Below, one piece after another: positions 1 to 24,000 of a DNA stretch of 24,000 nucleotides; position 1 is the stretch's first letter, and each line of letters begins with the position of its first letter. The notes under the pieces are model-generated. The model was not told the DNA's origin and did no database searches. It saw only the letters and a program-made list of their open reading frames with translations. Origin of the DNA: Chloroflexota bacterium (lineage in GTDB: Bacteria; Chloroflexota; Anaerolineae; DUEN01); assembly GCA_024277095.1 (NCBI GenBank), contig JAJRVX010000314.1:1-24000 (forward strand), in the 5' to 3' direction. The position numbers and the translations under genes were made by a program.

Positions 1-564
1 GAGAACACCATCTACGCCATGCACGACTGTCCGGAGAAGATCGCGCACTACATGGAAGTGGCAAGCAAAGCGGATGACGCCCTGTACCAGCTCCTTTGCA
101 CGTGCCCGGCCCCTATCCTCAACCTGGGTGAGAACATCGACGCCCATATGGATCCACCGCCCATCTGGAACGAGCATCTCATTCCGTATTACCGGCGTCG
201 GGTGGAGCAGCTCCACGAGGCGGGTAAGTTCGTCCATATCCACGTCGACGGGGCCATGAAGCCGTTGCTGCCCTACCTGCGGGCCTGTCCATGGGATGGC
301 ATCGAGGCGGCCACGCCAAAGCCTCAGGGCGACGTGACCATCGAGGAGATCAAGGAGGCGTTGGGGCCGCTGGTGTTGCTGGATGGCATCCCGGCCGTGT
401 ATTTCCTACCCTCGTACCCCGAGGATGTGCTGATACGCTGCGTCCAACAGCTGGTCGACCTGTTCTATCCGCGGCTGGTGCTGGGGATCTCCGATGAGAT
501 TCCTCCGGATGGGGATATCCGCCGGGTGAAACGGGTGGGCGAGCTGGTGCGCGACCTGGTCTGA
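1..564 (+). CDS. URO-D (uroporphyrinogen decarboxylase/MtaA-like) family protein, C-terminal part; 5' end lies outside the window
   Basis: Frame 1 is open from base 1 (ENTIYAMHDC...), so the ORF probably starts upstream of the window. Stop TGA at 562-564. The C-terminal region (HIHVDGAMKPLLPYL...GIEAATP...LGISDEIPP) resembles the TIM-barrel URO-D family and the next gene. Confidence 0.55.
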   Translation, partial: ENTIYAMHDCPEKIAHYMEVASKADDALYQLLCTCPAPILNLGENIDAHMDPPPIWNEHLIPYYRRRVEQLHEAGKFVHIHVDGAMKPLLPYLRACPWDGIEAATPKPQGDVTIEEIKEALGPLVLLDGIPAVYFLPSYPEDVLIRCVQQLVDLFYPRLVLGISDEIPPDGDIRRVKRVGELVRDLV

Positions 565-608
565 AGGCCAGGTGTCATGCGGGTTGGGATCAGAAGGAGA
601 GACGAGAC

Positions 609-1667
609 ATGCCCAAAGAGACGATGACCCCTCGCGAGCGGTGGCTGGCCGTGCTCACCCGCCAGCAGCCGGATCGGGTGCCCATGGATTACTGGGCCAC
701 TCCGGAGGCCACGGCCAAGCTGATGAAGCATCTTGGCTGCAGCAGTGAGCGGGAGATGTTGCAGAAGCTGCACGTGGACTTCGTCGTTTCCGTGTCCCCG
801 CGCTATGTCGGCCCGCCGATCCCCGAAGGATACGATGTCTTCGGCTGCGGCTACCAGGATGTGGACTACGGCACCGGGGTGTATCGGGAGTGCGTCTATC
901 ACCCCCTCGCCCAATATCGTTCAGTAGAAGAGATCGAACGCAATTACACCTGGCCCGATCCCGACTGGTGGGACTACTCCGATATCCCGGAGCAGGTGAA
1001 GGGGAACGAGATGTATCCCATCCGCGGGGGTGGCTCGGAGCCGTTCCTCATTTATAAGGATCTGCGCGGCCAGGAGCTGGCGTTTATGGATCTGGTGCTC
1101 AACCCGGAGATGGTCCACTACTGTCTGGACAAGCTCTTCGACCTGGCCTATGAGAACACCCGTCGCATTTTCGAGCAGATCCCCGGTCAGGTGATGCTGA
1201 GCTATGTGGCCGAGGACATGGGGGGACAGGATGACCTGATGTTCTCCCCGGCCCAGATCCACGAGTTCCTGATCCCGCGCATGAAGCGCATGATCGACCT
1301 GGTACATGAGGCGGGAGCGTTCGTCTTCCATCACAATGACGGCAACTGTCGGCGCATCATCCCGGACATGATCGAGGCGGGGATCGACATCCTCAATCCG
1401 ATCCAGTGGCGGGCCAAGGGGATGGATCGAGAGGGGCTGAAGCGGGATTTTGGGGACAAGCTCGTGTTCCACGGCGCCATGGATAACCAGTACACGCTGC
1501 CCTTTGGCACGGTGGAGGAAGTGCGGCAGGAGGTACTGGATAACCTGCGGATCCTGGGCGAGGGCGGCGGATATATCCTGGCGCCGTGTCACAACATCCA
1601 GGCCGTGAGCCCGCCGGAGAACATCGTCGCCATGTATGAGACGTGCTATGAGTATGGGTGGACGTAG
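609..1667 (+). CDS. URO-D family protein (uroporphyrinogen decarboxylase / methylcobamide methyltransferase-like)
   Basis: 352-aa ORF with SD GAAGGAGAG 7 nt upstream of the ATG. Family-typical segments are present: PDRVPMDYW, SYVAEDMGGQDDLMFSP, FHHNDGNCRRIIPDMIEAGIDILNPIQ and GGGYILAPCHNIQAVSPPENIVAMYE. Confidence 0.8.
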   Translation: MPKETMTPRERWLAVLTRQQPDRVPMDYWATPEATAKLMKHLGCSSEREMLQKLHVDFVVSVSPRYVGPPIPEGYDVFGCGYQDVDYGTGVYRECVYHPLAQYRSVEEIERNYTWPDPDWWDYSDIPEQVKGNEMYPIRGGGSEPFLIYKDLRGQELAFMDLVLNPEMVHYCLDKLFDLAYENTRRIFEQIPGQVMLSYVAEDMGGQDDLMFSPAQIHEFLIPRMKRMIDLVHEAGAFVFHHNDGNCRRIIPDMIEAGIDILNPIQWRAKGMDREGLKRDFGDKLVFHGAMDNQYTLPFGTVEEVRQEVLDNLRILGEGGGYILAPCHNIQAVSPPENIVAMYETCYEYGWT

Positions 1668-1723
1668 GCCTGAATCGGAGAGGATGAAGGCCAAAGATTG
1701 TGAGAACGCTACTCTGCCGGTGC

Positions 1724-2644
1724 CTACGAGTCACGGTGGACGTGCAGGGTGAACACGTCCGGCCGGGCGTAGTGGCCGCTGATGTCTAGCGTCATCAATT
1801 CCTCCAGGATGCGGCCGGGATCGATCTCTGCGGTCAACAAGGTCTCTTCCTCCCCGGCCGGGCCGGCGATGACGGCCCCATCCGGCCCGATGATGGCCGA
1901 GCCGCCTCGCATCCATGGGCCGTCGCCCTCCAGGCTGTCCAGCAACGCCAGCCCGGTGGGCAGATGCTCGCGGCGCAGCACCGAGCCCGCGGCCACCACG
2001 AAACAACGCCCCTCGAAGGCGTAGGCGCGGGAGGCCACCAACAGGATCTCCCTAACCGTAGGCCACAGCGCGGCATGGAAGGTCTCCCTCTGGTCGTGCA
2101 TGGCCTGACGCGCCAGTGGCATCCAATGTTCCCAGCACACCAGCCCACCGACGCGCCCCACCGGCGTGTCCACGACGGTTAACGTGCTGCCGTCACCCCG
2201 TCCCCACACCAGCCGTTCGGTGTAGGTGGGGATCAACTTGCGATGCTTGCCCTGCAGCTCGCCATCCTCCGAGAAGTAGAGGATCGTGTTGTAAAGCGTA
2301 CCACCGTCGCGCTCGTTGATCCCCATCACCAGGTTCAACCCGGCGCGGCGAGCCGCCTTCCCCAGCCGCTCGGTGACCGGGCCGGGGACGTCTACGCTGT
2401 TTTCAAACAGGCGGCGGAACGCGGCTTTGGTGGGCGCGTAATCCCATAGCCCCATCTCCGGGCTGACATCCAGCCAGAAGGGATAGCCCGGCAGCCAGGT
2501 CTCGGGGAAGACTAGCAGCTGCACGCCCTGTTTGCCGGCCTCGGCGATCCACCGATCGGCGATGGCCAGGGAGGCTTCCAGATCCAGATAGGCCGGCGCC
2601 ACCTGCGCGGCCGCGATGCACACCCGGGACATCATCACCTCCAT
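1724..2644 (-). CDS. Nitrilase / cyanide hydratase-type carbon-nitrogen hydrolase
   Basis: 306-aa ORF with the Glu-Lys-Cys triad contexts LLVFPETWLPGYP, HRKLIPT and LVCWEHWMP (nitrilase CWE motif). The start is ambiguous: ATGGAGGTGATGATG contains an internal GGAGGTGA SD, so the ATG at 2632 or 2635 may be the true start. Confidence 0.85.
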   Translation of the reverse strand: MEVMMSRVCIAAAQVAPAYLDLEASLAIADRWIAEAGKQGVQLLVFPETWLPGYPFWLDVSPEMGLWDYAPTKAAFRRLFENSVDVPGPVTERLGKAARRAGLNLVMGINERDGGTLYNTILYFSEDGELQGKHRKLIPTYTERLVWGRGDGSTLTVVDTPVGRVGGLVCWEHWMPLARQAMHDQRETFHAALWPTVREILLVASRAYAFEGRCFVVAAGSVLRREHLPTGLALLDSLEGDGPWMRGGSAIIGPDGAVIAGPAGEEETLLTAEIDPGRILEELMTLDISGHYARPDVFTLHVHRDS

Positions 2645-2748
2645 AAATATGTGCTCCCGCTGGAAGGATCCGGAGTAGGGTCGATGGGAGGGAGCGTCCC
2701 TTACCCCGCTTCCCGGTCTCCGCTTCGCTCGCGTCGCCGCGGTGCCCC

Positions 2749-3648
2749 TTACTCCAGGTAGCGTCGCGGCACTTTGGCGATGTAGGTGAATGTGGGATTG
2801 ACGAACTGGGTACAGCGCGCCTCCAGCACCTGGCCCAGGAAGAGGTAGGCGTCCCCGCGCGTGAAGCCGTACGATTCCTCCAGCCAGAGCACCATGGCCT
2901 CCAGGGCGTGACGGAACGCGTCCTCAGCCGGCCGGGCCATCGCCACCGTCATGATGTGGGTTTCGTCGATGATGCGCGGCCAGAACATGGACGACGGCTT
3001 CTCCGAGAGCTCGCAGCGGATTCGCACGCGGCCGCTGGCCTCGATCCCGCCCGCGCCGCAGATCTCCCCATCGCCCTGCAGGGCGTGCATGTCGCCGATG
3101 TGCAGCAGTGCCCCCGGGACGTGTACCGCAAGCTGCACGGCCGCGCCGGTAGTGATCTCCTGTACGTCGAAGTTGCCCCCCCAATACCCGCCCCAGCCGT
3201 TGTGATAGCGCTCGCGGGCCGGAGCCACGCCGACGAACCCGATCATGGGGGCGACGGGGAATCGAACTCGCTCGTCCCAATGGACGAACCCGTCCCGAAT
3301 CTCCACAATGCGGTGATGAGCGCTGACGCCGGAGCCGCCCAGCCAGGCGGGCATGGCCCCGGTGCTCCCGCTGAAGCTGGTGAACCCCATCGGGTCCAGA
3401 TCGATCTCACCGATGTGGACCGTGAGCATCTGCCCCGGTTGGGCGCCCTCCACATAGATACAGCCACTGGAGGGATTGCCGCCGTATAGCTGCTCTCGCA
3501 GTCGTTCCCCATCCGGATGTGTGTCCAGCCAGGGCCCCCGGTTGAGTTGCGTCTCCACCTCAAATACCTCGCCCGGCTGCACGTGCAGCGTGGGCGCGTT
3601 GTCGGCCCCGATCTCAAAGTACAGGACATCTCGTGTCGCTCTTTTCAT
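2749..3648 (-). CDS. Acetamidase/formamidase (FmdA_AmdA) family amidohydrolase
   Basis: Family-like segments: GNPSSGCIYVEGAQPGQMLTVHIGEIDL, GGNFDVQEITTGAAVQLAVHVPGALLHIGDMHALQGDGEICGAGGIEASG. I chose the internal ATG at 3648 (MKRATRDVLYFEI...) because AGGAG lies 7 nt upstream. The 93 extra N-terminal residues of the tracked ORF look non-protein-like. Confidence 0.8.
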   Translation of the reverse strand: MKRATRDVLYFEIGADNAPTLHVQPGEVFEVETQLNRGPWLDTHPDGERLREQLYGGNPSSGCIYVEGAQPGQMLTVHIGEIDLDPMGFTSFSGSTGAMPAWLGGSGVSAHHRIVEIRDGFVHWDERVRFPVAPMIGFVGVAPARERYHNGWGGYWGGNFDVQEITTGAAVQLAVHVPGALLHIGDMHALQGDGEICGAGGIEASGRVRIRCELSEKPSSMFWPRIIDETHIMTVAMARPAEDAFRHALEAMVLWLEESYGFTRGDAYLFLGQVLEARCTQFVNPTFTYIAKVPRRYLE

Positions 3649-3947
3649 GGGACGCTCCTGGTGAAAAGGGATCTCACTCCGATCGCGTGCCCCCAGTATA
3701 CCTGTCCCCATGGATCCTGCAACCCTGTCGGGACGACGATAGTGTGTCTTTCTCGGTGGAAATTCGGCGGAGAGCTTGGGGGGGCGCAGTTCTTCAAGAG
3801 AAGATTCCTCATTTGGATACGCCACCGGACGACATACCTCTTGCCGATATATTTGGAACCCGTCAGCGATTGGTGAGTCCATCGGGAAACAATGAGGCTG
3901 AACTACGTGACCTGACGGCTCACACAATCCTGATGGGAGGCAGTCCG

Positions 3948-4061
3948 ATGAAAGGCTTGTACTGGAAGGTGGTTTGGGTGTTGATCACGATCCTATCGTT
4001 GGTCGCCGCCAGCGGAGCGCCGTCTGCCTTCGGCGGTAGCAGCTCTTGCAATCCGTGTTGA
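3948..4061 (+). CDS. Hypothetical 37-aa peptide with a hydrophobic N-terminus and C-terminal GGSSSCNPC (CxxC)
   Basis: ATG at 3948 is preceded by GGGAGG (3935-3940, 7-nt spacing). Sequence: MKGLYWKVVWVLITILSLVAASGAPSAFGGSSSCNPC. It is followed by a strong hairpin and T-rich tract. No homology is recognisable by eye. Confidence 0.35.
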   Translation: MKGLYWKVVWVLITILSLVAASGAPSAFGGSSSCNPC

Positions 4062-4107
4062 GTCGCTGATTCGTTATCGCCAACATGGGGGCTGTTTCGC
4101 AGGGCGA

Positions 4108-4147
4108 GGGGCTGGCCTATGGCCGGCCCCTTGTATCTTGTCTATTT
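4108..4147 (+). terminator. Intrinsic-terminator-like hairpin after the 37-aa ORF, 21 nt upstream of the DUF5317-like gene
   Basis: GGGGCTGGCC (4108-4117), TAT loop, GGCCGGCCCC (4121-4130). This gives a 10-bp stem with one G-U pair, followed by TTGTATCTTGTCTATTT. Confidence 0.45.
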
Positions 4148-4168
4148 CACATCTGGCCTGGATAGCGC

Positions 4169-4759
4169 ATGATCCTGCTCTTTGCGGTCGTCGTCGCTTT
4201 CGTGGTGAGCCTGGTGACAGGCGGGCGTCCCGAGCGGCTGGCTCACGTCTCGATCCGTTGGGCATGGCTGGCGCCGCTCGTCTTCGCCGCGCAGGCTTAC
4301 CTGATCTACCATCCGACACCACGTGCGGAGGGTCTGCTGAGCATCCGCGCGCTGGTGATGGTGATCTCCTACGGACTGCTGATCCCACTCATGTGGGTGA
4401 ACCGGCGTCTGCCCGGTATGAAGCTTATCGCTCTGGGCCTGGCCTTGAACTTCACCGTCATGCTCGCGAACGGCGGGTATATGCCTATCACCCGGGAGGC
4501 CTTAACCCAAAGTGGACTTGCGCACCTGATCCTGGGTGATCAGCCCGGGGCGCGGGTGCTCAACACCAAGGACGTCCTGTTGCCGCGAGATGCGACCAGG
4601 CTATGGTGGCTCTCCGATGTCTTCGTGATCCCCCCATCGGTGCCCATCAGCGGGGTTTTCAGCGTGGGGGATGTGGTGATCGCGGCCGGGGCGTTCTGGT
4701 TTCTGTACAAACATATGCATGCGTCAACTGACGCCTTGTGGCGGAAAGAGCCTGCATAG
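4169..4759 (+). CDS. DUF5317-like polytopic membrane protein
   Basis: 196-aa ORF with several hydrophobic segments and the motif LALNFTVMLANGGYMPIT, which I associate with the DUF5317 family from memory. There is no clear SD. Confidence 0.6.
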   Translation: MILLFAVVVAFVVSLVTGGRPERLAHVSIRWAWLAPLVFAAQAYLIYHPTPRAEGLLSIRALVMVISYGLLIPLMWVNRRLPGMKLIALGLALNFTVMLANGGYMPITREALTQSGLAHLILGDQPGARVLNTKDVLLPRDATRLWWLSDVFVIPPSVPISGVFSVGDVVIAAGAFWFLYKHMHASTDALWRKEPA

Positions 4760-4784
4760 TCAGGCTGATACTTCAGATCGCGAG

Positions 4785-4829
4785 ACGACGGACGGTCGTG
4801 AAAGCCAACGTCCGTCGTGATCTTTGTGG
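4785..4829 (+). terminator. Hairpin downstream of the DUF5317-like gene (possible terminator)
   Basis: Perfect 10-bp inverted repeat ACGACGGACG (4785-4794) / CGTCCGTCGT (4809-4818) with a 14-nt loop, followed by GATCTTTGTGG. The loop is long and the T-tract is weak. Confidence 0.35.
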
Positions 4830-4961
4830 CATAGCCTTCGCGGTTAACGAAGCGTTCACGCTGGGCGGGTGGGGCTTTGGAAATCGACCAGGGTTGACAG
4901 GCAAGATGGAGGGAAAATTTGATGATCGTTTGGAAGAGGAATGTCTTTGTGGAGGATCAAC

Positions 4962-5237
4962 ATGACCTGGGAGACGTTGCAAGCTATCGTCGGGCGGGCT
5001 TTGGTGGACCGCGACTTCGCCCAGCAGCTTCTGAGCCAGACGCCGGAGGCCTTGCTTCGTTTCGATCTGACGGACGAGGAGTACGCGACGGTTTCCACTA
5101 TTCAGGCCTCCTCCCTGGAGCAGTTCGCCGGCCAGCTTGACCGGTTGTTGCCCGAACAGGAGCGCGAGATGGAGCTGTGTTCCCTTCTTCGACCCCCACG
5201 GTGGGCACGTCGTTGCCGGATCCTCTCCACTTGCTGA
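4962..5237 (+). CDS. Small helical protein (91 aa) resembling LigA-like / NHLP-Nif11-type leader domains, with a Cys- and Arg-rich tail
   Basis: ATG at 4962 with GGAGGA (4951-4956) 5 nt upstream. The N-terminus MTWETLQAIVGRALVDRDFAQQLLSQTPEALLRFDLTDEEYATVSTIQASSLEQFAGQL matches, from memory, small helical proteins common in Chloroflexota and cyanobacteria. The tail is ELCSLLRPPRWARRCRILSTC. Hairpins follow the stop. Confidence 0.5.
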   Translation: MTWETLQAIVGRALVDRDFAQQLLSQTPEALLRFDLTDEEYATVSTIQASSLEQFAGQLDRLLPEQEREMELCSLLRPPRWARRCRILSTC

Positions 5238-5264
5238 CCGCCCTACCGTATCCCCTTATGTTAT

Positions 5265-5322
5265 GGAGGTGGAGCAAGCCTCCACCTCTCCTCAGGCGGC
5301 AGGATCTCCTGTCGCCTTTTCC
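5265..5322 (+). terminator. Tandem hairpins; the second is an intrinsic terminator after the 91-aa ORF
   Basis: Hairpin 1 is GGAGGTGGAG (5265-5274) pairing with CTCCACCTCT (5280-5289). Hairpin 2 is GGCGGCAG (5295-5302) / CTGTCGCC (5309-5316) followed by TTTTCCATTG. Confidence 0.5.
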
Positions 5323-5369
5323 ATTGCCTGTGGCCTCGTTCGCTCTGGGCCTCTCATGGCAAGCGCGTG

Positions 5370-5378
5370 TGCTATAAT
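5370..5378 (+). promoter_or_regulatory. Extended -10 promoter candidate for the GH127 gene
   Basis: TGcTATAAT at 5370-5378, about 55 nt upstream of the ATG at 5433. There is no good -35, which is compatible with an extended -10 promoter. Confidence 0.4.
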
Positions 5379-5432
5379 GACGGCAATGAGCCATCGGCAC
5401 CGGCGTTCCAGCACTTCTAGGAGGGTATGTGA

Positions 5433-7310
5433 ATGTCTGTGATTCCCCCTATCCACACGCGCGGCGTGGTGGACACGACCGCCTCCCCGTATGCCCGGCT
5501 GAAACCCGTCCCCCCGGGCGCCGTCCGTCTGCGGGATGGGTTCTGGAGTCCGCGTTTGGAGGCGAACGTTCGGGCTGGCCTTCCCCAGCTCTATCGCCTG
5601 CTAGAGGAGCATGGGGTTGTGGATAACTTCCGACGCGTGTACGGGGCGAAGGATGTGCCCCGGCGCGGCTTCCTCTTCACCGACAGCGACCTGTATAAGT
5701 GGATGGAGGCGGCCGCCTTCGTCCTCCAGTCGGAGGAAGCTCCCGAGATCCGACACCTGCTGGACCAGGCGATCGAGGCCATCCTCCCCGCGCAGCGGCC
5801 GGACGGTTATCTCAACACCTACTACGTCGACGAGCGGTATGAACAGCGATATACCCGCTTCGATACGGACCACGAGCTGTATTGCGCGGGGCATCTGTTT
5901 CAGGCGGCGATCGCACACCATCGGGCGACCGGTGAGAGCGAGCTGTTGGACTGCGCGTTGCGGTTTGCCGACCATCTGTGCCAGGTGATCCCCTCCATCG
6001 AGGGTGCCTTCTCCGGTCATCCGGAGATCGAGATGGCCCTGGTGGAGCTGTATCGGGAGACGGGGCGGGAGCGCTATCTTGATCTGGCCCGACATCTGCT
6101 GGACGCCTCGCGTTTCACCGAGCTGCAGAAGATCGAAGGTCACGCGGTGCGGGCTCTCTACTTCTGCTGTGGCGGTGCCGACTACTACGCGGAGACGGGA
6201 GATCGCGCCTTTCTCGCCTCGTTGGAACGACAGTGGGAGAATTTCACCCGGGCGAAGGTATACATCACGGGCGGTGCCGGAGGGCGTCATCTGGGGGAGT
6301 CCCTGGGGAGGGATTACGAACTCCCCAACGCACGCGCGTACGCGGAGACCTGCGCGGCCATCGGCAACATCTTTTGGAACTGGCGTATGCTCGTGTTGGA
6401 CGGCGAAACCCGTTTTGCGGACCTTATGGAGCGTGCGTTGTACAATGGGTTCCTGTCCGGCGTCTCCCTGGATGGCACCCGTTATTTTTATGTCAACCCG
6501 CTGCGCTATGATGGCGAGGGCGAGGGCGATCCCTGGTATCCCTGGGCGCGTCGAGGGCCTTATGAGCGGCAGCCGTGGTACGATTGCACGTGCTGTCCGC
6601 CGAATGTAGGGCGTATGCTGGCCTCGCTGCCGGGCTATTTCTACAGCACCAGCCGGGAGGGCCTCTGGGTTCACCTATACGATCGCGGCGAGCTGCGCTG
6701 GCAGCTATCCGATGGGACCGGGCTGCGGGTCGTGCAGGACACCCAATATCCGTGGGAAGGCGATGTGCGGCTGTCGATCTTCCCGGCGCGACCGACCGAG
6801 TTCACCCTGTACCTGCGCGTGCCCGGCTGGGCCGACGGTGCGACGATCTCGGTGAACGGCGAGGGGGACGTGCGGGGTACGCCGGGCAGCTACGCCGCGC
6901 TGCGCCGTCGCTGGCAGTCTGGGGATCGCGTGCACCTCTCCCTGGAGATGCCGCCGAAGGTGATGGCCAGCCACCCGCGCCTGGTCGAGAATCGCTGCAG
7001 CGCCGCGCTGCAGCGAGGGCCTATCGTGTACTGCTGGGAGGCACACGACAATCCCGGCGTCTCTGTGCTGGATGCCCTGTTGGACGCTCGGGGCGAGATC
7101 ATCGTCGAGCACCGGCCGGAGCTTCTGGGGGGCGTAACCCGGCTGATCGCTCAGGGTGCCCTCCCCGAGGAGGAAGATCAGAAGTTATACCGTCCGTGGG
7201 CCCCGCGGCGCACATCCCTCCGCCCCGCGACGCTGACCGCCATCCCGTATTACGCCTGGAATCATCGTGGCGCGTGCGCCATGACGGTGTGGATGCAGGT
7301 GTTGCCGTAG
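5433..7310 (+). CDS. Glycoside hydrolase family 127 (DUF1680, beta-L-arabinofuranosidase HypBA1-like)
   Basis: 625-aa ORF with SD AGGAGG 8 nt upstream. It carries GH127-type signatures: YAETCAAIGN (Glu-x-Cys) and WYDCTCCPPNVGRM (the Cys-Cys-Pro-Pro-Asn zinc and catalytic Cys motif). Confidence 0.85.
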   Translation: MSVIPPIHTRGVVDTTASPYARLKPVPPGAVRLRDGFWSPRLEANVRAGLPQLYRLLEEHGVVDNFRRVYGAKDVPRRGFLFTDSDLYKWMEAAAFVLQSEEAPEIRHLLDQAIEAILPAQRPDGYLNTYYVDERYEQRYTRFDTDHELYCAGHLFQAAIAHHRATGESELLDCALRFADHLCQVIPSIEGAFSGHPEIEMALVELYRETGRERYLDLARHLLDASRFTELQKIEGHAVRALYFCCGGADYYAETGDRAFLASLERQWENFTRAKVYITGGAGGRHLGESLGRDYELPNARAYAETCAAIGNIFWNWRMLVLDGETRFADLMERALYNGFLSGVSLDGTRYFYVNPLRYDGEGEGDPWYPWARRGPYERQPWYDCTCCPPNVGRMLASLPGYFYSTSREGLWVHLYDRGELRWQLSDGTGLRVVQDTQYPWEGDVRLSIFPARPTEFTLYLRVPGWADGATISVNGEGDVRGTPGSYAALRRRWQSGDRVHLSLEMPPKVMASHPRLVENRCSAALQRGPIVYCWEAHDNPGVSVLDALLDARGEIIVEHRPELLGGVTRLIAQGALPEEEDQKLYRPWAPRRTSLRPATLTAIPYYAWNHRGACAMTVWMQVLP

Positions 7311-7381
7311 AGCACCCGCCGGCGTGGTGTCGGGGAGGATCGTGCGATTTGGGAAAATGAGCGGCGGAGAGGTGACCGGGG

Positions 7382-10300
7382 TCATCTTTCCGCCGTTTTG
7401 CCGGATGGGTCAAGCTCCTGCACCTGCCCCTGGGGATCGATGCGAAAGCGGCGCACGTACTCGGCGGGCAGCTCGAACGCGAATCGGGAGGGCAGGCGAA
7501 CGAAGCCATCGCCGCGATCGCGTACAGAGCAGAGGAACAGTCGCTCTCGCGCCCGGGTCATACCCACGTAGAACACGCGACGCTCCTCGGCCAGCGCCTC
7601 CTCCTCCTCCATGGTCGTCCACAGAGGCAGATTCTCCTCCTCCACACCGACGATGATGACCACCGGGAACTCCGTTCCCTTGGCGTTGTGAAGGGTCATC
7701 ATCGTCACCCGGTCCCCTTCCGTCCCCGTGCCCTCGACGTCCAGGCTGGTGACCAGGGCCTGATGGTCCAGGAAGGCATCCAGCGAGAGATCCCGGCTGA
7801 AGCGTGCGAAGCTCGCGAGGTAGGCCATGAAGTTCTCGCGCATGGCGCTCCAGGCCTCATCTTCGGCCATGGGCGGGGGCGGTACGGCCATCAGGCGCCG
7901 CGCGAGCTCATCCAGTCGAGCGCGCTCCCCCGCCGGCAGTTGCGCCACGATGTGTTCCTCCAGCGGGGGCGCGAGCTCTCGCGTGCGCAATGCGCCGTGC
8001 CATAACGCCCGGTTCTCGTCCTCCAGATCGACCTCGGCGTCCAACAGGCCCAACCCCACCCACGGGAGCATCTCCGGCAGGGCATTCAGCGCCAGCTGTC
8101 GCCGGTTCTCCTCAAGCAAGGCGAGCAGGAGCATCTGTGTCTGCTGGACATCCTGGGCCGCGCGATGCTCAACCGCCTCGCCCAGCCTCAGCCTGCGTAG
8201 GAGGTGTTCCAGGCTGTAGCTGTGTTCATCGGGCAGCAGGCGCTGGGCCAGCGACAGGGTGTCCAGCGCCGGGTTGCGAAAGGAGCGTCCCAATAGCCGG
8301 GCGGCCTCCCGATCGACGAACCGGTTGTCAAACGCGATGATGTTGTGCCCGGCCACCGTGGACTCTCCCACATACGCCAGGAATCTCGGCAACACGACCT
8401 CGATGGGATCCGCGTCCTTCACATCGGCCCAGGAGATGCCGTGCACCTTCGTCGCCGCCGCCGGGATGGAGCCCCGGGCGGGGCGTACCAGGGAATAGAA
8501 TGGTGGGGCCGCTTCTCGTCGGTGTTCCATGACTTGGGCCCCGATCTCCACGATCTCATCCCGACGGGCATTCGTACCCGTAGTCTCCAGATCATACACC
8601 ACGAACCGGCCGTCGGCGAGGGTCTCATAGGTCGCCAGGATATCCTGTGCCAGCCTCCAGGCGATGGCGGCGAGGGGCTGGCCCACTGCGCGCTGGGGCG
8701 GGACGTGCACGGTCAGCGCCGGCTCCCCCTCGGTGACGAGGTTCAGTTGCGGGCTGTCCAGCGACGCGTCCAATTGGGCGGCGACGGGGTAGGCCAGATA
8801 GTCCCGCAGGGCGCGGCACAGGATGGCTGCCGCGCACGCACCGTCGATCGTGGGGGGAGCGTAGACGGTGAAGGGTACACGGCGATCCAGCCAATCGCGA
8901 ATCCGGGCCACAGCGTCGGGGCGGGCGGAGAACTCGGCCCAGTCGAGCAGCCGCCGCCACTCTTCGGGGTCAAAAGGCCTGCGGCGGACCGCCAGGGTAT
9001 CCAGCAGCCGTTCCACGATCACGGTGACCGGCTGATGAGCGACCGGACGCAGTTCCTCCTCGAAGAGTTGGAGGAAGGAGCGTAAGGCCGCCCGGGTCAG
9101 CGGGCTGAGTTCAGGGAAACGATCGCTGGAACGGACCAGCTCTGCTAGGCTGATCTGATGACGGTGCGCGAGCCGCTCTAGCTGCATGATGGTCAGTTCG
9201 TCCACCAGCGTTCGCGGGAAGTTGAGGGCGGCGATCACCTCCTGGTCCGGCGCGGAGGCCAGTGAGCGCAATAGATGTAGATAGCGGATCACCTCGCGCA
9301 CCAGGGGGCGCCGGAAGAAGTGATCTTTTTGCACGCGGTGTACCGGGATGCCGTGCTGGACCAGGTAGCCCTCCAGCGGGTCGGCCAGCCGGTGGGTGCG
9401 GTACAGGATCGCGATGTCGCCATACCGATAGCCCCGCTCCTCGTGCAGCCGGCGGATCAGGGCGACCAGCCAGGCTTGTTCCTGTTGAGCTGTGGCGAAA
9501 ATGTAATGGTAGATGGGATCGCCGCGCGGGTGAACGGTGCGAAGGTAGGTCCGTCGCTTGGGGTCTCGCCAGGGAGGTGCCTGGCCGCGGGCGATCAGCC
9601 ACTGGGCGGCGTAGAGGATTGTCTGAGTGGAACGGTAGCTCTGCTCGAGCACGATCACGCGCGGGCGGTAGCGGCGCTGGAACCGATCGATCAGCGATGG
9701 CTGAGCCCCCCGCCAGCCGTAGATGGACTGGTCGCCGTCGGCGACGACGGTGATATCGCTTCCCGGGGAGGCCAGCAGGGTCAGCAGATGGTATTGGGCC
9801 AGGTTGATATCCTGGTACTCGTCCACTAGCACATGGGGCAATTGCGCCTGTACCTGGCGACGGATATCTGCCCGGCCCGCCAGCAATTGCACGGCGTAAT
9901 AGATCAGATCATCGAAGTCGAGGGCCTGGTGTTTTTGAAGCCAATCCTGATAGGCGCGCGCGACGTCTGCGTAGATGATCTCCATCTCCTCCCGGGCCGG
10001 AGAGCGTGCTGGATCCTGCATGGCGCCCTTTCTGCGGCTGATGTAATCCTGCAAGGCGTGGATCGGGTATAGCTCCGGGCTGAGGTCCAGCTCTCGCAGT
10101 GCATCCCGCAACGCCTGATGCTGCATCTCCTCGTCGGCGACGATGAAATCGGCAGGCAGATCGATGGCCTTGCCGTGCTCGCGCAGGAGACGGAGGCCGA
10201 CGGCGTGGAAGGTGTGAAGCCAGATGTCCTCGCCGGATAGGCCTGCCACCTGTTCAAGGCGTGCACGCATCTCCTCGGCAGCCCGGTTCGTGAAGGTGAC

Positions 10301-10501
10301 GGCCAGGATGCGGTCGGGCGGGACGCCTCGCTGAGTGATGAGGTAGATCGCTCGATAGGTGATGACGCGCGTCTTGCCGCTGCCGGGGCCGGCGATGACG
10401 AGCAAAGGCCCTGCCGGCGCTGTTACCGCCTCCCGTTGACGTGGGTTCAGGGCAGAAGCTAGATCTTCCCAGCTTCGCTCCAGTCCTTCGGTCATCGCCA
10501 T
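7382..10501 (-). CDS. UvrD/PcrA-family SF1 DNA helicase with a nested DnaQ-like DEDDh 3'-5' exonuclease domain
   Basis: 1039 aa. Helicase motifs: Q (LNPRQREAV), I (AGPGSGKT), Ia (AVTFTNRAA), II (VLVDEYQD), III (VVADGDQSIYGWRGA), IV (LEQSYRST, about aa 285), V (TLHNAKGTEFPVV, about aa 936) and VI (VFYVGMTRARERL). Between IV and V are ExoI FVVYDLETTG (about aa 633), ExoII GHNIIAFDNRF (about aa 719) and ExoIII HRAAQDV (about aa 779). Confidence 0.9.
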   Translation of the reverse strand: MAMTEGLERSWEDLASALNPRQREAVTAPAGPLLVIAGPGSGKTRVITYRAIYLITQRGVPPDRILAVTFTNRAAEEMRARLEQVAGLSGEDIWLHTFHAVGLRLLREHGKAIDLPADFIVADEEMQHQALRDALRELDLSPELYPIHALQDYISRRKGAMQDPARSPAREEMEIIYADVARAYQDWLQKHQALDFDDLIYYAVQLLAGRADIRRQVQAQLPHVLVDEYQDINLAQYHLLTLLASPGSDITVVADGDQSIYGWRGAQPSLIDRFQRRYRPRVIVLEQSYRSTQTILYAAQWLIARGQAPPWRDPKRRTYLRTVHPRGDPIYHYIFATAQQEQAWLVALIRRLHEERGYRYGDIAILYRTHRLADPLEGYLVQHGIPVHRVQKDHFFRRPLVREVIRYLHLLRSLASAPDQEVIAALNFPRTLVDELTIMQLERLAHRHQISLAELVRSSDRFPELSPLTRAALRSFLQLFEEELRPVAHQPVTVIVERLLDTLAVRRRPFDPEEWRRLLDWAEFSARPDAVARIRDWLDRRVPFTVYAPPTIDGACAAAILCRALRDYLAYPVAAQLDASLDSPQLNLVTEGEPALTVHVPPQRAVGQPLAAIAWRLAQDILATYETLADGRFVVYDLETTGTNARRDEIVEIGAQVMEHRREAAPPFYSLVRPARGSIPAAATKVHGISWADVKDADPIEVVLPRFLAYVGESTVAGHNIIAFDNRFVDREAARLLGRSFRNPALDTLSLAQRLLPDEHSYSLEHLLRRLRLGEAVEHRAAQDVQQTQMLLLALLEENRRQLALNALPEMLPWVGLGLLDAEVDLEDENRALWHGALRTRELAPPLEEHIVAQLPAGERARLDELARRLMAVPPPPMAEDEAWSAMRENFMAYLASFARFSRDLSLDAFLDHQALVTSLDVEGTGTEGDRVTMMTLHNAKGTEFPVVIIVGVEEENLPLWTTMEEEEALAEERRVFYVGMTRARERLFLCSVRDRGDGFVRLPSRFAFELPAEYVRRFRIDPQGQVQELDPSGKTAER

Positions 10502-10560
10502 CCTAGCATATGCGGGGAAAGCCCGCCGACGAGTTCAGGGAAATCCTCGCGATGGGCCAA

Positions 10561-10594
10561 GTAAAAAGGGGCCGCTTGGAGATCGCGGCCCCTT
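10561..10594 (-). terminator. Intrinsic terminator after the dksA/traR-like gene
   Basis: The minus strand reads GGGGCCGC-(9-nt loop)-GCGGCCCC followed by TTTTTAC. Stem arms are at 10585-10592 and 10568-10575, and the T-tract is at 10563-10567. Confidence 0.6.
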
Positions 10595-10616
10595 GGGAGT
10601 GCCTGATTGGTTGGGA

Positions 10617-10946
10617 TCATCGTTTGGAAGCCGCGCAGTTGACGCACAGCTTGGTGTCGGGCAGGATCTTCAACCGCTCCGGGTCGATGGGCTGACCACA
10701 CACCTCGCAGATCCCGTAACGTCCTGCCCGCGCCTTTTCCAGCGCCTCTTCCAGGGAAGCGATCTTCTCCTGAAGGCGCTCACGCTCGGCCAGGTTCATC
10801 TCCCATTCGTAGATCATCGCGTTACCCTGGCCCAAGCCGAAGTCAGGGCGCTCTGCCAGCTGTTCTTCGACGGCTGCCAGCTTCTCCCTGGCCTCGGCCA
10901 ACTCTTGCTCCAGACGGGCGACTTCAGCCTGCGTTGTTGTGGTCAC
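10617..10946 (-). CDS. TraR/DksA-family C4 zinc-finger protein with an N-terminal coiled coil
   Basis: The C-terminus CEVCGQPIDPERLKILPDTKLCVNCA is a CxxC-x17-CxxC zinc finger, and the N-terminus looks like a heptad-like coiled coil. I chose the GTG at 10946 because AAGGAGG lies 5 nt upstream. The longer tracked form starts at a TTG (11054) with no SD. Confidence 0.75.
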   Translation of the reverse strand: MTTTTQAEVARLEQELAEAREKLAAVEEQLAERPDFGLGQGNAMIYEWEMNLAERERLQEKIASLEEALEKARAGRYGICEVCGQPIDPERLKILPDTKLCVNCAASKR

Positions 10947-11104
10947 CCTACCCTCCTTTGGCTCATACCACCGGGCCGCCGCGTGGAAAGGGAACGACAA
11001 ACGCCGGGGCCCACCGCCATTCCTCAAAGTCGAAGAGGAAATTATGCGCGCCAATACGCAACCGGCCTGGTCCGCTCTTTCCGAATTGGGGTACGAACCA
11101 GATA

Positions 11105-11344
11105 TCAGCCGGTTCGGTTGGGAGTCTTAAAGCGGAAGGTGATCCGTCCCCGGGTGAGGTCATACGGGGATAGCTCTACCCGCACCCGGTCGCCTAACAG
11201 AACCCGGATGTAATGCCTTCGCATCTTGCCCGACAGGTAGGCCAATACCTCATGGCCATTGTCGAGCTCAACGCGGAAGGTGGCGTTAGGCAGTGCTTCG
11301 ACGACTGTCCCTTCGACTGAAATCTTTTCTTCCGTTTTCGCCAT
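11105..11344 (-). CDS. infA: Translation initiation factor IF-1
   Basis: [73 protein letters not shown] is an unmistakable IF-1 S1/OB-fold sequence. It has a 6-aa C-terminal extension (TPNRTG). Confidence 0.95.
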
Positions 11345-11427
11345 CGCGCTTCTTTCCTCTATTCATGAAACATGGTGTGGGGCACGCCGCTGCCCTGGGA
11401 ATCAGGGCGGCGACGCCCCCCGAATCA

Positions 11428-11637
11428 TCATCTTCTTGCTTCTCGCTCTGCACGCTTGCGAGCTGCCCGACGAGCCTTGCGGATGGCTTTCTTGCGTTTC
11501 AGACGCCGAAGCTCGCTCTTCGGTGTGAACCAGCGCTTCTTGCGCACGGTGCTGAGGATCCGCTCCTCAGTCACCGCTTTGCGGAACCTTTTCAGGAGAC
11601 TCTCGGGAGATTCCCCTGGTCGCAGTTCGACGGTAAT
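11428..11637 (-). CDS. rpsU: 30S ribosomal protein bS21, apparent AUU start codon (absent from the ORF track)
   Basis: Hand translation of the minus strand gives (I/M)TVELRPGESPESLLKRFRKAVTEERILSTVRKKRWFTPKSELRRLKRKKAIRKARRAARKRAEREARR, then TGA at 11430-11428. This is 69 codons and typical of S21. An in-frame TGA at 11646-11644 leaves only GTA, GCC and ATT before the conserved N-terminus. GGGAGGTGA (11652-11644) precedes the ATT at 11637. Confidence 0.85.
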   Translation of the reverse strand: MTVELRPGESPESLLKRFRKAVTEERILSTVRKKRWFTPKSELRRLKRKKAIRKARRAARKRAEREARR

Positions 11638-11698
11638 GGCTACTCACCTCCCTCTATATTGAGATCGTTTCGCGTAAGGGGATGACGCCCTCCTATGG

Positions 11699-11736
11699 CA
11701 ACAAAAACCTCGGTGCGCTATCCGCTTTCACCGAGG
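11699..11736 (-). terminator. Intrinsic terminator (possible attenuator) 62 nt upstream of rpsU
   Basis: The minus strand reads CCTCGGTG (11736-11729), a 13-nt loop, CACCGAGG (11715-11708), then TTTTTGTTG (11707-11699). Confidence 0.6.
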
Positions 11737-11891
11737 CTTATGGGCGTCTCATGGGCTCCGGTCCAGACCCATTCGCGTGCCGCATGCTCCAGTTCCCGGA
11801 AAGCTCATACCTCCGTCTCTGTCACATGGGCGCCCCCCACGCCGCAGCCTCCTACATTGGCTTGGCCGGTGATTCCTCACCAGCCATCAAC
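11700..11891 (-). promoter_or_regulatory. Candidate structured 5' leader or cis-regulatory RNA (about 190 nt) preceding rpsU-infA
   Basis: It lies between a consensus promoter and the terminator and has no credible ORF. A 9-bp hairpin is capped by a GGAA tetraloop (11885-11864). Hand-found long-range pairings are GAGGCU (11851-11846)/AGCCUC (11738-11733), GGGCG (11835-11831)/CGCCC (11746-11742) and CAUG (11828-11825)/CAUG (11753-11750). The AGCCUC strand overlaps the terminator's 5' arm. Confidence 0.45.
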
Positions 11892-11895
11892 GTGT

Positions 11896-11924
11896 ATTAT
11901 ACCAAACGACCGTTGCGGTGTCAA
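11896..11924 (-). promoter_or_regulatory. Consensus sigma-70/SigA-type promoter (TTGACA-17 nt-TATAAT) with an A/T-rich upstream tract
   Basis: On the minus strand, TTGACA is at 11924-11919, the spacer CCGCAACGGTCGTTTGG is exactly 17 nt, and TATAAT is at 11901-11896. The upstream tract ACATAACATAAAAAGTTATCGC (about 11930-11951) looks like an UP element. Confidence 0.65.
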
Positions 11925-11981
11925 GCAGAAGCGATAACTTTTTATGTTATGTATAGCCGTGCGTTTTTGTTATCCCGTGCG

Positions 11982-13625
11982 TTATGTCAACTTGCTACCT
12001 TGATCCTCTTCCCGATCGCGCTGCCGCAACGCAGCCTTCACGCGTCGCCATATCTCCTGTACCCGCCTGGCATCTTCCGGCTGAAGCGGATGCGCGCTGT
12101 AACGGGCATCGACGAAGGCCTCCGTCAGCGATGTCAGATCCTGTTCGATCTCGGGCCAGTGAGCCGTCAGATCGACCTCATACTCATGAGGGGTCTCAGA
12201 GGGTTGTCGGGGAACCCCCCGATCGGAGGCCCGCCGCACAGTGGAGAGATAGAAATAGCGCACCCGCTCTCGCGGCCCCAGCTTGCGCAGGCTTAGGAAA
12301 CGCCAACGGGGCACCCCCCCACCACCTGCCGATGCCAGCGTGAGGGCGATCATGGAGCGAACGCGCTGGCCGAGCCGCCGCGTTCGCCCGCGCCAGGTTT
12401 GCCACCAGGCGCGCCACCAGTGCCACAGGCGGCGCAGCCATCGGCTGTCCAGGCGAATGCCCCGCCCGCCCAGATAGGCGATCACCGAATAGCCGATGAT
12501 GCCGGCCATGAGCAGCCAGACCAGGGCGCCGCCGAGCCAGTCGGGCAGATGCAGGCTGCTGGTGGCGATATCCGGGGGCTCTGGAGGGGGCCGCAGGGCC
12601 TCGGCCGCCGGGGCCTGTTCGCTTCCGAGCCCCAGCAATCCCAGAAGCCACGCGAATAGGGCGAAGAAGAGCAGGAGAGCGGCGTACGAGATCTGCATCA
12701 TGAAGTTGATCACCGCCGCCAGGATGCGTGCCATCGTGAAGGAGGACCCAAACGGCAGCAGCGCGGCCAGCAACCCGACAAGGGCCAGCATGCCGATGCC
12801 CAGCCTCCCCCAGCGCCGCACGAGCTCGGGGTCCGTGTCCGTTCCCTCGTACCGCCAGCGGGCTCGCAGCACGGCCAAGCGTCCCTGGCTGATCAGCAGG
12901 AGGCCGCCCAGGAAGTAGATGACCAGGGCGCCCTGGAGCATCGGTGTGATCCCCAGGTGTCGGATGCCGATCAGCTGTCCGACGGCTGGCTTTAGCTCTA
13001 CCCGTGACAGCCCCGCGCACAAGGCCAGGAGCACGCCTCCCCACAGCCAGTACGTGCTGAACTCCCTCAACAGCATGGAGCGCGACGGATGTCGCGCGCG
13101 TATCTCGTTCCAATCCAGGTCACGCGCGGACAGCGGCCTGACCACCAGTTCGTCCGGCTTCAGGGACATGCGCTCGAGTGCGCCCATCATCGCGGTGCTC
13201 TGTCCCCAGACGATCAGCGTCAAGATCCCGAGGAAGAACGACGTGCCATCGAAGAAGCTCAGCGGGGAGCGCAGCCATTGCGAGAGCAGCGTGGCGGTTG
13301 GCCATTGTCCCTTGACGTAGAAGGCGAGGAGCCGGGCCGCGATGAGTAGAAGGCAGATCTCGCCGAATCGAAACCGGAAGGTGCGTCGATCGCGCCGCTT
13401 CGACGCGGCCAGCCACAGCGTGGTGTATACTGCCTCCAGAGCGACCAGCGAGAGGAACGGGAGCACGGCCCCGCGTCCCCACCCGGGGATCGCCGCCTGC
13501 GCCATGGCGATGAACCCGATGGCCAGGCATGTGGCCAGCAGGGCAACCATGAGTGGCCGGAGGATCCCTCGCAGCCACAGGCTATCCTGGGACATAAGGC
13601 TTTGTTCCACAGGGGCCTCGGCCAT
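11982..13625 (-). CDS. Polytopic membrane protein with a C-terminal DUF4129-like domain
   Basis: 547 aa. The first 400 or so residues contain many hydrophobic segments. The C-terminal soluble part (PRERVRYFYLSTVRRASDRGVPRQPSETPHEYEVDL...AFVDARYSAHPLQPEDA) resembles DUF4129. The SD GGGGAGGGGG lies 2 nt upstream of the ATG (GGAGG core about 5 nt upstream), inside the end of the upstream gene. Confidence 0.7.
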   Translation of the reverse strand: MAEAPVEQSLMSQDSLWLRGILRPLMVALLATCLAIGFIAMAQAAIPGWGRGAVLPFLSLVALEAVYTTLWLAASKRRDRRTFRFRFGEICLLLIAARLLAFYVKGQWPTATLLSQWLRSPLSFFDGTSFFLGILTLIVWGQSTAMMGALERMSLKPDELVVRPLSARDLDWNEIRARHPSRSMLLREFSTYWLWGGVLLALCAGLSRVELKPAVGQLIGIRHLGITPMLQGALVIYFLGGLLLISQGRLAVLRARWRYEGTDTDPELVRRWGRLGIGMLALVGLLAALLPFGSSFTMARILAAVINFMMQISYAALLLFFALFAWLLGLLGLGSEQAPAAEALRPPPEPPDIATSSLHLPDWLGGALVWLLMAGIIGYSVIAYLGGRGIRLDSRWLRRLWHWWRAWWQTWRGRTRRLGQRVRSMIALTLASAGGGGVPRWRFLSLRKLGPRERVRYFYLSTVRRASDRGVPRQPSETPHEYEVDLTAHWPEIEQDLTSLTEAFVDARYSAHPLQPEDARRVQEIWRRVKAALRQRDREEDQGSKLT

Positions 13626-13636
13626 ATCCCCCTCCC

Positions 13637-14851
13637 CTATCGGATGCGCTCACCCGCCCCGGCCGGCGAGCGCCAGAGATCGAGATCTCGCTCATAGGCG
13701 ACCAGATATGCCGGGAATCCAAGATGGTGGGCCCGCTGTCGTGTCTTTTTGAATTGAAGGCTGGGCTCCACCACGATGAGGATGGCGTTCAGGCCGGCCC
13801 GTCGCAGCCGATGAAGGGCCTGGCAGGTCGCCTCATCCCCCTTGGGCGTGATGGCGATCACCGTCGTGCCCCATCCGAGGTCCAGGGTGGCCTCGCGCAT
13901 CCACGCGGCGAAGGGCGGCCGCTCCTCGCGGGCCAGCTCGATGCGGGCCAGCACCTCCAATACCTTGATCAGGTTTCCTCGCCCGGAGCGAGGCGGGAGC
14001 CCCGCTGCCCATCCTCGTCCGCTGACGGGGTCATGTCCGTTGGTGAACAGTCCCACCGGCTGGCGTTGCTCCGCCAGATGGTGGGCGATGGAGGCAGCCA
14101 CGACGATGGCCCACTCGCTGGCGTGGATGGCCTGTCGCTGCTCGTACTCCGCCGCGTTCAGGTTTAGCAGGAGGGCCGTTTCCAGCGAGATGGCGGGGTC
14201 CAGCTTGGTCACCAGGAGCCCCCCCGCGTGGGCGCTCGCCTTCCAGTGGATACGGTGAAGCGGATCTCCCGTCTCATAGTCGCGCAACCCGCTCACGCGC
14301 ACGGGGTCCTCGAACAGGCGCTGGCGGGTTCGTATTGCTCCAAACGGCAGTTGAGAGGAGATGCCCAGCTGCGTCAGGGGGACGATGCGCGGATAGACGG
14401 TGATGTGATCCTCTTCCGGCTCCTGGACCTGCGCCTCAGCGAACCCGAAGAGATCGCCGGTGCGAAAGCTGGCCGGCCCCAGCGCGTAGTAGCCCCGCTG
14501 CCGGCAGTCTAACGTGTATGTGATGGTGGCGTGGCCATGTGCGGGCAGCGTGACCACTCGACGCACGAAGTTCGGTGAGTGCAACATCAGGGGGACCGAT
14601 TCGCTGACGCGCAGCCACGGGACGGGCAGCCAGCTTCGGTTCTCGATGCGAAGCTCGACCCGCACCTGATCTCCCAGGAATGCGTGGTCCGCGTACGCGC
14701 GTCGGATCTCCAGCCGGCTTGCCACGCGCCTCACCCACCACCGGGCGGCGATCCAGGTCCCGAAAAGGACATATATAATGTAAAAGATGAACTCAATGCG
14801 TAGCAGGATGAAGAGGGCGAAGAGCAGGATGATGAGAAACGGGATATCCAT
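13637..14851 (-). CDS. DUF58 family protein (vWA-like partner of MoxR ATPases) with an N-terminal membrane anchor
   Basis: 404 aa with the DUF58 hallmark LRDYETGDPLHRIHWKASAH. The N-terminus is hydrophobic (MDIPFLIILLFALFILLRIEFIFYIIYVLFGTWIAARWW). SD AGGGAG lies 7 nt upstream. Confidence 0.85.
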   Translation of the reverse strand: MDIPFLIILLFALFILLRIEFIFYIIYVLFGTWIAARWWVRRVASRLEIRRAYADHAFLGDQVRVELRIENRSWLPVPWLRVSESVPLMLHSPNFVRRVVTLPAHGHATITYTLDCRQRGYYALGPASFRTGDLFGFAEAQVQEPEEDHITVYPRIVPLTQLGISSQLPFGAIRTRQRLFEDPVRVSGLRDYETGDPLHRIHWKASAHAGGLLVTKLDPAISLETALLLNLNAAEYEQRQAIHASEWAIVVAASIAHHLAEQRQPVGLFTNGHDPVSGRGWAAGLPPRSGRGNLIKVLEVLARIELAREERPPFAAWMREATLDLGWGTTVIAITPKGDEATCQALHRLRRAGLNAILIVVEPSLQFKKTRQRAHHLGFPAYLVAYERDLDLWRSPAGAGERIR

Positions 14852-14907
14852 TCACGGGCTCCCTGGCCCCAAGGTGCACGTTTCGGTATCTCCTCGGCGG
14901 GCGGTGA

Positions 14908-15888
14908 TCAGCGCAGCTCCCCGATATCCAGCTCCACCTGTTCCAGGATGTCTTCGATGATCTGTACGGCCGTCCGGCCTCGCAGCGCGCTCTCGGGGTG
15001 GACGATGCAGCGATGTGCCAGGGTCAGGGGGGCCAGCTCTTTCACGTCATCGGGCAGCACGAAATCGCGGCCGCGTATGGCCGCCAGGGCCTGGCTGCCG
15101 CGGAACAGCCCCAGGCTCCCGCGCGGGCTGGCTCCTAGAGCCAGGTCGGGGTGATGGCGCGTGGCCTGTACCAGCCGTACGATGTAGTCGCGCACGGTGT
15201 CGTCCACGTGAACGTCCCAGATCCGCTGAGCCAGGTCCGGGACGCGATCCCCGTCTACTACTGACTCCAGTCGCTCGATGGGATGCTGACGCCGCAGGTT
15301 GAGGAGCATGAGGGATTCCTCCTCTGCGTCCAGATAGCCCAGGCTGAGCTTCAGCAGGAAACGGTCGAGCTGTGCCTCGGGCAAGGGGAAGGTGCCCTCG
15401 TACTCGATGGGATTCTGGGTGGCCAGGACGAGGAAAGGGCGTTTCAGAGGATAGGTGATCCCGTCCACGGTGACCTGGCGCTCGCCCATGCACTCCAGGA
15501 GGGCGGCCTGCGTGCGGGGGGTCGCGCGATTGATCTCGTCGGCCAGGAGGACATTAGAAAATACCGGCCCGGGGCGAAACTCGAATTCGCGGGTCTTCTC
15601 ATTGAAGACGGAGACGCCGATCACGTCGCTGGGCAGCAGGTCCGGGGTGCACTGGAGCCGCCTGGCCGTCACCCCCAGGGAGGCGGCGATAGCCCGCGCC
15701 AGCATGGTTTTGCCGACGCCCGGGACGTCCTCCAGTAGCACGTGGCCCTCGCACAGCAAGGCCACGACGATGTACTCGATTGTGCGCCGCTTGCCGACGA
15801 TCACCCGTTCGACGTTCTCGATCACCCGCGCCGCGAAATCTTGGATCTCTTGCACGCTCTGCCCCCAACGCTCGTCTTGTGAGGGCAT
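14908..15888 (-). CDS. MoxR-like AAA+ ATPase
   Basis: Walker A LEDVPGVGKT, Walker B VLLADEINRA, and ATQNPIEYEGTFPLPEAQLDRF. I chose the ATG at 15888 (MPSQDERW...). The tracked ORF extends to a GTG at 15924 with no SD, so either start is possible. Confidence 0.9.
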   Translation of the reverse strand: MPSQDERWGQSVQEIQDFAARVIENVERVIVGKRRTIEYIVVALLCEGHVLLEDVPGVGKTMLARAIAASLGVTARRLQCTPDLLPSDVIGVSVFNEKTREFEFRPGPVFSNVLLADEINRATPRTQAALLECMGERQVTVDGITYPLKRPFLVLATQNPIEYEGTFPLPEAQLDRFLLKLSLGYLDAEEESLMLLNLRRQHPIERLESVVDGDRVPDLAQRIWDVHVDDTVRDYIVRLVQATRHHPDLALGASPRGSLGLFRGSQALAAIRGRDFVLPDDVKELAPLTLAHRCIVHPESALRGRTAVQIIEDILEQVELDIGELR

Positions 15889-15945
15889 TGTACCGCCGAT
15901 GGTATGGTTTGACAAGGAGGGCACGATTTTTGTTGCCGATACGTA

Positions 15946-15974
15946 TTGTAATCACGCGAGAAGTATGCTATAAT
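15946..15974 (+). promoter_or_regulatory. Promoter candidate for the methyltransferase gene (TTGTAA-17 nt-TATAAT)
   Basis: TTGTAA at 15946-15951, a 17-nt spacer and TATAAT at 15969-15974, in the lower-GC divergent intergenic region. A minus-strand TACAAT (15950-15945) could serve the MoxR operon. Confidence 0.45.
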
Positions 15975-16072
15975 AGGTATGTCATGAGAGGGTGGGCGGC
16001 GCTAATCGCCGCCTTCTTGTATGGGCTGCGAAACACACCACGCGATGTTTCACGTAAAACATTTGGGGTGGC

Positions 16073-17002
16073 ATGACGGGCGACACCTCGCAAGTAGCCA
16101 TCTGTGACTATGAGGGTAGCCGATATCGCGCCGAGTTCTGGGAGGGAAAGGGGCGCGAGTTCGAGGACCGGGCAGAGCGGATCGCCCTGCGGAGCCTTTT
16201 GCCCTCTACCGGCCGACGTCTGGTGGAGATCGGCGCTGGCTTCGGTCGTCTGGCTGACCTCTATCTCCCCTCGTTTGAGCAGGTGATCCTGCTGGATTAC
16301 TCCCGATCCCTCTTGCTAGAGGCTCGCGAGCACCTGGGCGGCGATCCTCGCGTCACCTTCGTCGCCGCCAACATCTATCAGATGCCCTTGTGCGCTGGCG
16401 CGGTGGATACTGCCGTGATGGTCCGCGTGGCTCATCATCTGGTGGATATCCCCCTGGCGATGCAGGAGATCGGCCGTGTCCTGTGTGCTGGAGGGACCCT
16501 GGTGATGGAGTACGCGAACAAGCGGCACCTGAAGGCCATCCTTCGCTATCTGATGGGCCGCCAGCGCTGGAGCCCCTTTGCCCGCGAGCCGTACGAGTTC
16601 GTCGAGCTCAATTTCGATTTCCATCCCGCCTGGATGGAGGAGCGACTGCGCGCGGCCGGCTTTCGGATCGAGCGTCAGCGGGCGGTATCCCATCTGCGCG
16701 TCGGGTGGCTAAAGCGCCTGGTGCCGGGGACCGCGCTGGCGAGGGTCGATGGCTGGCTGCAGCGCCCGGGAGCGGTGCTGAAGCTCGCCCCCAGCGTCTT
16801 CGTGCAGGCCAGACGTCTGGGACGACCGCCTGACGGATTGCCGGATGCCTTCTTCCGTTGCCCCGTCTGTGGTGCGGAACCTTTGTCCCCTAGCCCGGAG
16901 GGCGTTCCCTGTCCTTCCTGCGGCCGTGTCTGGCCCCTGCGGGATGGGATTTACGATTTCAAGACGCCCGGAGAAAATGATTCGGGGAACGGCGGTGATT
17001 AA
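16073..17002 (+). CDS. Class I SAM-dependent methyltransferase with a C-terminal Trm112-like zinc-ribbon
   Basis: SAM motif I is RLVEIGAGFGRLAD, with a post-I acidic residue in ILLDYS. The C-terminus FRCPVCGAEPL...VPCPSCGRVWPLRDGIYDF is a CxxC...CxxC ribbon. Confidence 0.8.
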   Translation: MTGDTSQVAICDYEGSRYRAEFWEGKGREFEDRAERIALRSLLPSTGRRLVEIGAGFGRLADLYLPSFEQVILLDYSRSLLLEAREHLGGDPRVTFVAANIYQMPLCAGAVDTAVMVRVAHHLVDIPLAMQEIGRVLCAGGTLVMEYANKRHLKAILRYLMGRQRWSPFAREPYEFVELNFDFHPAWMEERLRAAGFRIERQRAVSHLRVGWLKRLVPGTALARVDGWLQRPGAVLKLAPSVFVQARRLGRPPDGLPDAFFRCPVCGAEPLSPSPEGVPCPSCGRVWPLRDGIYDFKTPGENDSGNGGD

Positions 17003-17072
17003 TCTAGGTTTAATGTGCCCATGCTAGTGTGTGCTATTGTTAAGCATCGTGGGCTCATGGAGGTAAGCGGGC

Positions 17073-17984
17073 ATGATCGAGGTGGAGGACCTCACCAAGG
17101 TCTATGGTGACTTCGCTGCCATCCAGGGGGTCACCTTTCGGGTGGAGCGCGGCGAGGTGCTGGGTTTCCTGGGGCCCAATGGCGCCGGGAAGACGACGAC
17201 CATGCGGATCCTGACTGGCTTCATGCCGCCCACCGCCGGCCGCGTTCGAGTCGCCGGATATGACGTCTTCGAGAACTCCCTGGAGGCCCGGCGACGCATC
17301 GGCTACTTGCCGGAGAGCGTGCCTCTCTACCCGGAAATGACCGTGGTCAGTTACCTGAGCTTCATCGCATCCGTGCGCCGGGTTCCTGATCGCCAGGAGG
17401 CGGTTGAGCGGGTCATGGAGAAGCTGGGGCTGGATGATCATGCGGATGTGATCATCGGAAAGCTGTCCAAGGGGTATCGCCAGCGGGTTGGCTTGGCCCA
17501 GGCGCTGGTCCACGACCCCGATGTGATCGTCTTGGACGAGCCGACCATCGGGCTTGATCCCAAGCAGATCATCGAGGTCCGCGAGCTGATCCGCAGCCTG
17601 GGAGGGGATCACACCGTGATCTTGAGCACCCACATCCTGCCCGAGGTCAGCCAGGTATGCAGCCGCGTCCTGATCATCAACGAGGGGGAGATCGTGGCCG
17701 AGGACACGCCCGAACGATTGACGGCTCGCCTGAAGGGCGGGGAGCGGATTTTCGTTCACCTGGCGGATGGCGCGGCCGGCGTAGAGGAGGCGCTGGGCGC
17801 CATCGATGGGGTGCAGGAGGTGGCCCGCGTGGGGGATGGAAAGTACGAGGTCACCTGTGCCCTGGGGCGGGACGTGCGTCCCATCTTGGCGCGTACGCTG
17901 GTGGAACGCGGTTGGGATCTGCTCGAGCTGCGTCCCATCGGCATGAGCCTGGAGGAGGTCTTCCTGAAGCTCACGACCGAATAG
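17073..17984 (+). CDS. ABC transporter ATP-binding protein (ABC-2 / GldA-like subfamily)
   Basis: Walker A GPNGAGKTT, signature LSKGYRQR, Walker B VIVLDEPT and the H-loop context ILSTHIL. SD GGAGG lies 9 nt upstream. Confidence 0.9.
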   Translation: MIEVEDLTKVYGDFAAIQGVTFRVERGEVLGFLGPNGAGKTTTMRILTGFMPPTAGRVRVAGYDVFENSLEARRRIGYLPESVPLYPEMTVVSYLSFIASVRRVPDRQEAVERVMEKLGLDDHADVIIGKLSKGYRQRVGLAQALVHDPDVIVLDEPTIGLDPKQIIEVRELIRSLGGDHTVILSTHILPEVSQVCSRVLIINEGEIVAEDTPERLTARLKGGERIFVHLADGAAGVEEALGAIDGVQEVARVGDGKYEVTCALGRDVRPILARTLVERGWDLLELRPIGMSLEEVFLKLTTE

Positions 17985-18041
17985 ACATAGAACCCCCATG
18001 CCCGCGCACTCAACCTTACAAACGGAGGTGACGAGGGCCCT

Positions 18042-18764
18042 ATGCGGAACGCACTCATCATCGCCCGACGGGAGCTCGGGGCCTATTTCGCTTCGCCGAT
18101 CGCCTACGTCGTCATCGCAGCCTACCTCGTCGTCATGGGGATTCTGTTCTCCCTGATCGTGGCGGGGCGGCCGGGGGCTGAGGCCTCTCTCCGGTTCGTG
18201 TTCGGCAACATGTTCAGCGCGATCATCCTGATCATCGTCGGTCCACTGCTGACCATGCGGCTGCTGGCTGAGGAGCAGCGATCGGGCACCATCGAGCTGC
18301 TCCTTACCTCGCCGATACGGGATTGGGAGGTGGTGCTGGGGAAGTATCTGGCCGGTTGCGTGGTCTTCCTCGCCATGCTGATCCCCACGCTCGTTTACCC
18401 GCTGCTCATCGAGCGCTTCGGGAACCCCGACCATGGCATGTTCGTCACTACTTATGTGGGCGTGACCCTGCTGGGGATGGCTATCCTTGCCCTGGGGCTG
18501 CTGACGTCGGCTGTAACCCAAAATCAGATCGTGGCGGCTTTCTTGGGGTTGGGATTGATCCTGGTCCTGACCTTCACGCAATTCCTGGCCACGGTGGTCA
18601 GCGGGCCGCTGGCCGATGTGCTGACGTATCTGGGGTTGTTCAGCCATTTCTTCGACTTCCTGCGGGGTATCATCGACACGCGTGACGTGGTCTACTATCT
18701 CAGCGTGACCATAGGAGCGCTCTTCCTGACGACGCAGATCTTGGGGACGAGGAGGTGGCGCTGA
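18042..18764 (+). CDS. ABC-2 type transporter permease (GldF-like)
   Basis: 240-aa hydrophobic protein with about 6 predicted membrane segments, immediately after the ATPase. SD GGAGGTGA is upstream. Confidence 0.8.
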   Translation: MRNALIIARRELGAYFASPIAYVVIAAYLVVMGILFSLIVAGRPGAEASLRFVFGNMFSAIILIIVGPLLTMRLLAEEQRSGTIELLLTSPIRDWEVVLGKYLAGCVVFLAMLIPTLVYPLLIERFGNPDHGMFVTTYVGVTLLGMAILALGLLTSAVTQNQIVAAFLGLGLILVLTFTQFLATVVSGPLADVLTYLGLFSHFFDFLRGIIDTRDVVYYLSVTIGALFLTTQILGTRRWR

Positions 18765-20320
18765 TGATGGACTCATTGCGGCGAGGCGCCCCTTATCTGG
18801 CCGGTGTTGGGATCGTGGCTATCCTGTTGTCCATTGCGGCACGAGTCCTGGGCAGTGATCCTCCATGGCTGCCCGAGGCTCTCCTGAGTCTTGGGGTTGT
18901 GCTGGTCATCAGCTTCGCGCTCCTGCGGCCGCGCGAGGTGGTGGCTGCGCTTACCGGTCGCCGGGCGCGCTACGGCGGGAACGCTTTGTTGCTTAGCGTT
19001 GCCTTCCTGGGAATTCTGACCACGGTCAACATTCTCTCCGATCGTCACCATAAGCGATTCGATCTGACGGAGAGCAAGCAGTATACCCTGTCCCAGGAGA
19101 CGATCCAGATCTTGCAATCGCTGGAGAGACCGGTCAAGGTGACGGGGTTCTTCACCCCTGGTGATCCCCGTCAGACCGATGTAGAAGATCTGCTGAAGGA
19201 GTACGCGTACCACAGCGACCAGTTCACCTATGAGTTCGTTGACCCGGAGCAGCGTCCCGGTGAGGCACGTCGATTAGGCGTAACCAGCTATGGCGTTCTG
19301 GTGTTTCAATCAGGGGATAAGCGACAACAGACGTTCGGATTGGATGAGGAGGATCTGACCAGCGCGCTGCTGAAGGTGTCTCGTGATGAGCAGAAGGTGG
19401 TCTACTTCACTACTGGACATAAAGAGCGCAACCCAGAGGGCTTTCAATCGGCCGACTACGGGAATGTCGGGCGGATCCTGGGGATGGATAACTATAACGT
19501 CGAGCTCTTGAACCTGGCTACCATCACAGACACCATCCCCGCTGATGCCGCGGCGATCGTTGTGGCATCGCCGCAGATCCCTTTCTCCCCGGACGAGATC
19601 TCCTTGCTGGATAAGTGGCTGGAGGAGGGAGGTCGACTGATGATCCTGGCCGACCCCCCGGCGCGGCGGGGCGAAGAAGATCCCATGGCTGCGTTTTCGG
19701 AGATGCTGAAGAAGTGGGGGGTTCGCCTGCGTGACGATCTGGTGTTGGACCCGGCCAGCGCCTTCTTCGGCGATGCCGCGTCTCCTCTGGTGACCCGCTA
19801 TCGGTTCTCAACGATCACCAAGGATCTGGGGGGGCTGACCTCTTTCTTCCCTCTGGCCCGCTCCATTGAGCAGGTCACCCCAGAGCTGCCGGAAGAGGAT
19901 CTCGTCGTTACGCCGCTGATCGAGACCAGCAGGGATAGTTGGGGGGAGACGAATCTGACGGAGCAGCAGGCACGCTACGACGAGGGCGAGGATACCCGTG
20001 GGCCCTTGGTCCTGGCCATTACGGTGGAGTATCGGGAACGGGGAAGTCGGCTGGTCGTGTTCGGTGATTCCGATTTCGCTTCTAACGCCATTCTGAACAG
20101 CGTGCGAGGGGCTTTCGGCAACGCGGATCTGTTCCGGAACAGCGTGAATTGGCTGGCGGAGGAGGAGGCGTTGATCGCCATCGGCCCCAAGCCGCCTGAT
20201 ATCCGGACGATGCAACCGCTGACACCAGCTCAGCAGAAGCTAATCTTCTACGGAACGGTGGTTTTCCTGCCGCTGATCGTACTGGCGTTGGGCGGCGCGG
20301 TCTGGTGGGAGCGGCGATGA
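18764..20320 (+). CDS. GldG-like ABC transporter auxiliary component
   Basis: N-terminal membrane segments, then RHHKRFDLTESKQYTLSQETIQILQSLERPVKVTGFF, which is GldG / ABC_transp_aux-like. There is a C-terminal anchor (LIFYGTVVFLPLIVLALGGAVWW). I chose the ATG at 18764, which overlaps the permease TGA by 1 nt, with GGAGG 8 nt upstream. Confidence 0.8.
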   Translation: MMDSLRRGAPYLAGVGIVAILLSIAARVLGSDPPWLPEALLSLGVVLVISFALLRPREVVAALTGRRARYGGNALLLSVAFLGILTTVNILSDRHHKRFDLTESKQYTLSQETIQILQSLERPVKVTGFFTPGDPRQTDVEDLLKEYAYHSDQFTYEFVDPEQRPGEARRLGVTSYGVLVFQSGDKRQQTFGLDEEDLTSALLKVSRDEQKVVYFTTGHKERNPEGFQSADYGNVGRILGMDNYNVELLNLATITDTIPADAAAIVVASPQIPFSPDEISLLDKWLEEGGRLMILADPPARRGEEDPMAAFSEMLKKWGVRLRDDLVLDPASAFFGDAASPLVTRYRFSTITKDLGGLTSFFPLARSIEQVTPELPEEDLVVTPLIETSRDSWGETNLTEQQARYDEGEDTRGPLVLAITVEYRERGSRLVVFGDSDFASNAILNSVRGAFGNADLFRNSVNWLAEEEALIAIGPKPPDIRTMQPLTPAQQKLIFYGTVVFLPLIVLALGGAVWWERR

Positions 20321-20387
20321 GTCCGGCGGCTCCCCGGGAGGCTATCGGATCCTTGCTTGATCGCACGGGTTGTCATGGGTGGTCATT

Positions 20388-21005
20388 ATGCGATTCCGCA
20401 ACACGCTACTGGTCGTGGTGATCTTCGTTGCTTTGGGAGGATATACCTATTTTTTCGAGATGAAACGAGAAAATGGGGCTGGGGATGTGACTCCCGAGCC
20501 AACGGCCACGTTCGTATGGGAGCTTGATCCGACGGATGTGGTACAATTGGATGTCATAGGACCCGATGGGCGTACGCGTTTGGTGCGCGGGGAGGGGGCT
20601 TCCTGGTCCCTGGCGGATCCGGAGACGGGGGCTGAGGAGCCGGCGGACGATATTCGGGTCAATCGGGTGGTCAATTTGTTAGCTCGCTTGCAGGCCCGGC
20701 GCGTTTTTACGGGTACTATAGAGTTGTCAGAGTACGGTTTGGATGATCCCGCGTGGCGGGCTGAAGTCAGGCTGCGAGATGGGGGGCAGGAGACGCTCTG
20801 GTGGGGAGACCAGACCCCTCAACGGTCTGCGTATTATGTTAAGAAAAACGAGGAGGGTAAGGTCTATGTTGTGGATGCGTTCACCATAGAGGACATGGAG
20901 CGGTTGGTACGCGAGCCGGCTTATGCACCCACGCCCACTCCGACGGCGACGGCGACCCCGACAGGAGGCGAGGCGACGCCGACGCCGGCGGCTGGGCAGG
21001 AGTGA
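20388..21005 (+). CDS. DUF4340-like protein (N-terminal anchor, Thr/Pro-rich C-terminal tail)
   Basis: MRFRNTLLVVVIFVALGGYTYFFE forms the anchor. Position after a GldG-like gene is typical for DUF4340 (from memory). The tail is APTPTPTATATPTGGEATPTPAAGQE. A TTG at 20370 is an alternative start. Confidence 0.6.
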   Translation: MRFRNTLLVVVIFVALGGYTYFFEMKRENGAGDVTPEPTATFVWELDPTDVVQLDVIGPDGRTRLVRGEGASWSLADPETGAEEPADDIRVNRVVNLLARLQARRVFTGTIELSEYGLDDPAWRAEVRLRDGGQETLWWGDQTPQRSAYYVKKNEEGKVYVVDAFTIEDMERLVREPAYAPTPTPTATATPTGGEATPTPAAGQE

Positions 21006-21059
21006 TCTTTTTCGTGGCATGCTCGCGCGGGGTAGGGGGGTACCCGTCGACCACCGCTC

Positions 21060-22322
21060 ATGGTCGAGAGAGATGCCTGCATCCAAATGCCCAAAGCCAC
21101 AGGAAGGAGAAGGGGAGAGTTGCTGAGGACCAATGTTCGGGCTACACAGCGGAGGAGGGATTTCTCACCCTCGCCGGATACCCTGGCGATCATACAGCAT
21201 CTTCTCCACATCGGCCAGCAGCGGGGATATGTGACCTATGACGACGTTATGGACGCATTCCCCGAGATCGAATCGGATCTTGACGAGGCAGAGGAGGTTT
21301 TCGCTGCACTATACGAGAAGGGAATTCGAGTCGCCGCCACCGATCAGAGGGATCACGTGCCCCCTCCACCTATTGAACCCCAGGGGGATGCGCAGGCGGA
21401 GTCTGATTTAGGGGAGCTGGAAACGGACGATTCCGTCAGTTTGTACCTGCGGGAGATCGGCCGAGTGCCTCTTCTCACAGCGGAGGAGGAGGTGCAATTG
21501 GCCAAACGAATGGAGCGCGGGCGCGAGGCGCGCTGCCGCCTGGCTCAAGGGGTTAGCGACCCTGTCGAGCGTGAGCGCCTGCTGGCTCAGGTGCGAGACG
21601 GCGAGGCGGCCCAGCGGCATATGATCGAGGCCAACTCGCGGCTGGTGGTCAGCGTGGCGAAGAAGTACATGGGGCGGGGGGTCCCCTTTCTGGACCTGAT
21701 TCAAGAGGGGAACATCGGCCTCATTCGCGCGGTCAAGAAGTTCGATTACCACCGGGGATATAAGTTCAGCACATATGCCACCTGGTGGATTCGACAGGCG
21801 GTGACGCGTGCCATCGCGGATCAGGGGCGGACCATCCGCGTGCCGGTGCATATGCATGAGCAGATCAATCGCGTGCATCGGGTGAGCCGCGATCTGGCCC
21901 AGAAGCTGGGGCGCGATCCCACGGTGGAGGAGATCGCGGCCGAGCTGGAAGTGACCCCTGAGAGGGTAGAACAGGTCCTCAAAGTCTCCCAGCATCCGCT
22001 GAGCCTGGAGACCCCCGTAGGCGAGGAGGAGGATTCCTATCTGGGGGATTTCATCGAGGACGAGGAGGCCATTTCTCCCAGTGATGAGGCCAGCCGGCGC
22101 GTGCTCCGGGAGGCGATCGACGAGATCCTGGAGTCCCTGAGCCCGCGCGAGGTCCGGATCCTGCAGATGCGGTTTGGATTGGTGGACGGCTGCACGCACA
22201 CATTGGAGGAGGTGGGACGCAAGTTCGGTGTGACGCGGGAGCGCATTCGGCAGATCGAGGCGCACGCGTTGAGCCGGCTACGTCACCCCAGCCGCAGCCG
22301 TCGCCTGCGCGACTATCTGTGA
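21060..22322 (+). CDS. sigA: Primary (group 1) RNA polymerase sigma factor
   Basis: Region 1.2 [21 protein letters not shown], region 2 [40 protein letters not shown], region 3 IRVPVHM, and region 4.2 [29 protein letters not shown]. The start is uncertain: the TTG at 21120 has the best SD (GGAAGGAGAAGGGGAG), and ATGs at 21060 and 21087 lack an SD. Confidence 0.9.
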
Positions 22323-22460
22323 GATAATTCTCTCACACGGCCACCGACCTGCATCAGGCGGTGAGCGTATATAACAGGTGCACAAAGCGTCGCTTGGATC
22401 GTTTCGACGACCGAGACGGCGATATAGGAGACTGCGTTCGCGCGCGTGTTTTCTATCACG

Positions 22461-22490
22461 CCCCTCGGCCTGTCGAGGGGCGTTTTTCTT
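22461..22490 (+). terminator. Intrinsic terminator downstream of sigA, abutting the panB start region
   Basis: CCCCTCG (22461-22467), loop GCCTGT, CGAGGGG (22474-22480), then CGTTTTTCTT. Confidence 0.55.
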
Positions 22491-23354
22491 ATGGAGGGTC
22501 CTGTGAAAGGGAGAAAGGTCACTGTCCTGACGCTCCAAGAGAAGAAGCGCAGGGGAGAGCCGATCACCATGGTCACCGCATACGATTACCCCAGCGCGCT
22601 GGCCGTGGACCGGTCTGGGATCGATTGCATTCTGGTGGGGGACTCCCTGGCCATGGTCGTGTTGGGGCTTGAGTCGACGGTGTCTGTGACGATGGAGGAG
22701 ATGCTACATCATTGTCGGGCCGTACGGCGCGGGGCGCAGCGGGCGTTCCTCATCGGGGACATGCCTTTCCTCTCGTACCAGGCGGACCGAGCGGAGGCCG
22801 TGCGAAACGCTGGGCGTTTTCTGAAAGAGGCGGGGATGGACGCCGTGAAGCTGGAAGGGGGGCGCGAGATCGCCGAGACGGTACGCGCGATCAGCGACGC
22901 CGGAATCCCCGTCGTGGGACACATCGGGTTGACGCCGCAATCCGCCGGCAAGCTGGGAGGCTATCGGGTACAGGGGCGCACGGCCGCGGCGGCTCGCCGG
23001 CTGTTGGAGGACGCGAGGATCTTGCAGGAGTCGGGCGTGATCATGATCGTCCTGGAGATGGTGCCGGACCGCGTGGCGGAGCAGATCTCGCGCCGATTGG
23101 ATATCCCCACCATCGGCATCGGGGCGGGGCCGCACTGCGATGGCCAGGTGCTGGTCTTGCACGATCTGCTGGGGATGTTCGATCGGTTTACCCCTCGCTT
23201 CGTCAAGCGCTATGCTGATCTCTTGGGGGAGATGGAGCGGGCGTTGGCCGCGTATCGCGAGGACGTGCTCCATCGCCGGTTCCCGGCCGCGGAGCACACC
23301 TTCGCGATGGACGAGGCGGCGTGGCGGGAGTGGGCGCAGGAGCTCGAGCCGTGA
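22491..23354 (+). CDS. panB: 3-methyl-2-oxobutanoate hydroxymethyltransferase (ketopantoate hydroxymethyltransferase)
   Basis: ITMVTAYDYPSA, LVGDSLAMVVLG, AVKLEGG and VGHIGLTPQS. The start is either the ATG at 22491 or, more typical for PanB length, the GTG at 22503 preceded by GGAGGG. The tracked GTG at 22446 would make the terminator hairpin coding. Confidence 0.9.
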   Translation: MEGPVKGRKVTVLTLQEKKRRGEPITMVTAYDYPSALAVDRSGIDCILVGDSLAMVVLGLESTVSVTMEEMLHHCRAVRRGAQRAFLIGDMPFLSYQADRAEAVRNAGRFLKEAGMDAVKLEGGREIAETVRAISDAGIPVVGHIGLTPQSAGKLGGYRVQGRTAAAARRLLEDARILQESGVIMIVLEMVPDRVAEQISRRLDIPTIGIGAGPHCDGQVLVLHDLLGMFDRFTPRFVKRYADLLGEMERALAAYREDVLHRRFPAAEHTFAMDEAAWREWAQELEP

Positions 23355-24000
23355 GCGAGGATCCTCCCTGCGGCGGTCATGCGTCTGCCTCCGCCCGTGG
23401 GGATATCGGGCGGGTGGTGATCCTGGGGACGGGCGCGATGGGGTGTCTGTTCGCGGCGCGCCTGGCCGCCCATGTTGAGGTGTGGATGCTGGGCACATGG
23501 GCCGCCGGGCTGGCGGCGGTGCGGCGGGAAGGCGTGCGCATCTCCGAACAGGGGAGGACCTGGCAGGTCACCGTCCGGGCGACCGACGACCCAACGGCCG
23601 TGCCTACGGCGGACGTCGTCCTGTTGCTGGTCAAGAGCTATCAGACCGATCGCGCGGCGGCATGGGCCGCGCGGTGCCTGGCCCCGGACGGCCTGGCGGT
23701 GACCCTGCAGAATGGGTTGGATAACGGGCCCCGGCTAGCGGCGGCCGTTGGGGAGGGTCGCATGGCCGTCGGGGTGACCTTTGAAGGGGCGACGTTGTTA
23801 GGGCCCGGCCGGGTGCGCCATGCCGGCCGCGGGCCGACCTACATCGGCGCGGGGCCTGAGGCTCGCGTGAGAGGGCTCGTGTCCCTGCTGCGGCGGGCGG
23901 GTTTTGACGCTCGTCTGGCCTCTGACGTCGAACAGATCGTGTGGGGCAAGGCCGTGGTCAACGCCGCTATCAACCCGCTCACCGCGCTGTGGCGCGTGCC
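23351..24000 (+). CDS. panE: 2-dehydropantoate 2-reductase (ketopantoate reductase), 3' end outside the window
   Basis: Hand translation gives ...RVVILGTGAMGCLFAARLA (Rossmann GxGxxG), VVLLLVKSYQT, TLQNGL and IVWGKAVVNAAINPLTALW. The frame stays open to base 24000. The GTG at 23351 overlaps the panB stop (GTGA), and the GTG at 23414 is an alternative start. Confidence 0.8.
   Translation, partial: MSEDPPCGGHASASARGDIGRVVILGTGAMGCLFAARLAAHVEVWMLGTWAAGLAAVRREGVRISEQGRTWQVTVRATDDPTAVPTADVVLLLVKSYQTDRAAAWAARCLAPDGLAVTLQNGLDNGPRLAAAVGEGRMAVGVTFEGATLLGPGRVRHAGRGPTYIGAGPEARVRGLVSLLRRAGFDARLASDVEQIVWGKAVVNAAINPLTALWRV

Follow-up and report, generated by a model that had tools for sequence, protein, structure and literature searches.

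A PcrA/UvrD-type helicase paralog with a predicted DEDDh exonuclease nested in its 2B domain, found in Chloroflexota and Poribacteria

The window examined here, 24,000 nt of a contig from a Chloroflexota bacterium, contains an intact gene at positions 7382-10501 whose product is an additional, paralogous SF1A helicase of the PcrA/UvrD group. Its 2B domain is interrupted by a long insert carrying a predicted 3′-5′ exonuclease of the DEDDh family, flanked on both sides by what appear to be the remains of a RecJ-type DHH domain (Table 1). The initial annotation of this sequence had described a helicase of UvrD/PcrA type, interrupted between motifs IV and V by a complete DEDDh exonuclease, and both the Pfam matches and the motif positions agree with this; it had located the insertion in the 2A/2B region, and here the placement between motifs IV and V stands, while alignment to PcrA narrows the site to the inside of domain 2B.

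Table 1. Positions of the helicase-exonuclease gene, its parts, and the adjacent terminator in the window
Feature	Position (nt)	Strand	Basis
Whole gene, nested helicase-exonuclease (1039 aa)	7382..10501	-	ORF list and translation
Domains 1A/1B (aa 1-285)	9647..10501	-	Pfam UvrD-helicase, aa 18-278, 7.5e-77
Domain 2A N-part and first part of 2B (aa 286-506)	8984..9646	-	Aligns with PcrA as far as residue 494
Insert part 1 (aa 507-632), putative N-terminal half of degenerate RecJ-type DHH domain	8606..8983	-	Profile and hhalign matches to RecJ
Insert part 2 (aa 633-805), predicted DEDDh (DnaQ/PolC-exo-like) 3′-5′ exonuclease	8087..8605	-	Pfam RNase_T, PDB, Foldseek
Insert part 3 (aa 806-888), putative C-terminal DHH remnant and helices back into 2B	7838..8086	-	hhalign; helices in AF2 models
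Rest of 2B and 2A C-part (aa 889-1039)	7385..7837	-	Aligns with PcrA 513-646
Intrinsic-terminator-like hairpin and U-tract, between upstream dksA/traR-type gene and helicase gene	10563..10594 (approx.)	-	Sequence and RNA fold

The gene and its helicase motor

The reading frame on the minus strand is unbroken for 1039 aa. The true start is probably the second ATG (M3, at 10495), giving 1037 aa, since an AGGA lies 5 nt ahead of this codon and a 100% identical database cluster (P0002) is also 1037 aa long.

The protein belongs to the SF1A UvrD/PcrA/Rep superfamily by its match to Pfam PF00580 (UvrD-helicase), its complete set of motifs (Q, I, Ia, II, III, IV, V, and VI), and its 1A/1B/2A/2B fold. 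The 1A/1B region has a Walker A motif (GPGSGKT, with K43), motif Ia, a DEYQ motif (D227/E228), and motif III (Q258, R264); the next stretch has motif IV (R290) and a degenerate GIG site (NFPRTLVDELT, aa 427-437); and the part beyond the insert has motif V (TLHNAKGTEF) and motif VI (VGMTRAR), followed by a short tail with no Tudor domain. K43, T44, D227, E228, Q258, R264, R290, G942, and R975 are invariant in all 74 full-length members of the family. The presence of every SF1A motif had been claimed at the outset, as had a gap of about 650 aa separating motif IV from motif V, which the distance from R290 to G942 confirms; the Walker lysine, previously numbered K42, is K43. The Pfam UvrD_C match is split, its last part falling at aa 891-992 (PF13361, 5.3e-48), with UvrD_C_2 at 933-990.

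The NCBIfam models for PcrA, Rep, and UvrD likewise each match in two stretches, with scores well below their equivalog cut-offs: 469.6 bits vs. 911 for TIGR01073, 381.7 vs. 1144 for TIGR01075, and 407 vs. 951 for TIGR01074. Neither this whole-protein score nor the GIG and Tudor features place the helicase-exonuclease among the PcrA/UvrD/Rep orthologs, and on these sequence grounds it is outside them. The duplex-binding GIG motif of 2B is gone throughout the family, with FP[RE]T.[IV]D[DE]LT in its place; in the window's protein RGIG has become RTLV(DELT), while canonical PcrA paralogs retain RGIG. Similarly, the tails after R983 are only 36-101 aa long across the family, and the Tudor C-terminal domain is missing, while the canonical PcrA paralog has both PRGIG and a Tudor-like C-terminus. 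The absence of both features suggests that the canonical duplex grip and RNA polymerase tether are no longer used.

The full-length AF2 model has a pLDDT of 89.6 and a pTM of 0.84. In Foldseek comparisons, its helicase body most resembles the DNA-bound, closed forms of UvrD and PcrA (TMt 0.83-0.84, vs. 0.68-0.71 for apo forms), with E-values of 1e-37 to UvrD and PcrA.

Composition of the 2B insert

In phmmer searches against the PDB, query residues 12-506 align with PcrA 6-494 and residues 889-1016 with PcrA 513-646. About 380 residues (aa 507-888) therefore stand in for some 18 residues of PcrA (495-512), within 2B.

The central part of the insert matches Pfam RNase_T (aa 634-788, 1.4e-29) and the PolC exonuclease structure 2p1j (2.3e-24 by sequence, 7.4e-46 by profile; 36% identity). 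In Foldseek it resembles PolC-exo, epsilon, and DnaQ (TMt 0.78-0.86, rmsd 1.8-3.3). The features of the DEDDh family are all found: an ExoI D-x-E, an ExoII D, an ExoIII H-x4-D, and an RNase H-like fold, from which the activity is predicted. The YDLETTG, GHNIIAFDN, and HRAAQD runs are at the positions given in the initial annotation, which had called all three Exo motifs intact. It had also named a non-DEDD fold, or decayed catalytic residues, as what would count against its proposal; the Pfam and Foldseek comparisons confirm the DEDDh assignment, and the catalytic residues (D637, E639, D725, H779, and D784) are not degenerate. D637 and E639 are kept in 74 of 74 full-length members, and D725, H779, and D784 in 73 of 74. 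Judged by conservation across about 74 species genomes, strong purifying selection acts on both the ATPase motor and the DEDDh site.

The segments on either side of the exonuclease (aa 507-632 and 806-888) appear to be the two parts of a degenerate RecJ-type DHH domain. A profile of the insert matches residues 58-119 of RecJ 8y30 in the PDB (E 2.6e-5), and hhalign of the whole insert against RecJ proteins that have a nested DEDDh domain gives a probability of 100 (E 5.4e-59, 325 columns), with an alignment extending to insert position 350 and spanning the RecJ “GTxADxVPLxxENR” region. Pfam recovers this RecJ-DEDDh architecture on one such protein, P0120. Since the insert aligns over its whole length with RecJ proteins that themselves carry a nested DEDDh, these profile comparisons show it as doubly nested: a DEDDh domain, inside a dead DHH domain, inside the 2B domain of a helicase. 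RecJ is not among the top 50 Foldseek matches to the insert alone, because DEDDh matches dominate there, and the DHH assignment thus rests on the profile comparisons. The insert-only AF2 model (pLDDT 89.3) is grouped by Foldseek with PolC-exo, DinG-exo, epsilon, ExoX, and ExoI.

The DHH homology is strong, yet the protein does not qualify as a RecJ/DHH phosphoesterase: motifs I-IV are lost, and a Pfam search of the whole protein found neither a DHHA1 nor an OB domain. Motif I, GDxDxDG, is now APPTIDG; motifs II and III are deleted; and the motif IV region, in the third part of the insert, has lost its aspartate. The metal motifs are gone in all 74 full-length members, with the motif I DxD absent in 74 of 74. 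As this loss is a derived state, the most likely origin of the insert, to go by its sequence, is capture from a gene of the RecJ-DEDDh type.

The named RecJ-DEDDh proteins come from MAGs of Hydrogenedentes and Spirochaetota. In the source phylum, DEDD-bearing ORFs of about 700-730 aa were considered as possible RecJ-DEDDh proteins and rejected, their Pfam architecture being DEDD + GIY-YIG + UVR (Cho/UvrC-like). A RecJ-DEDDh query against 150 genomes of the phylum (E ≤ 1e-60) returned only C-terminal halves of canonical RecJ.

Distribution and gene neighborhood

The family is close to universal in Poribacteria, with a patchy occurrence in Chloroflexota: it was found in 73 of 81 sampled Poribacteria genomes, in most of them as a single copy, and in about 1% of those sampled from Chloroflexota. 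Such a frequency in Poribacteria, a phylum without cultured members, suggests that its role in maintaining the genome is a core one. The same architecture is present in more than 70 independent assemblies, closed Poribacteria chromosomes among them. In a tree of helicase cores, a branch with 100% support sets the canonical PcrAs apart, and this separation points to a single origin for the helicase-exonucleases. The source genome also encodes a canonical PcrA, on a separate contig (C182), and canonical RecJ accompanies the helicase-exonuclease in all six genomes checked. A search of the source genome for the ExoI C-domain gave no match, with E. coli as its only positive control.

The literature search, which took in a minority of the subscription journals, found no paper describing this architecture; within that reach, the earlier statement that it had not been functionally characterized stands.

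A terminator upstream of the gene had been proposed, and both sequence and RNA folding support one: GGGGCCGC, a 9-nt loop, and GCGGCCCC, then TTTTT, form a 10-bp stem followed by UUUUU. A consensus terminator scan overlooked this hairpin because of the length of its loop, and it was revealed by direct folding. A survey of the genes in the window found no uvrA/B, mutL, or defense genes among the neighbors, as previously noted, and an Rfam search of the window gave no RNA family. Chloroflexota copies often adjoin rpsU and infA, but those of Poribacteria do not; the surrounding genes of family loci are of housekeeping types. When all ORFs within 4 kb were clustered for 74 loci, no family was common to the Chloroflexota and Poribacteria loci, and a conserved operon partner was accordingly rejected.

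Possible functions and related enzymes

The reading favored here is of a single protein that unwinds DNA and degrades its 3′ end, built on the insert borne by 2B; this seems reasonably probable, although well short of certain. The helicase-exonuclease would be a self-contained unwinding-and-degradation enzyme whose motor, like PcrA and UvrD, loads onto single-stranded DNA (at nicks, gaps, or 3′ tails) and moves 3′ to 5′. The DEDDh domain, held on the 2B lobe near the fork junction by the dead DHH scaffold, would digest a 3′-ended strand, most plausibly the displaced strand freed at a nick, so that one polypeptide might do the job of UvrD plus ExoI or ExoX in excision repair. Its location in 2B may bring the nuclease close to the translocating strand, as the initial annotation had proposed.

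In canonical UvrD, Rep, and PcrA, a conformational switch of 2B turns unwinding on and off. A fuller version of the favored reading, possible but on the whole doubtful, has this switch gating the carried exonuclease as well: the protein would start unwinding at a nick and pass the displaced 3′ end directly into the DEDDh site. As an excision machine of one protein, it would take the place of UvrD plus ExoI/ExoX and be a core repair enzyme of Poribacteria, made from a captured RecJ-DEDDh module whose dead RecJ site is now a scaffold. If the two activities are coupled, the protein would be a compact unwinding-and-degradation enzyme, a natural experiment on the control of a second catalytic site by 2B movement, and a clear example of domain capture in which one active site was later lost.

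Other explanations differ in substrate or in how the two parts cooperate. The target might instead be RNA, with the motor stripping or unwinding RNA:DNA hybrids (R-loops) or structured RNA while the DEDDh domain trims the RNA 3′ end, in the manner of the DinG exo(ribo)nuclease. The domain is indeed related to the DinG exonuclease (8zef), rpsU and infA are frequent neighbors in Chloroflexota, and two papers (PMC12525004, PMC12774634) report RNA substrates for the exonuclease-bearing DinG of Bacillus and Listeria, an example of how DEDDh domains of this type can also act on RNA. Even so, an RNA-directed enzyme appears unlikely: the closest relatives of the exonuclease, PolC-exo and epsilon, are DNA proofreaders; the host belongs to a DNA helicase family; the Tudor domain, by which PcrA and UvrD are tethered to RNA polymerase, is absent; and the rpsU/infA adjacency does not hold in Poribacteria. 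It is also conceivable that the two sites are not mechanically coupled, the motor being a mere translocase or anchor, or the exonuclease regulatory and not processive; the protein would then act simply as a trimming nuclease on a tether, or as a translocase that displaces proteins and polishes ends. UvrD-family monomers are generally poor helicases. UvrD and PcrA depend on the GIG motif to contact the duplex, and its absence here possibly weakens unwinding, so that the motor may only translocate. Against this, both sites and the insert junctions (R507/P509, W884) are conserved in two phyla, which points to an integrated function, and the pTM of the AF2 model suggests a defined arrangement of the domains; an uncoupled protein is rated quite unlikely.

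A part in anti-phage defense, as a helicase-nuclease akin to Gabija GajB or to some other UvrD-like defense protein, is very improbable. PADLOC models for GajB and a DRT-associated helicase do match the core, and a Cas-associated DEDDh model matches the exonuclease, but these matches reflect generic UvrD and DEDDh homology. Neither GajA nor any other defense gene is found in the window or at relatives' loci, so that the protein cannot be counted as Gabija, and the housekeeping context, the lack of any conserved neighbor family, and the mostly single-copy presence in 73 of 81 Poribacteria genomes fit a core gene; with generic matches and absent partner genes, a defense role was rejected. The assembly itself gives some reason for caution, the source genome being a fragmented MAG of 577 contigs with 7.7% contamination, and the initial annotation had raised the prospect of an assembly or frameshift artifact joining two genes. 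Mis-assembly, such a fusion, or an intein-type selfish insert is effectively refuted: helicase motifs V and VI follow the insert in the same reading frame, the junction residues are conserved as protein, Pfam finds no Hint/intein family (the insert being a DHH-DEDDh module), and recurrence of the architecture in more than 70 independent assemblies excludes an artifact.

Helicase-nuclease fusions are central to DNA repair, and in all those characterized to our knowledge (RecB, AddA, AdnB, WRN, exo-DinG, and Dna2) the nuclease is terminal; here it lies inside the mobile, regulatory 2B lobe, on a dead RecJ domain. Like PcrA, UvrD, and Rep (3pjr, 2is6, 1uaa), the helicase-exonuclease has all the motor motifs and a four-domain 1A/1B/2A/2B body (E 5.7e-104 to PcrA). 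Unlike them, it has a 380-aa insert in 2B, has lost GIG, lacks Tudor, and scores 470 bits vs. 911 with the PcrA model; it also occurs beside a canonical PcrA.

Among the fusions, the exonuclease-bearing DinG of S. aureus and B. subtilis (8zef) also joins a helicase and a related DEDDh 3′-5′ exonuclease in one polypeptide, but DinG is a 5′-3′ SF2 enzyme with an N-terminal exonuclease, while the protein described here is SF1A, presumably 3′-5′ by homology, with its exonuclease inside 2B. WRN is a 3′-5′ helicase with a 3′-5′ DEDD exonuclease, the same pairing as predicted here, but is a eukaryotic protein with an SF2 RecQ motor and a terminal DEDDy domain. In RecB, AddA, and AdnB, too, a nuclease is covalently attached to a UvrD-like SF1A motor; theirs is a C-terminal PD-(D/E)xK endonuclease, they work as hetero-oligomers at double-strand ends, and their 2B carries no nuclease.

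For the insert, the nearest parallels are the RecJ-DEDDh variants of the P0120 type, to whose DHH domain it is homologous and in which the DEDDh is nested at the same position. RecJ itself is a DHH/DHHA1 5′-3′ single-stranded DNA exonuclease, and the insert, with DHH motifs I-IV lost and no DHHA1 or OB domain, cannot be a nuclease of the RecJ type. The closest relatives of its DEDDh domain are in PolC, the Gram-positive replicase (2p1j), which also offers a precedent for nesting, with a DEDDh inside its PHP domain; there, however, the host is a polymerase and not a helicase.

The nested helicase and its insert

The initial annotation had described a UvrD/PcrA-type helicase with a DEDD exonuclease nested inside it, and this is borne out by Pfam (see table), NCBIfam, and alignment to solved PcrA structures. 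The NCBIfam models for PcrA, Rep, and UvrD each match in two stretches, far under their equivalog cut-offs, while models of the PolC and DinG exonucleases and of DnaQ match aa ~626-812. In the structural alignment, PcrA 6-494 corresponds to query 12-506 and PcrA 513-646 to query 889-1016; because the alignment breaks at query 506/889, the insert (aa 507-888) is counted as ~380 residues replacing 18 in PcrA. By the published UvrD/PcrA limits, which place UvrD 2B at 378-550, it lies inside domain 2B. The ExoI, ExoII, and ExoIII sequences agree with those annotated initially; the Walker lysine, then given as K42, is K43. The true start is probably M3; an AGGA precedes the second ATG by 5 nt, and P0002, which represents the cluster in the public database, has 1037 aa.

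Features of the nested helicase and its neighborhood (nucleotide positions are those of the window)
Feature	Position	Strand	Remarks
Nested helicase gene	7382-10501	-	unbroken 1039-aa ORF (ORF list and translation)
UvrD-helicase	aa 18-278 of nested helicase		Pfam
RNase_T (DEDD exonuclease family)	aa 634-788 of nested helicase		Pfam
UvrD_C, split in two stretches	last stretch aa 891-992 of nested helicase		Pfam
DksA/TraR C4 zinc-finger protein, 145 aa	10617-11054	-	long coiled-coil N-terminus, weak EAD9 match
infA	11105-11344	-	within low-GC gap 11055-11981
rpsU-like ORF	11428-11574	-	within low-GC gap 11055-11981
Sigma-70 promoter	11924-11896	-	perfect consensus TTGACA-17-TATAAT, extended TG
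MoxR AAA+/DUF58/DUF4129 (membrane) operon	11982-15924	-	keeps synteny with the helicase in relatives L016 and L017
573-aa ORF	17055-18776	-	no Pfam match at E<=0.001

AF2 models the whole protein with confidence (pLDDT 89.6, pTM 0.84), and by Foldseek the model resembles the closed, DNA-bound state of a helicase. Its insert runs from two helices through a small alpha/beta element (aa ~544-600), another helix (610-623), and the DEDDh core (633-805) to a helical stretch (809-916). The domain searches could have revealed a degenerate or non-DEDD insert; instead, the DEDDh fold and its catalytic residues were upheld by Foldseek and by an alignment of 74 genes, the insert-only model (pLDDT 89.3) giving TMt values of 0.78-0.86 against PolC exonuclease, epsilon, and DnaQ. 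A profile of 16 inserts (A2), compared with the PDB, likewise matched PolC exonuclease (2p1j, 7e-46), as well as epsilon, DnaQ, Cas2-DEDDh, DinG exonuclease, and ExoX. Unexpectedly, positions 14-76 of this profile also matched residues 58-119 of RecJ (8y30, E 2.6e-5).

An exhaustive HMMER search also picked up proteins of 720-760 aa whose match to the insert extends well past the DEDDh core. Their Pfam domain order (DHH, RNase_T, DHHA1, RecJ_OB) is that of a RecJ with DEDDh nested in its DHH domain. Members of this RecJ-DEDDh class, none of them in the window, are P0112, P0118, P0120, P0121, P0128, P0131, P0144, P0152, P0153, P0161, and P0189; those with names come from Ca. Hydrogenedentes and Spirochaetota MAGs. 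Their DHH motifs are intact (GDRDVDG, VDCG, DHH, ADxVPL), and such proteins combine a 5′-3′ and a 3′-5′ ssDNA exonuclease on a single chain. No description of them was found in a full-text literature search.

Profile-profile comparison of the inserts with 11 RecJ-DEDDh proteins (A3) gave a probability of 100% and an E of 5.4e-59, with insert positions 20-350 corresponding to RecJ-DEDDh 66-431. By this alignment, which spans 325 columns, the insert is an entire RecJ-type DHH domain, already carrying DEDDh at the same internal position. The DEDDh part of the initial assignment stands; its flanks, which had been called unassignable, are RecJ-type DHH by profile comparison. RecJ is absent from the best 50 Foldseek matches of the insert-only model, where DEDDh proteins dominate, so the DHH assignment rests on sequence profiles. 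Of the DHH motif I aspartates, only the third (D553) survives in the nested helicases, in 69 of 74 members, and the motif reads APxTxDG; the motif II/III region is deleted or unconserved, and the motif IV aspartate is lost. With its metal motifs lost, the DHH part is probably a catalytically dead scaffold. Decay of the motifs being the derived condition, a RecJ-DEDDh-type gene was most likely the source from which the helicase received the module.

Distribution, conservation, and ancestry

A word-indexed search with the insert only found ~40 clusters (90% identity) that share the Pfam architecture and are 1000-1110 aa long, the named members being Anaerolineae and Chloroflexi MAGs. The exhaustive HMMER search (1.84 billion representatives) gave 57 clusters (50% identity) at E<=1e-30, mostly 1000-1130 aa long and matching near residues 490-900; in six full-length representatives (1029-1134 aa) the nested architecture was upheld by Pfam. 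Scanning one genome per GTDB species yielded 80 loci, ~30 from Chloroflexota MAGs (Caldilineae, at 72% identity, Anaerolineae, Caldilineales, Chloroflexia, Roseiflexaceae) and ~45 from Candidatus Poribacteria, many with closed chromosomes. One very divergent member (L095, uncultured bacterium, CBDURE010000029.1; branch length 1.86), from an unclassified MAG outside both main phyla, keeps the nested architecture with the DHH remnant eroded still further.

The 74 full-length genes among these loci formed the conservation set. Helicase residues K43, T44, D227, E228, Q258, R264, R290, G942, and R975 and DEDDh residues D637 and E639 are invariant in it, and D725, H779, and D784 are kept in 73 of 74. 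Since catalytic residues are kept in 73-74 members, purifying selection acts on both the motor and the DEDDh active site. Spurious joining of two genes by an assembly or frameshift artifact is excluded by the recurrence of the architecture in these 74 genes, closed chromosomes included, with both active sites conserved.

The nested helicase is carried by 73 of 81 genomes sampled from the phylum of G301, a Poribacteria genome, usually in single copy; two have a tandem duplicate (G321:C28:55879-60551 and G335:C1:5359872-5364534). In the phylum of the window, only three others among 300 sampled genomes match the whole insert. Because all 34 sampled genomes of the assigned class lack such a match, which other classes of the phylum do have, contig C228 of the source MAG may be foreign to the organism that makes up most of the bin; this MAG comprises 577 contigs, with 7.7% contamination and two MutL_C loci (C555, C136).

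The duplex-binding GIG motif of 2B, NVPKRGIGASTI in PcrA, is NFPRTLVDELTI in the nested helicase; across the family the site reads FP[RE]T.[IV]D[DE]LT, with D434 near-invariant. Unlike canonical PcrA, the nested helicase has no Tudor-like C-terminal domain, and the tails after motif VI are merely 36-101 aa (two short strands in the AF2 model). The source genome also encodes a canonical PcrA with PRGIG and a Tudor-like end (contig C182), and a canonical PcrA is likewise kept by all five other genomes tested; RecJ is canonical, lacking DEDDh, in 6/6 genomes checked, including the source. In a helicase-core tree (insert removed, quick IQ-TREE search, midpoint-rooted for drawing alone), a branch with 100% support separates five canonical PcrAs of both phyla from all nested helicases, and the Poribacteria nested helicases form a single clade, also with 100% support. 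These data are consistent with the family having arisen once and then crossed between phyla.

Genomic neighborhood

Upstream on the same strand are the rpsU-like gene, infA, and the dksA/traR gene, probably driven by the sigma-70 promoter, and, farther upstream, the MoxR operon; a convergent GH127 glycosidase lies downstream. The terminator placed ahead of the helicase gene in the initial annotation is real: RNA folding gives a 10-bp GC-rich stem, a 9-nt loop, and UUUUU, 22 nt past the dksA/traR stop codon. A pattern scan with a loop limit of 8 nt overlooked it. The helicase locus of a close relative is syntenic with the window. The adjacent dksA/traR gene is conserved only in the closest relative (L016), S21 and IF-1 genes adjoin the helicase in Chloroflexota relatives L016-L018, and rpsU, infA, and MoxR stay near it in more distant Chloroflexota loci; clustering of ORFs up to 4 kb around 74 family loci found no neighbor family common to Chloroflexota and Poribacteria. 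The nested helicase gene is chromosomal, stands alone, and has a housekeeping context.

The commonest DEDD-bearing ORFs in the phylum of the window are of another kind: ~700-730-aa proteins that are Cho/UvrC-like (NCBIfam PRK07883 type) and carry a DEDD exonuclease, GIY-YIG, and a UVR motif, as at L008:223-2358 (-), L010:184-2340 (-), and in many other genomes.

Possible roles and known systems

By homology, the motor would track ssDNA 3′-5′ and the DEDDh domain would remove nucleotides from a 3′-OH end. In PcrA/UvrD-DNA complexes (3pjr, 2is6), 2B and 1B sit at the duplex/fork junction, and the tracked strand trails its 3′ end from 1A; for this reason, an exonuclease mounted on 2B would be better placed for the displaced strand, its 3′ end freed at a nick, than for the tracked one. 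The protein would thus do alone, in nick-directed excision, what UvrD and ExoI/ExoX do together. MutL is encoded in the source genome.

Action on RNA or R-loops is one alternative to such excision, and an uncoupled translocase plus trimmer is another. A defense role might be suggested by PADLOC matches to GajB and a Cas-associated DEDDh, but these reflect generic homology only, and the context is a housekeeping one.

A full-text literature search turned up no account of a DEDDh nested in a UvrD-type helicase; the protein belongs among the known helicase-nuclease fusions, and does not form a separate category.

Follow-up and report, generated by a model that had tools for sequence, protein, structure and literature searches.

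Introduction

Among the autogenous leaders of ribosomal-protein operons that work by transcription attenuation are that of infC-rpmI-rplT in Bacillus subtilis, which responds to L20, and the S10 leader of E. coli, with L4 as its regulator. Transcriptional riboswitches of the purine and TPP classes have a closing helix, P1, that overlaps the terminator. For rpsU, which encodes bS21, control through the leader has been described in Flavobacteria and Francisella. bS21 of Flavobacteria is reported to adjoin the anti-Shine-Dalgarno (anti-SD) region and to autoregulate through it (PMC9976891, PMC7797042), and the extended Shine-Dalgarno (SD) sequence of Flavobacterium johnsoniae rpsU is reported to be read by ribosomes without bS21 (PMC9976891, PMC13000453). 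For Francisella tularensis, one report places control in the 5' UTR of rpsU2, whose stem-loops were tested and had no influence on regulation (PMC13374519). Our literature search found no structured rpsU leader in Chloroflexi; the papers on bS21 autoregulation cover Flavobacteria and Francisella, and S21, rpsU, infA and Chloroflexi are all absent from a survey of 20 new ribosomal leader candidates. To our knowledge, no structured attenuator has been described for rpsU or infA.

We analyzed a stretch of 24,000 nt from a Chloroflexota contig, called the window here, in which a leader RNA precedes rpsU and infA. The S21, IF-1 and DksA-like proteins encoded here assign the window to uncultured Anaerolineae. 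The leader RNA is real, conserved and so far undescribed: a new family of a kind of element that is well known. Judging from its modelled structures, it is probably a cis-acting transcription-attenuation element for the operon of rpsU, infA and a DksA-like gene. The likeness to Flavobacterium and Francisella lies in the control of rpsU through its leader, and an extended SD, GGAGGUGA, also precedes the window rpsU. Control in those two cases is exerted on translation or mRNA stability, without a conserved three-way junction or terminator switch, whereas the layout of the window leader points to transcription termination. Like the L20 and S10 leaders, it is a structured 5' leader whose operon codes for an initiation factor as well as a ribosomal protein, it has alternative folds for termination and antitermination, it occurs once per locus, and its phylogenetic range is narrow. 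It differs from them in that neither sequence nor model comparison shows a similarity to either, that the regulated protein would be bS21, and that its sequence mimicry of rRNA is at chance level. The purine and TPP riboswitches resemble it in having a three-way junction closed by P1, a P1 3' strand that doubles as the terminator 5' arm, and states that are close in energy; unlike them, it matches no known class, is linked to no metabolic genes and has junction nucleotides that are not invariant.

The locus and its promoter

The genes are read from the minus strand in the order DUF4129, promoter, leader RNA, rpsU, infA, DksA/TraR-like gene and UvrD-RNase T fusion. The features outside the fold of the RNA are as follows.

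Ends at 11982, minus strand: DUF4129-family gene, upstream of the promoter
11896..11924, minus strand: sigma-70-type promoter; TTGACA, 17 nt, TGgTATAAT; 12/12, extended -10
About 11699..11889, minus strand: non-coding leader RNA, ~190 nt; 5' end inferred from the -10 box, 3' end at the U-tract if termination occurs
11863..11886, minus strand: 5' hairpin with GGAA tetraloop, GGCUGGUGA-GGAA-UCACCGGCC at 11885-11864; variable part of the family
11638..11699, minus strand: terminator-to-rpsU spacer, poorly conserved, ending in the extended Shine-Dalgarno GAGGGAGGUGAG (11654-11643)
11428..11637, minus strand: rpsU (bS21), ATT start; PF01165 matches the 99%-identical P0001
11105..11344, minus strand: infA (IF-1); PF01176
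10617..11054, minus strand: DksA/TraR-type zinc-finger gene; PF01258; start at TTG 11054 or ATG 10946

An initial reading of the DNA, made from the sequence alone, had described a perfect consensus promoter, the best in the window, and our whole-window promoter scan agreed: the promoter (TTGACA at 11924-11919, TATAAT at 11901-11896, TG at 11904-11903) was the sole 12/12 sigma-70 match of the 24 kb, with runners-up at 10/12. Its discriminator is AT-rich, and GC content is 0.44-0.46 over 11850-11999 as against about 0.6-0.7 elsewhere in the window. The 12/12 match with a 17-nt spacer recurs in all six relatives described below (L012, L027, L089, L136, L140 and L143). The promoter is near-perfect and probably constitutive. 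Between the terminator and rpsU, the promoter scan found no sigma-70-like site, so that rpsU expression needs read-through, as the sequence-only reading had also proposed. Because the leader has a perfect-consensus promoter and rpsU has no second one, regulation after initiation makes sense here. The distance of 62 nt from the U-tract to rpsU given in that reading is correct if the gene starts at the ATT of 11637-11635.

The RNA ends in a GC hairpin followed by UUUUUGUUG. Folding of the 199-nt RNA gave a minimum free energy (MFE) of -87.4 kcal/mol (z = -4.1), and 0/200 shuffles folded as well. We found no ORF conserved across the family members and no credible one in the window leader. These results, together with the same RNA in six relatives, uphold the description of a structured non-coding leader of ~190 nt. 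A leader peptide was considered and rejected, because no ORF is conserved and the MWHA start recurs as a consequence of the conserved CAUGUGGCACGC block.

Two elements of the 5' half had been pointed out in the sequence-only reading, and both needed correction. The GGAA-tetraloop hairpin is present in the window, but it is specific to the window lineage; relatives carry other hairpins at this place, one or more in number, and mean identity in the 5' part of the RNA is 34%. Both GGAGG boxes exist, at 11852-11848 and 11814-11810, one base away from the coordinates first given, but only the second survives in relatives, where it is kept as the 5' strand of the P3a hairpin (as GGAG in L136 and GAGAGG in L140). 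GGAG is present in 6/7 members. The suggestion that these boxes mimic or titrate the anti-SD region is weakly supported: one GGAG is conserved, but that GGAG is paired in P3a, and the first box is not conserved.

Relatives of the leader RNA

The leader RNA was found in six other diverged Anaerolineae contigs (L012, L027, L089, L136, L140 and L143). L012 and L027 were the only matches that single-sequence and profile nhmmer returned among 80 Chloroflexota rpsU loci. L089 was found by RNA pattern alone, in a metagenome scan for two conserved blocks, and it too adjoins rpsU; the scan returned 50 stretches, close to the chance number estimated beforehand, and L089 was the one real case among them. 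L136, L140 and L143 were reached via homologues of S21 and of the DksA-like protein. A covariance model not trained on L136 scored it at 71.8 bits (E = 5e-19), and a second model, with neither sequence in its training set, gave 78.2 bits for L143 (E = 5e-20) and 48.7 bits for L140 (E = 4e-12). The near-identical copies L001-L003 were left aside as uninformative.

All seven members have the 12/12 promoter, the RNA, the terminator, an ATT-start rpsU and infA, and the order DUF4129, RNA, rpsU, infA holds in every member whose contig reaches upstream of the RNA. Every copy of the RNA immediately precedes rpsU, which is the position of an autogenous ribosomal-protein leader. Among the members, the flanking proteins go down to 60-67% identity (DUF4129) and 64-75% (UvrD), and mean identity is 68% in the RNA core and 51% in the spacer from terminator to SD. 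Conservation in relatives upstream of rpsU had been named at the outset as a check on the RNA, and the seven diverged sequences provide it, with covariation above that of 500/500 shuffles.

Conserved fold

In the common structure, helix P1 closes a three-way junction, with the P2-P3a arm and the P4 hairpin inside it and the terminator on its 3' side.

11836..11847, minus strand: P1 5' strand; P1a CUGCGGC (11847-11841) and P1b GUGGG (11840-11836)
11780..11829, minus strand: long arm; P2 CCAUGUG/CAUGCGG, tandem G-A loop, P2b CAG/CUG, purine-rich loop, P3a
11751..11772, minus strand: P4 hairpin; sequence different in every member, both-side changes in 6/8 pairs
11731..11744, minus strand: P1 3' strand; CCCAU (11744-11740), AA bulge, GCCUCGG (11737-11731)

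The MFE folds of the homologues, made independently, give the same long arm and agree on the overall structure. In the homologue folds, P1a reads CUGAGGC/GCCUCGG and P2 reads CCAUGUG/CAUGUGG, and the P3a hairpin is CGGAGG/CUUUCCG, with the conserved GGAG in its 5' strand. The outer helix had initially been drawn as GAGGCU/AGCCUC plus GGGCG/CGCCC. These pairings are usable in the window, where the sequence can adopt the shifted GAGGCU/AGCCUC register, but the register conserved in the family is CUGNGGC/GCCUCGG plus UGGG/CCCA. All 7/7 pairs of P1a can form in L012, L027, L089 and L136, and helix 1 (P1) is 93.9% paired in the alignment. Compensatory changes in P1 are found at the P1a pair adjoining P1b (C-G/U-G/U-A) and within P1b (G-C/A-U). 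By eye, the P2 arm holds a 2x2 GA/GA loop without a 3-nt bulge, and we rejected a K-turn there.

In the alignment of the seven distinct sequences, which come from a narrow clade and were aligned by fitting to the model, 87% of cells pair, versus 29-45% in controls with the partners shifted by 1-3 columns. Both-side changes occur in 13/35 pairs, a count that 2/500 shuffles reach, and the covariation score is 0.309 as compared with 0.220 +/- 0.020 for shuffles, of which 0/500 reach it. Most of the covariation sits in P4; P2 and the terminator hardly vary and are uninformative for or against the structure. Each helix was also checked in the individual sequences of five members, because MAFFT misaligns P4 in L136 and the 5' strand of P2 in L027. 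The leader has a conserved structured domain with covariation support, as riboswitches and attenuators do, here from seven sequences and a model-fitted alignment. We regard the predicted fold as well supported but not proven.

Terminator and its overlap with P1

11700..11737, minus strand: intrinsic terminator; GCCUCGGUG, 13-nt loop with an inner 2-bp helix, CACCGAGGU, U-tract UUUUUGUU

The stem of the predicted terminator is made of CCUCGGUG (11736-11729) and CACCGAGG (11715-11708), with UUUUUGUU (11707-11700) next to it on the 3' side, in agreement with the terminator first placed at 11736-11700. A stem of 8-11 bp plus UUUUUGUU is found in all members, as in intrinsic terminators, and the U-tract lies directly 3' of the hairpin in 7/7. 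The hairpin, with 100% of cells paired, is the best-conserved block of the family, and its loop is kept in 5/7 members. Our consensus terminator scan allows loops of <=8 nt and missed this terminator because its loop has 13 nt.

GCCUCGG (11737-11731) is both the P1a 3' strand and the first seven bases of the terminator 5' arm; the shared strand reads ACCUCGG in L136, was checked in five sequences and was read directly in L140 and L143. The terminator and P1, a helix of the structured domain, cannot form together, as in riboswitches and attenuators, and CCUC in the shared strand gives a GAGG:CCUC duplex in both alternative helices. The sequence-only reading had noted that AGCCUC (11738-11733) overlaps the terminator 5' arm, as in a riboswitch or attenuator, and the seven sequences with their compensatory changes back this layout.

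Folding of both alternative structures had been suggested as a check. When the nascent RNA is cut before the terminator 3' arm, the MFE structure contains P1, with all seven P1a pairs in 4/5 sequences folded; the nascent window RNA uses the shifted, equivalent GAGGCU/AGCCUC pairing. In the full-length RNA, the MFE structure is the terminator state. The forced P1a state is less stable by 1.3-6 kcal/mol in the four sequences other than the window, and by 11.4 kcal/mol in the window sequence when P1a is forced in the aligned register. On these models, P1 and the terminator overlap in the way that is standard for transcriptional riboswitches and attenuators.

Comparison with known RNA families

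A covariance-model search of Rfam 15 at the gathering threshold gave no match in the window, consistent with the initial failure to assign the RNA to a known family. At E<=10, only two families matched the leader region, both below threshold: P26 with 24 of the required 36 bits and COG2908 with 20.2 of 58.7 bits, the latter falling inside rpsU. The match to the Pseudomonas sRNA P26 (RF00630) spans the promoter and the non-conserved 5' hairpin, and we take it as chance. Rfam gave no match on the RNA of L089, L136, L140 or L143, and no tRNA or tmRNA was found in the window. A 6S-like RNA had been offered as an alternative identity for the transcript; we dismiss it, as there was no 6S match at E<=10 and the RNA folds not as a rod but into a three-way junction with a 3' terminator, its two ends not paired with each other. 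Sequence mimicry of 16S rRNA was not significant: the longest exact matches of the leader to E. coli 16S are 9-12 nt, which 3-60% of shuffles reach, and the match of UGGAGCAUGUGG to E. coli 16S 943-954 is at chance level.

Unrelated leaders in other Chloroflexota

The rpsU-infA pair is kept at most Chloroflexota loci examined, and three further leader types precede it that are unrelated in sequence to the family described above (type A): type B (L011, L013, L036), type C (L067, L074) and type D (L015, L146/147, L148/149), in which L015 was grouped by eye with L146 and L148. Each of types B-D has an 11-12/12 promoter, an RNA of 160-230 nt and a terminator-like GC hairpin with a U-run. All five B and C leaders (L011, L013, L036, L067 and L074) were folded as nascent RNA, and in each the hairpin's 5' arm is paired with the leader's 5' end. 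An all-against-all nhmmer comparison of 11 leaders returned groups A, B and C and the unmatched L015, with no links between groups, and Rfam had no match for the other leader types. The covariance models R1 and R2, run also with filters off on 23 other rpsU loci, gave nothing significant outside family A; weak matches of 6-10 bits upstream of rpsU in L011, L013 and L017 were not significant. Because R1 and R2 had no significant match outside family A, a common ancestry of types A-D is unproven. The recurring layout ties the arrangement to rpsU-infA and not to an independent sRNA gene.

Proposed mechanism and alternative readings

The leader is most likely a conditional terminator for rpsU-infA-dksA, as the modelled folds suggest. 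The near-perfect promoter would start the RNA, which would fold into the three-way junction (P2-P3a arm and P4) closed by P1. P1 would form first, and the terminator 3' arm would have to displace it. If P1 persisted during the passage of the polymerase, no terminator would form, and rpsU, infA and the DksA-like gene would be transcribed; if P1 were lost, the terminator would form, and the product would be only the ~190-nt RNA. The conditional nature of termination is the step of this attenuator model that we infer. The variation of junction nucleotides in L140 and L143 counts against the model.

As the effector we tentatively suggest a product of the operon, bS21 before any other, by analogy with autogenous ribosomal-protein leaders; this is a possibility to which we give distinctly less than even chances. 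The guess is made because the RNA sits right before rpsU, in one copy per locus and over a narrow range, which is the pattern of ribosomal-protein leaders. The guess meets two difficulties: since stabilization of P1 would turn the operon on, negative feedback by bS21 would require that bS21 favor the terminator state, and sequence mimicry of 16S rRNA was at chance level. A small molecule, an ion or an alarmone, for example (p)ppGpp or a nucleotide, might instead bind at the junction, stabilize P1 and switch the operon on. The RNA does have the classic layout of a P1-closed aptamer whose P1 3' strand is common to the terminator, the two states are nearly equal in energy, and 5/7 members retain the internal loops of the P2-P3a arm. 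However, even at E<=10 there was no match to a known riboswitch family, all copies found precede rpsU and none precedes metabolic or transport genes, and unrelated leaders occupy the same place in other Chloroflexota. The junction and loop nucleotides (e.g., GGCACGC and GACNGARAC) also change in L136, L140 and L143 within a narrow clade, which is unusual for a ligand pocket. We consider such a ligand-binding RNA unlikely. Binding of free 30S subunits is quite improbable as the signal. In this reading, which recasts the SD-titration suggestion as a switch, the 16S rRNA 3' end would base-pair with GGAG(G) or with the P1a GAGG and shift the balance between P1 and terminator; GGAG is found in 6/7 members, GAGG lies within the P1a 5' strand, both alternative helices contain the GAGG:CCUC duplex, and in Flavobacteria bS21 is reported to adjoin the anti-SD and to autoregulate via it (PMC9976891, PMC7797042). 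Against such pairing, the first GGAGG box is not conserved, and the second is paired in P3a and reduced to GGAG in L136 and to GAGAGG in L140.

Two other accounts do without a switch. The RNA could be a stand-alone, abundant, trans-acting sRNA, with rpsU-infA expressed by leaky read-through or from a type of promoter that our scan does not recognize. A perfect promoter and a good terminator, whose hairpin is the most conserved block with its loop kept in 5/7 members, would suit such an RNA. But the spacer has no sigma-70-like site and is not conserved, unrelated leaders before rpsU-infA share this layout, and no 6S, SRP, tmRNA or sRNA family matched at threshold. The antiterminator pairing is, moreover, conserved with compensatory changes, for which a plain sRNA would have no need, and we hold a separate sRNA gene to be rather unlikely. 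The strong folding, and the short hairpin leaders that precede rpsU in Caldilineaceae, would also fit a plain long 5' UTR that stabilizes a highly expressed mRNA, its hairpin being a processing or stability element. This account is very improbable: a U-tract directly follows the hairpin in 7/7 members, and the strand shared by P1 and the terminator, with its compensatory changes, would be left unexplained.

The attenuator can be placed in a broader scheme, which is speculative and which we think unlikely to hold as a whole. Chloroflexota would control the supply of bS21 and IF-1 in multiple layers, namely a constitutive consensus promoter, fast-evolving leaders and a weak AUU/AUC/AUA start behind an extended SD, with the P1/terminator switch (GAGG:CCUC in both states) responding to bS21 or to bS21-loaded 30S. 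This scheme counts at least four sequence-unrelated leader types, A-D. If it were true, the leader would be the first transcriptional sensor of bS21 or of anti-SD status. The bS21 controls known from Flavobacteria and Francisella operate on translation or mRNA stability. A conserved rpsU-infA switch RNA would add a protein- or ribosome-responsive class, and this new RNA class would come from a poorly studied phylum. At about 150 nt, the element is a compact subject for in vitro work.

Start codon of rpsU

The infC gene has an AUU start codon and is autoregulated by IF3. The window rpsU starts with ATT at 11637-11635, six nt after GGGAGGUGAG; the frame upstream reads TGA GTA GCC ATT, and there is no ATG, GTG or TTG start in the reading frame of the gene. 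An ATT, ATC or ATA start behind a strong SD was found for rpsU in 27/65 Chloroflexota loci examined. This is the likeness to infC; the differences are that the gene is another one, that nothing ties IF3 to rpsU, and that the rpsU start is a layer separate from the RNA switch. The ATT start may add translational control as a second layer. Together, the switch RNA and the frequent AUU start of rpsU suggest that the dosage of bS21 and IF-1 is tightly regulated in Chloroflexota. Because of its ATT start, rpsU is often missed or over-extended by gene callers in Chloroflexota genomes.

Non-ATG start codons of rpsU

ATT, ATC or ATA was found in place of ATG as the start codon of rpsU in 27 of the 65 Chloroflexota loci examined. 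A strong Shine-Dalgarno sequence, GGGGGUGA or GGAGGUGA, always stood 5-8 nt before these codons. Such starts resemble that of infC, which begins with AUU and is under IF3 control. A literature search returned no paper that mentions an ATT, ATC or ATA start for rpsU.

Loci with an ATT, ATC or ATA start of rpsU
Window, 11637-11635, minus strand: non-ATG start codon
Related loci: L009, L010, L012, L015, L021, L027, L031, L038-L046, L054, L056, L062, L063, L066, L068, L077, L089, L136, L140, L143

In these genomes rpsU was frequently missed by gene callers or over-extended upstream, giving products of 88-163 aa (DNA loci L001/L002 2362-3001, L141-L144 and L146 1291-1782; proteins P0005, P0008, P0013 and P0028). 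The non-canonical start codon is the likely cause of these miscalls.

Gene neighbourhood of rpsU

The rpsU-infA pair is kept in most Anaerolineae and Caldilineae loci (the window and most of L006-L085). Downstream of it, the window clade and some other loci carry a gene for a DksA/TraR-type zinc-finger protein, and in most clade members this gene is followed immediately on its 3' side by one encoding UvrD-type helicase domains and an inserted RNase T/DEDD exonuclease domain.

Genes in the window
11428-11637: rpsU
11105-11344: infA
7382-10501, minus strand: UvrD/RNase T gene, 1039-aa protein

Leaders of rpsU-infA in other Chloroflexota

We found that rpsU-infA in other Chloroflexota is preceded by three more leader types, B, C and D, in each of which a terminator-like hairpin follows a consensus promoter. 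Their sequences are unrelated to one another or to the window RNA, and none of the three had a match in Rfam. Complementarity between the 5' arm of the terminator and the 5' end of the transcript is seen in types B and C.

Leader types B, C and D
Type B: L011 ~320-510; L013 ~2280-2470; L036 ~2180-2360
Type C: L067 ~2220-2430; L074 ~360-540
Type D: L015 ~2230-2455; L146 ~1340-1550; L148 ~985-1195

The leader in Caldilineaceae is much shorter (L038, L041, L042 and L062, ~2400-2460): a TATAAT-like box leads directly into a 10-12 bp hairpin (GCCUGCCAGUC...GGCUGGCAGGC) followed by UUGUUUUG, and the hairpin with UUGUUUUG lies ~40 nt upstream of an rpsU that starts with ATT.

Further features of the type A leader and the window

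A short box, ACT-N-T-N-CATAA, is conserved 5' of the -35 element in five loci with leaders of the window's own type A, at a distance that varies from 14 to 32 nt.

Positions of the ACT-N-T-N-CATAA box
Window ~11950-11940
L012 ~2172-2183
L027 ~2120-2131
L089 ~1893-1880
L143 ~1126-1138

In L143, the long arm carries GAACUGGAGC on its 3' side (~1292-1302), comprising the 3' strand of helix P2b and flanking bases. A perfect 10-nt complement of this segment, GCUCCAGUUC (~1325-1335), occupies the place of hairpin P4 in other members. This complementarity suggests that a different or extra alternative pairing could form between the two segments in L143.

The window also contains a region, 15887-16014, that includes a divergent pair of 10/12 promoter-like sites.

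Second promoter-like region
15915-15887, minus strand: promoter-like site, 10/12
15946-15974, plus strand: promoter-like site, 10/12, with TG
15994-16014: 8-bp GC hairpin and T-rich run, 20 nt past the plus-strand site

The plus-strand site, hairpin and T-rich run (15946-16014) may constitute another short leader.
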